In this document: in pieces, positions 1-64,000 of the stretch
How positions within the stretch are numbered: position 1 is the stretch's first letter
Layout: the number at the start of each line of letters is the position of its first letter
Source: a virus
Lineage: Duplodnaviria; Heunggongvirae; Uroviricota; Caudoviricetes
Direction: 5' to 3' (one strand)
DNA length: 64,000 nucleotides
IMG/VR virus record: IMGVR_UViG_2778261571_000004
Notes under the pieces: model-generated
Seen by the model: only the letters and a program-made list of their open reading frames with translations
Told to the model about the DNA's origin: nothing
Databases searched by the model: none
Made by a program: the position numbers and the translations under genes

Positions 1-185
1 ATTATTTATTTAGGGAACACCTTCGACGATCTCGCTTTTATTTCTAGGACTTTCATCCCTGCAGAAAATTTAAAAAAAACACTTGCAATCTTTTTTCACG
101 TATTGATAATTGAACTCGTCGAAAGCGAGCTGGCTAACGACAGTAAAAAATAAATTCATTTTAATTTTTCGTAAGGATGTCCATC

Positions 186-836
186 ATGGCTAACATTATC
201 ATTTCTAAAAAATCCATCATTGAAGCTGCTGCCATTGTATCCGACGAGCTGCGCGAAAAAGCAGATCTGGCAACTCAAACATATAACGAACATTATAAAA
301 ATGGTACGCACACCAAAGCAGACAAAGCAAATATGCAAGCTGCGACCACTAAACTTGCTTACTTCATCAACAACGTCGTAAACGCAGTAGAAGACGAAAA
401 ATTATGCTCTGTTTTCTACTATGCGATTAAAGCAAGCAAACAAGCGCCAGAAGTATTTTTCCGTGATGCAATGACTAATAGTTATTCTCTGGAAAAACTG
501 GTCTATCTGGTCAAATCAATTAAAGCTGGTAAATGCGTTTATTCCATCGCTGATATGTCAGGATCTCGTGTATTCGCTTTAATCGATATGATTAACGACG
601 AGATCGACACGTTCACCAATGGCGCTGTTTTCGATTTAATGAATGAAGCGAAAAAAGCGTGTGAAATTAAATTGGACGCTGGCTATACTCAAGCCAACCA
701 GTTGATCAATCTTTGCGAACGTCTTGGACTTGTTGAAAAAGTCAAAGGAGCTGGGAGCGCGAAAGCTGGTACTCAGCAATATCGCTTTATTAAAAATGAT
801 TTCTATAACTATCTGGCTGATGCTTTCAAAGCGTAA
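186..836 (+). CDS. hypothetical protein (track ORF 177..836; second ATG has better SD spacing)
   Basis: Long ORF; AAGGA about 7 nt upstream of ATG at 186; followed by hairpin terminator. No recognisable family. Confidence 0.5.
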   Translation: MANIIISKKSIIEAAAIVSDELREKADLATQTYNEHYKNGTHTKADKANMQAATTKLAYFINNVVNAVEDEKLCSVFYYAIKASKQAPEVFFRDAMTNSYSLEKLVYLVKSIKAGKCVYSIADMSGSRVFALIDMINDEIDTFTNGAVFDLMNEAKKACEIKLDAGYTQANQLINLCERLGLVEKVKGAGSAKAGTQQYRFIKNDFYNYLADAFKA

Positions 837-845
837 TTAATGGAA

Positions 846-868
846 TCTTGCGCCCACTATGGGCGCTT
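846..868 (+). terminator. rho-independent terminator hairpin (gcgcccactatgggcgc + T-run), approximate
   Basis: GC stem-loop followed by T-run directly after stop of 186..836; same hairpin sequence recurs at about 1121..1146. Confidence 0.5.
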
Positions 869-883
869 TTAAGGAGCTTAATC

Positions 884-1114
884 ATGTTTATTCTTATCGC
901 TGGCGTTAACGTGCGCAATGAATATTTTGTTAATCGCATCGCTGGGATCGCTGGTTACGCTGGGCGCGCAGTCGAGTTCATAAATGAAACAACGCGAAAA
1001 ATTGACTTATTGAACGACCAGGAGCGAAAAAAAGCAGACGTGAATGACGCTGATATATTTTTAATGTTAAAAGCGTTTGTAGAAATGGGATTTAAAATCA
1101 GTTTACACAAATAA
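884..1114 (+). CDS. small hypothetical protein (76 aa from internal ATG of track ORF 848..1114)
   Basis: AAGGAG SD 6-7 nt upstream of ATG at 884 (Met13 of track ORF); terminator copy downstream. Confidence 0.4.
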   Translation: MFILIAGVNVRNEYFVNRIAGIAGYAGRAVEFINETTRKIDLLNDQERKKADVNDADIFLMLKAFVEMGFKISLHK

Positions 1115-1118
1115 AATC

Positions 1119-1146
1119 GAGCGCCCACTATGGGCGCTTTTTTCGT
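1119..1146 (+). terminator. rho-independent terminator, second copy of the same hairpin, approximate
   Basis: gcgcccactatgggcgc followed by tttttt. Confidence 0.5.
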
Positions 1147-1456
1147 TTCCAATACTCCCACCATAACGCGCCAATGATGGCGCTTTTTTATTGTCTTTGA
1201 CTCACTCCAACAACATAAAAATAAGCGCCAAAATAACGCCATAGACGCGCTTTTATATCCTTGTCAGTACATACCCATTACTTAACACATTAACGCGCTT
1301 AAAACGCGTTATATTGCGCTATAGAGTATGGTTAATCATTGGCTTTTAGTCTTGCTATGTGATCCGCGTTTATTTGTCGGCGCGGATCGGCTCTTTGTGT
1401 TGTTTTGTATCCGCTCGCGTATTATGTGCGCGTGATTTTTCACATAATCACACCAC

Positions 1457-1472
1457 TTAATCACATATGTGA
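1457..1472. promoter_or_regulatory. perfect 16-bp palindrome AATCACATATGTGATT in intergenic region (candidate operator), approximate
   Basis: Read directly; lies in a 585-bp ORF-free region with further inverted repeats (gatccgcg...cgcggatc). Confidence 0.35.
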
Positions 1473-1564
1473 TTACGCTACGAAAGAAATCTGGATGTCT
1501 CAGGCGACGAAAGTCATCATAATTTTCCCCGCTCACCTGTCCGACAACCGCTGGTTGGATTCCA

Positions 1565-1640
1565 CCAGCTTCCCGATGTTTTTTCTACATAAAGGCGAAT
1601 GCAGCCGTTTCCCGAAAAAATCCTGGCCGTTCCCCCGTCG
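1565..1640. repeat. direct repeats of motif AGCCGTTTCCCGAAAA-like (about 3 copies), approximate
   Basis: Same unit as the 6-copy array at about 5569..5700. Confidence 0.4.
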
Positions 1641-1730
1641 GCTCATGAATACGTTCCTCGCCGCTTCTGAAAATTTCCCTGCGGCAGCTGGTGGCTATAG
1701 AGAAAGGGCCGTTTCTGGCCCTCTTCTCAG

Positions 1731-2213
1731 TTACACGCCATCAAGGATGTGGATGCGGTTGCTTGCGTATACATTCAGCATAAAGTTAGCGCAAAACAGT
1801 TTCCATGTATCAACGCCAGCGGTATACGTAATGTTTTTGCATTTAATCGCATTGTTGGCGATCCGCATCCCCTGCGATACTGCTTCATCGTCGGAAAATT
1901 TGAACGACGATTGAGTTTTAATCCAGACAGAAATCTGCGTAGCGAACTCAATCAGCTTGGACTGGCAGAATCGCCCGGAGCGCACCGGAAAGACGAACGT
2001 TCCGAATCCAGAATTTACCACATACGCTTTCTCAAATACCCGCGAGTAACGACGATTGCAAATGATGTCGCGTGCAATAATGCATTTTTCTTGTGCTGAC
2101 AGTTCTACCGTCTCATTGTCGCGCCATGCACCAAGTACTCGTTTTTCAATGTCAGAGAACGTTACAGCGATATTGCCATGTGCGGGTGCGTTTACAGTAG
2201 CGATAAAATTCAT
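1731..2213 (-). CDS. hypothetical protein
   Basis: 160-aa ORF with AAGGA SD; motif-1 palindrome just upstream. Confidence 0.5.
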   Translation of the reverse strand: MNFIATVNAPAHGNIAVTFSDIEKRVLGAWRDNETVELSAQEKCIIARDIICNRRYSRVFEKAYVVNSGFGTFVFPVRSGRFCQSKLIEFATQISVWIKTQSSFKFSDDEAVSQGMRIANNAIKCKNITYTAGVDTWKLFCANFMLNVYASNRIHILDGV

Positions 2214-2232
2214 GATTAATTCCTTATCGTAA

Positions 2233-2249
2233 ATAACAAATTGTTTTCT
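2233..2249 (-). promoter_or_regulatory. motif-1 palindrome (AACAAATTGTTTT) upstream of 1731..2213, approximate
   Basis: Member of recurrent AAACAA-N-TTGTTT family; TTGACG-17-TAATTA sigma70-like elements lie just upstream in transcript sense. Confidence 0.45.
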
Positions 2250-2299
2250 TGTTGGTGTTAATTATCGTTGTACGAATAAGGCGTCAAAGTAGAAAGTTA

Positions 2300-2360
2300 C
2301 GGTAGCCGGACGGGAACAGGTGGGTTTGTCGGTTGCCTGGAGGTAAGAGGTTGGTGTTTT
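2300..2360. repeat. about 62-bp element shared with 6308..6370 (cggtagcc...aagaggttggtgtttt), approximate
   Basis: Two loci align over about 60 nt with an internal tandem half-repeat. Confidence 0.4.
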
Positions 2361-2418
2361 TAGCCTGCGGTAAACAGGATGGTCATTTAAGGCCACCAGC
2401 GTAAACTGGTGGCGTTTG

Positions 2419-3117
2419 TCATGCTGGAATCATATCTAATTGAAAAGATTCCATTATATATGTTGGTTCATCGATGTAGTCCTTCAGCCTATTGTCAAAT
2501 GACTCAAGCGGATTGTGTGGCGGATGATACCAGTCCGAGTATTCATTTAAAAAATGACCCATTATCAGTTCGATACCCACCTTTACTCCTGCAACTCCGA
2601 ACCATGCATTGTGCGTTAGTTGCTGGGCGTCTGTATCCAGTACGCGAATGCCATCAACAAGCTTTATTAGATTCCTGTGGTTTTCGTGTACTGTAACCTC
2701 TCCGCTGGTTAAGTCTATTTCAGCGAGAAAATATGGTCTTTTGCTTCCGTCGGACTTTTTGAAATGACAGTCATAAGCGACAGCAAACCACGCTTTACTA
2801 AAGTCTTTGTTGGCGTAAGTGGTACACATGCAACTAGGATAATCATCAATGTTAAACCAATCAGGAAGCGGATCATCTTTAGACGAGCCAGCAAAATCAT
2901 CAGCTAGTTTGTAGTTAATGTCTGGGTTGTACTTGCTGACAAAATCATCCACATCCTCTACATCCTCAACACCTTTCCAAACTTTACATTTCTCCGACCA
3001 AAAGAATCTCGCAATATCCGAAATGACTGGGAAACGTTTTTCAATTGAATTTATCAACTCTGCATGTTCTTTAAGAGATTTACGCTTGTTGATAAGCTTC
3101 TGAAGATGCGTACTCAT
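2419..3117 (-). CDS. hypothetical protein
   Basis: 232-aa ORF, GAGGA SD upstream of ATG. Confidence 0.55.
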   Translation of the reverse strand: MSTHLQKLINKRKSLKEHAELINSIEKRFPVISDIARFFWSEKCKVWKGVEDVEDVDDFVSKYNPDINYKLADDFAGSSKDDPLPDWFNIDDYPSCMCTTYANKDFSKAWFAVAYDCHFKKSDGSKRPYFLAEIDLTSGEVTVHENHRNLIKLVDGIRVLDTDAQQLTHNAWFGVAGVKVGIELIMGHFLNEYSDWYHPPHNPLESFDNRLKDYIDEPTYIMESFQLDMIPA

Positions 3118-3400
3118 TTTTAATTCCTCGTTTGTTTTCGATGTGATAATTATCGCTGAATGAAATAGGCTAAAAAGAAGATTTATAAGGCTACTATCTG
3201 GAAGTAAGGCAAAGTGTTGTCATTTAAGGCCACCAATGCTGATGGCCTTAATAATTATCGCCCGATTACGCTAAGGATCTTTTCCTCAACTGATTTGTTG
3301 TTGCGACTAAACTGCCTTGCGTATCTGATGACAGAAGAGGCGTTTCGCTTTCTGACCATCTCGGCTCTTTCCTTCAGGCGTTTCTTGAAATCGCCCATAT

Positions 3401-3775
3401 TTACCACCAGGCGCAAAACGTCAGTCTGTTATTGTGAAAGTCGTGGTTCTTAATCAGGTCTTCCACAAGCTCTTTCAACTCCCCCACATCATGCCAGTAA
3501 CCTTCATCGTACTCCTGACTGCCGAAGAAAAAACCTTCCCGGGTAGGCAAGTACTCTTCGCAATTACTTTCGTTTATGTGCATCAAATGAGCCTTCAGAA
3601 AACAAATGTCATTCATCGTTAATTCTAAAAGCTCACAATTTTCGACTTCACCTACGTTGCGCTCCATCCACCCAACGAGCGCATTGAACTTACGGAAGTA
3701 AGCAACCCGCTTTCTGGATGCCTCATTATTCAGATCGTTTTTTGGCTGCGTCTCGATGTAGATATCAAGTCCCAT
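3401..3775 (-). CDS. hypothetical protein (start moved to Met15 of track ORF 3401..3817)
   Basis: AAGGAAA SD precedes Met15; the track start is a GTG without SD. Confidence 0.45.
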   Translation of the reverse strand: MGLDIYIETQPKNDLNNEASRKRVAYFRKFNALVGWMERNVGEVENCELLELTMNDICFLKAHLMHINESNCEEYLPTREGFFFGSQEYDEGYWHDVGELKELVEDLIKNHDFHNNRLTFCAWW

Positions 3776-3858
3776 GATGGTTTCCTTATTAAGTTGCTTC
3801 AGTGAAATCATTTTCACAAATCAGATAAGGCAGAAAACAAATTGTTATCGGGCATAAT

Positions 3859-3883
3859 AAAATGGCGCGGTTTGCGCGCCATT
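3859..3883 (-). terminator. hairpin terminator (aaatggcgcg..cgcgccattt) after gene 3893..4288, approximate
   Basis: 10-bp GC-rich stem followed by T-rich run in minus sense. Confidence 0.5.
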
Positions 3884-3892
3884 TAAAGAGGA

Positions 3893-4288
3893 TTAAGCGA
3901 ATACGCTTTCAGGGATTAAGGTGTCGGCAGGAATGCCAGAGGTAATGCGCAGACCGTACTGGCCAATCCAGGTGGTGCTGGTGTTCAGGCTGGAGGCGAA
4001 TACGGTGTTAACCATATTCATCATGGTTTCAAACACCTCTTCATCAACCTGGCGGAAGTAGTTCTCGATTTTCAGCAGCAGCGGGTCAGTTGCATCGAGA
4101 ATGGACTGGTATTGAGTCGCGTACTCGCCGTCGGAGTCATCACCTTTACGCACGATCGTACTGGCCTGTACTTCGGCGCCAGTTTCGGTGTTGTACGTAA
4201 CAACGGTGATTTTTGCCACATTCTTACCTTCGGCGGTTTCAGAGGCATAGTAAACATCAACTGTCAGTTTTTCGCGTTTAATGGTCAT
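3893..4288 (-). CDS. hypothetical protein (start at Met23 of track ORF 3893..4354)
   Basis: GGAGAG SD before Met23; motif-2 palindrome and an upstream-gene terminator precede it. Confidence 0.5.
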   Translation of the reverse strand: MTIKREKLTVDVYYASETAEGKNVAKITVVTYNTETGAEVQASTIVRKGDDSDGEYATQYQSILDATDPLLLKIENYFRQVDEEVFETMMNMVNTVFASSLNTSTTWIGQYGLRITSGIPADTLIPESVFA

Positions 4289-4325
4289 TTCACTCTCCGT
4301 AGTGTATTGGTTATTTTTATATTCT

Positions 4326-4344
4326 ATGATCGTAAGTATGTACT
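4326..4344 (-). promoter_or_regulatory. motif-2 palindrome (GTAAGTA-tg-TACTTAC), approximate
   Basis: Inverted repeat between a terminator and the SD of gene 3893..4288. Confidence 0.4.
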
Positions 4345-4414
4345 TACAATACAAAAAAGCCCCGTAAGGATGGCGGGGCTGTCGTACGGTCGACTAATTA
4401 CCACTTGCACATTA

Positions 4415-4726
4415 TCAGGCTATTGCCATCACTGATGCTCTCTGAATCTCTTGCTGGGCCACGCGGTTAACTTCCATCAAAGCCAGTTCGAGCTGATGTT
4501 CCGGCCACATTCTTTGAAATGCCACCCAGCCTTTTCCACGCTGGCGACGAACATTCATTACATAACGAGTAAAGGTGTTTTTATCGAAAGACACCGCTGT
4601 TTCACGGAACAGACGAATAGAGGTTCCATTGGCAACGATGTCCAGCAAAGTTAATTGAGCAACCAGCGCAGGCTTCTCTTTTCTCTTCTGGTCTTTGTCC
4701 AGACCAAGAACCAATGATTTTTTCAT
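4415..4726 (-). CDS. hypothetical protein (start at Met17 of track ORF)
   Basis: GGAG SD before Met17; motif-1 palindrome about 12 nt upstream. Confidence 0.45.
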   Translation of the reverse strand: MKKSLVLGLDKDQKRKEKPALVAQLTLLDIVANGTSIRLFRETAVSFDKNTFTRYVMNVRRQRGKGWVAFQRMWPEHQLELALMEVNRVAQQEIQRASVMAIA

Positions 4727-4736
4727 CACAACTCCG

Positions 4737-4753
4737 TAAACAACTTGTTTTCT
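4737..4753 (-). promoter_or_regulatory. motif-1 palindrome (AAACAACTTGTTTTC), approximate
   Basis: Recurrent motif immediately 5' of SD. Confidence 0.45.
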
Positions 4754-4879
4754 CAATGGCGTAAATAATACCAATAAGAAAACGGCTACAAAGCATAATG
4801 ATCAGGTGCATGAGCGATATGCAGGTTCCTCCCTGCGGCTATAGAGAAATTAAGCCAGCAATGCTGGCTTTGGTTGGGA

Positions 4880-5209
4880 TTACGCGAATACCTCAAGAAA
4901 CTCCTGAACGTCCCAATGCTGGACGAGGTGAAGATAGACCTTAGAAATCACGTCATTTTCGCTATCGCATGTGAAGTAGTACTTCTGGCTGCGGTTGTAT
5001 GTGTCCACACAAAATTCGCTCATATCCATAAAGTCAGCATCTTCACCCATGTCGCAAATCATCAAAGCAGGTGCGTCATCACGAGTCATCAGCTCAAGCA
5101 CCCACCGCGAATTAATCAGAGTGGAAGACCAACCTTCTAACTCATAAAACTGATCAAACTCTTTTTGAGTTAATTTCTTAATTTGGTTGATGTCGATATT
5201 TGCAAACAT
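4880..5209 (-). CDS. hypothetical protein (start at Met8 of track ORF)
   Basis: AAGGAT SD before Met8; motif-1 about 13 nt upstream. Confidence 0.45.
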   Translation of the reverse strand: MFANIDINQIKKLTQKEFDQFYELEGWSSTLINSRWVLELMTRDDAPALMICDMGEDADFMDMSEFCVDTYNRSQKYYFTCDSENDVISKVYLHLVQHWDVQEFLEVFA

Positions 5210-5220
5210 AAAGCAATCCT

Positions 5221-5237
5221 TAAACAACATGTTTTCT
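5221..5237 (-). promoter_or_regulatory. motif-1 palindrome (AAACAACATGTTTTC), approximate
   Basis: Recurrent motif 5' of SD. Confidence 0.45.
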
Positions 5238-5568
5238 TGATGGTGTTATTATCGCAATAACGCAAAGGCGAAAAAGGATTTTATTCCGGTGAATGTGGTT
5301 TTGGCAGTGAGTTTTCAGGTTCAGTACCGAGTACACTTTTTACATTATTCTGATTTAGTGGCCGAAGGTGGCTGGTGGGCAGAATAATCATCTCCCCGAA
5401 AACCTACTGAAATCGATTGTGACCCGTTGGCTGTCTGGCACAATTACGCTGTAACTGGGCATTCAGAGGGAGTCCAACGGTAAGTTAGTCCGCCTACGTG
5501 AGCGCCTCTCTTCTTCCCGCACATTACAGGTGGATAGCCGCAACTCTCCCTCTCGCTATACCGGTACG

Positions 5569-5700
5569 CCGCCGTTCCTGAACCGGCATCGAGCCTTTTC
5601 CCGAAATCCACACAGGCAACTCGACCGTTTCCCTGAAAACCTCCAGCCGTTCCCCGAAGGCAACCCAGCCGTTTCTGTAGCGGGATGCAGCCTTTTCCCT
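5569..5700. repeat. array of 6 direct repeats (consensus about AGCCGTTTCCCGAAA) at 21-23 bp periodicity, approximate
   Basis: Units at about 5569, 5592, 5623, 5645, 5667, 5688; iteron-like helical phasing. Confidence 0.5.
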
Positions 5701-5849
5701 TATGGACCGGAGGCTGACCGTAGGGGTGTTACGGGGGATAAAATCAGGAGTTGAATAAATACGAAAAAGGAGGCGACACCCCTCCTTCCCTCCCCACTTA
5801 TACATACCTGTCTTGTTCGCTATACATGTTGTGTTTTCTTCGTGTTTTA

Positions 5850-6660
5850 TCTGTCTCAACCTCTCTATAGGCGTTAATGCTCACTCCTTCCAGAACGTTC
5901 TATACGGCGACTAATTCTGTTGGTGAATTGGGTGTGTTGTTCTCTCTGTCGGTGTAAATGGTTTCGTTCGTTTTGCGGTGGTTCTTCTATGGGGTGTTCT
6001 CGTCGTTTTGGTGATTGTTCTTCTCCGTCTATGGAGTAATGGCAGGTGGGCGATTGCTTTCGTTATTGTGTTTGAGTTGTTTGTCTGGAGTGTGTGAAAG
6101 GCTTTTGTAGTTATTCGTGTATTGGGTAATGGCGTTTCCCGTGATTGTTATGTTTCGTGTCTTTTGGGGTTGAGAGAAACCTTGCGGTAACAGGCTTCGT
6201 TGGGGTTTCAGTGATTCTGGTGTTTCTTCGCTGTTTGGGGAATGGCGTGTCGTGGGTATCGCGCGTATGAATGTTTTCGGATTGCCTGTGAAAGTTAGGT
6301 TGGTTGTCCGGTAGCCTGGGAAGAAGAGGTGGGTCTTTTCGGTAGCCTGCCATAAAGAGGTTGGTTGTTTTGGGGAATGGCATATGTGTTATTTAGTTGT
6401 TTTGTTATGCCTGAAAATAAGTTGTTTATATGGTTGTGTAACGCAATGGGAGTGATTTTGAGCGTGTGTTTTTGTTGGTAGTGTGTTGGTCGTCTGTGGT
6501 GAAAATTGGACGCTGTGGCGCTGTCTGCTGCGTAGAATTACGGGTATAAGCAGTGATGTGTGAAAACGTCAATTTTTTAGACCAAATCGGGTGAAAGCGT
6601 TGATGTTTCGTTGATCTGTTATTCAGTTGTTTCCTTGATTGTATAAACAACTATAACTTA
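5850..6660. other. G+T-rich, strand-asymmetric non-coding region with short repeats
   Basis: No credible ORF on either strand; plus strand is strongly G/T-biased; contains the 62-bp element at about 6308..6370. Confidence 0.45.
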
Positions 6661-6781
6661 TTGATATTTAAGGGTGTGATTGCAGGTATGGAAGGAGAGT
6701 AGTGGCGATCAACGGATTCTTATAGAAAAGAATCAAATTGTGACCGCCATTATCAACTGATTGATTTGTTTACTTGTGTAG

Positions 6782-7180
6782 TCAGTTCTCGAAATGAATA
6801 GGGTCAACGTAATGCCGCTCACCGCTTTTACCATTACACAGCACTGTAACTTTCGCCTTTTCACTCCAGGCTGAGTATAGAAAGTTCCCATCAGGTTGAA
6901 CATGGTAACGAGAGAAGTAAACATCGCCGACTGAGGCGTCGAACATGTTCCTATCTTTTTCACTTTGGGCAAGCGAGATGGATATCACCGAATTCCCATT
7001 TGGGGAAACGATTTTAAATTTATTCCCTATATCCATAACAATATTGTAACCAGGTAATTGCTTGTGTGTTTCCGGATCTATTTTCATGCATCGTGGGTAC
7101 ACGATAGTGTTAGGCTCTTCAACTGGCGTGGCATTAGCAGAAAGCACAAAAAATATTAGTGCCAATGGTGCATATTTCAT
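6782..7180 (-). CDS. predicted secreted/periplasmic protein (N-terminal signal peptide)
   Basis: N-terminus MKYAPLALIFFVLSANA is signal-peptide-like; GAGGGA SD. Confidence 0.5.
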   Translation of the reverse strand: MKYAPLALIFFVLSANATPVEEPNTIVYPRCMKIDPETHKQLPGYNIVMDIGNKFKIVSPNGNSVISISLAQSEKDRNMFDASVGDVYFSRYHVQPDGNFLYSAWSEKAKVTVLCNGKSGERHYVDPIHFEN

Positions 7181-7474
7181 TTATCCCTCACAATTTCCAA
7201 TTTTCCAGACCATCGTCTATTTCAGCGTCAGGGTGGAATTGTACCGCATCAAATCCTACATCGAGCACCTTTCGAATGTTCTTGATGGTTTGCTATGTGA
7301 CACCGTAATCACGCAGCTTTTCTTCCCTCCCCTGACTCCCCCATACTCCGTTTCTGTACCCAATTGAGTCCGAGATCGTATGGTGCTCGAAACAGATATT
7401 TGGTAGACACTCAGAGTCATGCTGTGTAACGAGGGTAGGGCTACTAACTGTCGTCTTATACAATTTGGTGAGTT

Positions 7475-7723
7475 TCAGCATTTTACCACCCCGTTCGGAA
7501 ACAACTCATTCGCCGTAGTTGATATAACCTCCCAATTAACGCCGACATCAGCGTTATGGCATTGTCTGATTTTTTGCATCACCTGTACGCATTGTTCATC
7601 AGTGAGATCTGTCCTTACTTCAGCAATATCTTCTTTGTGCCACATAACCATGAGTAAGGGTTCGTCTTCTGGATAGTTTTTCAGTTTCTCGATGATTTCT
7701 TTTGCTGTTCCAAACATCTTCAT
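7475..7723 (-). CDS. hypothetical protein
   Basis: 82-aa ORF, GGAG SD, two motif-1 palindromes upstream. Confidence 0.5.
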   Translation of the reverse strand: MKMFGTAKEIIEKLKNYPEDEPLLMVMWHKEDIAEVRTDLTDEQCVQVMQKIRQCHNADVGVNWEVISTTANELFPNGVVKC

Positions 7724-7727
7724 CTCC

Positions 7728-7744
7728 TAAACAATTTGTTTTCT
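7728..7744 (-). promoter_or_regulatory. motif-1 palindrome (AAACAATTTGTTTTC) abutting the SD, approximate
   Basis: Second copy about 50 nt further upstream (7777..7795), flanking a TTGTTG-17-TATAAG sigma70-like promoter. Confidence 0.45.
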
Positions 7745-7776
7745 TATATGGCTTATTATCTCAATCAACAAAAGGT

Positions 7777-7795
7777 AGAAAACAAATTGTTTTAG
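7777..7795 (-). promoter_or_regulatory. motif-1 palindrome, upstream copy, approximate
   Basis: gaaaacaaattgtttt. Confidence 0.45.
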
Positions 7796-7831
7796 GGCTT
7801 GTGTAAATCAGGAGGGATTGTGTCTATATGA

Positions 7832-7858
7832 AAATGCCCAGCGTATTGCTGGGCATTG
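7832..7858 (-). terminator. metG rho-independent terminator hairpin (gcccagc..gctgggc), approximate
   Basis: Stem-loop followed by T-rich tract immediately after the metG stop. Confidence 0.55.
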
Positions 7859-7876
7859 TGAAGAATGGTTGCTTAA

Positions 7877-9910
7877 TTACTTAACCTGGTGGCCAGGTTT
7901 AGCACCGACATCCGGGCTTAACAGGAAGATATCTTTCCCGCCAGGGCCAGCAGCCATCACCATGCCTTCGGAGATACCGAAGCGCATTTTACGCGGAGCC
8001 AGGTTAGCCACCATAATGGTGTGACGACCAATCAGTGCCTGTGGGTCTGGATAAGCAGAACGGATGCCTGAGAAGACATTGCGTTTTTCACCGCCGAGAT
8101 CCAGTGTCAGACGCAGCAGCTTGTCAGAACCTTCAACAAACTCTGCGTTTTCGATCAGCGCCACGCGCAGGTCAACTTTGGCGAAGTCGTCAAAGGTGAT
8201 GGTTTCCTGAATCGGGTCGTCAGCCAGTGGGCCAGTTACCGGTGCGGCTGTGGCTTTCACTTCTTCTTTGGATGCTTCCACCAGTGCTTCCACCTGTTTC
8301 ATATCGATACGGTTATACAGTGCCTTGAACGGATTCACTTTATGGCCCAGCAGCGGTTGCTGGATACCATCCCAGGTCAGTTCTGTATTCAGGAATGCTT
8401 CTGCACGTTCAGTCAGTTTCGGCAGTACCGGCTTCAGGTACGTCATCAGCACGCGGAACAGGTTAATGCCCATAGAGCAAATCGCCTGCAGATCGGCATC
8501 GCGTCCTTCCTGCTTCGCCACCACCCACGGAGCCTGTTCATCGACATAGCGGTTAGCCAGGTCAGCCAATGCCATGATTTCACGGATAGCTTTACCAAAT
8601 TCGCGGCTTTCCCATGCTTCGCCAATCACTTCAGCGGCATCAGTAAAGGTTTTGTACAGTTGCGGGTCAGCCAGTTCGTTTGCCAGCACGCCGTCAAAAC
8701 GCTTGTTGATAAAGCCTGCATTACGGGAGGCCAGGTTAACCACTTTGTTCACGATATCGGCATTCACGCGCTGAACGAAATCCTCCAGGTTGAGATCGAT
8801 ATCATCAATGCGCGAAGAGAGTTTCGCAGTGTAGTAGTAACGCAGGCTGTCAGCGTCAAAATGATTCAGCCAGGTGCTGGCTTTAATAAAGGTGCCGCGA
8901 GACTTGGACATCTTCGCGCCGTTCACCGTCACATAGCCATGAACAAACAGGTTGGTCGGCTTGCGGAAGTTGCTGCCTTCCAGCATGGCAGGCCAGAACA
9001 GGCTGTGGAAGTAAACGATATCTTTACCGATGAAGTGGTACAGCTCGGCGGTGGAGTCTTTCTTCCAGTATTCATCGAAGCTGGTGGTATCGCCGCGCTT
9101 GTCGCACAGATTCTTGAAGGAACCCATGTAGCCAATCGGCGCGTCCAGCCAGACGTAGAAATATTTGCCCGGCGCGTCCGGAATTTCAAAACCGAAGTAA
9201 GGCGCATCGCGGGAGATATCCCACTGTTGCAGGCCAGATTCAAACCACTCCTGCATTTTGTTTGCCACCTGCTCCTGCAACGCGCCGCTGCGGGTCCATG
9301 CCTGCAACATTTCGCTGAAAGAAGGCAGATCAAAGAAGAAGTGTTCGGAATCACGCATTACCGGGGTAGCGCCAGAAACCACCGATTTCGGCTCGATCAA
9401 TTCAGTCGGGCTATATGTTGCGCCGCAGACTTCACAGTTATCGCCGTATTGATCTGGCGCTTTACATTTCGGGCAGGTGCCTTTTACAAAACGATCCGGC
9501 AGGAACATGCCTTTTTCCGGGTCGTACAACTGAGAGATAGTGCGGTTTTTAATAAAACCGTTCTCTTTCAGGCGAGTATAGATAAGCTCAGACAACTGAC
9601 GGTTCTCTTCGCTGTGCGTCGAGTGATAGTTGTCATAGCTGATGTTAAAGCCTGCGAAATCAGTCTGGTGTTCCTGACTCATTTCGCCAATCATCTGTTC
9701 CGGTGTGATACCAAGCTGCTGTGCTTTCAGCATGATCGGCGTACCGTGGGCATCGTCGGCACAGATGAAATTAACCTCGTGGCCGCGCATTCGCTGGTAA
9801 CGAACCCAGACATCAGCCTGGATGTGCTCCAGCATATGGCCGAGGTGGATTGAGCCGTTAGCGTACGGCAGCGCGCACGTCACCAGAATTTTCTTCGCGA
9901 CTTGGGTCAT
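7877..9910 (-). CDS. metG: methionine--tRNA ligase
   Basis: 677-aa product from Met44 of the track ORF; near-identical over its length to enterobacterial MetG as I recall it (HLGH and KMSKS class-I motifs, CPKC..CEVCG zinc knuckles). Confidence 0.95.
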
Positions 9911-10067
9911 AGTAGGCATTACTTCTTTGTAGTGAAAAGGGGCTTGATAGTAACAAAATGGCCTTATGTCTGCCATGTGATAACAGCATTTCTCATAAAT
10001 GATTAAATGTCGTAGCTGGAGTACACTACAAGGCGACAATTGCGCAAATTAAAATAAAGGAGACGGG

Positions 10068-11168
10068 ATGAGCGAGTCCAAATCGCCGGATGCCCTGAGA
10101 GCAATGGTAGCCGGTACGCTGGCTAATTTTCAGCACCCAACCCTGAAACACAACCTGACTACGCTTAAAGCGTTACACCATGTTGCGTTGATGGATGACA
10201 CACTGCATGTCGAACTAATCATGCCTTTCGTGTGGAATAAGCCTTTTGAAGACCTGAAAGAGCAATGTAGTGGTGATCTGCTCCGTATCACTGGCGCAAA
10301 GGCTATCGACTGGAAGCTGTCGTACAACATTGCCACGCTTAAGCGCGTCAAAAACCAACCAGGCATTAATGGCGTTAAGAACATTATCGCCGTCAGCTCA
10401 GGCAAGGGCGGTGTAGGCAAATCGTCCACAGCAGTAAACTTGGCACTGGCGTTGGCTGCTGAAGGTGCGAAAGTTGGTATTTTGGATGCCGATATCTACG
10501 GTCCATCAATTCCAACCATGCTGGGTGCGGAAAACCAACGTCCAACCTCACCGGACGGCACTCACATGGCACCTATCATGTCTCATGGCCTGGCAACCAA
10601 CTCAATTGGTTATCTGGTCACTGACGACAACGCGATGGTGTGGCGTGGCCCGATGGCGAGCAAGGCGTTGATGCAAATGTTGCAAGAAACCTTATGGCCG
10701 GATCTGGATTATCTGGTGCTCGACATGCCGCCAGGCACCGGTGACATTCAATTGACACTGGCGCAAAACATTCCTGTAACTGGTGCGGTTGTGGTAACTA
10801 CGCCGCAAGACATCGCGCTGATCGATGCGAAGAAAGGCATTGTGATGTTCGAAAAAGTCGAAGTGCCGGTACTAGGTATCGTCGAAAACATGAGTGTGCA
10901 TATTTGCAGTAACTGCGGTCATCACGAGCCAATTTTTGGCACCGGTGGCGCACAGAAACTGGCCGAGAAATACAACACGCAGTTGTTAGGCCAAATGCCA
11001 CTTCATATCTCTCTTCGTGAAGATCTGGATAACGGAACACCAACCGTTATTAGTCGTCCAGATAGCGAATTTACGGCTATTTATCGTGACCTCGCAGATC
11101 GCGTTGCTGCCCAAATGTATTGGCAAGGTGAAGTAATACCTGGCGAAATCGCATTCCGCGCAGTGTGA
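10068..11168 (+). CDS. apbC: Fe-S cluster carrier ATPase ApbC/Mrp
   Basis: P-loop SSGKGGVGKS, ParA/Mrp family, CxxC near C-terminal half; divergent from metG as in enterobacterial chromosomes. Confidence 0.9.
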   Translation: MSESKSPDALRAMVAGTLANFQHPTLKHNLTTLKALHHVALMDDTLHVELIMPFVWNKPFEDLKEQCSGDLLRITGAKAIDWKLSYNIATLKRVKNQPGINGVKNIIAVSSGKGGVGKSSTAVNLALALAAEGAKVGILDADIYGPSIPTMLGAENQRPTSPDGTHMAPIMSHGLATNSIGYLVTDDNAMVWRGPMASKALMQMLQETLWPDLDYLVLDMPPGTGDIQLTLAQNIPVTGAVVVTTPQDIALIDAKKGIVMFEKVEVPVLGIVENMSVHICSNCGHHEPIFGTGGAQKLAEKYNTQLLGQMPLHISLREDLDNGTPTVISRPDSEFTAIYRDLADRVAAQMYWQGEVIPGEIAFRAV

Positions 11169-11205
11169 TAAAAAGGCGGTGCAATGCACCGCCTAATCAG
11201 CTCTC

Positions 11206-11595
11206 CTACATCACGGGACAATCATCAAACTCGCCACTTCTTGCGTCGTTGATAATGTGAGTGATCACACCAAACACGGCATTGCTGCCCGTGCATCCAT
11301 CGTCATCCTTTGGCAATGCTTCCTTCTTACCGGTTCTTAAATCCTCCAGATGCTGACGTGGGTACTTCCGGTATCTTTTTACGCGATATTCCCCATCCAG
11401 AGCGCATACAAGCAGAGAACCATCAACCGGGGTAAGTGAGGAATCGACCACCAGCAATGCACCCTGTAATATTCCCTCACGATGATGACTATCAGCTGCC
11501 CTCATGAAGTAGGTCGCTGAAGGATGTCTAATTATCTGCTGATCAAGAGAAATACGGCTCTCAGCATAATCCGCCGCAGGAGAAGGGAAGCCCAT
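11206..11595 (-). CDS. UmuD'-like S24 peptidase-family protein that begins at the UmuD autocleavage site (no N-terminal arm)
   Basis: Starts M-GFPSPAADY, matching UmuD from Gly25 onward; Ser (ADSHH) and Lys (VKRYRK) of the S24 dyad are present; an in-frame stop lies 4 codons upstream of the ATG. Confidence 0.7.
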   Translation of the reverse strand: MGFPSPAADYAESRISLDQQIIRHPSATYFMRAADSHHREGILQGALLVVDSSLTPVDGSLLVCALDGEYRVKRYRKYPRQHLEDLRTGKKEALPKDDDGCTGSNAVFGVITHIINDARSGEFDDCPVM

Positions 11596-11613
11596 AGCGT
11601 TTTCACCTCAGAA

Positions 11614-11633
11614 TACTGTTTATCCATACAGTA
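11614..11633 (-). promoter_or_regulatory. LexA (SOS) box TACTGTATGGATAAACAGTA upstream of the UmuD'-like gene, approximate
   Basis: Perfect CTGT-N8-ACAG about 20 nt 5' of the GAGGTGA SD. Confidence 0.65.
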
Positions 11634-11759
11634 TACATTAAAGATGCTTGAAGTGTGCAATAGCGCGATGCTTTGCGCTCGCCTGGTGGTGCGTTATTTT
11701 TTGGCTATATCTTCTTTCTGATATACCGGATCGTTTCCTTTTGGCAGCAGGAGGCTTAA

Positions 11760-11957
11760 CTACCGGTAGTGCCGTAGCCGTTCCATGAAATAGGTGCGCA
11801 GGTTCTCAGGTTGCTCACGGGCTACCTGTTCCGCTATGACGGGTATGTTCAATCGCTCTTTGTAGGCAACCCCCCTGGCAGCCAGGTCAACGTTAACTTT
11901 ATTCCTTTCTTCCTGGCTTTTAGCTGCTATGTTCCATTCGTTCATATTAAATCCCAT
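11760..11957 (-). CDS. small hypothetical protein (65 aa)
   Basis: ORF only; no family recognised. Confidence 0.3.
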
Positions 11958-12413
11958 CCAGAATAATTGAATAACGGCTATTATTTAGTCGCCGCAATAT
12001 CTTCAAAGTTTTTTTTCTCACCCCATTGCTTTTTGCGCACAGCTTATCTGGCTTGCGGTGCGCGAAATGTAAATTCGCCTTCAGAGTTATCCACAAAGTT
12101 ATGCACTTGCAACGGGGCCATTTTCCTCATACCGTGTTTGCACACACAGGAAATGGATATTTTATTAATTGAATTTTATTAAATAATAATGATAAGGAGA
12201 AAATTTGAGATGTAATCATGACATTAATAGATAGGGCCTGCATTACAGGCCCCAACTACATCAAGGAATTCACAGTTCCCTGATTTTTATACCGAAAACA
12301 TGTGCCGTAAGTTCACGTTAACGACTTTCTTTCACCGAATCCAACTATATAGAGGTTGGGTTTCTACGTCAACGTGAGAGCACGCAGCTTTACATTAGAC
12401 GAGGATTACCCTG

Positions 12414-12551
12414 ATGATTGTATTTTTTCAGTTTCTAAGTGCATTTTTAAATGCGCCTGTTCTTAGCCAAGTGCTGGCGATTGTCTTCATCGTGGTTCTG
12501 ATATGGTTTTTCAAGTCAGTGATAAACAGAGGCGTGCGCTGGCTTATTTAA
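12414..12551 (+). CDS. candidate small hydrophobic membrane peptide (about 45 aa), approximate
   Basis: ATG with GAGGA SD about 8 nt upstream; product MIVFFQFLSAFLNAPVLSQVLAIVFIVVLIWFFKSVINRGVRWLI; not in ORF track (<60 aa). Confidence 0.3.
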   Translation: MIVFFQFLSAFLNAPVLSQVLAIVFIVVLIWFFKSVINRGVRWLI

Positions 12552-13083
12552 TGTCGCGATGAGATATTAATTCCCTTGCTGTTTAACCATTTTTTGTGTG
12601 TGCTGGTGAGCGTGTGAAGGCTCAATTTGTTGCCCACCAGTATTTACTATTTCTAAGCTCCACAGTGTCACTTCCGCACAAACAACTTAGCGCGGAATCA
12701 GTATTCGGCCCAAGATGTAAAAAGCCAACCTGCGTTATGGTTCGCATTTCCAAATAGTGTTCTGAACGCCCTTGCCGGGCGCGAGATGTAGATTAGCGTT
12801 CACGCTATGCTGATATACGGCTTTAGACTTTCCATATTGCTGACAGGCTTTATCTGCGGTTTTTTGCAGGCTATCCAGCCCATACCAGCCATCAGACTGG
12901 ATGCTTACCTTTTCACCGTCATTGTATTGCACCATCGCGCACCCAAACATGGCTATCATCGCACCGACAATACCACTTTTCCAAAAAGCTCTAATTAGGT
13001 CATTCGTTACCTAATGTCCGAACTGCTAAAGCATCCAAGTTGCTGTAGAATCACCGCCAATTACATAAGCCTGAAATAAGTGG

Positions 13084-14642
13084 ATGAAAATGACAAGTAT
13101 TCAACAACGTGCAGAGCTTCATCGTCAAATCTGGCAAATTGCTAACGATGTCAGGGGTTCGGTCGATGGATGGGATTTTAAGCAATACGTTCTGGGCGCA
13201 CTTTTCTACCGTTTTATCAGCGAAAATTTTTCCAGTTATATTGAAGCCGGTGATGACAGTATCTGTTATGCGAAACTGGATGACAGCGTAATTACTGATG
13301 ACATTAAAGACGATGCCATCAAAACTAAAGGCTACTTCATCTACCCCAGTCAGCTTTTCTGCAACGTAGCTGCGAAAGCAAATACTAATGACAGACTGAA
13401 TGCAGATTTAAACAGCATCTTCGTTGCTATCGAAAGTTCTGCTTACGGTTATCCTTCAGAAGCAGACATCAAAGGTTTGTTTGCTGATTTCGATACCACC
13501 AGTAACCGCCTGGGTAACACCGTTAAAGATAAAAATGCCCGCCTGGCTGCGGTTCTGAAAGGGGTTGAAGGGTTAAAACTTGGTGACTTCAACGAACATC
13601 AGATTGACCTGTTCGGTGATGCCTATGAGTTCCTGATTTCTAACTATGCGGCAAATGCCGGTAAGTCAGGCGGTGAGTTCTTTACACCGCAGCACGTCTC
13701 CAGGCTGATTGCACAACTGGCAATGCATGGCCAGACCCACGTTAACAAAATCTACGACCCGGCAGCGGGTTCCGGCTCACTGTTGTTGCAGGCGAAAAAA
13801 CAGTTTGATAACCACATCATCGAAGAAGGCTTTTTCGGTCAGGAAATCAACCATACGACCTATAACCTGGCGCGTATGAACATGTTTTTGCACAATATCA
13901 ACTACGACAAGTTTGATATCAAGCTGGGTAATACACTGACTGAGCCGCACTTCAGAGATGAAAAACCGTTTGACGCCATCGTATCTAACCCACCGTATTC
14001 GGTGAAATGGATTGGCAGCGATGACCCGACGCTGATTAACGATGAGCGTTTTGCCCCGGCTGGCGTTCTGGCCCCCAAATCCAAAGCTGACTTTGCGTTT
14101 GTATTACATGCACTGAACTATCTTTCTGCCAAAGGTCGTGCTGCGATTGTCTGCTTCCCGGGTATTTTTTACCGTGGCGGCGCGGAGCAGAAAATCCGTC
14201 AGTATCTGGTCGATAATAACTATGTCGAAACCGTGATTTCACTGGCACCGAACCTGTTCTTTGGCACCACCATTGCAGTAAACATTCTGGTGCTGTCTAA
14301 ACATAAAACGGATACCAACGTTCAGTTTATTGACGCCAGCGAACTGTTCAAAAAAGAGACTAACAACAATATCCTGACCGATGCCCATATCGAACAGATT
14401 ATGCAGGTATTTGCCAGCAAGGAAGATGTTGCTCATCTGGCGAAATCTGTCACGTTTGAGACCGTTGTCGCGAATGACTATAACCTGTCGGTAAGCAGCT
14501 ATGTGGAAGCGAAAGATACTCGCGAAATTATCGATATCGCTGAGTTGAATGCAGAACTGAAAACCACGGTCAGCAAAATCGACCAGTTGCGTAAAGATAT
14601 TGATGCGATTGTGGCTGAAATTGAAGGCTGCGAGGTGCAGAA

Positions 14643-14646
<4 letters not shown>
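13084..14646 (+). CDS. hsdM: Type I restriction-modification methyltransferase subunit HsdM (Type IC, EcoR124-family)
   Basis: 520 aa; NPPY catalytic motif (NPPYSVKW), AdoMet motif [10 protein letters not shown]; matches my recollection of EcoR124 HsdM. Confidence 0.9.
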
Positions 14647-15890
<1,244 letters not shown>

Positions 15891-16011
15891 TTGACCATTG
15901 CTACCGACCGGGCCACCTTAACACCCGGTCTGTATATAGACTATTTTTTACGCGCCGGAAGTCACTCTTAACGCCCTTCCGGCCCTTGCCAGGCGGCACA
16001 AAGGATGCGCT

Positions 16012-19000
16012 ATGACTCATCAAACACACACCATTGCTGAATCCAATAACTTTATCGTCCTTGATAAGTACATCAAAGCTGAGCAAACAAGCGACAGCTA
16101 CCAGAGCGAATCGGACCTGGAACGTGAACTGATTCAGGACCTGCGGAATCAGGGTTATGAATTTATTTCCGTAAAATCACAGTCGGCAATGCTGTCCAAT
16201 GTTCGGGAACAGCTTCAGAGCCTCAATGGTGTGATGTTTAATGACAGCGAGTGGCGGCGCTTCACGGAGCAGTATCTGGACAATCCCAGCGATGGTATTC
16301 TGGATAAGACCCGTAAAATCCATATCGACTATATCTGCGACTTTATTTTTGACGACGGGCGTCTTGAGAACATCTATCTGATCGATAAAAAGAATCTCAT
16401 GCGCAACAAAGTGCAGATTATCCAGCAGTTTGAACAGGCAGGTTCTCATGCTAACCGTTATGACGTCACGATCCTGGTTAATGGCTTGCCTCTGGTGCAA
16501 ATCGAACTGAAAAAGCGCGGCGTGGCGATTCGTGAGGCTTTCAACCAGATACATCGTTACAGTAAAGAGAGTTTTAACAGCGAAAACTCCCTGTTTAAGT
16601 ATCTGCAACTGTTTGTCATTTCTAACGGCACCGATACCCGTTATTTTGCCAACACAACAAAGCGCGATAAAAACAGTTTTGATTTCACCATGAACTGGGC
16701 GAAATCAGACAACACGCTGATTAAAGACCTCAAAGACTTTACCGCTACCTTTTTCCAGAAACATACTCTGCTGAATGTTCTGGTGAACTACAGCGTGTTT
16801 GACAGTAGTCAGACGCTACTGGTGATGCGACCGTACCAGATTGCCGCCACCGAGCGCATTCTGTGGAAAATTAAGAGCTCCTTTACAGCGAAGAACTGGT
16901 CAAAACCGGAAAGCGGTGGGTATATCTGGCACACTACCGGTTCTGGTAAAACCCTTACCAGCTTTAAAGCCGCGCGTCTGGCAACAGAGCTGGACTTTAT
17001 TGATAAAGTCTTCTTTGTGGTCGACAGAAAAGACCTCGATTACCAGACCATGAAGGAATATCAGCGTTTTTCGCCAGACAGCGTCAACGGCTCGGAAAAT
17101 ACCGCAGGCCTTAAACGAAATCTGGATAAGGACGATAACAAAATTATCGTCACTACTATTCAGAAACTCAATAACCTGATGAAAGCAGAAAGCGACCTGC
17201 CTGTATATAATCAGCAAGTGGTGTTCATATTTGATGAATGCCACCGCAGCCAGTTTGGAGAAGCGCAGAAAAACCTGAAGAAGAAATTCAAACGCTATTA
17301 TCAGTTTGGTTTTACCGGCACCCCTATTTTCCCGGAAAACGCCTTAGGCTCAGAAACAACCGCCAGCGTATTTGGTCGTGAATTGCATTCGTATGTAATT
17401 ACCGATGCGATTCGTGACGAAAAAGTGCTCAAATTCAAGGTGGACTACAACGATGTGCGGCCACAGTTTAAGTCTTTAGAGACAGAAACTGACGAGAAAA
17501 AACTAAGTGCGGCTGAAAATCAGCAGGCGTTTCTTCATCCCATGCGTATTCAGGAAATCACGCAATATATTCTGAATAATTTCCGCCAGAAAACTCACCG
17601 TACCTTCCCTGGCTCAAAAGGTTTTAATGCTATGTTGGCAGTGAGCAGCGTGGATGCCGCGAAAGCCTATTATGCGACGTTTAAACGGTTACAAGAAGAA
17701 GCCGCTAATAAATCGGCTACCTATAAACCGCTGCGTATTGCGACAATCTTCTCCTTTGCCGCTAATGAAGAACAAAATGCCATTGGTGAAATTTCCGATG
17801 AAACTTTTGATACCAGCGCAATGGACAGCAGTGCTAAAGAGTTTCTGGACGCTGCAATTCGTGAATATAACAGCCATTTTAAAACTAACTTTAGCACCGA
17901 CAGTAACGGTTTTCAGAACTACTATCGTGATTTAGCCCAGCGGGTTAAAAATCAGGATATCGATCTGTTAATTGTCGTTGGGATGTTTTTAACCGGCTTC
18001 GACGCTCCAACATTGAACACGCTATTCGTCGATAAAAACTTGCGTTTTCACGGCCTGATGCAGGCATTTTCCCGCACCAACCGTATTTATGATGCAACTA
18101 AAACCTTCGGTAATATCGTCACTTTCCGGGATCTGGAACGCTCAACCATCGATGCCATAACGCTGTTTGGTGACAAAAACACCAAAAATGTAGTGTTAGA
18201 AAAGAGTTATGCAGAGTATATGGAAGGCTTTACTGATGCTGCTACAGGTGAAGCTAAACGCGGCTTTATGGCAGTAGTTTCAGAACTGGAACAACGGTTC
18301 CCTGACCCTGCCAGTATTGAAAGTGAAAAAGAGAAGAAAGACTTCGTTAAACTGTTTGGCGAATACCTGCGTGCCGAGAACATCCTGCAAAACTATGATG
18401 AATTTGCCACGCTGAAAGCCCTGCAACAAATCGATCTTAGCGATCCTGTTGCGGTAGAAAAATTCAAAGAAGAACATTATGTGGATGATGAAAAGTTCGC
18501 TGAATTGCAAACGATTCGTCTCCCTGCTGAACGCAAGATTCAGGATTATCGTTCTGCCTATAACGATATTCGTGACTGGCAGCGCCGCGAGAAAGAAGCT
18601 GATAAAAAAGAAAAATCAACCACTGACTGGGATGACGTGGTTTTTGAGGTCGATTTGCTGAAGTCTCAGGAAATAAACCTGGATTATATCCTTGGACTGA
18701 TTTTCGAACACAACAGACAAAATAAAGGCAAGGGCGAAATGATCGAAGAGGTCAAACGCTTAATTCGTTCAAGCCTGGGGAACCGGGCGAAAGAGGGCCT
18801 GGTGGTCGATTTTATTCAGCAAACGAACCTGGATGATTTACCAGACAAAGCCAGCATCATTGACGCGTTCTTTACCTTTGCTCAACACGAACAGCTACGT
18901 GAAGCAGAAGCGTTGATTAAAGAAGAAAATCTCAATGAAGAGGCGGCGAAACGCTATATTCGCACGTCTTTAAAACGCGAATACGCCACCGAAAATGGCA

Positions 19001-19128
19001 CAGAATTAAACGAGACATTACCAAAACTTAGTCCGTTAAACCCGCAATATAAAACGAAAAAACAGACGGTTTTCCAGAAAATCGTCACGTTTATTGAAAA
19101 GTTCAAAGGAGTAGGTGGGCAGATATAG
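16012..19128 (+). CDS. hsdR: Type I restriction endonuclease subunit HsdR (Type IC)
   Basis: 1038 aa; SF2 helicase motifs (TGSGKT, DECH) and N-terminal nuclease domain; length matches EcoR124 HsdR as I recall it. Confidence 0.9.
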
Positions 19129-19186
19129 TGTATTAATCTGAACCAGATCTGGCAGATATCTGTGCAAATTGCAGATAGCTGTCAGA

Positions 19187-19663
19187 TCAAGCCATCGTAG
19201 GGATGTCTGTATCCACTTTGAACTCCGGTACACCAACGAACTCTTTAACCTTCATCTGATAGCCGGTTCTGTCAGTTTTGATGACTTCCTGCTTGCCCTC
19301 GATAAATTGCTCACGCCACTCGTCGCGACGGGAAGCTGGCATGATCAGCAAAACGTTAGTCATATCCGTGACCTTCCTCCAGTACTCGGCCCAAATATTC
19401 TGTTTCACCCATTCCAGATCGACTTTATCCAGCCAAGCTCGATTCAAACGTGAGCGTTCTTCATCTGGTCGATGGTTCAGTTGCAGCAGGCGATTAATCA
19501 TGTTGTGGCGTTCGTCGCCATAAACGAAGTCGTGAACCTGATACATGAAGGCGATCTCTTTCTCGCACTCGGCTACGATTTCGTGGATGACGTTCATTTC
19601 CTGACGATAATCGATAGCAGTGTTTGAGTTGGTATCGTCGATGATGGAAAGAGCTGTATTCAT
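19187..19663 (-). CDS. hypothetical protein (158 aa), convergent with hsdR
   Basis: ORF only; weak SD; no motif-1 or motif-2 upstream. Confidence 0.45.
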   Translation of the reverse strand: MNTALSIIDDTNSNTAIDYRQEMNVIHEIVAECEKEIAFMYQVHDFVYGDERHNMINRLLQLNHRPDEERSRLNRAWLDKVDLEWVKQNIWAEYWRKVTDMTNVLLIMPASRRDEWREQFIEGKQEVIKTDRTGYQMKVKEFVGVPEFKVDTDIPTMA

Positions 19664-19766
19664 AATTGCACCATTAAGAAAAGATTTGTTTAATAGTGCA
19701 ATTATTTCAAAAATGAAAAGGTGCTAAATAGAAATTAACAGGCAATCCTTTAAATAAAGGTATTTG

Positions 19767-20381
19767 CTAATCATACTTTGAGGTATTTATAACCAGGATT
19801 TTGTTTGTATAAATCTTCTTAATATCCCATGTGACATTACCGGAATACCATTGACCGTTATATACTTGGTTTCCAGTTGCACCGGTCATAGTTACATAGA
19901 CAGGTCTGTCGTAATCGGTTCGTCTATAGTTATAAACCCCAACCATAGCAGGCATTACTGCGCACGGATACCCCATATCTATTGTAAATTGTGGGTCAGT
20001 AATAGTGATAAGTTTTGCATCAAGGGGCATCATCTCACCGTGATACACCATTGCGCCTGCGCTGTTATACATGGCAATGCCATAGCCAGAATGTGGTAAC
20101 ACCATATCAGAAAAAGCATAAACTGTTATTGTTCCGGGGCTACCATTTACCTGATGCAATCTGAGAGCATTGTATCCGTTACTATGTTCATGAATAAACA
20201 TCATGTTCGCCTTATTGCTGCTTTTTATGAAGAAAAAGCATGATTTGTTTGATGGGATTGATGTTTGAAAAACAGAACCTTTAGATGTAGACATTGTCCC
20301 TTTATTAATCAGATTTTGCGGAGTAAATTCAGGACTCATCCACAAACTTCCATCTGATTGAGTAATTGACATCCCGAACAT
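19767..20381 (-). CDS. hypothetical N/T/Y/G-rich protein (start at Met20 of track ORF 19767..20438)
   Basis: ATG lies 2 nt after the stop of 20384..20665; AT-rich region distinct in composition from neighbours. Confidence 0.4.
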   Translation of the reverse strand: MFGMSITQSDGSLWMSPEFTPQNLINKGTMSTSKGSVFQTSIPSNKSCFFFIKSSNKANMMFIHEHSNGYNALRLHQVNGSPGTITVYAFSDMVLPHSGYGIAMYNSAGAMVYHGEMMPLDAKLITITDPQFTIDMGYPCAVMPAMVGVYNYRRTDYDRPVYVTMTGATGNQVYNGQWYSGNVTWDIKKIYTNKILVINTSKYD

Positions 20382-20383
20382 AA

Positions 20384-20665
20384 TTATCCCCAGTATGTGT
20401 ATATGTAAGAACCAAGCCCCGTATATAAATTTGACCAACTAACCGTATTTCCATTAATAGTAACATTTGGAACAGGTAAATTGATGTAGTTGTCGTTGTT
20501 AAGAGGCATTAATGACCACACGGCATGTAGTGATTTACCCGGTGGCGGATTAGAGTACGTCTTAGAGCCTGATGACGCCGTAAATCGATCAAGAAAAAAA
20601 ATAGGTGTAAGGAAGCCAGTAACGTTAATTCCTTTATTGTTGTAAATCCCTGTACCGTATGCCAT
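20384..20665 (-). CDS. hypothetical N/T/Y/G-rich protein (93 aa)
   Basis: ORF tightly coupled to downstream ORF; AT-rich. Confidence 0.4.
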   Translation of the reverse strand: MAYGTGIYNNKGINVTGFLTPIFFLDRFTASSGSKTYSNPPPGKSLHAVWSLMPLNNDNYINLPVPNVTINGNTVSWSNLYTGLGSYIYTYWG

Positions 20666-20719
20666 TTTTCACCCTTGTTTTTATCAACACAATATGGCCG
20701 ATCATGCGGCCATATCAGA

Positions 20720-21289
20720 TCAATTAGAGCTTTGAAAGACTTTGTGTGGTTGTGTTGCGAGGTTATGTCGATGGCTTAACTCACGCATCATGTCTTCAAG
20801 GCGACTCTTTGTGTCGTCGAGTTGGTCGGCCATTGCTCCCAAAAGCTGACGAACGGCCATCGGATCATCGCTGTTTAGTGATGGCATTTTATAACCCGCC
20901 TGAGAAGACATAAGATTGAACGCAGACATCAACATCGTTAGAGAGGATTTAAGCCCAGCAATTTCACGATCTTTGCTGGCAATAATCGTCTCACTCTTGT
21001 TAGTGTCATCAGTTCGTTGAGTCTCGCTCACCATATCCAAAGTCGCCTGCAACTTATCAGCGCGCTCTTTTTCAGCAAGATAATGAACACCGAAATGATG
21101 TGCTAAAGCTACAACCTGAGTTGGCTCTTCAAAGGTGGACTCAAAATTAAGTGCTGTAACCACTCTCTCAAATATGGAAACGTCTTCTATTCCTCGAAGA
21201 ATGGCTAACATTTTGACCAGTTCATTAGCATCCATTTCTTCGAATAAGGCGTTTTGTTCATCAGCTATCGCTTTGCATTTCTTACACAT
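20720..21289 (-). CDS. hypothetical protein (189 aa)
   Basis: AGGAAAAACAC-ATG initiation context shared by backbone genes; motif-1 upstream. Confidence 0.5.
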   Translation of the reverse strand: MCKKCKAIADEQNALFEEMDANELVKMLAILRGIEDVSIFERVVTALNFESTFEEPTQVVALAHHFGVHYLAEKERADKLQATLDMVSETQRTDDTNKSETIIASKDREIAGLKSSLTMLMSAFNLMSSQAGYKMPSLNSDDPMAVRQLLGAMADQLDDTKSRLEDMMRELSHRHNLATQPHKVFQSSN

Positions 21290-21304
21290 GTGTTTTTCCT
21301 AATT

Positions 21305-21325
21305 CTTAAACAAGTTGTTTTCTTA
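21305..21325 (-). promoter_or_regulatory. motif-1 palindrome (TTAAACAAGTTGTTTTCTTA), approximate
   Basis: Recurrent motif 5' of SD. Confidence 0.45.
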
Positions 21326-21586
21326 TTGGCTTTATTGTGATGTGGCATAAAAGGGGAGCAAGCTAAACGTAAAGGTGCAAACTCTCTATTTCGGTCAACG
21401 AAACACAAGGGCCATTTGGCCCTTGTCATTAACACGTTGCTTTACGGACTAGCGGATAAGCGAAGTAGATCGCCAGACCAATGAGGACGCCATCAGAAAT
21501 GACAGACATCATCTTTCCCGTAAAATCCACCAACACCGCCATCACCAGAAGAGCAATGACGGTCACAAGCCGGAATCTCTCAAGCA

Positions 21587-22012
21587 TTAGAGATAAGCAT
21601 CCAGTGACAACTGAAGCGCCTGGGCGATCTTTTTCAGTGCCTGCTCTTCTTGTTCACCAATGCCGTCCTGGTCGGCAATATCAAGGCACAGACACAGAAC
21701 ATCGACCGCCTCTGGAGTGCCCGCAATATCAGCCAGCTCACGCATAGCCTGCGCATTCGCAGAACGAGGGGACGCTTCGTAACGAGCACGGATATTGGCG
21801 CTCATTTGGGCAATTTCACCAGCAAACGGAGAAAACGCAGGCAGAGCTGCAATTGTCTTCTCAAGAATGGCAATTTCTTTTGCGTCACATGTGCCGTCGG
21901 CATAGGAGATCATGTACGCGCCCCACACGGTGGCCTCAACCGCATCACGGTTCTCCATTTTTTTGACTTCGATAACAGCTTTACGAGTTTTCTTTTTGAA
22001 GAAACCTAACAT
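21587..22012 (-). CDS. TerB-like domain protein (tentative)
   Basis: Segment YADGTCDAKEIAILEKTIAAL resembles TerB-type acidic motif; weak, from memory. Confidence 0.35.
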   Translation of the reverse strand: MLGFFKKKTRKAVIEVKKMENRDAVEATVWGAYMISYADGTCDAKEIAILEKTIAALPAFSPFAGEIAQMSANIRARYEASPRSANAQAMRELADIAGTPEAVDVLCLCLDIADQDGIGEQEEQALKKIAQALQLSLDAYL

Positions 22013-22033
22013 GTGTTTTCCTTTTGTTATTTG

Positions 22034-22052
22034 TCAAAACAAGTTGTTTTAT
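22034..22052 (-). promoter_or_regulatory. motif-1 palindrome (AAAACAAGTTGTTTT), approximate
   Basis: Recurrent motif. Confidence 0.45.
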
Positions 22053-22105
22053 AGTTTCATAAATTGCTTACGCAAAGATGGTCAATGCATATGCACTAAC
22101 AGCCG

Positions 22106-22294
22106 TCAGAAATAACCAAGTACCGAACCGACTGGAAAAACAAAAATCCCTACTACACGAGCCAGAGTCATGCCAGCCTGAAACTTGAGATCACCTGAGC
22201 AAACGAGTTTTATAATGTTGGATACCCAACCGGCGGCCATGAGAGCCAGAATTGCCAGCCAAATTTTCCCAAAGTGATTTGAAAGCCAGTTCAT
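22106..22294 (-). CDS. small membrane protein (62 aa)
   Basis: Hydrophobic segments; AAGGTGG SD; ATGA overlap with stop of 22291..22542. Confidence 0.45.
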   Translation of the reverse strand: MNWLSNHFGKIWLAILALMAAGWVSNIIKLVCSGDLKFQAGMTLARVVGIFVFPVGSVLGYF

Positions 22295-22542
22295 ACAACC
22301 ACCTTAGTCACAACATGATCCTGAGTAACTGGATGAACTTGAGGTATCGCATCCACCGTCATCCCATCCAGAGTGACAGGACGCTCTACTGTAGTGGTGG
22401 TAATTGTCGTCGACGGAGGTGTGGTGATGGATGAACCCGGCATCAAAAGGCTCTGGCCGGCTGGAACGGCTACCGTCGCCAGTGAAACTATAATGAGAAC
22501 GTAGGCCATTGGTTTCAGCCTCTTTCTTTGAAAATTTTCCAT
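22291..22542 (-). CDS. small secreted/membrane-anchored T/P-rich protein (83 aa; possible start at internal Met)
   Basis: Basic N-terminus + hydrophobic core + AVPA-GQS signal-peptidase-like site; AAGGA SD; embedded out of frame in 22304..22798. Confidence 0.35.
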   Translation of the reverse strand: MENFQRKRLKPMAYVLIIVSLATVAVPAGQSLLMPGSSITTPPSTTITTTTVERPVTLDGMTVDAIPQVHPVTQDHVVTKVVV

Positions 22543-22798
22543 TCGAACTGTCCTTGTTGTTTTTCTCCTTCACTAAAGGCCGTGTACTTTTCGCTTCGCG
22601 TGAAGAACCAGAGGCAACAATCGCCCCCACGTTCGCAACAACTGACGCTTGATTATCTAAACGTTCATTCAGCAACCGAACGGTAGTCTCTAGTTCATCA
22701 AGACGTGACATAACACGACCGCTAAACAATTCGGCCAAAATTTGACGTAAAGAACGAGGACGTTTAGTTGCAGAAGTGAAATAGGTTTGACGTGCCAT
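22304..22798 (-). CDS. hypothetical protein; N-terminal about 80 aa coiled-coil-like, C-terminal half low-complexity and overlapping 22291..22542
   Basis: Two long overlapping frames; only one may be real over 22304..22542. Confidence 0.35.
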   Translation of the reverse strand: MARQTYFTSATKRPRSLRQILAELFSGRVMSRLDELETTVRLLNERLDNQASVVANVGAIVASGSSREAKSTRPLVKEKNNKDSSNGKFSKKEAETNGLRSHYSFTGDGSRSSRPEPFDAGFIHHHTSVDDNYHHYSRASCHSGWDDGGCDTSSSSSYSGSCCD

Positions 22799-22943
22799 GT
22801 GGACTCCATCCAGTGTCAGAAAGAGTTGCGGCTGGCGATTGCCAGCCGCCTTTCTCGTTCCATCCTGGAACTGTGTCTTACCGACACATTGTCATCCTGA
22901 CGCTGATAAGATACATGATTTAAAATGATAGGTAAACACTTAC

Positions 22944-23537
22944 TTACCACTTGTTATAAACAAAACCAATATCTTTCTTGTGAGGCATATCTGCTGCTGA
23001 AAAAGCTGCGATCTTCGCGAGTCGATCACATATTTCATTTTCACGATGCCCGGCGTGACCTTTAACCCACTTCCAGCGAACATTATGTCGACTTGCGGCC
23101 TCATCCAGACGCTTCCACAGATCAACATTCTTTACCGGTTTTTTGTCAGAAGTCATCCATCCATTGCGTTTCCACCATTTCATCCACTGTGTCATGCCGT
23201 TTTTCAGATACTGGCTATCAGAGTGCAAAATAACGTTGCATGGATATTTCAAACGCTCCAGCCCGATAAGTGCGCCCATCATCTCCATGCGGTTATTGGT
23301 GGTGCTATGAAAACCATCTGAGAACTCGCGTTCCTCACCACGATACTGGAGAACGATACCGTAACCGCCCGGGCCACCCGGATTTTTAAGGCAAGAGCCA
23401 TCACTAAAGATTTTCACGGTTTTGAGCTGGGGATTGAACTCTACGACAGGCGTTGTGGGATTGGTGCGGGGAGAATTTTTGTTTTTGGCTTTTTTGCGAG
23501 TTTTTGCTTGCGATCGGGCTGGTGTCTTCGTCGTCAT
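22944..23537 (-). CDS. rnhA: ribonuclease HI with lysine-rich N-terminal extension
   Basis: DGSC..GPGGYG..TNNRMEL..HSDSQY..VKGHAGH..NE.CD motifs as in bacterial RNase HI; AGGAG SD before Met18 of the track ORF. Confidence 0.8.
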
Positions 23538-24119
23538 ATAAACTCCTGAATCAAGCGCCGCGCCGATTTTTTCCTCGCGCGTGCGCACACGCGTGCGTGT
23601 TAATAATTATTAAAATAAACAAATTACTTCCCAGAACAGGTTTTTATAAACCTGAACTGAACGAACGAAGTGAGTGAAGTTCACCTCGAACGAAGTGAGA
23701 GGTTGTCTTTTCAGGTAATACTCTCCCAGGGAGGTGAGTATAAAATTCCTCACCAACCTGGTCGTTTCATAACCTGAAAAGCTATGGTCTAAGTCTACTG
23801 CCAGCTTAGACTTGGGAAGTTATGGATGACAGCACCCCAGAACCGAGATCTTCCCACACTTTATGAAGGGGAGTACTGGATTCAACCTCTCGAAACACCC
23901 CAGACTCGACAATCATAAAGTGACCCTTGTCTCTGCTCACTTTGGTTCCCCCTTCCCCGACACCTATACGGCACCGGTTCTACGCTGGTAGTGAGCTTTT
24001 TTAAACCTGACGCCAGTGACGCTTACCCCCACCCATCAGGTCGAGCCTCCAGTCTACGACTGGAAACTATCATATCTTAGCACTTACAATTCACTTTATG
24101 AATAGTTTGTACTTATCTA

Positions 24120-24350
24120 TCATTGTGATTGATTATTTTCTCGACCATGTAGTTGAACATTCAAGGCAAACACCTCATTGATCAACTCACCTAAAAGCTG
24201 TTCAACAAGTTCGCGATGCTCGCCAAGATGCAAGCACTTAATTGCCCACTCGTACAAGTTGAAAGCCTGCTCACGATCTTTCATCATTTCACGAGCCTGG
24301 GCCAGAAAATCGCTCTCTACGAGCGCAACGACATTAGTCGGGTATGACAT
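24120..24350 (-). CDS. small hypothetical protein (start at Met9 of track ORF)
   Basis: AAGGAAA SD before Met9. Confidence 0.4.
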   Translation of the reverse strand: MSYPTNVVALVESDFLAQAREMMKDREQAFNLYEWAIKCLHLGEHRELVEQLLGELINEVFALNVQLHGRENNQSQ

Positions 24351-24535
24351 GTTGGTTTCCTTAAAGTGGTTCATAAAATCGATTTTAAAGCGTCTGGGAA
24401 GGGGTTCTAGTGGATTCTGTAGTGATGTTCAGGTCTGGAGTCTCTGATACAAAACAGCCTGCTTCCGTATATTAATAATTAATATGTAGTTATTTATATA
24501 TACAGAAGCAGGCTAATTACAGACGCCAGAACAAA

Positions 24536-25129
24536 CTAAGCAGCCTTCTTTGATGGTCTTTTTTTCCTGATCACATTCGCAGGATCATACCCTCCCAGAC
24601 TTTTCATGACGTCCAAAGGGATCTTGCTTATAGAGTGCCCAGCGTCCTGACAGAATCCTCGAAAAACAACGAGCATACTGCCACCGGGGTTGATGTTTAC
24701 TTCTACCTGACCCAAATTGACGTCAGGCTCGACAAACGCTACGCGGCCACCAGACAGAATAATCGTCTCATTCGCACACTCTGTTGCACGCTCATACCAC
24801 TTTGTATCGAGGGATTGAGGAATTAGCATCACTGTTGTAACTCCGCGAGCCTGCTCACGTATAGCCGCATCAATCCAGGGGGAGATTTTGGAGTAGGGTG
24901 GATTGAGGAAGGCAATTGTACCTGGCTGTCCCCATTCAGATTTCAAAGCATCACGCTCAACGCCTATGAAATTAGGCAGCTTCGCATTGTCCTTGTTGCA
25001 GGCAACGTCAACATCAAATGTCACTCCAAGATAACGTTGAATGGCAGAAAACAGCCAGTCAGGTGTTCTCCAGAGGTCACGAAGAGAGTTGTCGCGCTTT
25101 CGCTGTTTGATTTTTTCGGCTGCAATCAT
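24536..25129 (-). CDS. DNA N6-adenine methyltransferase, phage Dam family (orphan)
   Basis: WRTPDWLF...FDVDVAC...FLNPPYS signature of small phage Dam-type MTases; no cognate nuclease adjacent. Confidence 0.7.
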   Translation of the reverse strand: MIAAEKIKQRKRDNSLRDLWRTPDWLFSAIQRYLGVTFDVDVACNKDNAKLPNFIGVERDALKSEWGQPGTIAFLNPPYSKISPWIDAAIREQARGVTTVMLIPQSLDTKWYERATECANETIILSGGRVAFVEPDVNLGQVEVNINPGGSMLVVFRGFCQDAGHSISKIPLDVMKSLGGYDPANVIRKKRPSKKAA

Positions 25130-25140
25130 CTTCTTTCTCG

Positions 25141-25160
25141 ATAGGTAAGTGATTACCTAT
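25141..25160 (-). promoter_or_regulatory. motif-2 palindrome (ATAGGTAAG-tg-aTTACCTAT) upstream of Dam-family gene, approximate
   Basis: Inverted repeat about 12 nt 5' of the start. Confidence 0.4.
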
Positions 25161-25312
25161 TTTTGCATTTGATTTTATGTCTGGCAATCAAATAAAACGC
25201 GCCAGAAATGCAAACGAGAAGCTCTCTGGCGCGTTTTTGTGGTGCTGGATATGTGATTGGCTTACCCAGCACTATAAAGCTCTCTATGGGCTTTATTTTC
25301 AGTAGGGGGACG

Positions 25313-26122
25313 TCATCCAATAGTGTACTCCGCTACAAACTTCTTAACGATCGGTGATTCTTCGTTCAATGTTAGATTTCCACCGTCTCTAACGGCAATT
25401 CCTGTCGCTGGAAATACAGCCATCATTTGCCCAGCCTGAGTTGACGCAGTGTTAAGCGGATACGGTTTTTCTGGATTGCTCATTAAAGCAATCTTAATAC
25501 TATTACTTGTAGCCTTCTTTTCTGTGAGAAGGTGTCTCATGGAAATTACCGTGTAAACACTAATATCTGGACCTCCGCTAAACCAATTAAGAAGGTTTAA
25601 TATCTTATCCTTTGCTTTGACAGGCGCGTTATCGTAAGCGTCTAAGAAAATATCTGTTTCTAAGCCTGCTTTATTGAAAAACGAATCATCTTTATCACTT
25701 AAAGTAAAACGAGGACCTCTTGCAGTACGCGCTTTTTTATTTGTGTTGCTATCATTTGACTGTTGAACTTTTAATTCATCATTAACATCAACACACTCTT
25801 CAACCTCAATCAATCCCAATTGTTCTGGCTCATTTTCGGCAACTTCACCACTTTCAGTGTTAATTACGTTTATAGGCTCATGAGCTAACTCCAACTCATT
25901 TAAAGCGGAGCTGAAATCACCTGCTTTTTCTTCATTGAACAGTTCTTTGGCAACATCATCAGAACTCATGGCTACGCCAGCATCGAGGCCGAGAAGCAGA
26001 TCGTCAATATCATCAGTATTTTCAACCTGTGCAGCTTTTTTTACTGGTTCATCAAGTGATTGCAACATGGCTGTCAGCTCATCCAGATCATCATTTGTCA
26101 TTACATTTTCAACCGAACTCAT
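25313..26122 (-). CDS. hypothetical protein with strongly acidic N-terminal half
   Basis: AGGAGA SD; first about 120 aa D/E-rich. Confidence 0.5.
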   Translation of the reverse strand: MSSVENVMTNDDLDELTAMLQSLDEPVKKAAQVENTDDIDDLLLGLDAGVAMSSDDVAKELFNEEKAGDFSSALNELELAHEPINVINTESGEVAENEPEQLGLIEVEECVDVNDELKVQQSNDSNTNKKARTARGPRFTLSDKDDSFFNKAGLETDIFLDAYDNAPVKAKDKILNLLNWFSGGPDISVYTVISMRHLLTEKKATSNSIKIALMSNPEKPYPLNTASTQAGQMMAVFPATGIAVRDGGNLTLNEESPIVKKFVAEYTIG

Positions 26123-26282
26123 GTAAGTCTCCTTCTGTTTAGTTGCATTTGCGTTTCGATGGCTACATTTTGACTAAACCTATCAGGCGGAAAAGTATTA
26201 AATACAGGCAGGAAATGATTGAAAGGCGACTGTTCTTTAAAAGAAAGCCTGCTTCAAACTCTCTTTAAAGCAGGCTTTTGTT

Positions 26283-26840
26283 TTACACAATTTCAGAGGG
26301 TAATTTAAAAAATCCGTATTTATTACGTGCCTTAAAGAAGCATTGCATCATTAAGTTTGTGTCATATAAGGCACTATGTGCTTTGGCATGATCGTATATA
26401 AAGCCAAGAGAGAAGGCCAATTCTTCAAGGCGAGGACGTTTACCGTCTTCTGTGGCCCACAATCCCGATAACATAGTATCTATAACGGGAACGTCTGGCA
26501 GTCTTACTCCATACCCTGAAAACTCGTGTCTAATAAATGGTATATCAAACGCTTCGCCGTTATGAGCAACCCACGCACTACATGCCTCCATATAAGCGCC
26601 AATTTCGCTGGCATGATTTGACAACAAAGGTTCAGCTGCCAGCTGTTCTAATGAAATGCCATGAACGGCTTGAGCTTTCGGATCTATGTTTCTGCGAGGG
26701 TTAAAACGCATCTCCAGACTATCAATATGTCTCTGTGTCTCCAGTTCATAGCGGGTAATTGCGATTTCAATAATTTTATGACCAGCAAGGAAATCCAGTC
26801 CCGTAGACTCGATATCGATGCCTGCAACAATCGTTGTCAT
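26283..26840 (-). CDS. DEDDh-family 3'-5' exonuclease (DnaQ/ExoX-like)
   Basis: IDIESTG (Exo I), HNGEAFD (Exo II), HSALYD (Exo III) motifs. Confidence 0.7.
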   Translation of the reverse strand: MTTIVAGIDIESTGLDFLAGHKIIEIAITRYELETQRHIDSLEMRFNPRRNIDPKAQAVHGISLEQLAAEPLLSNHASEIGAYMEACSAWVAHNGEAFDIPFIRHEFSGYGVRLPDVPVIDTMLSGLWATEDGKRPRLEELAFSLGFIYDHAKAHSALYDTNLMMQCFFKARNKYGFFKLPSEIV

Positions 26841-26849
26841 CAGAACTCC

Positions 26850-27269
26850 TTACAACTTCTTAGCGCCCTTAAGTAGTGCGCTACGTACAAATTGAGCCGC
26901 TTTTTTCAAAGTTTCTTCACTGGTTTCACAGACAATCGGATCTTTCCACTTACCTGACGCAGTGTTGAGAATATTGATTTGGTTGCTATCCAGACAAACA
27001 GAGATATAAAGCACCGTGCCACCAGCCAGCATCAAATGCATAGGAAACAGAGGCTTTTTACTGCCTTCACTGAACTGAGACATGGCGATGTTAATGGCTT
27101 CACCCACTTGTGTACCAACAAGCCCCTGCGCAGTTTCGAATATGGCACGAATAGCCAGACGAGCCTCTCGATCGCTCATAAGCGACCGGGAATGTTCGTC
27201 CGCTACACGAATCAAAGCCTCTGTTGTTTTCCGATCCAGTTCATCTTCAAGCAACATTTCACTAAACAT
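26850..27269 (-). CDS. hypothetical protein
   Basis: ORF with AAGGAT SD. Confidence 0.5.
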   Translation of the reverse strand: MFSEMLLEDELDRKTTEALIRVADEHSRSLMSDREARLAIRAIFETAQGLVGTQVGEAINIAMSQFSEGSKKPLFPMHLMLAGGTVLYISVCLDSNQINILNTASGKWKDPIVCETSEETLKKAAQFVRSALLKGAKKL

Positions 27270-27330
27270 TTTTTATCCTTAACCCATTTTGAGAGTTTTA
27301 TTGTCGCAATGTCGAAGAGGCGAACAATTT

Positions 27331-27975
27331 CTAATGAACGGTTACTCGGCCACAGAACCGGTTTTCTATCTTTTCTACAGCGTTATCTAGCATTCTCATC
27401 ACTGATCTGGCTCTTGCTTCAACCGTGCGATATCGGTTGGAAACGACGAAGGTTTGCAGATCCCCCCTTTGCGGATGCAGGTGAATTTTTGTCAGTTCCC
27501 CGCACATCAACGCATCAATACGAGCGACATACAGACGGTCTAATGATGCTCGTTGTGATCGCAAGTAATCTCGCTCTGAGAGAGCGACTCCCGGGCGTAA
27601 GCCAGCAATGGCGTTAAAGTTTGAAATAGCAGTTTTGTGGCAAAACTTTTCGATATCGAGGGCTAACTCAATACATCGATCTTCATTGGTATGGCCGACC
27701 AAATCCAACGTGTAGGCCATAACATCAGCAGGTGTGCGATCGATAACAAAGCCTTCAACACCACGCGTAAGTAGCTCTATATGCTTTGCTATTTCCATTT
27801 GAATCTGAAGCCGCTCATATAGAGGCATAGACTCACCTACTCGAACACCGAGTCGGCTCATCAAACTTCCGACACCAGCATCCACGTAAGGGATTCCGTA
27901 ATGTTTGTCGATATATTTAGCCAGGGTTGTTTTCCCACTGCCCTGAGCACCAGTGATCCCAATCCGGTAATCCAT
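27331..27975 (-). CDS. P-loop NTPase, probable nucleotide kinase
   Basis: Walker A GAQGSGKTT near N-terminus; TAATG coupling with upstream DHFR gene. Confidence 0.55.
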   Translation of the reverse strand: MDYRIGITGAQGSGKTTLAKYIDKHYGIPYVDAGVGSLMSRLGVRVGESMPLYERLQIQMEIAKHIELLTRGVEGFVIDRTPADVMAYTLDLVGHTNEDRCIELALDIEKFCHKTAISNFNAIAGLRPGVALSERDYLRSQRASLDRLYVARIDALMCGELTKIHLHPQRGDLQTFVVSNRYRTVEARARSVMRMLDNAVEKIENRFCGRVTVH

Positions 27976-28451
27976 TACGACCTTCTGTATACGATCTGCG
28001 AAAAGCCAGGCTCTTCCTCGCTGGCTCGTTGGGTATAAGCTGTTTCAACAGGCACAAAGCCTAAGTTACGCATCATGCTTGCCGGGAAGAATGCATCGGC
28101 GTTTGGTACATCAACGCCGATGTGGGAGAGCCAAATCTCTTCAACATGCGGCATGAATAGCGAGTAAATTTGTTCCCCGCCAATCACCCACACAGGCTCT
28201 GGTAATCGCAACACATCATCCACACCAGCAGGGTAGAATCCATTTGGTACAAAGCCATGAGAGCGCGTCAAAACGAGGTTATGACGCTCTGGAAGAGGGC
28301 GTTTGAGACTTTCCATCGTTTTACGCCCCATAACGACAGTGGCGTTTTTGGTGAGTCTCTTAAATAGCTTCAGATCGGTAGAACAACGCCAGGGCAGTTC
28401 GTTCGCTATGCCGATCTCATAGTTACGGCCAACAGCAGCGATCATCTTCAT
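27975..28451 (-). CDS. dihydrofolate reductase
   Basis: N-terminal IAAVGRNYEIG..LPW, VVMGRKT, PLPERHNLVL, VIGGEQIY motifs typical of DHFR. Confidence 0.85.
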   Translation of the reverse strand: MKMIAAVGRNYEIGIANELPWRCSTDLKLFKRLTKNATVVMGRKTMESLKRPLPERHNLVLTRSHGFVPNGFYPAGVDDVLRLPEPVWVIGGEQIYSLFMPHVEEIWLSHIGVDVPNADAFFPASMMRNLGFVPVETAYTQRASEEEPGFSQIVYRRS

Positions 28452-28861
28452 TTGCTCACCTCATAGATGACCGGTCGATGGTGAGAGTCGGCTAAAGCGG
28501 CACGGAGTCGAGGATCGTGCACCAGCGCAGCGATAAGCAGATCGCCTTTATGCTCCGCTAATGTGCGCTTAATATGCTTCTCATAACTGGTGCCATTCGG
28601 TACGAGATGAAGCCAGTCATAATCAACGCCAAAATCTTTCAGCCATCGTTTAGTTGGCGCTTCAAGAGTTTCAGAGCGGCTACTGATAAGCACCACTTCA
28701 GCCCCTGAGCGAGCAAAACCACGCAACATACGGCTGGTGGGGAAAATGAGTTCATCACCGGCAATGAGCTGGCCTGCATCCGCGTCAGATACTGATTTAC
28801 GATGGCTGGCATTTGCCAGCACACCTTCAATTTCGCATAAGACATACATACCTCTTGCCAT
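28448..28861 (-). CDS. hypothetical protein, possibly HAD-like (start at Met17 of track ORF)
   Basis: ATGA overlap with DHFR start; N-terminal VLCEIEGVL is an atypical DxDG-like motif with Glu in place of Asp. Confidence 0.4.
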   Translation of the reverse strand: MARGMYVLCEIEGVLANASHRKSVSDADAGQLIAGDELIFPTSRMLRGFARSGAEVVLISSRSETLEAPTKRWLKDFGVDYDWLHLVPNGTSYEKHIKRTLAEHKGDLLIAALVHDPRLRAALADSHHRPVIYEVSK

Positions 28862-28862
28862 A

Positions 28863-29966
28863 TCACACCGCCACTGGAACCTTGATCCACGGTAGAGGGT
28901 CATAGCCAAGAATTAAAACCTCGTCCCATTTGAAATCATCCAACTCTGACCATTCATGAGGGAAAATAACGACCGGATCTGAATGCTCTGGAGCCTGTCG
29001 TTTCATTAGCTCACACACACCTTCCATGTGGTTGTTGTACAAATGCACGTCAAAGCCAAAATGCACAAATGCACCGGCCATGTGACCCGTAATCTTCGCG
29101 AGAAAATGAGTGAGAATGCCATAGCCAGCAATATTGAATGGCATACCAACAAAAGTGTCTACGCTACGCTGTACGAGGCAGGAGTTGAGGATGCGTTTGG
29201 GGATTCCAAGTTCATCCAGTTCAGCTTCAGTAACACTGCCGTCCATATCCAGATCGTATAGCATCTTGGTGTAGATAGACTCGTAACCGAGGCGACTGTG
29301 TTGAAGACCAATGTCAGTTGCCATCGTTAAACGGGTTTCAAAATCCAGCTCACGACTCCACAAAGAGAAGACAAAGTGGCAAGGTGGCAGTTTCATATCC
29401 TCAAGCTCGCCTACGTTCCATGCGTTAAGCATGATGCGACGATCGGTAGGGTTCGTGCGCAGTGTATCGACAATACGCTGTAGCTGATCGATTTCACGGG
29501 ACAGCACTACGCGATCTTCACTGATACCCAGGTATCCCTCGACTTTGTACCCGCGTTCACGGAAAGTAGCGATCTTGCTCAGATATTCACTATGGCTCAC
29601 GATGCGGGTATCTTCCCATCGACGCCACTGCTTACCGTAAACCGGCCCCAAATCGCCATTCTCATCGGCCCATGCATCCCAAATCTTAACGCCGTTATCC
29701 TTGAGAAATTGGATGTTGCCCGTGCCTTTCAGATACCACTCAAGTTCGACAAGTAGTGGCTTAAGATTTACCGCCTTTCCAGAAATAAGCGGCACAGTCC
29801 CACCAGTAAGCATGTAGTAAGAGGGAACGTAGCAGGTGCTTAAAGTACCAGTGCCTGTGCGATCATCAGCCTGCACGCCGCTTTTAAGCACCGTCTCAAT
29901 AACTTTTGCATACGATGCGTTTGTTACCTGACCGTTCGTATGCTCTCGATTCAAAAGGAGTGACAC
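28863..29966 (-). CDS. thymidylate synthase (ThyA family) with about 45-aa internal insertion
   Basis: DRTGTGT, catalytic PPCH, QRSVD, PFNIA (Asn = dUMP-type) motifs; insert between PCH and QRS blocks. Confidence 0.8.
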   Translation of the reverse strand: MSLLLNREHTNGQVTNASYAKVIETVLKSGVQADDRTGTGTLSTCYVPSYYMLTGGTVPLISGKAVNLKPLLVELEWYLKGTGNIQFLKDNGVKIWDAWADENGDLGPVYGKQWRRWEDTRIVSHSEYLSKIATFRERGYKVEGYLGISEDRVVLSREIDQLQRIVDTLRTNPTDRRIMLNAWNVGELEDMKLPPCHFVFSLWSRELDFETRLTMATDIGLQHSRLGYESIYTKMLYDLDMDGSVTEAELDELGIPKRILNSCLVQRSVDTFVGMPFNIAGYGILTHFLAKITGHMAGAFVHFGFDVHLYNNHMEGVCELMKRQAPEHSDPVVIFPHEWSELDDFKWDEVLILGYDPLPWIKVPVAV

Positions 29967-29979
29967 AAAAACCTCACAA

Positions 29980-29998
29980 AGATAAGTAATTACTTATT
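29980..29998 (-). promoter_or_regulatory. motif-2 palindrome (GATAAGTA-at-TACTTAT), approximate
   Basis: About 15 nt 5' of the ThyA-like start. Confidence 0.4.
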
Positions 29999-30136
29999 CA
30001 TCGTGTGAGTTTACATTCATTGAGAGAACAAGACCAGACAGATAAAAAAATGGTGGCCATAGGCCACCAAAACGAATAGTCATTCCAGAGTTTTATTACG
30101 CATGTTAAATATACACAGATAGATAACTACCTACAA

Positions 30137-31006
30137 TTATTTTTTGATCATTCCGTACATTGCTGAGGCTTTAGCTTGCTCAACAAAGGAGGATAAATCG
30201 ACATCACTATAGGTTGGAGACTTCAGAATCTTTCCATCGGAAATTCGAAAACCGATCATCTTATCGGTGCCATCAGCATGGCGGAATCCCAGATCTGAAG
30301 AGTCGTATTTGCAGTTGGCCACAGCCTGGCGACGTTCCTCAACATCAGCAGGCCATAATTTTGTCATGTTAGACCGATGAATTTCGCCAACCAGCTCGAC
30401 GACATTGATACCGAGGAAATCAGCCAGTCGATAAGTCATCATGCACGCCACATAGATTTTGTTCATGACACGGCGCAGTTCCTGAATCAGCTCAGAATCC
30501 TTAACAGTCTTGTTCTCAAGTTTATCTGCCAGCTCTTCGAGCATACATGACGCCTCACGAGCTTCCTGAAATGGCATTGCCATATCATCGAAAACAGTGT
30601 TACCGGGCACAAAAATTGTCTGCATAAAGCGATCAATGCTCTGTTCCTGCGTGTAATAGGTCATGCCGGTAGAAATACCACCTTTGATGGCGACCATCGT
30701 ACCAACACCAACGTATAAAAAGTCGGCCATTGCATCCAGCAGTTGCTCAATATCCCCATTCATTGCGGCTGGAATACCTTCCACTACAGCTTCTTCATGA
30801 ATCAGGCTTGCACGGAGACGAAGCAGCTCTGGTGTCGGCATAACGCGTCTCGGATGCTGGAAGAGTTCATGAAACTGATCGACCATCTTGTAAATACTTT
30901 CAGTAGCTACACCATGACCTTCATGCAACTCATATGGTTCTGGCTTAAATCCAATGAGACGATCGGTGGCAAGTTTCAGGTGGTCAGTCAGTTTGGTAAA
31001 GTTCAT
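30137..31006 (-). CDS. hypothetical protein, possibly MazG-like NTP pyrophosphohydrolase (tentative)
   Basis: Two helical repeats with EE..E/D patterns; weak. Confidence 0.3.
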   Translation of the reverse strand: MNFTKLTDHLKLATDRLIGFKPEPYELHEGHGVATESIYKMVDQFHELFQHPRRVMPTPELLRLRASLIHEEAVVEGIPAAMNGDIEQLLDAMADFLYVGVGTMVAIKGGISTGMTYYTQEQSIDRFMQTIFVPGNTVFDDMAMPFQEAREASCMLEELADKLENKTVKDSELIQELRRVMNKIYVACMMTYRLADFLGINVVELVGEIHRSNMTKLWPADVEERRQAVANCKYDSSDLGFRHADGTDKMIGFRISDGKILKSPTYSDVDLSSFVEQAKASAMYGMIKK

Positions 31007-31083
31007 GCTAGTTTTGTTCCTTCTTAATTCTTGTGATCCATTGTGGCCCAGCGTTGCCAGGCCACATAATGCTTTGTATCGGT

Positions 31084-32226
31084 TTACAGGTCTGCAAACT
31101 GGCTTAGAGAAGCCTTATCCACGGTAGAATCGATCTGACCTACCAGATATGTGCTTTGCTCTGCCTCTTGTGGTGCAATTTGCAGTGTGTCGGTTAACAA
31201 CCACTTGTTCATCCAGACCAGCGGATCTGTGGTAACTTCTGGAAATAAAGCCTTCAGGCCAAGACGATTCATAGCCAGATTGGTGCGGTATTTTACATAG
31301 GTCTTCAGAATATCCGCGTTTAAACCAATCATCGAACCGTCTTTGAAGAGATAGTCTGCCCAGTTCATTTCTTGTTCGGCGACTGATTTCATGGTGTCGT
31401 AAATGACGTTTTCTTCATCAGCAGCAATCTCTTTCCACAATAAACCTTCGCGACCGGTACGCATGAAGCGGATCATGCGTTCAGTTCCTTCGCAATGCAG
31501 AGCTTCATCACGGGCAATAAAGCGCATAATTTTGGTGTTACCCTCAAGCAACTTCCGTTCGCCAAAGGCAAACGTACATGCAAAACTTACATAGAAACGG
31601 ATCGCCTCAAGCGCATTAATGGACACCAACGTGCGGAAAAGCTGACGGTGCAAAGGGTATGGCTCCCAGCCATATTCATTTACGTACAGACGTTCAAACT
31701 CTTTCTCACCTAACGACTGGCGCTCGCAGGTCATCCTATAAAGCCTGTCATATTCAGCAGAGATACTGATCGCTCGGTTGATGATTTCTTCATCCGTAAC
31801 AATACCGTCAAAAACAATACTCGGATCGTCCACCATGCCACGAATAATGTGGGTGTAGCTGCGGCTATGGATAGTCTCAGAGAAAGACCATGTTTCAACC
31901 CACGTTTCCAGTTCAGGAATAGAGATAAGCGGCAGCAGCGTTGCATTTGGGCTACGTCCCTGAACTGAATCGAGTAACGTTTGATAACGGAGATTGCTCA
32001 GAAAAATGTGACGTTCGTGGTCCCGCAGCTTCGTGTTGAAGTCGATACGATCGCTCGAAATATCAACTTCTTCCGGCCGCCAGAAGAAAGACAATTGACG
32101 TTCAATCAACTTTTCAAAATCACGGTATTTTTGCTGATCGTAACGTGCCACGTTGACAGATTGTCCGAGGAACATAGGCTCTTTGGTTGCATCATTAGCA
32201 CCCAAACGGAACGTTGAATATGACAT
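31084..32226 (-). CDS. nrdB: ribonucleotide reductase class Ia small subunit
   Basis: Di-iron/tyrosyl-radical family features; adjacent to nrdA. Confidence 0.9.
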
Positions 32227-32254
32227 GTGTTTTTCCTTTTTCTTTTTTGGTGCG

Positions 32255-32277
32255 TTTAAACAAGTTGTTATCTTATG
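32255..32277 (-). promoter_or_regulatory. motif-1 palindrome (TTTAAACAAGTTGTTATCTTA) upstream of nrdB, approximate
   Basis: Recurrent motif; preceded in transcript sense by nrdA terminator hairpin. Confidence 0.45.
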
Positions 32278-32308
32278 TGTTTAAACAAGGCTTACAAATC
32301 AAAGAGAA

Positions 32309-32327
32309 GGTGGGGATATCCCCCACC
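32309..32327 (-). terminator. hairpin terminator after nrdA (ggtgggg..ccccacc + T-rich), approximate
   Basis: Stem-loop then ttctctttgattt in minus sense. Confidence 0.5.
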
Positions 32328-32332
32328 ATATG

Positions 32333-34648
32333 TCAGATTTTGCAGGCTCCGTCGCACTCATCTTCTGGCTCGACGGCTACAGCTTGCGTCAGTGGATTCT
32401 GCGGTTCGTCGTCATCACGCTTTCCTGCCCCATCTCTGGTGTTGTGGTAGTAAAGCGTTTTAACTCCCATCTTGTAGGCGAGAAGCAAATCTGACAGTAG
32501 CGTCATCATTGGGACTTTATCGCCTTCAAAGCGAGAAGGGTCATAGTTGGTATTGGCTGAAATAGCCTGGTCAAAGAACTTCTGGATGATCGCCACCTTT
32601 GTCAGATAGCCGCGGTTGTCCGGCATATCCCACAGGTATTCATACTGTTCCTTCAGTTTTTCAAACTCAGGCACGACCATCTTAACGATGCCGTCCTTAG
32701 AAGATTTCACCGACACCGGGCCACGAGGCGGTTCGATGCCGTTGGTGGAATTAGTGATCTGGCTGGAAGTCTCGCATGGCATTTGTGCCGTCAGTGTGGA
32801 GTTGCGAAGGCCGTATTTTGCAATACGTTCACGCAGTTCTTCCCACGGCATCTTTAACTCAAAGTTGGTTTCGCCACTTTCGTCTAATGAAGAACGGTAA
32901 TGGTCGATCGGCAACTGACCAATTGCGTACTTGGTCTGCTCAAACCAGTCACACTCACCTTTTGCTTCAGCAAGTCGGCAGCTGGCATCAAGAAGGTAAT
33001 ACTGGATAGCTTCGAACGTTTCATGCACCAGTTTATTGCCAGCGGTATCAGAATAACGAACGCCATTCTTTGCCAGGTAATAAGCAAAGTTGGTTACACC
33101 AATTCCCAAGCTACGACGAGCTTTGGCAGGCACTTCGGCTGCCTCCATCGGATAGTCTTGATAATCCAGTAACGAATCCAGTGCAGCAACGGCATAGAAC
33201 GCCACCTCTTTAAGAGACTCCAGTGAACGGATGGCTCCGAGGTTAAAAGCGGATAAAGTGCATAGCGCGATCTCACCGTTCGGGTCGTCGGTAAATGCCA
33301 GTGGACGAGTGGGTAGAGTGATCTCCATGCACAGGTTTGACTGGCGGACAGGTGCAAGAGCAGGAATGAAAGCGCCATGCTCATTAATATGATCGACGTT
33401 CGCAATATAAATTCGGCCCGTGGACGCTCGTTCCTGCATCAGAGATGAGAACAGCTCAATGGCAGGTACTGACTTCTTGCGAATTGAATCATCGGCTTCG
33501 TATTTATGGTACAGCTTTTCAAACAGATCCTGGTCTGTGAAGAAGGCTTCGTACATATCAGGCACATCATGCGGGCTGAACAGAGTGATGTTCTCGCTTC
33601 TGACGAGTCGACGGTACATTAGACGGTTACTCATGACGCCGTAATCAAGATGGCGAACGCGGTTTTCATCAATACCACGGTTATTTTTCACCACCAGCAG
33701 ACTTTCAACTTCAAGATGCCAGATCGGGTAAAACGCTGTTGCTGCGCCACCACGAACACCACCTTGCGAGCAAGATTTAACAGCAGTCTGGAAATGCTTC
33801 AGGAATGGAATAACTCCGGTATGGGTGGCTTCACCATTGCGGATCTCACTGCCCAGCGCACGGATACGGCCAAAACCAATACCAATTCCAGCACGACGTG
33901 AAACGTAGTCGATAATTGCGGCTGAAGCTGCACTAATCCCTTTCAGACTATCGCCAGACTCAATCAGCACACAACTGGAGAACTGACGGGTTGGAGTACG
34001 GACGCCAGCCATGATTGGTGTGGGCAGAGACAGTTTGAACGTACTTGTAACGTCATAGAAACCTTTGACCATCTCCATACGTGTTTTGCCCGCGCAGTCG
34101 TCTTCCCAATTCTGGAACAGACACATGCCCACCAGCATATAGATATGTTGCGGGCCTTCGTGAATCTCACCAGTAACACGGTTTTGAACGAGGTATTTGC
34201 TTTGCAACTGCACCGTAGCTGCATAGCCAAAAAGATCGTCACGTTTCGGCTTAATGTAATTGCCGAGTTCTTCGATCTCTTCAAACGAATAATGTGTCAG
34301 CAAATCCTTGTCATAAACGCCCTTGTTAACGTTCTTGACAATGTGTTGGTAGAAGTTCGGATAGTCGTAACGACCGAAGGCATCTTTGCGGATTTTAAAA
34401 ATGTTCAGGCGGGCAGCCACCTGTGAGTAATTTGGTGCTTCTGGTGAGATCAAATCAGCGGCAGATTTAACCAAAGCCTCATGCAACTGGCTGGTGGTAA
34501 TCCCATCAAAAATGCTGGCCGCAGCTCCCATTGCTACAGCGGATGCGCTTACACCACGAATGCCTTCTACGCCATACATTACGACGCGGTTGTATTTTTC
34601 TTCGGATAACGGCTCTGTTTGGCCGTTACGTTTTACGATGCTTATCAT
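32333..34648 (-). CDS. nrdA: ribonucleotide reductase class Ia large subunit
   Basis: 771 aa; N-terminal ATP-cone-like segment, catalytic Cys/Glu blocks (NLCMEI), C-terminal redox Cys pair. Confidence 0.9.
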   Translation of the reverse strand: MISIVKRNGQTEPLSEEKYNRVVMYGVEGIRGVSASAVAMGAAASIFDGITTSQLHEALVKSAADLISPEAPNYSQVAARLNIFKIRKDAFGRYDYPNFYQHIVKNVNKGVYDKDLLTHYSFEEIEELGNYIKPKRDDLFGYAATVQLQSKYLVQNRVTGEIHEGPQHIYMLVGMCLFQNWEDDCAGKTRMEMVKGFYDVTSTFKLSLPTPIMAGVRTPTRQFSSCVLIESGDSLKGISAASAAIIDYVSRRAGIGIGFGRIRALGSEIRNGEATHTGVIPFLKHFQTAVKSCSQGGVRGGAATAFYPIWHLEVESLLVVKNNRGIDENRVRHLDYGVMSNRLMYRRLVRSENITLFSPHDVPDMYEAFFTDQDLFEKLYHKYEADDSIRKKSVPAIELFSSLMQERASTGRIYIANVDHINEHGAFIPALAPVRQSNLCMEITLPTRPLAFTDDPNGEIALCTLSAFNLGAIRSLESLKEVAFYAVAALDSLLDYQDYPMEAAEVPAKARRSLGIGVTNFAYYLAKNGVRYSDTAGNKLVHETFEAIQYYLLDASCRLAEAKGECDWFEQTKYAIGQLPIDHYRSSLDESGETNFELKMPWEELRERIAKYGLRNSTLTAQMPCETSSQITNSTNGIEPPRGPVSVKSSKDGIVKMVVPEFEKLKEQYEYLWDMPDNRGYLTKVAIIQKFFDQAISANTNYDPSRFEGDKVPMMTLLSDLLLAYKMGVKTLYYHNTRDGAGKRDDDEPQNPLTQAVAVEPEDECDGACKI

Positions 34649-34695
34649 GTATCACCAAATAAAGAGGGCCACTAAATATAGTGGCCCATGTTAAT

Positions 34696-34715
34696 AGATA
34701 AGTACTTACCTATCA
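34696..34715 (-). promoter_or_regulatory. motif-2 palindrome (GATAGGTAAGTACTTATC) upstream of nrdA, approximate
   Basis: Followed in transcript sense by hairpin gggccact..agtggccc. Confidence 0.4.
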
Positions 34716-34721
34716 ATGAAA

Positions 34722-35291
34722 TCAAATGAGAGACTTAAGAACATCGCGCACCTGGCGGAACTGATCTGTTTGCATACCGGTATGGATGGCAGCCACCGCA
34801 TCAGCCAAATGTTCGTTTTTGTTCACGAGAACATCCTGTCCAGATTGCTTACGACGCAGCCACGGTGCTTTAGGGTGTTTTTTCGTAGCCCACTGGATAA
34901 TCTCTTCTTTCGATGTAGTAAGTTTATTGCCGACAAAATGCTTGATTTCGTTTGGAGTAACCTGGATCAATGGCTTATCCACACACGCAAGTACACCGAT
35001 ACAAATACCGTAAGACGTCTGCGAACGAGAGTTTTGGCTCCCAACCGGTAGCTCACAAAAAACCATATTTGCCTTATCAATGATTGGCTTCGCAACACGC
35101 CATATTTCACTGGCGCGGCGCAGATCGTCACTGTTCACACGAACGGTCTTTTTGTTACTCCCCGCTTTAGTCTCAACAAGAGTAAGGCCGTGAATCTCAA
35201 GTTCGTCCGTTTCAAGGTCTAAAGTGCCCACAGCAAGCCCAAAGTTGCTCATAGAGGGATCAACACCAACTACGCTGATTTTTTTACTCAT
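34722..35291 (-). CDS. RuvC-like Holliday-junction resolvase (tentative)
   Basis: N-terminal VVGVDPS and later acidic residues in RuvC-like spacing; AAGGAGA SD. Confidence 0.5.
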   Translation of the reverse strand: MSKKISVVGVDPSMSNFGLAVGTLDLETDELEIHGLTLVETKAGSNKKTVRVNSDDLRRASEIWRVAKPIIDKANMVFCELPVGSQNSRSQTSYGICIGVLACVDKPLIQVTPNEIKHFVGNKLTTSKEEIIQWATKKHPKAPWLRRKQSGQDVLVNKNEHLADAVAAIHTGMQTDQFRQVRDVLKSLI

Positions 35292-35300
35292 ATAGTCTCC

Positions 35301-36044
35301 TTACCATGTTCCCCATATAGGGTTTTCCAATAATCTCGCCTCCAACGAATTGGCTACTATTGCCGTTTGCAACGTTGGTTGGGGATAGTTTGCAAAGTCT
35401 GAATACTCATTTTCCTGCGTGACACGTTTATCTGCGGCATGTTTAACACCACTTGCTATGAAATGACGCATGATGCCCAACAGCCTCCGACTGTCTGCAC
35501 TATCGTTTGCTAAAACATGAGGGAGCTGAAGTTCGATTTCTACCATTTCTCCATACTTACCAACAAACTGTAGTTTGTCCGCACTGTACTTTTTATCCCT
35601 CCTTTGGATAAGGAAACCAGTAAAAGCATCACCTGGCGATGCCAAACTATCCACCCGCTTATTGGCAAGTCGAATAAGGTTCGTGAAAGCCATACAGAGA
35701 TGCGCATCCATTGCCCCAAAGAACCCTTCGCTATCAATGTTAAGATCTTCAGTTTCATGGGTTGCGATAAACCCAGGCCCGACGTTGGGGAGATATCCCC
35801 CCTCAACAAAAGGATTAATCAGGATCGGCGCAATACATCCAGGTGGTAGTGATTTCAAACTTTGCATCAATGGTGTCTCGGATATTAGACCAAGCAACGC
35901 GGCGAATTGTACTCCGTCAATATTGTTGCTGCCCCACAGAATACGTGGAGCCGCACCATTGGAAGTATGCCCATTGATCAGTTTTATCGACTGCATCACT
36001 GCAAATACCTGCAAAAACTGCGAGCGGCTTAATTTAAACGACAT
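35301..36044 (-). CDS. hypothetical protein
   Basis: 247-aa ORF overlapping stop of sbcC-like gene. Confidence 0.5.
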   Translation of the reverse strand: MSFKLSRSQFLQVFAVMQSIKLINGHTSNGAAPRILWGSNNIDGVQFAALLGLISETPLMQSLKSLPPGCIAPILINPFVEGGYLPNVGPGFIATHETEDLNIDSEGFFGAMDAHLCMAFTNLIRLANKRVDSLASPGDAFTGFLIQRRDKKYSADKLQFVGKYGEMVEIELQLPHVLANDSADSRRLLGIMRHFIASGVKHAADKRVTQENEYSDFANYPQPTLQTAIVANSLEARLLENPIWGTW

Positions 36045-37950
36045 AGCTGCGCCCCTCTTTAACTTCCAGCGTAATAGTTTCCCGGAACCATGACTTCATC
36101 TCTTTATGGGAGATAATCAGCACAGTACCTCGCTCGCGAGCTTTGGACTCCAGAATACCCATGAGGCGTTCAAGACCGGCTGTATCGAGTGCATCGTCAA
36201 TTTCGTCGCCGATAAACAAATCGATGTTTTTACTCGCCCGGTTACTAACCAGATCCTGCAATGCCAAAGAACACGCAATGCGAACCTTCCGCTTCTCACC
36301 ACCAGAGAGGGTTTGGAACGACTTACTTGAACCTTTCTTCTGCACACTAATGTTGAATTTGTCGCGATACTCACCTTTTTTAGTGGTATCCATCGTCGAC
36401 CACTCAGCAGTAATATTCCCGTCAGACAACGTATTGAGATACTCGGCAGTGCGTGTATTCAGGAAAGGCGTAACAGACGTCAAAATATGAGAACGCACCC
36501 CGGCAGGAGAGTAGACCTGACGAGCTTTTTCCAATAGCAACGTTTGTTCCTGAATAGCCTTCAACTCATCTTTTAAGGACTTGAAGGTAGACTTACTGGA
36601 TACCAAGTTATCTTCGTGTCTGGCGATAAGAGCAATAAACGGATTAATCTCTTTTGATATACGATCGACCTCAGTACGAGCACGAGTCACAAGAGACTCA
36701 ATAGCAACAACCTCCTTCTCACGATGACGCAAAGATGAGAGTTGTTTCGTAAGCTCTTCAATCCGGGCAATGATAGCCGTTACATCAGGTGTCGTTTTAA
36801 CAAGGGCAGACTCAATGCTTAACGCTTTCTCAAGATTCGTTTTGTGTTTAGCCATTGCCTCTGCAAGTGTCTTCGCCTGACCAATTTCCTGACGTGCTTG
36901 TTCAATGAAATTCTCCTTCACCGTTGATAGATCTTCTTCGCAGTAGGCTTTGCCACAAGTAGGGCATGGTGATCCCACTTTAGTACCAACCTCTTCTGCT
37001 TTGGTCTTAAAATTACGCGCGCGGTTCATTGCATCAGCCTGACTATTTTCTGTAGCTTTGATGCTTGCCCGAATATCAGTTATCGCACCACGAACTTTGA
37101 GCAACTTGGCGTCATGTTCTTCTTTTGAGGCTAACTTTTTGCGCTCACTTTCGATTGCCTTCTCGGTATCACGTATCTGTTCGGGAAGAGTGCGGATCTC
37201 AAGTTCAACTTCCGTTAACTCAACTTCGGCACTGGCCAGCCCAGCCAGGGCATCGTCATAACGTTTAGAACGCTCTTGCTCCCATGATTCAGAGGAGGCT
37301 TTCGCTGACTCAATTTCTGACTGTGTTGCCTCAATGGTCGAGATTGTCGACTCCAATTTGGTTTTAACCACATCCATACGTGCGGCAGCTGCATTAGCTC
37401 GCTCACGAGCAATAGCGTAGGCGCGTGTCAGTCTGTCAACGCCAGCGGCTTCTTCTACGATGGTTTTGAGGTTTTTGTCGGACATTCCAGGTAAATCTGG
37501 CATAGCTTCTTGGCTCGCATAGATGGAAGCCATGAAAACCTCTTTAGATGCACCGATCAGACGCTCGACGAACTCCTGCGTCAGCGCATCTTTGCCTTTC
37601 GTCATATCGCCATCTTCACCACGAACGATAAGACGATTTTTGAACTCTTTGTGTTTACGGTGACGAATGATTGCGTATCTCTTGCCTTCATCCTCGATGG
37701 TTACTGCAACACGACAGTTCTTTTCATGGTCGGTAGACAACACATCGTCACCCTTCACACCATGAGCTGTTTCGCCATAAAGACACCACATCAGGCTATT
37801 CATTAGAGTTGACTTTCCAGAGCCATTACTTGATGCGGAACTATCATCACTATTAACACCCTGAATGAGCACTAAACCACGCTGATCTAACTCGACCTCC
37901 GCGCTGGCGATAGCCATAAAATTCTCAACCTGGAGCTTTAAAAACTTCAT
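36034..37950 (-). CDS. SbcC/Rad50-like ATPase (phage gp46-like)
   Basis: Walker A GSGKST, long coiled coil, central CPTCG zinc hook, signature/D-loop at C-terminus. Confidence 0.8.
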   Translation of the reverse strand: MKFLKLQVENFMAIASAEVELDQRGLVLIQGVNSDDSSASSNGSGKSTLMNSLMWCLYGETAHGVKGDDVLSTDHEKNCRVAVTIEDEGKRYAIIRHRKHKEFKNRLIVRGEDGDMTKGKDALTQEFVERLIGASKEVFMASIYASQEAMPDLPGMSDKNLKTIVEEAAGVDRLTRAYAIARERANAAAARMDVVKTKLESTISTIEATQSEIESAKASSESWEQERSKRYDDALAGLASAEVELTEVELEIRTLPEQIRDTEKAIESERKKLASKEEHDAKLLKVRGAITDIRASIKATENSQADAMNRARNFKTKAEEVGTKVGSPCPTCGKAYCEEDLSTVKENFIEQARQEIGQAKTLAEAMAKHKTNLEKALSIESALVKTTPDVTAIIARIEELTKQLSSLRHREKEVVAIESLVTRARTEVDRISKEINPFIALIARHEDNLVSSKSTFKSLKDELKAIQEQTLLLEKARQVYSPAGVRSHILTSVTPFLNTRTAEYLNTLSDGNITAEWSTMDTTKKGEYRDKFNISVQKKGSSKSFQTLSGGEKRKVRIACSLALQDLVSNRASKNIDLFIGDEIDDALDTAGLERLMGILESKARERGTVLIISHKEMKSWFRETITLEVKEGRSYVV

Positions 37951-38225
37951 ATAACACCTCTGATACCGTGTGTTAGCTTTTGGCCTTCTTTCAATCTGAA
38001 CTCCGTATGCGCCGGGAAGGATCTGCGCCTCAATACGCCTTTTCTTGTTAACCTTCCAAGATAAAACGCTACGGGATTTCCTTGTGGCGGGTAGGGCTTG
38101 TGAAACATCACCGTCTGGCCTCGTTCAAGTCTTTTCATCGTGATGGCAAAGTCTCGAAAGCTCCCATAACGACTTTGCTTCACACTGCCTCCGAACTCTC
38201 CGCTTCGGTGAGGATTTCCTGACAC
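37947..38225 (-). CDS. small basic hypothetical protein (true start probably internal)
   Basis: Stop overlaps sbcC-like ATG (ATGA); 5' part overlaps sbcD-like gene. Confidence 0.3.
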   Translation of the reverse strand: MSGNPHRSGEFGGSVKQSRYGSFRDFAITMKRLERGQTVMFHKPYPPQGNPVAFYLGRLTRKGVLRRRSFPAHTEFRLKEGQKLTHGIRGVI

Positions 38226-39265
38226 AAAATATCCAATTTGCTCAGATCAAATCCGCCGTCAGTATCGTGGACAATCTTGCAATAAGCAGATACCGACTCT
38301 CCCAGGCTATCGATTTTGCTGGTTTCAGTTGTGCTGGCTGTCCCTTCCATCATTGATGACTTACGGATGAAGTTGCACACGACACCTTTTGCACCCATTG
38401 TTTTGAGGATGTTCTGGTACTTAATGCCTTCTTCATCGTTCTCAATTACGGCGCGGAAACGCACGTAGTTGCCGCGAATTTGGTCATCAGCAACATCATC
38501 TTCCAGGTTAATGAATTTAGGCGCACTGGTTTCGTAGTGACTGAAACTGCCGTCCGGGTTTACGATCATGTAGCCAGCCAGAGATCCAACATCTCCCCAA
38601 TTTTGATGAGTCAGTGCACCGACACTGATAACTCCAGGAATGACCTCTTTGTGGTTGTGGTAATGCCCACTAAGCACGAGACGAAAGCCGATATCCTTTA
38701 ACTCCTGCGCATCGATACCGACGTCAGGCATTGTTGGAATGGCTTTGTTAATGGATGTATGGATAACAACGTCATGATTATCACCTTCTACGCTCTTACG
38801 TAATGCTTTCAGATCGCTGATAAGCTCCGCATGATTGTTACGCCAGCTAATCAGGTGGACAGTCACATCACCAATTTTTATTGAGTGTGGGCGCTTGCCA
38901 CATACGATTACCACGCCGATAGAACTCAGCGATGCTGCTGCGTTGGCGCTATATACTGAATCGTTGGTTTCAAGATCGTGATTACCGGCCAGCATTACTA
39001 CTGTCAGATCAAGCTCGTTGATAATCCACTTGTACGTTTCAGTTACGTAATGCAAAACAGAAGGGGACACAGTTCCTCGGACGTGAAATGTATCACCGGC
39101 AACCAACATGTACTTACAACCGGCCTTCTTCATGGCGATGGCTGCTTCTTTCGTTGCTTCCAACTGTATTTCAAGTCTGGAGTTAAGCCCCTCAGCGTTC
39201 GTCGTGGAGAACGCATCCCATTTGTGGTAGTGGCAGTCAGAAATGACGCCGTATGGCAAAGTCAT
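38180..39265 (-). CDS. SbcD/Mre11-like nuclease (phage gp47-like)
   Basis: Calcineurin-like phosphoesterase motifs (DCHY, GDTFH, GNHD, GHYH). Confidence 0.8.
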   Translation of the reverse strand: MTLPYGVISDCHYHKWDAFSTTNAEGLNSRLEIQLEATKEAAIAMKKAGCKYMLVAGDTFHVRGTVSPSVLHYVTETYKWIINELDLTVVMLAGNHDLETNDSVYSANAAASLSSIGVVIVCGKRPHSIKIGDVTVHLISWRNNHAELISDLKALRKSVEGDNHDVVIHTSINKAIPTMPDVGIDAQELKDIGFRLVLSGHYHNHKEVIPGVISVGALTHQNWGDVGSLAGYMIVNPDGSFSHYETSAPKFINLEDDVADDQIRGNYVRFRAVIENDEEGIKYQNILKTMGAKGVVCNFIRKSSMMEGTASTTETSKIDSLGESVSAYCKIVHDTDGGFDLSKLDILCQEILTEAESSEAV

Positions 39266-39519
39266 GTGTTTTTCCTTTGTGGTTATTTTGATACAAATTC
39301 TAAGAGCAATGAGGAGGTAAACAACTATGCATAACGGTATGTTAGGAATGAAACGAGCGCCTTAATATACAAAATTTATAAGTAAGTATATACCTATTTA
39401 TCGTGGCGTAACTTTGCTTGTCTGTATGACTAAAAATAAGACAGGATCACTGTAGAACGCTATGAGAGCTATTTTGAGGGGGCGTAGATTCTATCTACGC
39501 CAATATACGATCTGGAGGG

Positions 39520-40164
39520 TTACAGCGCGTCAGTGGGCTTTTTACGCGCTGCGTTTATGCTTATGACGCCAGCTTTTGGACGTGGGTCAACAAGGTTAAG
39601 CTCTTCTTCGCTGTGGTATTCGAGGTCGAACTCACGTTTTACGTGTCTGATGTAGATTGCGGTGAGCAGGCTATCTTTGGTCAGAAAGTGTCCGTAGGAT
39701 TTGCGGATCACTTCTTCTACCTTCTCGATTTTCTCACCACCCATACAGAGATGATTAAACCGGCTGTGTTTCCGCAACATTTCGTCTACTGGGCCTGAGT
39801 AAACCTTGTCTACTTTCCCAAAACGGATGATTTTCCCTGTGTCTGCGGATACGAGGCAAATCAGCTTGTCTGGTGATAAACGATCTCGCCACGTCATACC
39901 TGAACGGAGTGTGTTGAAGTAGGGAGCATCCAATCCGATGATCGGTTTACGAAATGCGAGTAATGGAACGTACCTGATGCAACTGTTTAAATGAAAATTC
40001 ACACCAGCCTTATCAAGTTTAATTCTGGTTTCGTAGATCGGGCACTTCGCCGCTATACCGCAGATGTCACAAAGCAACTTCTGCTTATTCAGGTTGGAAT
40101 TTGATTCGATAGTGTAGGAGCCGTCTTCAAGACGACGAACCCAGCGCGTGCGTTTTAGATCCAT
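39520..40164 (-). CDS. hypothetical protein, divergent from rep
   Basis: 214-aa ORF. Confidence 0.5.
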   Translation of the reverse strand: MDLKRTRWVRRLEDGSYTIESNSNLNKQKLLCDICGIAAKCPIYETRIKLDKAGVNFHLNSCIRYVPLLAFRKPIIGLDAPYFNTLRSGMTWRDRLSPDKLICLVSADTGKIIRFGKVDKVYSGPVDEMLRKHSRFNHLCMGGEKIEKVEEVIRKSYGHFLTKDSLLTAIYIRHVKREFDLEYHSEEELNLVDPRPKAGVISINAARKKPTDAL

Positions 40165-40363
40165 ATGTCATTTTTCTGTGATTGTTAGCCGAGGCAACGA
40201 TAACCCACCAGGTGCGCCGAAGGTAGTAAATGCCTGTTTTAATTATTCACATATCCACAGGATAGATCCTAATAAAGAGATCCATAGATAGATCCTTGTA
40301 TAGATCAAATAAGATCCCCGATCGCTGTAAGCCGCGCCACGACTGGTCTGAAGCCATGTTCAT

Positions 40364-40467
40364 GTATGCTGCCAGCGGTAATTGATAGTCTGTCAACGGT
40401 TCGCCGTATGCTGCCAACTGTTTTTGGTATGCTGCCAGCGGCAAATCAAGTATGCTGTCAGCGGTTG
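40364..40467. repeat. iterons upstream of rep (about 5 copies of GTATGCTGYCAGCGGT-like 16-mer), approximate
   Basis: Direct repeats read in sequence. Confidence 0.7.
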
Positions 40468-40485
40468 AATGACAAAGGTGTCCAC

Positions 40486-41580
40486 ATGTCCACAAAAAAT
40501 AAAAAAGGTAAAAATAACAAAGAAGTAGAAGATAATCTCGACAACTTTGAAGAAGGCTCCCTTGAATTGTACACAGGGGAACTTGTCCCTAATAGCAACA
40601 ATACAGTCCAACCAATTGCGTTGATGCGGCTGGGGTTGTTCGTGCCCACGCTCAAGGGTACAAAATACAGCAAGCGTAACAAGCCAAATGAGATTGATGC
40701 TTCAAAGGAGCTTGTTCAGCTCGAAGTAGCCCGTTCTGAAGGCTATTCCGATATCAAGATAACCGGTCCTCGTCTCGACATGGATCATGATTTCAAAACG
40801 TGGGTGGGCGTTGTGCGTTCGCTGGCAGAATACGGCGAACCTAACGGTCGTGTCGAGTTAAGCATCACGAAATTTGCGAAGTTTTGTGGCTATCCATCGT
40901 CACAGATCCGCAAAACACTCCGCGACCGGCTTACAAACAGTCTTTTGAAGATCATGCGTACAACTCTGTCTTTCCAGAGAACGTATGAAGAAAAGAACGT
41001 CGACGGCTCTAACAAGATCTCGCTTCTGATGGTGCACCTCATCAATAGCGTGGACTACAACGAGCAGAAAGATACGGTGGTGTTCTATGCAGAACCGAAG
41101 CTGGCCGAACTATATCGCTTTGACCATAAGGTTCTTTTGCAGTTAAAGGTTATCAATAAGCTACCACGCAAAGAAACAGCACAGGCTCTGTACACCTTCA
41201 TCGAAAGTCTTCCAACCAAGCCTGCGCCGGTATCGCTTGCTCGATTGCGTGCGCGACTCAATTTGAGTAGCAGGAATGTCAGCTCGCAGAATCAGACTAT
41301 ACGCAACGGCTTAAAAGCTCTCCAAGATTTGGGTTATCTCGAATACAGCGAGATTAAGCGTGGGCGGTCGATCTATATCCAGATTCACAGCCGCAATCCA
41401 AAACTCAAAGTCGCACCGCCAAAACCTGAAGACATCGAACCCAAAAAACCAGATGAGAAAGCCGGGGAAATTGATGCCAAACAGAACATTATCAATAAGA
41501 TAACCGAACTTTCGCAGAATTTGACGCCTGAAAATATCAAGATGATTGAGATCCTTTCCAATAGTCTCAAACTGCTTTGA
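40486..41580 (+). CDS. replication initiator protein (iteron-binding Rep)
   Basis: Gene flanked on both sides by iteron arrays; AAGGTG SD before Met41 of the track ORF; basic protein. Confidence 0.65.
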   Translation: MSTKNKKGKNNKEVEDNLDNFEEGSLELYTGELVPNSNNTVQPIALMRLGLFVPTLKGTKYSKRNKPNEIDASKELVQLEVARSEGYSDIKITGPRLDMDHDFKTWVGVVRSLAEYGEPNGRVELSITKFAKFCGYPSSQIRKTLRDRLTNSLLKIMRTTLSFQRTYEEKNVDGSNKISLLMVHLINSVDYNEQKDTVVFYAEPKLAELYRFDHKVLLQLKVINKLPRKETAQALYTFIESLPTKPAPVSLARLRARLNLSSRNVSSQNQTIRNGLKALQDLGYLEYSEIKRGRSIYIQIHSRNPKLKVAPPKPEDIEPKKPDEKAGEIDAKQNIINKITELSQNLTPENIKMIEILSNSLKLL

Positions 41581-42112
41581 TATGCTGTCAGCGGTGAAAT
41601 GTATGCTATCAGCGGCTATTTTTCTGAAAAGTATGCTGTGAACGGTTAAAGATATGCTACCAGCGGTATAGTGAGATAAACGTATGCTGTGAGCGGTAAA
41701 TCATCTATCACCACTCAATGCTCTTTTATACCTCCCCAGTGGTTACTAACCTCGAAGAGTGCATTCCATATAGGTTTGCGCTCACTAACATTCTATTCCC
41801 ATTGCGCTGATTACTTGTAGTGAAAGGTATTTATTGCCTGCTGCTCCCTGATAGAACGTATGCTGTCAGCGGTGTTTTATTGAGGAATTTTTGTTTGGAT
41901 ATGCTATCAGCGGTAATTAATGGCATATGTCAGACCTTCGTATGCTGCCAGCGGTAATTTTGTTCTGGTTATACCCATACCGGTACACATTATTCATGCA
42001 ATGTCTTAAGTATGCTGTCAGCGGTAAAAAATCGAGTAAAGTATGCTGTGAGCGGTGAGATAGACTCTCGATATGCTATCAGCGGCAGTTGATTGTGTAT
42101 GCTGTCAGCGGT
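41581..42112. repeat. iterons downstream of rep (about 13 copies in two clusters separated by an AT-rich segment), approximate
   Basis: tatgctgtcagcggt and variants at about 41581, 41601, 41631, 41652, 41682, 41858, 41899, 41940, 42010, 42040, 42071, 42097. Confidence 0.7.
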
Positions 42113-42159
42113 GACGACTATGAAATATGACTGCGGAACGTGCCGCAGTCAGTTTGCAT

Positions 42160-42372
42160 TTAGTGTATTTTCTTCAACAGACCCCAAAGTGTTCCGGCTT
42201 TTGTAGTCAGTTTTCCTGTTTCTGGATCGTACATACGCCATTCACGCCGCTGGTGGACGATATACCCATCTTCACGTTCCAGACGCTCAAGAATGCCAGG
42301 CTGCTTGAAACCCTTAGCACGCCAGTATCCGCTTGTTTTCTCGATTTCCAGACCTGCCAGTGTTAATGCCAT
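42160..42372 (-). CDS. small hypothetical protein (70 aa)
   Basis: Start overlaps stop of upstream gene (TAATG). Confidence 0.4.
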   Translation of the reverse strand: MALTLAGLEIEKTSGYWRAKGFKQPGILERLEREDGYIVHQRREWRMYDPETGKLTTKAGTLWGLLKKIH

Positions 42373-42707
42373 TATCCAACCTCCTTGCAGTCATCGAAAA
42401 GGTAGCTTTGCTGAGAAGCGTGAACGCCATAGAAGCCCTTGTATTTGTTGTATACGAAGTGGTCTTCTCCGACGCCGGTTAATTTGCCATTACGATTTGT
42501 GAGATATGGGGATGACAATACTCGATCGTCACGCACAACATAGAACTGGTCGCCGCTGTCTACGACCATCGCTCCATATGGTGCTTTTATGACGTCGGTA
42601 AGAGCGCCATTCTTAACGTCGGCTACAGACATTTCACACTGATAAACAGTGGTGTCGGCCACAACGATCGAGGAAAGGAACAACAGAGCGAATGGGATGG
42701 CCTTCAT
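42372..42707 (-). CDS. predicted secreted protein (signal peptide)
   Basis: N-terminus MKAIPFALLFLSSIVVA. Confidence 0.5.
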   Translation of the reverse strand: MKAIPFALLFLSSIVVADTTVYQCEMSVADVKNGALTDVIKAPYGAMVVDSGDQFYVVRDDRVLSSPYLTNRNGKLTGVGEDHFVYNKYKGFYGVHASQQSYLFDDCKEVG

Positions 42708-42883
42708 GCTGCCACCTCTTTGATTACATCAAATGCTGAATTAAATACGAGCACGATAGCCAAAGCGTTTATGACTACGTCGTTCACCGGGGAAAAGACT
42801 TTACGAATGACACCAGTGAAAATGCAGTCGATGACAAAAGCTATTGAAACGATGAGTAACAAGTATTCAATAAAAATCTTCAT
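42704..42883 (-). CDS. small membrane protein (about 59 aa), approximate
   Basis: Hydrophobic product; stop overlaps ATG of 42372..42707 (ATGA); not in ORF track. Confidence 0.35.
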   Translation of the reverse strand: MKIFIEYLLLIVSIAFVIDCIFTGVIRKVFSPVNDVVINALAIVLVFNSAFDVIKEVAA

Positions 42884-42922
42884 GATAGGTAGATACTAAC
42901 TTATATAAATTTTACTGTAAAC

Positions 42923-43198
42923 TCACTCAAAAGTGCTGATGCTTAAAATACGCTCAAGATGTTCGGCATCTTCATCACTGATTTGTTGAGTCTCTTCTAC
43001 GTACCAACAGTTGCCGTTATGCCAACAAACACCATCATCATCAACCATCACTGAATCAGCGTCATGACCTGTATATTCAACGAGAATACGCTGGATCAGC
43101 GCGTCAGTTTCTTCGTCGTTAAGGCCATCGGCTTTGACCATAAAAAGCGGAAACACGTCATAGACAGTGCTGGTAACGATTCGAACTAAAACTCTCAT
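42923..43198 (-). CDS. acidic hypothetical protein (91 aa)
   Basis: ORF with conserved AGGAAAAACAC-ATG context. Confidence 0.4.
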   Translation of the reverse strand: MRVLVRIVTSTVYDVFPLFMVKADGLNDEETDALIQRILVEYTGHDADSVMVDDDGVCWHNGNCWYVEETQQISDEDAEHLERILSISTFE

Positions 43199-43253
43199 GT
43201 GTTTTTCCTTTTGTGGTTAGTGTTTACTTATTTTGTTAGTTATGAATAGGCGA

Positions 43254-43679
43254 TCAATCTTCTTGTTTAGGGAAAAACTGTTCAATAACTCTGTCAACGG
43301 CTGTGTCTATATGGAGTAGATGCCACACAACCATATCTTTGCTTCCCATGCCTTGTGTGAATATCACGTCATACTTACGCCATGCGCAGTGGAACCAATA
43401 TGCTGAGTCATCAATTGGTAAATCCTCTCCCGCCTCTTTGAAGTATTTCAGCAGCATTGCCTGCTCTGCCGTTGGCGTTGGACCTATTTCCTGAGCGTAC
43501 ATACGGATGAATCGCTGCCAGTCTGTCTCGTCGGGGGTTGGATCTGGTGGGGTCATTTCTGCGATAGCGTTTCGTAGCTGATGCGCCCAATCAGGTTCAG
43601 GAAAGCCTTTTGCTACTTCATCATCAATAACATCCAGAGCCACGTTTGCGGCATCGTAGAGTTTCTTAATAGCTGCCAT
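43254..43679 (-). CDS. hypothetical protein (141 aa)
   Basis: Motif-1 palindrome upstream. Confidence 0.5.
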   Translation of the reverse strand: MAAIKKLYDAANVALDVIDDEVAKGFPEPDWAHQLRNAIAEMTPPDPTPDETDWQRFIRMYAQEIGPTPTAEQAMLLKYFKEAGEDLPIDDSAYWFHCAWRKYDVIFTQGMGSKDMVVWHLLHIDTAVDRVIEQFFPKQED

Positions 43680-43690
43680 GTTTTCTTATC

Positions 43691-43718
43691 CTTTTAAACA
43701 AATTGTTTTCTTAATAAG
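43691..43718 (-). promoter_or_regulatory. motif-1 palindrome (TTTTAAACAAATTGTTTTCTTAA), approximate
   Basis: Recurrent motif. Confidence 0.45.
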
Positions 43719-43758
43719 ATAATTGCGATAAAAAAGGCGTCCTGTGGACGCCTTGTGT

Positions 43759-46098
43759 TTACTCTTCTACTGACTCGGTGGGGGTATCTTTTGCTCTCCG
43801 GTCATCGATTGCCTGCAAAGCCGCAATGATTTCAGCCAGTGGCTTCTCCCGATACATCTCGACGATCTGCGATTTGGTGTATTTCTTGTCACCAATTTCA
43901 ACTCGCCCGCTGGCGTTCTTTGGCAGGTATCCTTCTTCCAGCATGTACTCGACGAGCGATTCGATAACGTCGAGGCCACGAGTAGGATCGAAGTAGAATT
44001 TCCAGGTGCATTTGCCATACGGTGGTGCAACTTTGTTTTTGATGCATTCTGCGCCTACGTCCTGGCCGATCTTCTCTTTACCATCCTTCATCACCGATGC
44101 ACCAAGACGGATACGTACAGAAGCGTAGAACTTCGGTGAATCTCCACCTGGCGACGTAGTAGGGTCGCCAAACATTACACCGATTTTTGTGCGAACCTGA
44201 TTCAAGAAGATGATGCAGGCGTTGTATTTGCGTGCCCACAAAGCCAGAGTAGGGAAGTTCGCACTCGTCGCACGAGCCAGTGCCGTATTGTCGTTCATGT
44301 TTAGCTGATCTTTGTCTTTGGCTGTGCCTTCAGCCATCTTTTCGAACTTCTCGGCTTTGGAGTTCGGAACCATAGACGCAAGAGAGTCAGCCACGATACA
44401 GATAGGTGCTGATTCGGGGATAAGCTCTTCATCACGAACCAATTTAAGTATTGTGCCGATCAACTCTACAGAGTCTTCGAAGGTATCTGGCTGCTTGTAT
44501 ACCCACTGACCGTCATCCTCATCTGCGTTCAGGCCATTGGCTACAGCCAGGCCAACGTCAAAACTGTTTTCATGATCGAGGAATACCGCCAGACCATCTT
44601 GTTTTTGAGCGGAGATCATCGCTGCTGTTGCAAGGAATGTGTTGTGGCTGATAATCCCGTTAGACCAGAAAGAGTGTGTTTCCGGCATCGCTACGTCGAA
44701 CGTTGGTGCTTCACCTTCCTCAATAGCCACGACTTCGTCGTAGAACAAGTTAGAGCCAATTACCGCTGCCAGTTGTGCAAACAGATGCTCGTTAAAACGA
44801 TTCTTTCTGCCAATGAAGGAGACATAGATTTCTCGCAGTTTGTCTATTCCGACACGATCGCCGCGGCCAATAACGTGGTCTACCAGAGCGTAGTCTTCAC
44901 GGGTGGTCTTGGTGAGCGACTCGTAGAGTGATTTCACTAAGCCGCTGATGTGCGGAACATAGCCTGAGTAAGTGCGGTCAAAACCAATGTCCCGTTTGGT
45001 TGCCACTGATAAACGTGCCGGAGATTCGAAACCAATCGTTGACAGAAAAAGGTCGTAATTAGAGCCACTGAATGACAGCCGGTAATATGTATTTTCATAA
45101 CCCGCGACGTGTTTTTCAGAGATAGTTGACGTAATCCCCAGATTCAGGAGCATGAGGCGAATTTGCTGTAGCAGCAGCCCACTCGCGCTCACAACCTCAA
45201 TGCAGCGACCATCATTGACGTGGCATTCCAGCTCAAAGTAGCCGCGAAGGAATGCAATTTGAGCCTCGCTATTGGCGCGACGCACACTCAACGGAACCTG
45301 CTTGCCAGCAGCTTTCTCATACTCCAGACCATATTCTTTAAAAAGCAGCGAACGCACCTCTTTGCTAAACAGCACATGGTCTTCCGAGCCGTTATGTTTT
45401 CTCGTAACTGGCATCTTGTCTGATACCAGCGAAATGAGGCGGTAGTACTCATCCTTGATGAAAGGATCTGTGTTAGAAAAATTCACTGAATTTTCAGAGG
45501 CCACGTATCCGTCAGCAATTAAATAGCCCATCAGTTTTGCGATATTGGCATCCAGGTGCTGATCGCCGAATTGATGTGTGCCAACCATTGAAGGAATCGT
45601 GTCGCCTACACTGATTTTTTCAGCATGTCGCCAGACGACATTACCTAAGTCGTCAACCACACGGATTGGGTGACGGAACGTAGCCTCGATATAACCGCCT
45701 GATGCCAGCTTAATACGCTTGAATTTGCGACGGTTGTTCCATGTCAGGTGTGAGGTCTTCTCTATCACGCCATTTTCATTGATGAGTCCAACGTTATGCT
45801 CTACATCGCGAGTAGTGCATGTCGCTTTGTACCCTTCAATCTCAAACAACTCTTTCACTGTTACCATTCCACGCTCCGTCAGCAGCATGGTGTCTGCGGT
45901 AACACATTTCCCCGCGCTTGGTGGCCCGAATACTTCTACGATACGACCACATGGGAAACCGCCATCGTAACGACCGGAAATAGCTTTGTTTAACGGAGGA
46001 AAGCCTGTGTCAATCCAATGAGTTACTTTCTGAATTTCGTCGTTGCTACCGATTTTCTTTTTCAGAGCAAGTGCCAGTGCGGATTTTCCTTTTGCCAT
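43759..46098 (-). CDS. RecA-family recombinase interrupted by an in-frame intein
   Basis: N-extein ...GRIVEVFGPPSAGK (Walker A) then Cys; C-extein resumes TFLATAAM...; exteins total 357 aa, RecA-sized. Confidence 0.8.
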   Translation of the reverse strand: MAKGKSALALALKKKIGSNDEIQKVTHWIDTGFPPLNKAISGRYDGGFPCGRIVEVFGPPSAGKCVTADTMLLTERGMVTVKELFEIEGYKATCTTRDVEHNVGLINENGVIEKTSHLTWNNRRKFKRIKLASGGYIEATFRHPIRVVDDLGNVVWRHAEKISVGDTIPSMVGTHQFGDQHLDANIAKLMGYLIADGYVASENSVNFSNTDPFIKDEYYRLISLVSDKMPVTRKHNGSEDHVLFSKEVRSLLFKEYGLEYEKAAGKQVPLSVRRANSEAQIAFLRGYFELECHVNDGRCIEVVSASGLLLQQIRLMLLNLGITSTISEKHVAGYENTYYRLSFSGSNYDLFLSTIGFESPARLSVATKRDIGFDRTYSGYVPHISGLVKSLYESLTKTTREDYALVDHVIGRGDRVGIDKLREIYVSFIGRKNRFNEHLFAQLAAVIGSNLFYDEVVAIEEGEAPTFDVAMPETHSFWSNGIISHNTFLATAAMISAQKQDGLAVFLDHENSFDVGLAVANGLNADEDDGQWVYKQPDTFEDSVELIGTILKLVRDEELIPESAPICIVADSLASMVPNSKAEKFEKMAEGTAKDKDQLNMNDNTALARATSANFPTLALWARKYNACIIFLNQVRTKIGVMFGDPTTSPGGDSPKFYASVRIRLGASVMKDGKEKIGQDVGAECIKNKVAPPYGKCTWKFYFDPTRGLDVIESLVEYMLEEGYLPKNASGRVEIGDKKYTKSQIVEMYREKPLAEIIAALQAIDDRRAKDTPTESVEE
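44641..45906 (-). mobile_element. intein (about 422 aa) with LAGLIDADG homing-endonuclease domain inside the recA-like P-loop
   Basis: Starts CVTADTMLL, ends ...ISHN followed by Thr+1; LMGYLIADGYV and FLRGYFELECHV LAGLIDADG-type motifs; coordinates from residue counting. Confidence 0.7.
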
Positions 46099-46100
46099 GA

Positions 46101-46367
46101 TCAGGCTCCTTTTGTTTCGTTGATTCGTTTTAAAGCGGCGGATTCGTCGAATACAATCGCATCGTGATTAAGGAGTCTGGATACACGAGCGAGGATTTTT
46201 ACGACCTGCTCGCTGACTAATCCAAACTCGCGATCTGTCGCTTTCATTCCGGCAGCGCCTAGAATTGACGGCAGTGCGATGACAGCGTACTCACCGTGAT
46301 AAAAGACAATCTCTTTTGCCAGTTGGGTGGGGGTGGTTGTAGCGCCATTAATAATCGATTTAAGCAT
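46101..46367 (-). CDS. small hypothetical protein (start at Met3 of track ORF)
   Basis: TAATG coupling with upstream FEN gene. Confidence 0.4.
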   Translation of the reverse strand: MLKSIINGATTTPTQLAKEIVFYHGEYAVIALPSILGAAGMKATDREFGLVSEQVVKILARVSRLLNHDAIVFDESAALKRINETKGA

Positions 46368-47311
46368 TAGCAATACCTTTCGAATGGAAGAACAAACACT
46401 TCAAGGTCTTCAAGGAACGAACGGAAATTCAGCTCGTAGCACAGTTGCTCGAATGCTTTCACGTCACGATTGCCTTTGATTGTTTCGATTTCGGTAGGCG
46501 GAAACTTCGTCTCAATCAGGTTCATTAGCGTGATGTTTCTCTTGAACGCTTCGAGCATTCGACAGCCTGTTTTCTCGTTGAAGGCATTCTTCGCTAGTTT
46601 GTTGAAGGCGGTCTTATGGCGTCCTTTGTCAACCACGATTGAGCCGTCGTTGATGCCGCGTACCATCGTTGCGACACTTCCCCATTCATGCAGCAGCTCT
46701 TTCGCACCGCCAGCACCAATGCCACCAACACCGCTAATGTTGTCCGATTTATCGCCTTGTAATGCTTTTGCTTCCAAAAATGCGCGAGGAGTAGCGAATC
46801 CTGTCAGCTCCGCAAATTGCTCAAAATTAACCTGCTTGTTTTTGGCGTCTTCACGCAGGCTGACCCAGCTTACGTTTTCACGAACTAACTGAAGCCAGTC
46901 GCTATCGCCTGTTAACAGATAGATGTGTTCAACGGTTGGCTGCGGTGCCATGCGGGATACCAGCAGCCCGGCCAGATCATCCGCTTCTGCATCTTTTGCA
47001 ATGAGTTGGGTAACTCCAAGCGCGGTCATCATTTTGAGGATGTATGGCTTCTGGATAGCAAAGCCTTCCTTCATCTTTTTCATATCAGGATCGTCGTCGC
47101 GATTTGCTTTGTAGTCCGGGTAAAAGTCGCGACGCTTGTCACTAAATCCATCCCAAAGAATCATAGGTCGGGCATGGAGGATGGAGGCATAACGACGGAC
47201 GTTCTTAACAAAGCCGAAAGCAGCCTGTACTTCCATTTCGCCGTTGTGCAATTTGTCAGATTGTTGGTGGTAATAACCCAGGCTATTGCCATCTACGAAG
47301 AGATAATTCAC
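46367..47311 (-). CDS. 5'-3' exonuclease / flap endonuclease (T4 RNase H / Pol I 5'-exo family)
   Basis: YLFVDGNSLGYY, LTGDSD, GDKSDNI, GVGGIG motifs; GTG start with GGAAGGA SD assumed after an upstream terminator. Confidence 0.7.
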   Translation of the reverse strand: MNYLFVDGNSLGYYHQQSDKLHNGEMEVQAAFGFVKNVRRYASILHARPMILWDGFSDKRRDFYPDYKANRDDDPDMKKMKEGFAIQKPYILKMMTALGVTQLIAKDAEADDLAGLLVSRMAPQPTVEHIYLLTGDSDWLQLVRENVSWVSLREDAKNKQVNFEQFAELTGFATPRAFLEAKALQGDKSDNISGVGGIGAGGAKELLHEWGSVATMVRGINDGSIVVDKGRHKTAFNKLAKNAFNEKTGCRMLEAFKRNITLMNLIETKFPPTEIETIKGNRDVKAFEQLCYELNFRSFLEDLEVFVLPFERYC

Positions 47312-47371
47312 CGGTACATTCCTTCCAAAAAGTAAGGCGTCCGTAGACGCCTTACTGGTCACGTAATGGGA

Positions 47372-48400
47372 TTACAGAGAGTCCAGCTCTCTCAGTAGGT
47401 CATCCAGACCTTCATCTTCCGTCGCAGATGCGGTTGCTACAGATGTCGCTGCGACTGCTTCAGACTCTTTGACTGATACGGCAACGGCAGCGGAACTTGC
47501 CTCTGGTTTAAATTCAGTTTCAACGGCACGGAGGATTTCTTCATCAACCAGACTGGTTGGTTCAGAAGCCGGTGTGTGCGCGGTTGCTACAGCCGTCGCT
47601 CCTTCTGTATGACCAGTGACAGAGCCAAATCCAGGTAGTGCCGCAGCCGATGTTTTCGCGGTTGAGGAAATTGCTGGTGCAGATGCTGCGGCAGTTGGTG
47701 CAGCGATGCCAATCAGACGACCCATAGTGCGAACTGTCGACAGAAGACGAGTTTCATCAGCCTGATTTGCGTATGCGATCAGATCATGCTGGGTGTTCCA
47801 GAATTTATCTTCGATATCGCCTTTGTAGACTTTACGCTTAGGCGAGACGTCATATTTGGTATCGCGACCAGAGCCAGTACGTTTAATCAGGAATGCGTAG
47901 CCTTCCTCTTTGCTCAGTGGATTGCCGATATCATCAGCGATGTCTTCGGTGATTGCTTTGCAGATATCATCGAATACAGTAGACGGCAGCTCGATTAACT
48001 GGCATTTCTCAGCATCTGCGAAATCCTCACGAGCAGAAAGAATGCCGTTGACCAGGTAGCGAGGAGTGGCACGCATTTGACCGATGCGTTCTTCCATTGC
48101 TTTGTTACCCTTGTGACGAGCGCGACCTTCCATAACCATTTCGCATAGCTGACAAGCGCGACCGTGAGTATGTTGCTCACAAATATAAGCGTTGGTTGCT
48201 TCTTTACCTTCCTCGTTCTGATACTTAACGTAGTGCATACCGAAAGTCTGGAAGAACTTACCGTTTGGGTCGTCCTTATTCGGGAAGATACGGATATAGT
48301 TGACGCCATCTTTTAAGCGAGTCAGATCAACGTTGTTACCACGTTTGGCGGCAATGTCTTCACGAGTTTTGTTAAGCAAATCAAGTAATGTCTTAGACAT
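47372..48400 (-). CDS. single-stranded DNA-binding protein, T4 gp32-like (tentative)
   Basis: Zn-site-like C..H..C..C (ICEQHTHGRACQLCE), Ala/Ser-rich linker, acidic C-terminal tail EDEGLDDLLRELDSL. Confidence 0.55.
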   Translation of the reverse strand: MSKTLLDLLNKTREDIAAKRGNNVDLTRLKDGVNYIRIFPNKDDPNGKFFQTFGMHYVKYQNEEGKEATNAYICEQHTHGRACQLCEMVMEGRARHKGNKAMEERIGQMRATPRYLVNGILSAREDFADAEKCQLIELPSTVFDDICKAITEDIADDIGNPLSKEEGYAFLIKRTGSGRDTKYDVSPKRKVYKGDIEDKFWNTQHDLIAYANQADETRLLSTVRTMGRLIGIAAPTAAASAPAISSTAKTSAAALPGFGSVTGHTEGATAVATAHTPASEPTSLVDEEILRAVETEFKPEASSAAVAVSVKESEAVAATSVATASATEDEGLDDLLRELDSL

Positions 48401-48517
48401 GTGTTTCTCCTTATTGTGATTTGGCCGATGGCGCTATGCGCGTTGGGCTTTCGTTCATTCGTGGCTCTTTCGAGCTGTTAAATGATAGATCAGTACTTAC
48501 TTATTATCTATCAAAAA

Positions 48518-48949
48518 TCAACGGGGAGTAATAAAGCGTTCAGAGCCTAATCGCTCTAATTCAACGATAGCCATCTTCGACGCCTGAACGATCATGTCTC
48601 GGCGATGCGAAAAGGCGGCGACAGCATGTTTGTATATGTCTGCGATGTGCCGTGCTTCATCCAACTTCTGCCGTTTAGACAGATACTGTGGGTTTGTTTT
48701 AACCTTAGCGTCCAGTACAGACTCATTGAACTTAATGCCGTTCATACTCAAGTTCTTACGCTCTGTGTCGTATAGCTTTGCTTCAACAGCTTCAAGGTTA
48801 AGTTTTGCTTCTGCGACATCTCGATCTGCCTGCGCTAGTTTTGACCCATACTCCATTAAAAGCCGTGGCTGTTTACGCCATACTTCCTCAAGGTTGTCGC
48901 GGTCGAACTCCAGATCGGCCATGATTTTAGAAAAAATATCAGTGTTCAC
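48518..48949 (-). CDS. hypothetical protein, possibly UvsY-like recombination mediator (weak)
   Basis: Size and helical character only. Confidence 0.3.
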   Translation of the reverse strand: MNTDIFSKIMADLEFDRDNLEEVWRKQPRLLMEYGSKLAQADRDVAEAKLNLEAVEAKLYDTERKNLSMNGIKFNESVLDAKVKTNPQYLSKRQKLDEARHIADIYKHAVAAFSHRRDMIVQASKMAIVELERLGSERFITPR

Positions 48950-49157
48950 TCTAATAGGTTCCTACTTATAAAATCTGTATCAATTATATCAAACAGAGAA
49001 CGGGTTTATGGCGTCATGTCAACTTTGTTCAGGGGAAGATATTGAGATCACCGAAGATAATTAGTTGTCTTATTTTGGTAAGCTGTGCTGACCATCTTTA
49101 GGTCACATACATGAGATGGATGGGGGTGTGGCATGAACGGATGAAATTCAGTCGCCG

Positions 49158-49186
49158 TTGACAGATGTCAACACTGTGAATAGAAT
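49158..49186 (+). promoter_or_regulatory. sigma70-type promoter TTGACA-17-TAGAAT, approximate
   Basis: Consensus -35 and near-consensus -10 with 17-bp spacer about 20 nt upstream of the 49204 ATG. Confidence 0.55.
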
Positions 49187-49203
49187 ACTATTATCGGAGG
49201 CGA

Positions 49204-49428
49204 ATGAAGCAACATCCGAATAAGCATATTCAAGCAGCCATTGACTATGCATTAAGTAAAGGCTGGATCTGGGTAGCAGCTGGTGGTGCTGCACATTGTT
49301 TTTGCAGACTGCGATGCGGTAATCCAGAAGGTGAACACAAAACTCACCAAATGAGCGTATGGTCGACTCCGGGTAATCCCGAAAACCATGCCAAACAGAT
49401 CAAACGAATGGTTGATCGTTGTAAATGA
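49204..49428 (+). CDS. small protein, HicA-like toxin candidate (tentative)
   Basis: 74 aa; GW.WV..GG.AH pattern resembling YcfA/HicA; plus-strand in a minus-strand block. Confidence 0.35.
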   Translation: MKQHPNKHIQAAIDYALSKGWIWVAAGGAAHCFCRLRCGNPEGEHKTHQMSVWSTPGNPENHAKQIKRMVDRCK

Positions 49429-49488
49429 TTTCAAGGCGGCATTAGCCGCCTTTTGCAGAAACTGTCCAACTATCTTCAAAGGAAAACT

Positions 49489-50052
49489 ATGGCGCTTTAT
49501 AACTTCACTCTGACGCTCTCAGGCGTATCGTATGAGACGGAAGGACTGGAAGACGCGCTGTACCAAAACGGCTGTGACGATGCGCTAATTTGCGCATATG
49601 GAAACTCCGTCTATGTAGAATTTGACCGCGAAGCACAATCACTTGATGCAGCTATCGCATCTGCGGTCGACAATATTGAATCAGCCGGTATCGGTGCAAT
49701 TGTTGAATCCGTCGACTCGGCTCTTGTGGGCTTAAGCGATATCGCGGAACTGACAGACCTGTCTCGCCAGGCAGTGGCGTTGCTCAAAGACGGTAAGCGC
49801 GGAAGCGGCGACTTCCCTTGCCCTGTACAACGCATAAAAGGCCAGTCTCCTCTCTGGGATTGGGCTGATGTGGCTGAATGGCTCATGAATAACGGACGAC
49901 TTAAAGAGGGCGATCAAATTGTCCAAAATGCCCGAACTTTGAGTAAATGGAATCTGGCGCTTCGAAACAGCGTCTCGAAAGATTTCAACGAAATAGAGCA
50001 AATTGCGGAGAAACTGATTAAACGCCGCAAAGATATTGCGAAATGCGCATAA
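49489..50052 (+). CDS. HTH-containing protein, candidate antitoxin/regulator partner (start at Met13 of track ORF)
   Basis: AAGGAAA SD; C-terminal LSDIAELTDLSRQAVALL helix-turn-helix-like segment. Confidence 0.4.
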   Translation: MALYNFTLTLSGVSYETEGLEDALYQNGCDDALICAYGNSVYVEFDREAQSLDAAIASAVDNIESAGIGAIVESVDSALVGLSDIAELTDLSRQAVALLKDGKRGSGDFPCPVQRIKGQSPLWDWADVAEWLMNNGRLKEGDQIVQNARTLSKWNLALRNSVSKDFNEIEQIAEKLIKRRKDIAKCA

Positions 50053-50381
50053 TGATGCCCGCCAATTGGCGGGCATCTGTTCTCTGTAAAGGTGTCTGGC
50101 ATCGTCTGGTTCGTTAACGTTTACTAAACCAATGGTGACAAAAATTAGTTATCTTTGAAAAATAAAGGTTGCATGAAAAGAAGGGGTATGCGTTAATAGC
50201 ATCGTTGGTTTGCAAGACAGACCTTATGTAAGCAGTTTTAGTAAAGCAGTCTCAGTTCAGTGTTATCTTCTGATTTCCCTTCTTCGTGAGTCTCCTCCTT
50301 AAGTGCCTAAGTAAGTCCCAATCTATACAGATCAAATTCTCGCCGCACTATGTGGCTCACAAAATTAAGAAGGTAATATCT

Positions 50382-50597
50382 ATGTCTAATAAAATGACTG
50401 GTTTAGTAAAATGGTTTAACTCTGATAAAGGCTTTGGCTTTATTTCTCCTGCTGATGGCAGTAAAGATGTTTTTGTACATTTTTCGGCAATTCAGAGTAA
50501 TAATTTCCGCACTTTGGAAGAAGGCCAGCAGGTCGAATTCTCTATCGAGAATGGTGCTAAAGGCCCAGCAGCAGCAAATGTCGTTGCTCTAAGCTGA
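50382..50597 (+). CDS. cold-shock protein, CspA family
   Basis: [20 protein letters not shown]...[11 protein letters not shown]1/RNP2 motifs; long 5' leader. Confidence 0.85.
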
Positions 50598-50873
50598 TTC
50601 AACGCTGATGATCCTCATTTCTACAATAACGAAGACGGTGTAAGCCTGAGTGGATAGATTTGTAGGATTGTACAAGTTGAATAAATTAGCATGGTAAGGC
50701 CATGCTAATTAAATCGACACAACGGCCAGTTTATTCCATAAAAGTGAATTGCCCATTGTGGCGAAATGCGGGGTTGCCGCATGAATAGTCAAAGGCAGAA
50801 GCTAACTGCCGGCATGGCAAAACAAAGTGCGTAAGAGGAGTGACTTCCTCAACAAGCGCCATAATTCTTTATA

Positions 50874-50896
50874 AACCCGCCAACAGGCGGGTTTTC
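50874..50896. terminator. bidirectional rho-independent terminator (cccgcc..ggcggg + T-run), approximate
   Basis: Between convergent csp and dnaE-like genes. Confidence 0.6.
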
Positions 50897-50900
50897 TTTA

Positions 50901-53900
50901 TTACTTATTTATTGTCTCCGCGATATCAGCCAGAATGGCCTCCAGTCGCTCTCCTTCTTCCGGTCGGAAGTACAGGATATTCGGGTTAAATCCGTAGAAG
51001 ACGGTTGCATCAAGCTCTGGGAAGTACTCCTTACGACCAATCAGATCTGATGGTTTACTCTTATTGTTAAATAGTGCGGTTGAACGACTACCACACGTCA
51101 AAATGTAGGTCGGACGCACCAGATTGATCTCTTCACGTATAAAGTCGGTGAACTGGCCGATCTCGTCTTTGGTATAGTCTTTCTCTTTGTCCTTAACCTT
51201 CTTACAAACACCCGTGACATAAAGATCGCCCATGCGCAGATCTCCAACTGTCAGTAGTTTTGCCTTAAAGTCGTCGTATCCGTTCTCCATGAAGTAGCCG
51301 GTACGAGCGTCATTGCCGTTCGCATTGTCCAGAATGATCATGATTTTGGGTTTAATACCAATAGTCGGGCGTATCAACTCCTCACCCAAGCCCATTTCAG
51401 CCGCCATACGTGTCATGAGTACGTTGATTTCGGCAGAACGCTTAGGATTCATTTCGAACGGACGTGATGCTTTAACAGCGTCAATGATGAGATTGCCCAT
51501 CAGCTCAGCCTGGTCGCGCAGTCGTTCAGGATCAGTTGCTGGCAGACTGCCTGGCTCAATTGACGCAAAAGCCCCTACTTTATGAAGCGACTCGCGTACA
51601 CGACTGTTACATGCACGCTTCTCGACCGCTTCATCGAATTGTGCCACTGACTCGAATTTGCCACCAACTTTCTCACGCGCACGCATAATTGCCTGACAAC
51701 CATTTTCAGAACAGCCTTTCACAGCAGAGAATGGCGCATACAGTGCCTGACTGCCGTCTTCGAGTGTGCGGATCTCAATTCGGTTAGATGACACATTAAC
51801 GTCTGGTGGCAATACGCGAATGCCATAGGTCAGCGCATCCTTCACCAGCCCCTGATGCTTATCCTCGCCCAGAATGGTGAGCGCAGCTGCGAAGAACTCA
51901 GCAGGGTAGTGCGTCTTTAGCCACATAGACTGATAACTGATTAAAGAATAAGCAACGGAGTGTGATTTATTGAAGGCATATCCACCGAACTTCTCAAAGG
52001 CGTCCCATATTTCTTGGGCTTTTTCCTTACTGAGACCTTCTTGTTCAGAGACGATCTCCACGTAGTCTATGCCGTCACTAATAGCCTCGCTGTAGCTTCT
52101 ACGCTTACCGTCTGAGCAATCCAGTTTTGCGTGTTTGTGAACCTCTACAGTACCTCCATTTTTGAGTGACAGTGTCACCCAGCCTGCTTGTGCTCGTTCT
52201 ACAAAATCGCTGCCGATCGCTTTCATCTTATCCATGTTCTTTTTACCGATAGCGGAACGCAGAGCGTCTGCTTCGGCCATAGAGAACCCGGCAAGTACTC
52301 GGGAACTTTGCATGATTTGTTCCTGATAGAGCAAAACACCATTAGTCTCCCGGGTGACTTCCTCAAGACGCGGATGAATTGAATGTGGAGCCATGAAGCC
52401 TTTGGCCACGGAGACATAGTCGTCCAACATGCCGGATTGGATCGGGCCAGGTCGGAAGAGTGCGGTCGTGGCGACAACGGTTTTAAAGCTCATTGGCTCA
52501 ATGCCACCGCCTAGATCTTTAAGCAGCTTGCGCATGGGGCCGGACTCCAGCTGGAATACGCCCTGTGTATACCCTGCAGCAAAACCATCCAGCACCTTGC
52601 GATCTTCAAGAGAAATGGCATCAAGATTGATATCTTCACCTGTGTTCTCTTTTATGTAGCGTTTTGCACTATCGAGCAAATCGAGAGTTGCCAGGCCAAG
52701 CACGTCCAGCTTAATTAGGCCCATAGCCTCGCAGTAACGCTTATCAAATGCGATACAACGCGCGTCACCACGGCGCTCAACCGGTGTACGTTCTGTCAGA
52801 GGAACACCTGCTACAATCATCCCTGCCGCATGTCTACCAAAGCCACGCATAAGGCTTTGTAACTTGCAGGCTGCATTGAATGCATCAGGATATTTTGTTG
52901 CGTATTTGTCGAGACTTGCCAGTTGTTCGCGCAGCTCTTCCAATGGAAGGCTATCATCCTCGACGTTCTTCAGTTCTTTTGATACCGCCATATCTGCGGA
53001 CTCCACACCATAAATACGAGCGGTGTCACGTAGTGCAGAGGCTGCGCCCAGGTAGGTGAAGTTCGGAATGCCTGCAACGTAATCTTCGCCGTAGCGTTCA
53101 TTCAGATACTCGATCACCTCATGGCGACGTGCCTGGCTGAAGTCCAAGTCCGCATCCGGCAAGTCGAGACGCTCAGGGTTGATGAAACGCTCAAACAGAA
53201 GACCGTGACGGATTGGGTCGACGTTGGTTATGCCTATGCACCACGCCACCAGAGAACCGGCAGAGGAACCACGACCAGGCCCGACAGGAATGCCAGTTTC
53301 ACGGCTGTGATTCATCAGATCGCGTACCATCAGGAAGTAACCACAAAATCCCAGGCGAGTCAGCGTGTTCATTTCGTACTTTAGCCGCTCAACATAAACC
53401 CTGTTCTCAGAAGCAGGTGGTGTGTATCCAAACTCTTTTGTGGTAAGACGTTTACGCAGCCCTGCAACAGCCAGTTTCATCAGCGTTGCAGGTTCGTCGT
53501 CTGCCATCTTGGGCAGTGCTGGTGGCAATTCATGCCAGCGCCATGTGCAGGCATCGATAATGGAGTCCTGCGTTGTTGAGGCCATTGCAGCTGTTACCGG
53601 CACATCCATGCGAACGGAGAAGGCTTTAAGCGCCTCAAGGAGATGGCGACGACCATTGATGGCGTTATCTCGCTGGTGGGGGATACGCAGACGATGCGGC
53701 TGGTCGATTTTTATGTTGTTCGTAACCATGTGCGCAATGTCTTTAATGTCTGCATCGTCGATCGATTCGTAATAAGCGGGATAGAACGCTACTGGCTCTA
53801 TTTTCAGTGCGCTGGCGACTTTCATCGCCCGGACGTTAATCTGGTCGTAGAATGGGGTAGGGTGCGGATAGACCACACTATAGAAGTTGTCTTTTCCACC

Positions 53901-54407
53901 CGCTGTAATCAGTGTGCTTATGATTTTTGCAAAATCGTTGCGTTGGAACACGCTACCGATGTCGGAAGTAAGCAGGATGATGTTGCCTTTGGCATATGTA
54001 GAAACCAACTGTTCGAGCGAGAGACGCGGTACAAAGTAGAACTGTTCTCGTGTGTTGGCCACCGTCATTAGTTCGCAGATGTCGCGATATCCTTGCTCAT
54101 TTTTAATTAGAGCGGTAAATGAGTAGTTACGTCCCCGCTCTAATGATTCCATACATCTCATAGATTCTTTAGCAAGTTTAGCCCGGTGCTCGTATGTGGG
54201 ATCATCAACAATGTTTAGTTTCACACCACAAATAACCGCCATGTCGTCACCAGCGGCACGTTGTAGTGGAATAACGCTCGCAATATTCATGCTATCTGCT
54301 GAAATTACAGCGGTGTAGCCAGCTTCTCTGGCAATCTTCACCGCGTTTTCTGCTTTTAGAGCCGACTCCCCAAGTGAGAAGTCAGTTCGAACCATCAGTG
54401 CCTTCAT
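50901..54407 (-). CDS. dnaE: DNA polymerase III alpha subunit homolog (DnaE-type, PHP domain)
   Basis: 1168 aa; Pol III alpha signature GRGSSAGSLVAWCIGIT and PHP N-terminus. Confidence 0.9.
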   Translation of the reverse strand: MKALMVRTDFSLGESALKAENAVKIAREAGYTAVISADSMNIASVIPLQRAAGDDMAVICGVKLNIVDDPTYEHRAKLAKESMRCMESLERGRNYSFTALIKNEQGYRDICELMTVANTREQFYFVPRLSLEQLVSTYAKGNIILLTSDIGSVFQRNDFAKIISTLITAGGKDNFYSVVYPHPTPFYDQINVRAMKVASALKIEPVAFYPAYYESIDDADIKDIAHMVTNNIKIDQPHRLRIPHQRDNAINGRRHLLEALKAFSVRMDVPVTAAMASTTQDSIIDACTWRWHELPPALPKMADDEPATLMKLAVAGLRKRLTTKEFGYTPPASENRVYVERLKYEMNTLTRLGFCGYFLMVRDLMNHSRETGIPVGPGRGSSAGSLVAWCIGITNVDPIRHGLLFERFINPERLDLPDADLDFSQARRHEVIEYLNERYGEDYVAGIPNFTYLGAASALRDTARIYGVESADMAVSKELKNVEDDSLPLEELREQLASLDKYATKYPDAFNAACKLQSLMRGFGRHAAGMIVAGVPLTERTPVERRGDARCIAFDKRYCEAMGLIKLDVLGLATLDLLDSAKRYIKENTGEDINLDAISLEDRKVLDGFAAGYTQGVFQLESGPMRKLLKDLGGGIEPMSFKTVVATTALFRPGPIQSGMLDDYVSVAKGFMAPHSIHPRLEEVTRETNGVLLYQEQIMQSSRVLAGFSMAEADALRSAIGKKNMDKMKAIGSDFVERAQAGWVTLSLKNGGTVEVHKHAKLDCSDGKRRSYSEAISDGIDYVEIVSEQEGLSKEKAQEIWDAFEKFGGYAFNKSHSVAYSLISYQSMWLKTHYPAEFFAAALTILGEDKHQGLVKDALTYGIRVLPPDVNVSSNRIEIRTLEDGSQALYAPFSAVKGCSENGCQAIMRAREKVGGKFESVAQFDEAVEKRACNSRVRESLHKVGAFASIEPGSLPATDPERLRDQAELMGNLIIDAVKASRPFEMNPKRSAEINVLMTRMAAEMGLGEELIRPTIGIKPKIMIILDNANGNDARTGYFMENGYDDFKAKLLTVGDLRMGDLYVTGVCKKVKDKEKDYTKDEIGQFTDFIREEINLVRPTYILTCGSRSTALFNNKSKPSDLIGRKEYFPELDATVFYGFNPNILYFRPEEGERLEAILADIAETINK

Positions 54408-54586
54408 GTGTTTTTACCTTTCTGGTTTTTTTTGATTTTGTCATTGGGGAAGCCTACGAACTTCCCATGCATCGAAATCGCAACTTCTTTTGCTGATTGG
54501 TGACAATCGGGCTTGTCTGGACACACCAGACAAGCCTTACCAGTTTCAGAAGCAGCGATAAGAGAGCCGAAACATCCTTTACGCAC
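54404..54586 (-). CDS. possible small zinc-ribbon protein (60 aa), doubtful
   Basis: C-x13-C-x2-C-x5-C; GTG start without SD; Cys codons lie in a perfect 11-bp inverted repeat. Confidence 0.2.
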   Translation of the reverse strand: MRKGCFGSLIAASETGKACLVCPDKPDCHQSAKEVAISMHGKFVGFPNDKIKKNQKGKNT

Positions 54587-54588
54587 GA

Positions 54589-55824
54589 TTAACCAAATAT
54601 TTTTTGAACAACTTCACGAGCCGCTTGTGCAGAAGCTGAAGGGAGTTTGTTAATGAAAGAACGCTCAATACCTGTCACAAAGTCGCCTCGCATCATTCCA
54701 ATCTTGGCCGACAACAAAAGTTCACGAGGGCCAATTGGCTGACTAATAAGGTGTTCTTCGTATCCATCGCGAACGATACCGGCAAACTTAACCATCTTTT
54801 CAGCGTATTCATCCACGATGCCTGCATTTGTCAACATGTTGATCTCTGCGTCTTTGCTCATGTATTTCACATTCGAAACGATGCCAAAACGCGAAAAGTT
54901 CGCGGCGTTCTGGATGTTTGTACCCTGGTACAAGCCGGTTTCATCACCAGATCCGTTCGTGTTGCCAGTGCCAATGAAAGCAAACCGTTCATGCGGAGTA
55001 ATGCGACGCCATTCTGGAGTTGCCTCTTTGATGACCAACGCTTCACCTTCCAGCACTGGCTGATACACGCCAAGAATCTGTGGAAACGCAAAGTCGTATT
55101 CATCCGCGAGGTAAACCCAGCCATGCTTCATTGCGAGCGCAAGCAAGCCAGGCTCGAAATACGTAGAGCCATCACGCGCCAGAATTTGCCCCGTAACATG
55201 TGCCTCTTCCATTGATGCTGTATGTTGGGCACGGATCAACGGACGATTGAGCAAAGCACATAGTTGTGTAGGCAATGACGATTTGCCTGTTCCTGCATGA
55301 CCCCACAAATAGCCAGGTATGCCAAGTTCAAGCATCATGAAAATGTCTTTGATCAGTTCGAAGTCGCCATATACGTAGCCCTTCTTCACTTCTGGAACGA
55401 ACTCTGGAAACGGCGTATTGACGTTGACGCTAACCATGAGCGGCGTCCCACGTTTTGTTCCGAGTTCTTTCACCGTTACATTTAGCAGTTCGTGAGCTGC
55501 GACCAGATCTGTCTTGTACTCAACTGTGCCTGTGTAGCCTGGGCTACTGGTCACGCCAGATGATTTGGCCATTTCGCTTTTTTGCTCGGCACGTTTAGCT
55601 TGAATTGCATCAAGTGCCTTTTTCGATAGCGTTGGCTCATCTGGAAACTGTGTTGTGTACATTTTCAGTACGGTGTCAGGATCGGCATCTTTTACTGACT
55701 CAGGAATGCCCTCGCAATTACCATTGGCTACATGGGACTTAAAATAGTGAAATGATTTTCCGCACCACTTGCAAACAAGGTAATCAGAAGGATTTTTTTC
55801 ATTTTGCAGTGCAGTAGTCGTCAT
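54589..55824 (-). CDS. AAA+ ATPase, CobS/MoxR-like
   Basis: Walker A GHAGTGKS, Walker B VYLADE; paired with downstream vWA protein. Confidence 0.65.
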   Translation of the reverse strand: MTTTALQNEKNPSDYLVCKWCGKSFHYFKSHVANGNCEGIPESVKDADPDTVLKMYTTQFPDEPTLSKKALDAIQAKRAEQKSEMAKSSGVTSSPGYTGTVEYKTDLVAAHELLNVTVKELGTKRGTPLMVSVNVNTPFPEFVPEVKKGYVYGDFELIKDIFMMLELGIPGYLWGHAGTGKSSLPTQLCALLNRPLIRAQHTASMEEAHVTGQILARDGSTYFEPGLLALAMKHGWVYLADEYDFAFPQILGVYQPVLEGEALVIKEATPEWRRITPHERFAFIGTGNTNGSGDETGLYQGTNIQNAANFSRFGIVSNVKYMSKDAEINMLTNAGIVDEYAEKMVKFAGIVRDGYEEHLISQPIGPRELLLSAKIGMMRGDFVTGIERSFINKLPSASAQAAREVVQKIFG

Positions 55825-55882
55825 GCGTTTTTCCTTTGTTCTCTAATGAGCGTTCAACTTCTTATATAAATATATCATCATC

Positions 55883-55903
55883 TATCGTAAGTGGTTACTT
55901 ATC
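55883..55903 (-). promoter_or_regulatory. motif-2 palindrome (GTAAGT-ggt-TACTTATC) upstream of CobS-like gene, approximate
   Basis: Inverted repeat in intergenic region. Confidence 0.35.
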
Positions 55904-55919
55904 ATTAAGGCTGTTTTGT

Positions 55920-58028
55920 TCACTTTAAAATGATACGAGATAGTTCAGTAACTACAGATGAACCAAGACTATCAACGCTCGTTACCAGGGCATGATTTGA
56001 GTAAAATCTCTCCGGTGCGTCAGTCATGATGCCAATTGCCATCAAATCAATATCAGTCTGCGTTTCAATTTGCTTCGCAACTGAACGCAAATGAGCGTCA
56101 AAACCTCTCCCAACAGCCCACGGCGCGCCATCACTCAGAACAAGCATGATCTTCCTGTCCTCCATGCGACCGGAAAATAACGATGCAAGGCTGGCTATGC
56201 TTTCACCATCCACGTTATTAAGAAGTGGGAATGTGTACCCTACGCACCCCATACGTGAGCGAACTTCGCGAGAATTTACCTTTTCATTCCAATTTTTGAT
56301 GATAGGTAGCATTAAAGATTCAAAGCGAGAGAACTCATACTTGACAGCCTTAAGTTCTCCTGCCGCCATATGACTACCAAATGTAGTGAAGCCGGTGATA
56401 ATGTTGGGAACATTTATTCGATCAAGGGCATCGGCGATGGTATATGCACTTGCAAGAGCCAGTTTAATCGTTATACCACTCATTGAACCTGATAAATCAA
56501 TCACTTGTTGAACACAGGCGTTAACGGCTTTAGATTCTTCTTTTTTACGAAACACGCGAGCATCATTCATTGCTAATCTGTAGATACTAGAACCATGAAT
56601 GCGCCCCCGACGCTGGCCCGGTATAAACTGAACTCTGTTTCTGCTTGCTATTGCTCGCTCCAGGTCTTTTGCCAGCGTCGACGAAACACCTGACGAAAGA
56701 TGCTTTTCAATATATTTGTCGAAGAGCTGGTTGCCTTCAGAAACGATGCGATAGCGGCTGATTGGACATCCTCCTAAATCAATATCGGAGAATGTTTTAA
56801 TAAGCCGTTTGATATGGGCTTCTGCCTGATCAATCGAGCCGATGAAGTCGTATGAGCGATTGTATGGCCTGTATTCGCTTTTCGAGCTTTCTGTTAACTC
56901 GCTTTTAATCGTTTCGGATAGAGCATCTTCTGTCATGCCTCCGACTTCATCTTCTATGCTATCCAGCTCCTCTAAAGCCTCTTCCAGACTCATTTTTGAC
57001 GGAGTTGGAATATCTGAAGAGCCGTCTTCTGTCGTTTTTCTTTTTTCGTGGTCAGCGGTTAATGATTCTGACGCCGCGTTATCAGAAGCATCAGAATCTG
57101 ATACCTCTTTATCATTTTCTGTATCATCGAATATTGTTTCTGATGATTCAGAATTATCTGAATCATCGCTGTCGTTATTATCATGTTTGTGCTTACTGTG
57201 TGATTCTGATTTGATAGATTTGTGATTATCTAACGCTGAGGGTGTCTCATGATCTTCGTTGTCTTCATTGTTTTCTCCAGAGGCATCCGTCTGGTCAGCG
57301 TCTGAAGGATCGGAAGTTTTTCCCGGAGCTGACTCCTTACCTTTGCTTTCACTTTCAGTGTCTTTGAGGATCTTAGCTATGGTCGCAGCCACCTTTACAC
57401 AATCCTCGGTGCAAGACATGTTACGCACGGCCACATCGATACCATGTTCTTTTAATAATGAAATTGGTTTCTCAATGACAGGCCAATATTCATCCATGAA
57501 ATCTACGAACGGTGCTTGGCCATCCCAGGCTCTTACAACCGGACAGAGAAAGAAGTTTAGAAAAAGCGCGCGCTGATCTTTGCCACAATAAGCAATAGCC
57601 TCTGAAGCCTTTGGTTTAAAGACTTTTTCGATTATAAGGCGCTGAGTTGCCATCAGATTACGTCTTGTTCCGTTAAAGATCTGACCCATTTTTCGCTCGA
57701 TGAACACGTCTTCTAAGGCATTCCATAGCGACCAGGAAGGAACGCGTCCTTTTTCTCTCATTTTGTTGGACACACGAATATCGGTAAACAAAATGTGAGC
57801 AACCTCATGATCGAGAAATCCGCGCACAGCATTCATCAATGCCGGTGTTGCGTTATCCGGGATTGATGGGATGTTTACGAGAATTGGCTCTCCATCATCG
57901 TTATAGCGTACATAAGCGTCGTCCCCTCGTTCTGCAACAGGGATGTTTTTACCTGAAAGGAGAGCGACTACTCGTTTTACACTGTCACGGAAGTCCTGAA
58001 CCTCTTTGATGGAACGTTTTTTAGACAT
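55920..58028 (-). CDS. von Willebrand factor A domain protein, CobT-like, with acidic low-complexity central region
   Basis: MIDAS-like DLSGSMSG near C-terminal third; D/E/S-rich stretch. Confidence 0.6.
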   Translation of the reverse strand: MSKKRSIKEVQDFRDSVKRVVALLSGKNIPVAERGDDAYVRYNDDGEPILVNIPSIPDNATPALMNAVRGFLDHEVAHILFTDIRVSNKMREKGRVPSWSLWNALEDVFIERKMGQIFNGTRRNLMATQRLIIEKVFKPKASEAIAYCGKDQRALFLNFFLCPVVRAWDGQAPFVDFMDEYWPVIEKPISLLKEHGIDVAVRNMSCTEDCVKVAATIAKILKDTESESKGKESAPGKTSDPSDADQTDASGENNEDNEDHETPSALDNHKSIKSESHSKHKHDNNDSDDSDNSESSETIFDDTENDKEVSDSDASDNAASESLTADHEKRKTTEDGSSDIPTPSKMSLEEALEELDSIEDEVGGMTEDALSETIKSELTESSKSEYRPYNRSYDFIGSIDQAEAHIKRLIKTFSDIDLGGCPISRYRIVSEGNQLFDKYIEKHLSSGVSSTLAKDLERAIASRNRVQFIPGQRRGRIHGSSIYRLAMNDARVFRKKEESKAVNACVQQVIDLSGSMSGITIKLALASAYTIADALDRINVPNIITGFTTFGSHMAAGELKAVKYEFSRFESLMLPIIKNWNEKVNSREVRSRMGCVGYTFPLLNNVDGESIASLASLFSGRMEDRKIMLVLSDGAPWAVGRGFDAHLRSVAKQIETQTDIDLMAIGIMTDAPERFYSNHALVTSVDSLGSSVVTELSRIILK

Positions 58029-58039
58029 GGCTAATCCTT

Positions 58040-58056
58040 TGTTATGAAAACAAATT
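58040..58056 (-). promoter_or_regulatory. degenerate motif-1 (AAAACAAATTATTT), approximate
   Basis: 5' of CobT-like start. Confidence 0.3.
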
Positions 58057-58126
58057 ATTTACTAGTGTGTTTAATGTAGCACTGCGCGAACAGGGAACTA
58101 AGCCATTCGCGCAGGGAGAAGAGGGG

Positions 58127-58339
58127 TTAACAGATTCTGACGGCTAAAGACCCGGAGCCGGTATTGAGAAGCGTGAAGCGTTTGTTGTTAAGTTCGAATA
58201 TAAATCCAGTTGTGTCATTCACACCAACCTGAATCTGCTCATTCGGTAGATCGGTGAGGATGTCAGCTACACACTCATCAGCTAATTTCTGTACGTGTCC
58301 GATCTCAAGAGCGATTAGGCTGGAAATAGTGGTGTTCAT
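58127..58339 (-). CDS. small hypothetical protein (70 aa)
   Basis: Divergent from HTH regulator; weak SD. Confidence 0.3.
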   Translation of the reverse strand: MNTTISSLIALEIGHVQKLADECVADILTDLPNEQIQVGVNDTTGFIFELNNKRFTLLNTGSGSLAVRIC

Positions 58340-58545
58340 TCAATCAATCCATTCTAACTTATACTATGGTAAGGAATACTACTAAAATTTGTATCAATAC
58401 TGAATACATTCATATCATATGCAAGTTGATTTTCTTACCTGTTTTGGGCTAATTTTTCTCCGTGCAATGGCCTTTAACCGGTCTTTTAAGTGCCTATCGA
58501 AAAAAATGATAATAGCTTTACAACCCTAACCTTTGATGTAATATC

Positions 58546-58561
58546 GGTAAGCACTTACCAG
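58546..58561 (+). promoter_or_regulatory. motif-2 palindrome (GGTAAG-ca-CTTACC) about 30 nt upstream of the HTH regulator gene, approximate
   Basis: Perfect 6-bp arms. Confidence 0.45.
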
Positions 58562-58590
58562 AGAGAATTGAACGCGCAAAGGTTGTAACC

Positions 58591-58977
58591 ATGTCTGATA
58601 ACAAGATTGAATTTATAGAAAGTCGCTACGCTGCTTTTATCGCAGGGTTGATTGAATCCTCACCTATGAGCCAGGCCCAGATAGCCAAAACAATTGGGTA
58701 TAAAAACGCCAACAACCTTTCTTTAATTAAAAGCGGCAAAATTCCTTTGCCTATCGATAAGGTTCGTCCGCTGGCGCTGGCACTGGGTATTGAGCCAAGT
58801 CGTCTTATGATGATGGTGCTGGAAGAACGCCAACCTGAACTCGCAGCATTTTTATACAAAGAAGGCACCGCTCCTCTTAACGAGGACGAAAAACAGGTTC
58901 TTGCTGCATATAACGAGCGATTCGGTAAAGAGAAAGGCGCATCACAAAAGGTTGTTGAGGCCATAAAGTCTCTATGA
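58591..58977 (+). CDS. HTH (XRE-family) transcriptional regulator, repressor-like
   Basis: SQAQIAKTIGYKNANNLSLIKSGK helix-turn-helix; plus-strand, convergent with integrase. Confidence 0.6.
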   Translation: MSDNKIEFIESRYAAFIAGLIESSPMSQAQIAKTIGYKNANNLSLIKSGKIPLPIDKVRPLALALGIEPSRLMMMVLEERQPELAAFLYKEGTAPLNEDEKQVLAAYNERFGKEKGASQKVVEAIKSL

Positions 58978-60075
58978 AAAATTTACACGAATAAGCTCTG
59001 TTGATAGACGATCTCCCTTAAATTTGTGGTCAATTTCGTCTAAATCCGGTTGCTCTACGATTGATGCGATGTACGTCGAGAAACTTTCTAAGGCGTCTCG
59101 CATCTCGTCCATATAATCGTGCCGGTCGTAGACCCGATCTATCCCCTCAAGACTGTGGTTCATGATTTTACGTGATACCTCCTGGCTTATGCCTAATGCT
59201 GGGAAGTAACTACGCGCAGTACGGCGCAAATCTCGGGGTGTAAATGGCTCAAGCTCCATCAGTTCTGGTCGTTCCAGAATACGACGTAATGCCTGGGCTA
59301 TTGCCACTTTAGACATAGGAAGGTCTTTCCCGATTTTTTTATTCGAAGGCACGAGCCACTGGCTGTCTTTACCATATTCGAACAACTCTTCAATACAAGT
59401 GCGCATTAATGAGCTTAAAGGCAGAGAATGCTCACGGGCAGATTTGTTCCTCTTGCCTTGATTCCAAACCCCACGCTTAAGATTGAACTCACTTTTTTTA
59501 GCCCGCAGTACTTCGTCAGGTCGTCTTGCGGATACAAGACATAGCCTGGCAGCCCATTTTGTACCAGCACACACATTGAAGTAGTCCCATATATTCCAGA
59601 ACACCCATACCTCTGCGTCGGTCAGCTTCCGCTCGCGAGGTGTGGGCTTTGCGCCACCGGCAACTTTGTTAAGTGACATATCGTTTAACGGTGACACGTC
59701 TATCATCCCCTGGAAGGCGCACCAGCTAAGGAACTGCTTCATCAGAGAGAAAACGCGGCGGCCCATAACAATTTTGCCATCCAGTATTAGTGGGTTGACC
59801 AGTTGGTTCACCATGAACCTATTAATGTCACTTACTTTTACATCGGCAATGTGCGGCAAAACATGTATCAAAATACAATGAACAGCGATCTCTGGCCGAC
59901 GTCTGGTTATCAGCAGAGATAAGCGAGTGAATAACATGAATGCGTCCGAGAATCTCATGTCATTGCTAACCTGCGAGATCATAACGGCCTGCATTTGAGA
60001 TGCTCTTTCGAGATACTCTATCGCCTCTTTTGAGGTGTTCTCCGCAGCGCGTGCTCTGTCAAAGCTATTTTTCAT
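58972..60075 (-). CDS. tyrosine recombinase / integrase
   Basis: C-terminal catalytic blocks (ARRPDE, RDLRRTA, NHS, VYDRHDY). Confidence 0.65.
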   Translation of the reverse strand: MKNSFDRARAAENTSKEAIEYLERASQMQAVMISQVSNDMRFSDAFMLFTRLSLLITRRRPEIAVHCILIHVLPHIADVKVSDINRFMVNQLVNPLILDGKIVMGRRVFSLMKQFLSWCAFQGMIDVSPLNDMSLNKVAGGAKPTPRERKLTDAEVWVFWNIWDYFNVCAGTKWAARLCLVSARRPDEVLRAKKSEFNLKRGVWNQGKRNKSAREHSLPLSSLMRTCIEELFEYGKDSQWLVPSNKKIGKDLPMSKVAIAQALRRILERPELMELEPFTPRDLRRTARSYFPALGISQEVSRKIMNHSLEGIDRVYDRHDYMDEMRDALESFSTYIASIVEQPDLDEIDHKFKGDRLSTELIRVNFS

Positions 60076-60171
60076 ATGACAATCACCGAGTTACGCCGAT
60101 GCACTGTATAAGTAAACAGTATATTAGGCATAGATTCTTATAGGATCAAGAGTAAAAGTAACTCATTTTCA

Positions 60172-60206
60172 GCAATGATTCCATACATAGTAGGTATGGA
60201 ATCATT
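60172..60206. promoter_or_regulatory. perfect 12-bp-arm palindrome ATGATTCCATAC-N7-GTATGGAATCAT upstream of integrase, approximate
   Basis: Half-site ATGTATGGAATCATTT recurs at about 61987..62007 and 62997..63017. Confidence 0.4.
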
Positions 60207-60285
60207 TTGACGTTGTTTTTTGAATTTTAAGGGAAACGGGAGTGAGTTTGGTGGGAATAAAAACGGCTCCTGTGAGCCGTTAAAA

Positions 60286-60531
60286 TCAGAGGGTGCTGAC
60301 GTATGCAGCCAGTTCTGTGTATCCGCCAATCGGCTGGCCATCGATCAGCACTTGGGGGATAGTCTCTACCGGTTTACCAACAATTTCACTTAGTTTTTCC
60401 TTGTCGATACCGGCAGTGGTGATGTCGATGTACTCATAATCACCGTAGCCATGTCCCTTTAGTTGCTTCGCCAGCTCGACCGCACGTTTGCAGTATGAGC
60501 AGTTATCTCGTCCGTAGATAGTGATCGTCAT
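60286..60531 (-). CDS. glutaredoxin (phage NrdC-like)
   Basis: CSYC active site, PQVLIDGQPIGGY glutathione-binding-type motif; ATGA coupling with upstream gene. Confidence 0.75.
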   Translation of the reverse strand: MTITIYGRDNCSYCKRAVELAKQLKGHGYGDYEYIDITTAGIDKEKLSEIVGKPVETIPQVLIDGQPIGGYTELAAYVSTL

Positions 60532-60878
60532 TGCTTTGCCTCATGCCACTTTTGCTTCAGGAGATAGCCTTCCAGGGGCCAGATTTGATCGATAGCATCT
60601 TTTCGAGCGTACTCGCGACCAACATCAAAGTTGAAGATTTCTGGTCTTACGCACGCAGATTTTCCCGTTACGGTATATCCATTTTTGAGAACCATAACGC
60701 AGAACGTTAAGAGTTTTAACGACTCATGACATTTGTCGATATCTGTTTTTGAATTGTAAACGGAGATGAAGTTATCCCCGTGGCTGGCATCATATGCAGT
60801 GAAATAATGTTCACTTTGAATGAGTTGTTCAATGTGTTCAGGGGTGACTTTTAGTGGTGTGTTATCTTTGCTGGTCAT
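60528..60878 (-). CDS. hypothetical protein (116 aa)
   Basis: AGGAAG SD. Confidence 0.5.
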   Translation of the reverse strand: MTSKDNTPLKVTPEHIEQLIQSEHYFTAYDASHGDNFISVYNSKTDIDKCHESLKLLTFCVMVLKNGYTVTGKSACVRPEIFNFDVGREYARKDAIDQIWPLEGYLLKQKWHEAKQ

Positions 60879-60921
60879 TATTTCTTCCTACAAAGTTCGT
60901 AGACTTGACTCTTTCAGTTGC

Positions 60922-60950
60922 AAAAAAGGGGCCGAAGCCCCTTTGAATTT
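60922..60950. terminator. hairpin terminator (ggggcc gaa gcccc flanked by A-run and T-run), approximate
   Basis: Direct reading. Confidence 0.5.
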
Positions 60951-61100
60951 TGCGCTGAAAAAAAGTGTTGCTAGGATGTTAGCAAGCTATGGTTAAGAAC
61001 GTCTGCCGTAATTGTCTATCACAGCGTTGAGCGGTCTGGTTTATGTTAGCGGAGTCTTAATCTGGGTGATTAAAAGGCCAAACCGCTCAACGCTGTGTCT

Positions 61101-61186
61101 GGCGGAGAGTAATGGAATCGAACCATCATCGCTTGCGCAATGGGACGGTTTTCAAGACCGCTTGAGCACCATGCTCCCTACTCTCC
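61101..61186 (-). tRNA. tRNA-Ser (anticodon UGA), type II with long variable arm, approximate
   Basis: GGTTCGATTCC T-loop, CUUGAAA anticodon loop, 7-bp acceptor pairing, encoded CCA; hand-folded. Confidence 0.55.
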
Positions 61187-61550
61187 GGCCGTTGTGGTGG
61201 CCGGTACTGAATCTCCGGCATACGGTGCAGCCAATTAGGACTACGGACGATCACCGCTCGCGAAAGGGAAGATTTGCGGCCGCATTTCCCTAACATCCAA
61301 GAAAGCTATCGCATCAGTCTGCGAATCCACCACAACGGTAAGATCACTACCTTTCGACCAGTCATTGTGCACATGAACGACGATTAACCGTAATGATCTT
61401 ATCGTTGTGTTGTGAAGCCAGATGCTTATCTTCTGGTTGCTTCAAAGAGCTGCACTTCCTCACAACGGTAAGAGCACTGGTCTGACTCTATCGATTTACG
61501 GGCTTGTGGGTCAGTATCGCCGATTCGCCCAATGCTCTTACCTGTTGTGT

Positions 61551-61626
61551 TGGTGCCGGTTAACGGGATCGAACCGCTGACATCCTGCTTACAAGGCAGA
61601 CGCTCTACCAACTGAGCTAAACCGGC
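61551..61626 (-). tRNA. tRNA-Thr (anticodon UGU), approximate
   Basis: GCCGGTT acceptor, D-arm GCTCAGTTGGTAGAGC, anticodon loop CUUGUAA, GGTTCGATCC, CCA. Confidence 0.65.
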
Positions 61627-61630
61627 AATT

Positions 61631-61717
61631 TGGTGGGGAGTGATGGAGTCGAACCACCCGAGTCGCAATGACAGTAGATTTACAGTCTACCCCGCTGCCC
61701 CTACGGACTAACTCCCC
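61631..61717 (-). tRNA. tRNA-Tyr (anticodon GUA), type II, approximate
   Basis: Anticodon loop CUGUAAA, long variable arm, GGTTCGACTCC, CCA. Confidence 0.6.
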
Positions 61718-61722
61718 TAAAT

Positions 61723-61797
61723 TGGCGATGGTGGGTGGATTCGAACCACCGACCAGTTGGTTAACAGCCAACTGCTCTACCGCTGAGCTACACCATC
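61723..61797 (-). tRNA. tRNA-Asn (anticodon GUU), approximate
   Basis: GATGGTG acceptor, GCTCAGCGGTAGAGC D-arm, anticodon loop CUGUUAA, GGTTCGAATCC, CCA; sequence differs from E. coli tRNA-Asn as I recall it. Confidence 0.7.
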
Positions 61798-62546
61798 AAT
61801 TCAGCACTGCCAGTATTTATTACTCAACAGTGCCAATCGCGACGGTTTAGTTTCTGCCAGGAAACGCACCGCTACTTGCACTTTTCGTTAGTGCCAGACG
61901 CTTTCGACTTCGCTCAATAGTAGAAGGCAAAATCTTTAAGTAGATGATGTTTCTGAGGACAGCACCTACTTTGTAATTTATACAATGTGATGTATGGAAT
62001 CATTTGTTGTGAAAACAGGCACCAATGGCAACAGTGGTTAAACCTACACAACAATCCTGTCTTCACAACGTTGAGGCCACTACTCCGATTGAATGTTTGC
62101 CCAACATGTTACATATCAACGCTCGCCGGTATCTCTGTGAATAGAACCTTAGAATTGATAAAAATGTAATGGCCTCAACGTTGTGTGCTGGCTAACCATA
62201 CCAGCCGGGCTACGTCGCCGCTTTTTAACCCAGTATAAACGACATAATTGAACAAAATGACGTAACAGGATGGGCGGTCAGTGGCTAAGAATCCGGGAGT
62301 CATATGGAGTTGAAAATATACCAACCGCCCATTCTGTTACTTCATCGGAGGGAACATGAATGTTCCCTCCTGCGTTCTGCAATCACACTCGCTCAGTGTG
62401 TCCCATTTCGGTAACGAGGCTGGAAACTGACCTCGCTGGTGTTTGGCTTATTAGGCTACTGCCAGATAGACTTCTTCGTTTGCACTTGTATTTAAGTTCA
62501 AACAGTCGCGTCTCAACGAAAACAAAGTCATCTTATATATAAAAGA

Positions 62547-62570
62547 TAAGTAAGTAAATACTTATCACCA
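62547..62570 (-). promoter_or_regulatory. motif-2 palindrome (GATAAGTA-agtaaa-TACTTATC), approximate
   Basis: Perfect 8-bp arms. Confidence 0.4.
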
Positions 62571-62575
62571 TGTTT

Positions 62576-62866
62576 TTATTCGGTTGTGACTTTTTTGATC
62601 AAGGCCACTCTACGACTAGGTGTTCTTGTGATGGTGGCAGTGAATCGTTTCGCTTGGATAGTAATGGTTTCGTTCTCCTTAAGTTGCCCGTAGCGAGTTT
62701 CCACCAGGGTGCCAAGACGCCACAGACCATCATCGATACGTTTATGACTGGCAAATTTAATCAGCAGCAGTTTTACAACTAACTGACCTACGTAAAAGGC
62801 GAATGCGACTCCGGCCGCTAAGAAATAGGTGGCCAACCACCAGTCCCAAGAAGTTAAATTGCTCAT
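62576..62866 (-). CDS. membrane protein (N-terminal TM helix), hypothetical
   Basis: 96-aa ORF with hydrophobic N-terminus. Confidence 0.45.
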   Translation of the reverse strand: MSNLTSWDWWLATYFLAAGVAFAFYVGQLVVKLLLIKFASHKRIDDGLWRLGTLVETRYGQLKENETITIQAKRFTATITRTPSRRVALIKKVTTE

Positions 62867-63011
62867 TTTCTAACCTTTGTTTCATGAACTACCCGATACA
62901 CACGCTTTCCGATGCACAGTGTTTTGGTTTTAAGTTCCTGCTTAATTAAATCACGACAGATGCCGAAGCCGATAAGGAAGCCACCCATAAAAGCTAATGA
63001 GATGTATGGAA

Positions 63012-63227
63012 TCATTTTAACGCTCCTGATTCTACTAATTGCTGTAGCAATACTTTCCCTTTATCAGTTAACTGGTAGTTGGCCGAACACCACGTTTCAG
63101 AAACGTTTGCAACCAACCCTAACCGCTCTAACTTAGCTCGCGTTTTAGGCTTCCAGTACTCAGGGAACTCCGGCCACTTACTTATTTCATGAAGCGTTTC
63201 TTTCTCCCGTTTACTTAATACGATCAT
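63012..63227 (-). CDS. small hypothetical protein (71 aa)
   Basis: ATGA coupling with ligase stop. Confidence 0.45.
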   Translation of the reverse strand: MIVLSKREKETLHEISKWPEFPEYWKPKTRAKLERLGLVANVSETWCSANYQLTDKGKVLLQQLVESGALK

Positions 63228-64000
63228 TCTTTATCTCCGATTCGATCTTCGGTATCGCGTAAGCAACGCGGCCATTTCAGTCGTGGGTGGCGTAAGCTGC
63301 CATCCGGCGTTTTCTCGTGACAATGAACCTCGACAATACGACCACGGTACTTCTCTTTGTTGTTCCAGATCTCGTCCAGATATTTATGCTTAATGCCGCT
63401 CGCACGAACAATCACACCGTTTTCAAGGCGAATAACAATTTTTCCAAGCGTGTTGGCAAAACCAGAGTCCGGGTCGCCAGGCTCAAAGTCGATAATTTCA
63501 CCATCTTCTGAATCTTCGTCTTTTAACTTCCACCAGCTGCGGGTACGTTTAAACTCGTAAACAGAGTTCGGATCTTTGCCCATCTCCCCTTCTTCGTTAT
63601 CGTCCAGGCGTTTCATGAAGCGTTCGATGAAGTCTTCGTGGCTATGGATGATATAGAACGGATGCAGGTGAATGTCTTGTGCGTAGCCTTCACTGCGATC
63701 GTTTTTAAACAACGCCACCAGCATAGCCAGGCGCTCTTTCAGCTTCATACCTGTCTTTGCATACTCTTTGGATTTAGCCTGTGCCCGCCATTCCGGTAGG
63801 AAGAAGTCGAAAACATGATAAATAGCGCCAATTGCCTGCACGTTCTTTTTGCGCAATGCAGATACGGACTGGTTAAATGAACCGGCTGTTCCTTCACCAT
63901 CGAAGAAGATGTGTTTGTGGCCTGAAAGTTTGCCTAATTCGAGCATTGCTGGCTTTAGGTGATCGAGAGACGTGATTGGATTACCAGTACGAGAAAGGAA
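63224..64000 (-). CDS. ATP-dependent DNA ligase, C-terminal part (5' end lies beyond window)
   Basis: OB-fold/C-terminal ligase motifs (EGEIID, VEVHCHEKTPDGSLRHPR); reading frame continues past position 64000. Confidence 0.6.
   Translation of the reverse strand, partial: FLSRTGNPITSLDHLKPAMLELGKLSGHKHIFFDGEGTAGSFNQSVSALRKKNVQAIGAIYHVFDFFLPEWRAQAKSKEYAKTGMKLKERLAMLVALFKNDRSEGYAQDIHLHPFYIIHSHEDFIERFMKRLDDNEEGEMGKDPNSVYEFKRTRSWWKLKDEDSEDGEIIDFEPGDPDSGFANTLGKIVIRLENGVIVRASGIKHKYLDEIWNNKEKYRGRIVEVHCHEKTPDGSLRHPRLKWPRCLRDTEDRIGDKE

Follow-up and report, generated by a model that had tools for sequence, protein, structure and literature searches.

A putative Cre/loxP-like multimer-resolution module under SOS control beside a probable lysogeny repressor in an SSU5-type phage-plasmid of Escherichia coli

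INTRODUCTION

In the Cre/loxP system of P1, a tyrosine recombinase carried on a plasmid prophage acts at a single simple site, loxP, which lies shortly upstream of the recombinase gene and consists of a short asymmetric spacer (8 bp) between inverted arms of 13 bp each. The system resolves multimers for stable low-copy inheritance, and the cre promoter contains a GATC site. ResD/rfsF of F, Rsd/crs of the Salmonella virulence plasmid, and XerCD at cer/psi are further plasmid multimer-resolution systems, in each of which a large low-copy replicon carries a cis site for a site-specific recombinase. In integrons, the LexA-repressed gene of the tyrosine recombinase IntI has its primary site, attI, directly upstream and variable cargo past the site. 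Integrases of the P4/CP4-57/SXT type combine an N-terminal arm-binding domain (PF13356) with core-binding and catalytic (PF00589) domains. The attP of integrative elements holds a fragment of a host tRNA and not a tRNA operon of their own.

Here, we describe positions 58127 to 61797 of a 64,000-nucleotide stretch of viral DNA (the window), where a tyrosine recombinase gene (int) has a candidate recombination site, the dyad, upstream of it. Int and the dyad share with Cre/loxP the plasmid-prophage setting, the single simple site with 13-bp arms, its position, a GATC site in the putative promoter and, presumably, a role in multimer resolution. However, the spacer is 7 bp long, the putative int promoter appears to be LexA controlled, and the dyad has a degenerate accessory motif on one side. 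Int has no detectable sequence relationship to Cre, and its Foldseek match to Cre (E value of ~1e-2) is far weaker than that to lambda Int (2e-7). Like the other plasmid systems, this locus provides a large low-copy replicon with a recombinase and its site in cis, and the accessory stretch recalls those of cer/psi, but Int is of a different protein lineage, is plasmid encoded unlike Xer, and has a site unrelated to dif/cer. The gene order and cargo resemble those of an integron, whereas the element has neither attC hairpin sites nor a cassette array, its cargo is not bounded by sites, and the structural match to IntI is a distant one (Foldseek E value of 1e-4). The closest sequence relatives outside the Int family are the P4/CP4-57/SXT-type integrases (26 to 34% identity), which have in common with Int the core-binding domain, the catalytic domain, and the motifs D-L-R-R-T and Y-D-R-H-D-Y. 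Unlike in those systems, the arm-binding domain is swapped for approximately 45 helical residues, and the element has no integrated copies found, no tRNA-derived attP, and no Xis gene annotated beside int.

RESULTS AND DISCUSSION

Escherichia phage Cyrano (pLF82), an inducible phage-plasmid with a genome of 108 kb, and the window share 98.5% identity. Many nonmobilizable IncFIB "plasmids" of 95 to 120 kb are ~99% identical to the window, and similar IncFIB plasmids number in the hundreds. On these sequence comparisons, we assign the window to an SSU5-supergroup (SSU5/pHCM2/pMT1-type) phage-plasmid of E. coli, so that the "plasmid-type replicon" of the earlier note was correct but incomplete. 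The convergent recombinase and helix-turn-helix (HTH) regulator which that note described are both present, encoding a 367-amino-acid Int (58972..60075, minus strand) and a 128-amino-acid regulator (58591..58977, plus strand) in open reading frames that overlap by 6 bp. The tRNA genes, said to be adjacent to int, do exist (four at 61100-61797), but a glutaredoxin gene and a gp49-family gene intervene. We consider the interval 58127-61797 most likely to be the part of an SSU5-type phage-plasmid that serves lysogeny and maintenance, and not an integration module.

Int matches PF00589 (Phage_integrase; E value of 2.9e-10), phrog_1 and, weakly, PF22022. It has an all-helical N terminus, a core-binding domain, and a catalytic domain with the conserved residues R185, K211, R281-x-x-R284, H307, and Y316. 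In the family alignment (A3), R185, D282-L-R-R285, and Y316 are invariant, and the H-x-x-R motif begins with Arg instead of His. The AlphaFold2 model (pLDDT of 86) likewise has a helical N terminus, and its top Foldseek match is to residues 75 to 356 of lambda Int, comprising the core-binding and catalytic domains; a phmmer search against the PDB gave no match at an E value of ≤1. The closest outgroup of the Int family carries PF13356, which the family itself lacks. As judged from these alignments, Int is a lambda/P4-branch integrase that lost its arm-binding domain. It is related to Cre and Xer at the superfamily level only, while its nonfamily relatives are true integrases. There is no other site-specific recombinase among the Cyrano annotations.

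The candidate core site, AATGATTCCATAC-ATAGTAG-GTATGGAATCATT, occupies 60174..60206, upstream of int and 98 bp from its ATG. The 13-bp arms are perfect inverted repeats and enclose the asymmetric 7-bp spacer. The full dyad is unique in the window, where none is expected by chance, and the whole Cyrano genome also has only one. Among species-representative GTDB genomes, an 11-7-11 dyad was found upstream of int at all 59 Int-family loci, 55 to 254 bp from the start of the int match. These 59 sites fall into two arm classes, TGATTCCATAC and TGACTCCAGAC, with symmetric differences in both arms; in class B, a distant clade, the changes in the arms are compensatory. In comparisons among relatives, the arms are invariant and the spacer is variable. 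In metagenome contigs, 73 of 79 dyads had int 46 to 102 bp away, and the remaining 6 were ≤123 bp from an end of the stored stretch, so that adjacency was testable in 73 only. A dyad without int was thus not found among the 73 testable metagenomic copies or the 59 GTDB loci. Spacer length was 7 bp in 138/138 sites, the arms co-varied with the protein clade, and spacer sequence in the metagenomic copies was lineage specific, following the Int lineage. Past the distal arm, a T-tract followed by GAATTTTAAG (60207..60235) forms a degenerate accessory motif that is loosely conserved in relatives. Its family consensus on the int strand is CAGATTTCA, an A-rich stretch, and GCRTC, located 8 to 30 nt past the distal arm in both arm classes, with flanks that are otherwise unrelated.

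A LexA (SOS) box, CACTGTATAAGTAAACAGTA (TACTGTTTACTTATACAGTG on the int strand), is found at 60102..60121; CTGT-N8-ACAG has only two other matches in the 64 kb. It overlaps the putative int promoter (60121..60149, minus strand), which has a -35 element of TTGATC (60149..60144) including a GATC Dam site, a 17-nt spacer, and a -10 element of TAATAT (60126..60121). This promoter, which we infer from the sequence, scores 8/12, under the cutoff of the scanning tool, and is kept in class-A relatives as GGTTGATC ... CCTAATATACTG. The box is conserved as well: class-A relatives keep TACTG-N10-CAGTA at -46/-47 relative to the int ATG, although its center varies, and all those listed keep CTG-N10-CAG, including a Buttiauxella copy with TGCTG..CAGAA at -45. 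In the Klebsiella ozaenae type, the box is at -22 of the int ATG, and the class-B megaplasmid copies have no LexA boxes. In published transcriptome sequencing (RNA-seq) data for Cyrano in macrophages, int rises ~25-fold (log2 of 5.6 to 10.3) and CYRAN_98, the other gene with a LexA box, rises from a log2 of 7.2 to 12.2, with neighboring genes flat. The SOS response of strain LF82 is induced by macrophages.

LexA repression is unusual for a resolution enzyme, for which constitutive expression would be expected, and equally fits a function linked to induction or gene capture.

The regulator convergent with int is an XRE/cI-like HTH protein (phrog_8, "transcriptional regulator"; E value of 1.3e-11) without an S24 peptidase domain, and its Pfam match to HTH_19 is subthreshold (19.7 bits versus a family cutoff of 30.2). 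Its promoter, TTTACA-16-TAATAT (58517-58544, plus strand), is the sole sigma-70-like match in 57.9 to 62.5 kb and is followed by a candidate operator palindrome, GGTAAGCACTTACC (58546-58559, plus strand). Both are kept in pMT1, pHCM2, and relatives from Klebsiella and Citrobacter, and similar palindromes are intergenic at 22931, 25144, and 34697. The regulator corresponds to CYRAN_45, a "putative repressor" transcribed in the lysogen at 10 times the background, and it is probably the lysogeny repressor. Divergent from it, and kept beside it in relatives, is a 70-amino-acid open reading frame (58127..58339, minus strand; phrog_2627, E value of 8.8e-41), the first gene of a leftward operon that encodes CobT-like, MoxR-like AAA ATPase, and DnaE proteins. 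The transcript of its Cyrano counterpart is up ~88-fold in macrophages. The regulator, int, and the dyad are all missing from the SSU5 genome record (NC_018843).

Taken together, we think it likely that Int and the dyad form a Cre/loxP-like multimer-resolution module under SOS control, placed beside the lysogeny repressor. Sister copies of the low-copy replicon would recombine homologously to give head-to-tail dimers. Int would bind the dyad upstream of its own gene and pair both direct-repeat copies in the dimer, and strand exchange across the asymmetric spacer would restore monomers for segregation by ParAB, as Cre/loxP does in P1. Having descended from P4/lambda-type integrases, Int may use a simple site, with a degenerate accessory stretch on the int-distal side, because its arm-binding domain was lost. 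Lineage-specific spacers should prevent fusion between related co-resident elements. In the phage-plasmid clade, host LexA would repress the int promoter; Int would therefore be low in lysogens and increase upon DNA damage, which raises recombination and triggers induction. The convergent HTH gene, with its own promoter and operator, would be functionally separate from recombination, and the tRNA genes would be phage cargo in their own operon.

That operon (61100..61797, minus strand; ARAGORN, Rfam) is of the phage type, with the order Asn-Tyr-Thr-(365 bp)-Ser: tRNA-Asn(GUU) at 61723-61797, tRNA-Tyr(GUA) at 61631-61717, tRNA-Thr(UGU) at 61551-61626, and tRNA-Ser(UGA) at 61100-61186. All four were confirmed by Rfam (40 to 75 bits), and a terminator read from the sequence, GGGGC-TTCG-GCCCC followed by a T-run (60923-60946, minus strand), ends the operon. 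Between it and the dyad are the glutaredoxin gene grx (60286..60531, minus strand; PF00462) and the gp49-family gene (60528..60878, minus strand; PF13876), variable accessory genes that are missing or replaced in some relatives.

The DNA directly past the dyad is a cargo hotspot. The slot between the dyad and the grx 3' end (60225..60307) is empty here except for the predicted grx terminator (60262-60281, minus strand). Elsewhere, it holds CYRAN_43 (Cyrano), a YafO toxin pair (pRM9975-1), colicin immunity and YafO genes (Klebsiella), or the caf1 capsule operon (Yersinia pestis pMT1). Such contents, which include morons and toxin-antitoxin genes, would suit a one-site, integron-like platform where SOS-triggered Int mainly exchanges or captures adjacent cargo at the dyad, dimer resolution being secondary. 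Between elements that otherwise share 98 to 99% identity, the match breaks down at the outer end of the distal arm, and within a single spacer lineage the int-proximal flank forms one cluster (n = 20 to 21) while the distal flank forms 5 or 6 unrelated clusters, each with its own version of the accessory motif. Integron integrases are reportedly also under LexA control, which would extend the parallel. We nevertheless find this reading unlikely. Simple integration of a circle would leave a second flanking site, which the cargo lacks, and no attC-like array is present; conservation would break off sharply wherever a conserved functional site adjoins a permissive region, even if the site had no part in acquisition, and the class-B megaplasmid copies have no LexA boxes.

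The dyad arm also occurs as solitary half-sites, which simple dimer resolution does not explain. In the window, AATGATTCCATAC followed by ATC, an exact 13-mer match in each case, lies upstream of the tRNA operon (61989..62004, minus strand), over the start codon of a 50-amino-acid open reading frame (63001..63016, minus strand), and on the antisense strand within dnaE (54142..54157, plus strand). The first keeps its 11-mer and ATC at the same position in relatives, the second and third have a 20-mer in common, and the dnaE copy is kept in SSU5 and in relatives of 72 to 86% identity. A half-site is also found inside int in some relatives of the phage-plasmid clade. We considered that the dyad and half-sites are operators and Int chiefly a DNA-binding regulator, like the SPbeta-like recombinase-fold repressors, or that the palindrome is merely a hairpin or terminator. 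Five exact 13-mers lie in the 9 kb around int and none elsewhere in Cyrano, and a 14-mer, TGATTCCATACATC, is retained by the solitary copies of the various lineages in three distinct reading frames, with every copy oriented toward the dyad. The phi3T repressor SroF is in the Foldseek list, albeit at low rank, and the Arg-for-His substitution at the start of the H-x-x-R motif would also agree with an operator role. Yet the catalytic residues R, K, R, H, and Y (the nucleophile) are kept throughout the Int family, and the megaplasmid members have one dyad and zero solitary sites. The fixed spacer length and the co-variation of arms with protein clade are typical of a recombinase core site and not of a terminator, and a canonical terminator already stands ahead of the dyad. 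SSU5 retains solitary sites without Int, and therefore another factor may bind them. We regard an operator or hairpin role for the dyad as very unlikely.

The earlier note had also raised the possibility that the element integrates, with tRNA genes as attachment targets. Int would then be a true integrase and the dyad region its attP, and the element would insert at an attB in the chromosome, perhaps a tRNA gene, and later excise. The place of Int on the lambda/P4 branch, with integrases of chromosomal prophages as its closest nonfamily homologues, fits this idea, and SOS-induced int expression would suit excision. Rare chromosomal occurrences of phage-plasmid-like regions have been reported (PMC12977533). 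However, all 255 E. coli copies in 5,426 complete genomes are plasmid borne and none is chromosomal. Int at ≥80% amino acid identity is found on ~790 plasmids, including Y. pestis pMT1 and Salmonella Typhi pHCM2. The 59 GTDB loci (≥45% identity) are all on contigs of plasmid or megaplasmid size (≤905 kb), the named ones being plasmids, and the homologues on megabase contigs in that survey reach ≤32% identity. A search for near-perfect copies of the dyad found none in any of the E. coli chromosomes, although a degenerate attB would have escaped this search and that of the metagenome contigs. The element's tRNA genes are phage cargo and not host attachment targets: they are complete, are similar to phage and not to host tRNAs, are common to P1, P7, and D6, and have 767 of their 776 E. 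coli places on plasmids. Spacer differences between close lineages are hard to square with a shared attB, no site was found without int among the 73 testable metagenomic copies, Int lacks the arm-binding domain, and no Xis-like gene is annotated beside int in Cyrano, so a true integrase is highly improbable.

The dimer-resolution-type recombinase that the same note offered as the alternative is favored by the extrachromosomal distribution and the int-dyad pairing. The note would have taken a lack of integrated copies together with clustering among Xer or resolvase-type proteins as refuting its idea; integrated copies were not found, but Int does not cluster with those proteins. The recombinase has no link to the metG region, and neither a dyad nor a half-site lies near it. 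One Int relative is on a 905-kb Biostraticola contig amid housekeeping or metabolic-type genes, which would fit a true integrase, and this contig might be chromosomal. Approximately 50 megaplasmid loci have int and the dyad without surrounding phage genes, and the pair therefore appears to be a self-contained plasmid module.

The recombinase interval and its element

The interval 58127-61797 carries, as the earlier note had claimed, a tyrosine recombinase, a convergent regulator and tRNA genes. The regulator (128 amino acids; 58591..58977) is on the plus strand and overlaps by 6 bp the convergent gene int, which encodes the 367-amino-acid recombinase (Int) on the minus strand (58972..60075). 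Also on the minus strand are a 70-amino-acid ORF with no Pfam family (58127..58339), a glutaredoxin gene (grx; 60286..60531), a gp49-family gene (60528..60878) and the genes for tRNA-Ser (61100-61186), tRNA-Thr (61551-61626), tRNA-Tyr (61631-61717) and tRNA-Asn (61723-61797). The interval is thus a correctly observed, ordinary-looking annotation on a known phage-plasmid family. Escherichia phage Cyrano (pLF82), the phage-plasmid of strain LF82, is 98.5% identical to the window, and many nonmobilizable IncFIB plasmids of E. coli (95 to 120 kb) are ~99% identical. Cyrano, an SSU5-like phage-plasmid at ~5.5 copies per cell, produces virions, and ciprofloxacin induces it 39-fold (PMC9928086). Its genome encodes RepA, ParA, ParB, phage structural proteins and MetRS, with no second site-specific recombinase annotated.

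Among 5,426 complete E. coli genomes, 252 carry the int region, at 255 places in total, which puts SSU5-type phage-plasmids in ~4 to 5% of these genomes. These elements, which include pHCM2 of Salmonella Typhi and pMT1 of Yersinia pestis, rank with the most common extrachromosomal elements in Enterobacterales. Int of at least 80% identity is encoded by ~790 PLSDB plasmids from Klebsiella, Escherichia, Enterobacter, Yersinia and Salmonella, with 86% identity to the pMT1 protein and 84.5% to that of pHCM2. Salmonella phage SSU5 (NC_018843, 8528-8691), the namesake of the group, has no 70-amino-acid ORF, regulator, int, int-upstream dyad, grx or gp49 gene, and its cobT-like gene directly adjoins tRNA-Asn. 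The lysogeny and maintenance block looks to have been deleted from SSU5; with the whole block missing there, it is therefore dispensable for lytic growth.

A lambda/P4-branch recombinase without an arm-binding domain

Int shares with the tyrosine recombinase superfamily both PF00589 (E 2.9e-10; 40.6 bits against a cutoff of 27.1) and the two-domain fold, with a core-binding and a catalytic domain in the AlphaFold2 model (pLDDT 86). Measured against the catalytic set R-K-H-R-H/W-Y, residues R185, K211, R284, H307 and Y316 vary little or not at all across the Int family, and the first His of H-x-x-R is replaced by Arg (R281) in every member. While a phmmer search of the PDB gave no match at E≤1, profile and fold searches did. 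The best Foldseek match was the core-binding and catalytic part of lambda Int (75-356; E 2e-7), followed by Tn1549 Int, XerA, XerH and IntI, and the profile alignment placed Y316 at lambda Int Y342. Xer proteins were weaker matches than lambda Int by both structure and profile. Cre was not among the profile matches at E≤0.1, and its Foldseek score (E ~1e-2) was much weaker than that of lambda Int.

The Int family is a tight group of at least 44% identity. Searching one genome per GTDB species, we found 59 loci encoding members of 45 to 86% identity. The next homologues beyond the family are 26 to 34% identical and carry the P4-type arm-binding domain PF13356. None of the 113 family members listed has this domain; ~45 helical residues stand in its place, and the N terminus is predicted to be all helical. 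The only other homologues in the phage collection were integrases of chromosomal prophages (22 to 30% identity). Because lambda Int is the best match to the model and the nearest homologues bear PF13356, we conclude that Int is a lambda/P4-branch enzyme turned "simple" recombinase and not a Xer or Cre homologue.

A conserved dyad upstream of int

A dyad of two 13-base arms around a 7-base spacer, AATGATTCCATAC-ATAGTAG-GTATGGAATCATT, lies at 60174-60206, with 98 bp between it and the downstream int ATG. Neither the window nor the complete Cyrano genome has a second full copy. In relatives with int DNA of 72 to 76% identity, both arms are unchanged and the spacer differs: CTATTAA in pMT1 and pHCM2, TTGGTAG in Klebsiella, TTGTAAG in pCUVET18 and TCTATAG in the K. 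ozaenae type. Spacer type tracks Int lineage.

An 11-7-11 dyad is present at all 59 species-level loci, 55 to 254 bp ahead of the start of the int match, with a spacer that is always 7 bp long and has the consensus YTAWTAR in either orientation. The arms fall into two classes, separated by two changes that recur in each arm: class A, TGATTCCATAC, in the SSU5 supergroup, and class B, TGACTCCAGAC, in megaplasmids and in phage-plasmids of Xenorhabdus, Morganella and Photorhabdus. At ~50 megaplasmid loci, int and the dyad occur away from any phage gene. Scanning metagenome contigs for the class A dyad, we obtained 79 stretches, none from a contig longer than 121 kb. The start of int was 46 to 102 bp away in 73 of them, the other 6 dyads being within 123 bp of the stretch end, and no dyad without int was found among the 73 stretches where adjacency could be judged. 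Owing to this strict adjacency, the covariation of arms and protein, the fixed spacer length and the independence from phage context, the dyad carries what, by sequence, is the signature of a recombinase core site belonging to the replicon itself.

One metagenome contig (OKSH01000027.1; 120,785 bp) bears two int-site pairs, with Int identities of 82.6% and 85.6% and different spacers, TTGGTAG and TTGTAAG. Either two phage-plasmids form a cointegrate here, or the assembly has joined them into a chimera.

Putative SOS control of int

Between the dyad and the int ATG, the int strand holds a putative promoter (−35 TTGATC, 17-nt spacer, −10 TAATAT). Directly after its −10 element is a LexA box, TACTGTTTACTTATACAGTG (60102-60121); the pattern CTGT-N8-ACAG has only three matches in the window. 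In class A relatives the box is at −46/−47 (−22 in the K. ozaenae type); its CTG and CAG ends are kept and its center varies, and the Buttiauxella copy departs from the TACTG..CAGTA ends. No LexA box was found at class B int loci. A second strong LexA box, TACTGTTTATCCATACAGTA (11614-11633), is just upstream of a minus-strand ORF (11206..11595) encoding a UmuD/LexA-like S24 peptidase of 129 amino acids, the orthologue of the Cyrano gene CYRAN_98.

We compared these genes using the log2 RNA-seq values for LF82/Cyrano under five conditions (S1 Table of PMC9928086). Values for int were 5.6 in LB, 7.9 and 6.1 in medium at 1 h and 6 h, and 8.9 and 10.3 in macrophages at 1 h and 6 h; those for CYRAN_98, in the same order, were 7.2, 9.7, 9.1, 11.3 and 12.2 (PMC9928086). 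Cyrano int thus rose ~25-fold in macrophages, in parallel with the ~30-fold induction of the other LexA-box gene, and its neighbors barely moved: from LB to macrophages at 6 h, MinD went from 6.5 to 5.9, MetRS from 4.0 to 3.1 and DnaE from 3.3 to 4.5 (PMC9928086). Macrophages are described as an environment that induces SOS in LF82 (PMC9928086). The expression pattern is consistent with LexA control of int, falling short of proof.

The −35 hexamer of the putative int promoter includes a GATC (Dam) site (60144-60147) that is kept in class A relatives. The element also encodes an adenine methyltransferase.

Comparison with known recombinase systems

The 60174-60206 dyad matches the single-site layout of Cre/lox-type systems, with inverted arms of ~13 bp, an asymmetric spacer of 6 to 8 bp and a position near the recombinase gene. 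The best-supported reading of the sequence data is that int and its dyad form a Cre/loxP-like multimer-resolution module; systems of this type recombine two sites without accessory factors and resolve plasmid dimers. In this model, the module would have been built from a degenerate P4-type integrase and would be under LexA control in the phage-plasmid clade. It sits beside the probable lysogeny repressor and the phage tRNA operon. The Xer systems at dif or cer do not fit, as a dif-like site is 11-6-11 whereas the dyad has a 7-bp spacer. Its arms also bear no resemblance to dif. Integrons combine attC sites with a cassette array next to intI/attI; here each element has a single dyad, and no sites bracket the cargo.

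Our literature search for the site sequences returned only unrelated primers, and we found no characterization of integrase function for SSU5, pHCM2 or pMT1. In the literature consulted, the SSU5-type tyrosine recombinase is listed only as a "persistent gene," and phage-plasmids are described as typically without integrases. Neither the probable site nor its two specificity classes nor the putative SOS control turned up in the literature that we could search. Together with the lineage-specific spacers, they provide a testable account of how SSU5-type phage-plasmids stay monomeric. Were they active, the two Int/site classes would offer candidates for orthogonal recombinase tools that have no relation to Cre.

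Variable DNA beyond the site and solitary half-sites

The two flanks of the dyad differ in their conservation. On the int side, the first 50 nt form one cluster per spacer lineage (n = 20 to 21), whereas the far-side 50 nt form five to six unrelated clusters per lineage. A degenerate motif is found 8 to 30 nt past the distal arm in both classes, reading on the int strand CAGATTTCA, an A-rich stretch and GCRTC. The slot beyond this motif is empty in the window. Cyrano has the strongly expressed moron CYRAN_43 there, pRM9975-1 a YafO toxin pair, and Klebsiella genes for colicin immunity and YafO; in pMT1 (Y. pestis CO92, 1-5000) the slot is taken up by the F1 capsule operon caf1R-M-A-caf1, and the dyad starts ~630 bp past the end of caf1. 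The dyad marks a defined hotspot for virulence and defense cargo, the caf1 operon included. Two causes are possible for the variable far flank: exchange between elements at the spacer, or a conserved site abutting a permissive region.

Solitary copies of the arm 13-mer occur at 54142 (plus strand, inside dnaE), 61992 and 63004 (both minus strand), and the exact 13-mer is found nowhere else in the 108-kb Cyrano genome. These half-sites extend to a 14-mer, TGATTCCATACATC, at 54142-54157 (plus), 61989-62004 (minus) and 63001-63016 (minus), all within 9 kb of int. The 14-mer is kept across lineages in three different reading frames, with an extra copy inside int in relatives. All of the solitary half-sites are oriented toward the dyad. 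They are confined to class A phage-plasmids and persist in SSU5, which is without Int. We ruled them out as full recombination sites, as none has a second arm at 6- to 8-bp spacing.

A broader role can be proposed, in which SSU5-type phage-plasmids would use the dyad as a crossover for exchanging or acquiring the adjacent accessory DNA at times of stress, by means of SOS-induced Int and beyond housekeeping resolution, and the solitary 14-mers would be further Int-binding elements organizing or regulating the region. We consider this proposal improbable. If it were true, the DNA moved would include toxin-antitoxin genes, colicin immunity, highly expressed morons and the F1 capsule operon of pMT1.

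The element does not behave as integrative

The earlier note had also raised the possibility that the element integrates, with the tRNA genes as attachment targets and with a bearing on the cargo next to metG. None of this was borne out. All 255 copies of the int region in E. coli are plasmid-borne, none being chromosomal, and none of the 59 species-level loci is on a megabase contig; all are on contigs of at most 905 kb, and matches on megabase contigs reach at most 32% identity. The named records among these loci are all plasmids, namely megaplasmids in Pantoea, Rahnella and Erwinia and ~100- to 110-kb contigs in Xenorhabdus, Morganella, Kluyvera and Yersinia. The exact Int protein also occurs on contigs in the 0.2- to 1-Mb range, and the contexts displayed for it were plasmids of 100 kb. 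The sole ambiguous locus is a 905-kb Biostraticola contig with int among metabolic genes. No integrated copy, which would be bounded by attL and attR, was found among these genomes, and none of the 73 metagenome dyads that could be judged was without int. No Xis-like gene, as excisionase or recombination directionality factor, is annotated beside int in Cyrano, where its neighbors are the regulator, the 70-amino-acid ORF and grx. The int module thus differs from the lambda/P4 arm-site integrases in having no arm-binding domain, no attL/attR-bounded copies and no adjacent Xis. The int-upstream region had no match in E. coli chromosomes in a search for near-perfect copies.

The tRNA genes are complete and stand in their own operon, with a terminator at 60923-60946 (minus strand), and they have no close resemblance to host tRNA genes. 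DNA of the tRNA cluster was found at 776 places in E. coli genomes, 767 of them on plasmids. With 9 of the 776 cluster matches chromosomal and none for the int-upstream region, integration at the tRNA genes was ruled out. There is no recombinase site near metG. Taken together, the evidence says that the element is not integrative and should not be handled as such.

The convergent regulator

The regulator matches phrog_8 (E 1.3e-11), with an HTH_19 match below the cutoff. It corresponds to CYRAN_45, named as master repressor by the authors of the Cyrano study and transcribed in lysogens at 10 times background (PMC9928086). Its promoter (58517-58544) is the only sigma-70-like match of our scan in 57.9-62.5 kb and is directly followed by the palindrome GGTAAGCACTTACC; both are kept in pMT1, pHCM2, and Klebsiella and Citrobacter relatives. 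Palindromes of the GGTAAGNNCTTACC type occur in four intergenic regions, at 22931-22944, 25144-25157 and 34697-34710, each upstream of minus-strand genes, and at 58546-58559, after the repressor's promoter. By analogy with the scattered C1 operators of P1, which they resemble in being dispersed, these palindromes are candidate operators. Since the regulator has no S24 domain, induction after DNA damage must be indirect, and for want of a cleavage domain in the repressor, the S24-peptidase gene is a candidate link between SOS and induction.

On the int strand, the regulator gene contains a terminator-like hairpin (58735-58751, minus strand). Transcripts of SOS-induced int may extend antisense across the 3′ half of the regulator gene up to this hairpin, which could be a form of transcriptional interference.

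Hairpins and shared DNA in the tRNA operon

The tRNA genes are 82 to 89% identical to those of P1, P7 and D6, and the tRNA cluster with its spacer is common to P1-family phage-plasmids. Across 65% of its length, the Ser-Thr spacer is 97.5% identical to that of P7 and 96.6% to that of D6, which suggests, from sequence identity, that the P1 and SSU5 phage-plasmid families exchanged DNA recently.

Very stable long hairpins are interleaved with the tRNA genes at 61020-61097, 61328-61412, 61461-61548, 62006-62069, 62064-62185 and 62257-62345, with stems of up to 20 bp and folding z-scores of −3 to −10. All but the one at 62257-62345, which differs in sequence, share the termini CACA(A/G)CG...CG(T/C)TGTG. 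An Rfam search of 57.9-64 kb accepted the four tRNAs and nothing else; the long hairpins matched no family. We also ruled out the CACAACG...CGTTGTG hairpins as attC sites, given their perfect 20-bp stems without extrahelical bases and their poor fit to RYYYAAC/GTTRRRY. Between tRNA-Ser and tRNA-Thr, there is no hairpin copy in Cyrano, one in pRM9975-1 and two in the window. They could represent either processing hairpins of the RNase III type or small mobile palindromes.

Follow-up and report, generated by a model that had tools for sequence, protein, structure and literature searches.

The early region of phage T7 carries RNase III signals (R0.3, R1.1, and others); these related hairpins of ~20 bp are cleaved by the host enzyme and so divide up a polycistronic transcript. 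Daniels et al. are said to have reported in Virology in 1988 that RNase III processes the late RNA of phage lambda, and we take the hairpin at lambda positions 44,787 to 44,862 to be the site of that processing. HDV-like “theta” ribozymes, described in the 2024 literature, lie 3′ of phage tRNAs and have been proposed to free the tRNA end. Phage tRNAs are themselves thought to counter host defenses that target tRNAs, and phage-plasmids of the kind analyzed here commonly carry resistance genes. The cleft of RNase III accommodates ~22 bp of double-stranded RNA, and at RNase III sites in vivo, the two central pairs are preferentially G-C/C-G (PMC6212723). STnc100/PasD small RNAs (sRNAs) are located near tRNAs and near the holin-lysin genes of lambdoid prophages (PMC13192938).

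We analyzed a 64,000-nt stretch of DNA (the window) derived from an SSU5-like phage-plasmid of E. coli. Positions 60923 to 62563 on the minus strand appear to form a single noncoding operon in which four tRNAs are interleaved with four hairpins of 78 to 122 nt (E1 to E4), all of them on the minus strand. In transcript order, a promoter-like stretch is followed by a leader RNA of ~330 nt, E4, a 266-nt spacer, tRNA-Asn, tRNA-Tyr, and tRNA-Thr; beyond tRNA-Thr come E3, E2, a 144-nt structured domain, tRNA-Ser, E1, and an intrinsic terminator. The tRNAs of P7 and P1 are annotated within the C1-controlled ban operon, so cotranscription is documented for relatives, and from that annotation we infer that the hairpins and tRNAs are cotranscribed here as well. 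The features are given below in transcript order; hairpin scores are from R1, a covariance model trained solely on 30 lambdoid hairpins, that of lambda included.

62515 to 62563, minus strand: putative promoter-like stretch AAGTATTTACTTACTTATCTTTTATATATAAGATGAC at the operon head; the conserved block that opens the leader alignment
62186 to 62514, minus strand: structured leader RNA, ~330 nt, conserved across relatives and ending 1 nt before E4
62064 to 62185, minus strand: hairpin E4 (D type, 122 nt), with a 20-bp stem and an 82-nt loop; R1, 29.6 bits
62006 to 62069, minus strand: competing helix, in which the terminal 6 nt of the E4 3′ arm and the 8 nt beyond them (GUUGUGAAGACAGG) pair with CCUGUUUUCACAAC farther downstream
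61990 to 62004, minus strand: operator-like 15-mer AATGATTCCATACAT between E4 and tRNA-Asn, present in five copies in the window
61723 to 61797, minus strand: tRNA-Asn (GUU); ARAGORN (gtt) and Rfam tRNA (75.5 bits)
61631 to 61717, minus strand: tRNA-Tyr (GUA); ARAGORN (gta) and Rfam
61551 to 61626, minus strand: tRNA-Thr (UGU), CCA encoded; ARAGORN (tgt) and Rfam
61461 to 61549, minus strand: hairpin E3 (89 nt), 1 nt past the CCA of tRNA-Thr; R1, 60.5 bits
61410 to 61460, minus strand: spacer with the small hairpin UGAAGCAACCAGAAGAUAAGCAUCUGGCUUCA, ending in CACAAC; the same spacer lies behind hairpins of P1 and Klebsiella elements
61331 to 61409, minus strand: hairpin E2 (79 nt); R1, 40.3 bits (E, 3e-8)
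61187 to 61330, minus strand: post-hairpin domain, 144 nt, closed by the 12-bp helix CCGUUGUGGUGG / CCACCACAACGG
61100 to 61186, minus strand: tRNA-Ser (UGA), atypical, CCA encoded; ARAGORN (tga) and the Rfam tRNA-Sec model
61020 to 61097, minus strand: hairpin E1 (A type, 78 nt), 2 nt past the CCA of tRNA-Ser; R1, 30.5 bits
60923 to 60946, minus strand: intrinsic terminator GGGGCUUCGGCCCC followed by U6, identified by sequence, predicted fold, and a minus-strand Rfam match to a terminator-like fragment

A sequence-only reading of this DNA had described four tRNAs (Ser, Thr, Tyr, and Asn) of a non-host type among at least four long inverted repeats. ARAGORN found all four tRNAs on the minus strand and Rfam confirmed three of them; tRNA-Ser reached 46.6 bits with the tRNA-Sec model, for which the cutoff is 47. 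Their non-host character is supported indirectly, in that a megablast search of 5,426 complete E. coli genomes placed the 1.7-kb region at 811 plasmid sites and at only 10 chromosomal sites. The inverted repeats could be refined to the coordinates given above for E1 to E4. The perfect 15-bp arms noted for E1 are present within a longer stem of 20 bp, one pair of which is G.U. A short hairpin placed at 62349 to 62372 also exists, but it lies at 62347 to 62370 and is a helix of the separate leader RNA. In this region, Rfam searches at the gathering threshold and at E values up to 10 otherwise returned only chance-level microRNA and tmRNA matches. The presence of tRNA-Tyr varies among close relatives. 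The block AAGTATTTACTTACTTATCTTTTATATATAAGATGAC is kept in the aligned Escherichia, Salmonella, and Klebsiella relatives; a consensus promoter scan did not call the stretch.

Each stem of E1 to E4 runs unbroken for 20 bp, apart from a single bulge or mismatch at most, and all four have the conserved base CACAACGUUGAG in common. The 12-mer CACAACGKTRAG, counted with up to one mismatch, occurs nine times in the window versus 1.03 times expected, a number reached in none of 100 shuffles, and seven of these occurrences are arms of E1 to E4. On the minus strand, the hairpins have folding z-scores of −4.4 to −9.7, and none of 200 shuffles folds as well. Every hairpin in the window also scored better with R1 on the minus strand than on the plus strand, as illustrated by E3 (60.5 bits, E of 2.4e-13, versus 36.9 bits), E1 (30.5 bits, E of 1e-5, versus 22.6 bits), and E4 (29.6 bits, E of 1.6e-5, versus 22.3 bits). 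Beyond these four elements, the best R1 score in the 64 kb was 11.3 bits; by R1 and the 12-mer count alike, no copy of the family lies in the window outside 61020 to 62185. The same model detects the copies in P1, D6, SSU5, and Klebsiella phage-plasmids.

Covariation was assessed in 45 distinct stem copies. Paired bases filled 95.4% of the cells, and compensatory changes were seen at 13 of the 20 pairs (141 cells); none of 500 shuffles matched this, and slid registers paired at only ~35%. Pairing ends at position 20, and the 20-bp length is constant across the Escherichia, Salmonella, and Klebsiella elements and across three phage lineages. When the stems are read in the tRNA sense, they contain 68 G.U cells versus 13 A.C cells. 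Together with the minus-strand preference of R1 and the fold energies of the lambda copy (−33.5 kcal/mol on the late-transcript strand versus −26.9 kcal/mol on the opposite strand), this excess indicates that the tRNA strand is the one that is read. The stem structure is under selection, and E1 to E4 belong, at the level of RNA, to a single hairpin family. Its defining part is a stem of 20 bp with 12 conserved bp at the base; the loop is free to vary. The earlier suggestion that the related stems mark a family of structured RNAs, to be checked by folding and covariance analysis, is thereby borne out by the compensatory changes, by conservation of the hairpins in related and unrelated phages, and by the strand that they share with the tRNAs.

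The family occurs in P1, P7, D6, SSU5, and Klebsiella phage-plasmids, in many lambdoid prophages, and in lambda itself. In these other phages, copies are restricted to tRNA operons or to the Q-holin leader, those of lambdoid prophages lying between Q and the holin gene. The hairpin starts 5 nt beyond the U-run of tR′ in lambdoid phages; the lambda copy is immediately past tR′, and it and the tR′ stem are the only long duplexes between pR′ and S. The E3 stem (CACAAC-A-GGUAAGAGCAUUGG, in which one A is bulged) differs very little from this lambda late-leader stem. Like the window hairpins, the lambda hairpin is read in the sense orientation within a long phage transcript and lies directly behind the end of a structured RNA; in both cases, a helix behind the hairpin has GUUGUG in common with the stem. 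It differs in that there is one copy between terminator and lysis genes rather than four among tRNAs, two of which abut a CCA, and in that its loop is unrelated to the loops in the window. At ~60 loci, the gap between the CCA of tRNA-Ser, tRNA-Thr, or tRNA-Asn and the hairpin is 0 to 2 nt, as it is in P1 and D6, and the gap behind tRNA-Ser is 1 to 2 nt in all relatives that have both elements. Some phage tRNAs have no hairpin behind them; examples are tRNA-Ile of P7 and, in the window, the junctions of Asn with Tyr and of Tyr with Thr. Elements of the family are 59 to 122 nt long; their stem hardly varies, and the 132 distinct hairpins fall into 49 unrelated loop groups. When 185,579 species-representative genomes were scanned for the pattern, only two stretches came up, and inspection of one of them revealed a tandem repeat; representative chromosomes lack the family. 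A full-text literature search with the arm sequences gave unrelated primer matches only.

We slightly favor the view that E1 to E4 serve as “punctuation” in a polycistronic operon of tRNAs and noncoding RNAs, being putative processing sites for host RNase III. We infer a role for RNase III because of the geometry of the stems and the 1988 report on lambda late RNA. In the pathway that we envisage, host RNase III would cut the double-stranded stems of E1 to E4, and each tRNA or structured RNA would be parted from the RNA downstream. After such a cut, the tRNA would still carry a short 3′ trailer that exonucleases could trim to the CCA, and the new 5′ end of the downstream RNA may pair again with a CACAAC-containing segment to form a competing helix. 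That the hairpin starts directly behind a CCA or tR′ is a position that would fit a processing signal. The conserved base forms a near-dyad, CAAC|GUUG, centered on C-G/G-C, within stems of 20 bp. Several details argue against RNase III, however. A dyad placed on the center of CAAC|GUUG would leave only 6 bp below it, and a dyad placed in the middle of the stem would have G-C/A-U as its central pairs, which is not the preferred pattern. Moreover, RNase III is only weakly sequence specific, and strict conservation over 12 bp exceeds what the enzyme is usually presumed to need. Conserved loop motifs, AAGACUCCGC in E1 (kept across genera) and CACAGAG, AUGUnGGG, and AAUCGG in E4, hint at a function beyond that of a cleavage signal. 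The phage tRNAs that lack a hairpin behind them also speak against punctuation by RNase III. If RNase III punctuation is the right reading, it would explain how phage-plasmid tRNAs mature from a long untranslated transcript by means of a host enzyme and a reusable signal, and it would tie the long-standing but seldom used lambda late-RNA observation to a family found in P1, in SSU5-like plasmids, and in hundreds of prophages.

Other punctuating or structured phage RNAs resemble these hairpins in part. The T7 signals have no sequence relation to them, part mRNAs, and usually have an internal loop at the cut site, whereas the window stems are nearly perfect and lie between tRNAs and noncoding RNAs. 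T4 species 1 and species 2 (rnaC and rnaD) are likewise non-tRNA structured RNAs located directly downstream of a tRNA in an operon, and rnaC has a T-arm-like hairpin, as do some loops of the family. Their folds are different, however, and their termini lack a closing 20-bp stem; R1 found no match in the T4 tRNA region. The likeness to the stable RNAs of phage tRNA regions that had been proposed from the sequence is apt as to location. Theta ribozymes also start right behind the 3′ end of a phage tRNA, but they are nested double pseudoknots, whereas each window element is just one terminal stem of 20 bp capped by a variable loop, and cleavage here would need a host enzyme. A self-cleaving ribozyme was rejected as a candidate: Rfam, in which theta models may be missing, gave no ribozyme match at E values up to 10, and the loops have no common core. 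T-arm-like hairpins in some P1 and D6 loops (e.g., GGGUUCGAAUCCC; most family loops lack the motif) brought Y RNA/YrlA into consideration, and this candidate was also rejected. The models had no match in the window at E values up to 10, and the weak YrlA score in P1 (25.6 bits versus 69) lies over the tRNAs themselves.

The hairpins might instead be precursors of stable or regulatory sRNAs, with the stem as scaffold or processing handle and the variable loop as the functional part. In that case, the loop could be a phage-specific base-pairing or protein-binding RNA, with which RNase III cleavage as a release step would be compatible. Loop diversity on a nearly constant stem, the retention of some loop motifs across genera, and the T-arm-like character of some loops are in keeping with this idea, as are the resemblance of a P1 domain beside a family hairpin to STnc100 (33.4 bits) and the retention of stable RNAs in the T4 tRNA cluster. 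We nonetheless regard it as rather unlikely, since structure prediction gave neither the D-type nor the A-type loops a consensus internal fold, since the window loops have no complementary target of at least 14 nt within the 64 kb (the longest, at 10 to 13 nt, are at chance level), and since unconstrained loops would explain total loop replacement equally easily. An extension in which the stem acts as a portable scaffold for display and processing, RNase III frees a phage-specific effector RNA with a hypervariable loop, and the arms enable cassette exchange is, in our estimation, unlikely. If it were true, these elements would represent a widespread unrecognized class of modular phage sRNA genes, lambda's included, whose loop RNAs might act in competition between coresident prophages or on host targets and whose tRNA/sRNA cassettes would be exchanged among lambda-like, P1-like, and SSU5-like phages.

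Action at the DNA level, as MITE-like insertions (as suggested earlier) or as attC-like recombination sites that move tRNA/sRNA cassettes, would account for arms that resemble terminal inverted repeats on elements of 59 to 122 nt. It would also fit the Ser-Thr spacer, which among relatives takes more than 12 lengths from 8 to 646 nt through different sets of units; the tRNA/hairpin module, which is ~89% identical between otherwise unrelated P1-like and SSU5-like phages; the loop of the D6 and P7 hairpin behind tRNA-Ser, which is homologous to lambda sequence outside the hairpin; and a tyrosine recombinase gene 1 kb away (58972 to 60075). We consider this quite improbable. MITEs share the inverted repeats (here, 20-nt arms), but the flanks of E1 to E4 show no target-site duplication, precise filled and empty sites and dispersed copies are missing, and the species-representative genomes gave only chance matches. 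Indel variants differ by whole units, and both of their boundaries fall in register with the repeated CACAAC motif, which points to recombination between repeats and not to transposition. Integron attC sites are also imperfect palindromes of similar length at the 3′ ends of promoterless genes in a variable array, with one folded strand specifically used; the window elements, in contrast, are confined to transcribed noncoding operons of phages and lack the unpaired central spacer, the extrahelical bases, and IntI, and E1 has AGC/GCT where attC requires AAC/GTT. The recombinase matches only the generic Phage_integrase family; phage Cyrano has no such gene in the equivalent position, and the surroundings of the P1, D6, and Klebsiella copies carry no annotated recombinase. 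Action as RNA is indicated by the excess of G.U on one strand and by an orientation that is constant with respect to transcription. Decay is another conceivable origin: the hairpins could be functionless remnants of tRNAs or duplications, kept similar by gene conversion. Some spacers do end like the 3′ end of tRNA-Thr (e.g., CCGGCACCA), T-arm-like pieces occur in some loops, and the region is highly recombinogenic; compensatory change at 13 of 20 stem pairs, a 20-bp length held across genera and lineages, and maintained placement beside CCA or tR′ make debris a very improbable explanation. Finally, strong stems in an untranslated transcript and a small terminator-like hairpin behind E2 (61309 to 61324) might suggest terminators or attenuators of the tRNA operon, a role that we find scarcely credible. 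There is no U-run behind any of E1 to E4, the real terminator is separate at 60923 to 60946, and transcription has to continue past E4, E3, and E2 to reach the tRNA genes beyond them.

Under RNase III punctuation, too, the arms may matter at the level of DNA. The repeated arms probably served as recombination breakpoints, yielding a mosaic cluster that differs even between near-identical plasmids, and they appear to be joints at which tRNA and sRNA modules are shuffled between unrelated temperate phages. Such shuffling bears on how phages acquire tRNAs. If the punctuation reading holds, open reading frames annotated over these elements (plp and upl of P1, orf-64 of lambda, and a hypothetical protein of Cyrano) are probably not genes.

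The helix that closes the 144-nt domain pairs 61189 to 61200 with 61327 to 61338 and has GUUGUG in common with the E2 3′ arm. The domain includes a small hairpin, UCGCAGACUGAUGCGA, and the element CCGGAGAUUCAGUACCGG, and its unit architecture recurs in P1, D6, and lambdoid prophages; Rfam gave no match to it at E values up to 10. The corresponding P1 domain aligns to positions 31 to 147 of the STnc100 model (RF02076), including the outer helix UGGUG...CACCA, but at 33.4 bits it falls below the curated cutoff of 47, and STnc100 had no match in the window at the gathering threshold or at E values up to 10. STnc100 thus corresponds to the post-hairpin domain and not to the hairpin. Behind E4, the inverted repeat at 62006 to 62069 competes with the E4 base. 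Compensatory variants of this helix occur in aligned relatives, e.g., GUUGUGGCCACG / CGUGGCCACAAC in Klebsiella, and the 5′ strand of its extension is nearly invariant. As the dominant fold, it was rejected: the minimum-energy fold keeps the 20-bp stems, with E4 intact. The 15-mer copy at 61990 to 62004 is kept in Salmonella and Klebsiella relatives.

The leader RNA, beyond whose end E4 begins after 1 nt, includes the helix at 62347 to 62370 and a long hairpin at 62257 to 62345. Across 14 diverse relatives, its mean column identity is 84%, with long invariant blocks, and its indels have lengths that are not multiples of 3. Rfam returned weak tmRNA-like matches. Along with the loop diversity of the hairpins, this RNA offers leads for the sRNA biology of phage-plasmids. 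Seven of its 87 predicted pairs show compensatory changes, and these cluster in the helix at 62347 to 62370 and at the top of the helix at 62257 to 62345.

The window is part of an SSU5-like E. coli phage-plasmid. Many E. coli plasmids of ~110 kb match the 1.7-kb region at 99% identity, and phages CMS-2020a and Cyrano do so at 98%. ARAGORN recovered all four tRNAs (Ser, Thr, Tyr, and Asn) that the sequence-only reading had proposed, and the four long inverted repeats that it had placed among them (E1 to E4) are all present, each folding far better than shuffled sequence.

Features of the tRNA/non-coding unit (hairpins at refined coordinates, tRNAs from ARAGORN).
60923-60946, minus strand: strong intrinsic terminator closing the unit
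61020-61097, minus strand: hairpin E1
61100-61186, minus strand: tRNA-Ser(tga)
61331-61409, minus strand: hairpin E2
61461-61549, minus strand: hairpin E3
61551-61626, minus strand: tRNA-Thr(tgt)
61631-61717, minus strand: tRNA-Tyr(gta)
61723-61797, minus strand: tRNA-Asn(gtt)
62064-62185, minus strand: hairpin E4

A search of 5,426 complete E. coli genomes gave 821 places matching the 1.7-kb region, of which 811 were plasmid borne, so the tRNA genes are not host chromosomal, in keeping with the non-host type assigned to them from the sequence. The tRNAs of P7 and P1 are annotated within the C1-repressed ban operon, which supports cotranscription of the tRNAs in these relatives. The tRNA-Ser(UGA) is atypical: the general Rfam tRNA model misses it at gathering, it reaches 46.6 bits on the Rfam tRNA-Sec model (cutoff, 47), and the D6 record remarks that tRNAscan-SE leaves its amino acid uncalled. 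A 367-aa tyrosine recombinase (58972-60075, minus strand; Phage_integrase, E 3e-10) is found 1 kb away from the tRNA operon; phage Cyrano lacks it at the matching place, indicating that this neighborhood is variable.

The hairpins share a stem. Allowing one mismatch, the 12-mer CACAACGKTRAG occurs nine times in the window (1.03 expected), and seven of these occurrences are arms of E1 to E4. Two pattern scans of viral contigs, together with annotated relatives, gave a set of at least ~190 loci. Compared over 51 oriented copies, the stem measures 20 bp, and pairing collapses at position 21. Among 45 distinct stems, 95.4% of stem cells are paired and compensatory changes affect 13 of the 20 pairs (141 cells), a level of covariation reached by none of 500 shuffles; slid registers pair at ~35%. 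Positions 1 to 12 are conserved (CACAACGUUGAG), with variants compensated, and positions 13 to 16 vary freely. Read in the tRNA sense, the stems contain 68 G.U cells versus 13 A.C cells, and the opposite strand therefore pairs worse (89.3% versus 95.4%). Covariation and the G.U excess on the tRNA strand thus bear out the earlier suggestion of a family of structured RNA elements.

This family extends well beyond tRNA operons. The second scan of viral contigs found at least 120 loci, many of them prophages of 27 to 55 kb that have no tRNA in the vicinity. In E. coli chromosomes, the genes for antiterminator Q and the holin flank the element, which sits 5 nt past the U-run of the terminator tR', and a query with the Q-holin region matched 1,490 of the 5,426 genomes. 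The lambda copy (44,787-44,862) folds at -33.5 kcal/mol on the late-transcript strand versus -26.9 on the other. A covariance model, R1, trained on 30 lambdoid hairpins only, scored E3 at 60.5, E2 at 40.3, E1 at 30.5, and E4 at 29.6 bits, in every case higher on the minus strand. R1 also found four copies in P1, five or six in D6, three in one Klebsiella element, and one in SSU5, with no match in the T4 tRNA region. E1 to E4 are very probably RNA-level hairpins and members of the family to which the lambda copy belongs. Several annotated ORFs lie over family hairpins or tRNAs and are probably not genes: lambda orf-64 (44,621-44,815) overlaps the lambda hairpin (positions 488-563 of our lambda record, L190); P1 upl and plp (1102-1671 of the P1 record, L073) are antisense to the tRNA operon, plp overlapping tRNA-Thr by 30 nt; and Cyrano CYRAN_40 (1614-1826 of L001) overlaps tRNA-Ser.

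Placement of the hairpins follows a rule. E3 starts 1 nt past the CCA of tRNA-Thr and E1 2 nt past that of tRNA-Ser. Over ~60 loci, the gap after Ser is always 1 to 2 nt, and several alternative hairpin types follow Thr at 1 nt. P1, P7, and D6 obey the same rule with different hairpin types, and the final two bases of tRNA-Asn are shared with a hairpin in Klebsiella elements. E4 has no preceding tRNA and starts 1 nt past a ~330-nt conserved structured leader RNA. In two phage contigs (L015, 6907-7060; L020, 5560-5746), a hairpin beside a CI-like repressor gene directly abuts a tRNA 3' fragment (CCU anticodon arm, T arm, acceptor 3' strand, and CCA) whose 5' half is missing.

The spacers are mosaic. 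Among close relatives, the Ser-Thr spacer varies in length between 8 and 646 nt, with more than a dozen lengths represented (including 8, 195, 213, 217, 224, 294, 319-321, 364, 446, 465, 490, 493, and 646 nt); Klebsiella elements have an Asn-Ser spacer of 146 to 148 nt instead. The repeated units are the 20-bp hairpin, a small hairpin (GUGAAUGCRCAGGCUGAUGYGC or a variant), a variable stretch, and an element with a CACAAC end. Indels are bounded at both ends by repeated CACAAC, which points to recombination between repeats rather than transposition, and the Cyrano spacer ACACAAUU is a hairpin start fused to the end of the pre-Ser leader. SSU5-like and P1-like phages, otherwise unrelated, share the Ser-hairpin-Thr module at ~89% identity. 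The sequence-only reading had also raised MITE-like insertions; these were rejected on the absence of target duplications and of dispersed copies in the 64-kb window, over the rest of which R1 found nothing above 11.3 bits. An attC site was rejected on stem anatomy and the absence of an IntI integrase, the neighboring recombinase being a generic phage integrase not conserved at that place. Y RNA and ribozyme readings were rejected because the region matched none of these models in the Rfam copy searched, at E up to 10, and T4 species 1/2 because the fold differs and R1 found nothing there. A terminator reading was rejected because no U-run follows E1 to E4.

On balance, and with slightly better than even confidence, we read E1 to E4 as RNase III processing signals, at which the host enzyme would cut the hairpins and so punctuate the tRNA/non-coding transcript. 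RNase III is a symmetric dimer with a cleft for a duplex of ~22 bp, and G-C/C-G is preferred at the two central pairs of its double-cleavage sites in vivo (PMC6212723). Stem length in the family is kept at 20 bp, and the conserved base forms a near-dyad, CAAC|GUUG. In lambda, the tR' stem and the lambda hairpin are the only long duplexes between pR' and gene S. The RNase III sites of a 1988 lambda paper presumably lie in this hairpin (44,787-44,862), an assignment that is the weakest link in the argument. A competing helix could accompany processing: the last six bases of the 3' arm (GUUGUG) and the next few can pair with a downstream segment ending in CACAAC (E4, GUUGUGAAGACAGG / CCUGUUUUCACAAC; E2, CCGUUGUGGUGG / CCACCACAACGG; lambda, UUUCCGUUGUGCUG / CAGCACAACCCAAA). 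Its extension is compensatory between lineages (GUGG/CCAC, GUGA/UCRC, AUGA/UCAU, CUG/CAG, and, in Klebsiella, GCCACG/CGUGGC). The minimum-energy fold retains the 20-bp stem against this helix, which would thus form mainly once the stem is cut or opened.

Strict conservation over 12 bp, however, exceeds what RNase III is generally thought to need, and it is compatible with a less likely alternative in which the hairpins would be scaffolds for diverse small RNAs. The loops are compatible with it too. Among the matches listed for viral contigs L075 to L188, 132 distinct hairpins carry, on a stem that hardly changes, loops of 19 to 82 nt that fall into 49 unrelated groups, no similarity being detectable from one group to another, and some loops have T-arm-like hairpins or motifs conserved across genera. 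Moreover, the loop CUAAUUAAGCGAAUGCCGGAAGCAGAACCGGAUCACCAAAUGCGUACAGGCGUCAUCGCCGCCCAGC of the D6/P7 hairpin after tRNA-Ser (L004/L005) is homologous to lambda sequence just outside and 3' of the lambda hairpin (L190, 564-633), so the same cargo can lie inside or outside the stem.

The leader (62186-62563, minus strand; ~330 to 380 nt) is non-coding. In phage-plasmids of Escherichia, Salmonella (SSU5), and Klebsiella, its mean column identity is 84%, with long invariant blocks and indel lengths that are not multiples of 3. It has covarying helices at 62347-62370 and at the top of 62257-62345, matched no Rfam family apart from weak tmRNA-like ones, and looks like an undescribed structured RNA. 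In P1, its place is occupied by an annotated "dicF-like region" (L073, 2251-2352) that lies between the ban promoter and tRNA-Asn and precedes a family hairpin (1999-2079). Many plasmid records give the name "C-type natriuretic protein" to a 96-aa ORF (62576-62866, minus strand) upstream of the leader; the ORF matches nothing in Pfam, and the name looks like an annotation artifact.

The P1 domain past the last hairpin aligns below threshold with Rfam STnc100 (33.4 bits; cutoff, 47) over model positions 31 to 147, outer helix included. STnc100 and PasD are reported to be related prophage sRNAs near tRNAs and lysis genes (PMC13192938, 2026 preprint). The 144-nt domain of the window (61187-61330, minus strand) has the same architecture as the P1 domain but, with no match to STnc100 in the Rfam search, is not a demonstrable member.

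The 15-mer AATGATTCCATACAT has five copies in the window, four exact and one with one mismatch: 54142-54156 (+), 60174-60188 (+), 60192-60206 (-), 61990-62004 (-), and 63002-63016 (-). Two form a 33-bp palindrome (60174-60206), one overlaps the start codon of a 50-aa ORF (62863-63015), and the copy within the tRNA operon is kept in Salmonella and Klebsiella relatives; the 15-mer resembles a regulatory site, perhaps an operator. Finally, the cspA 5'-UTR thermoregulator (Rfam RF01766) is matched over its full length at 50204-50622 (plus strand; 187.6 bits), indicating that the phage-plasmid carries a cold-shock-type regulated gene.
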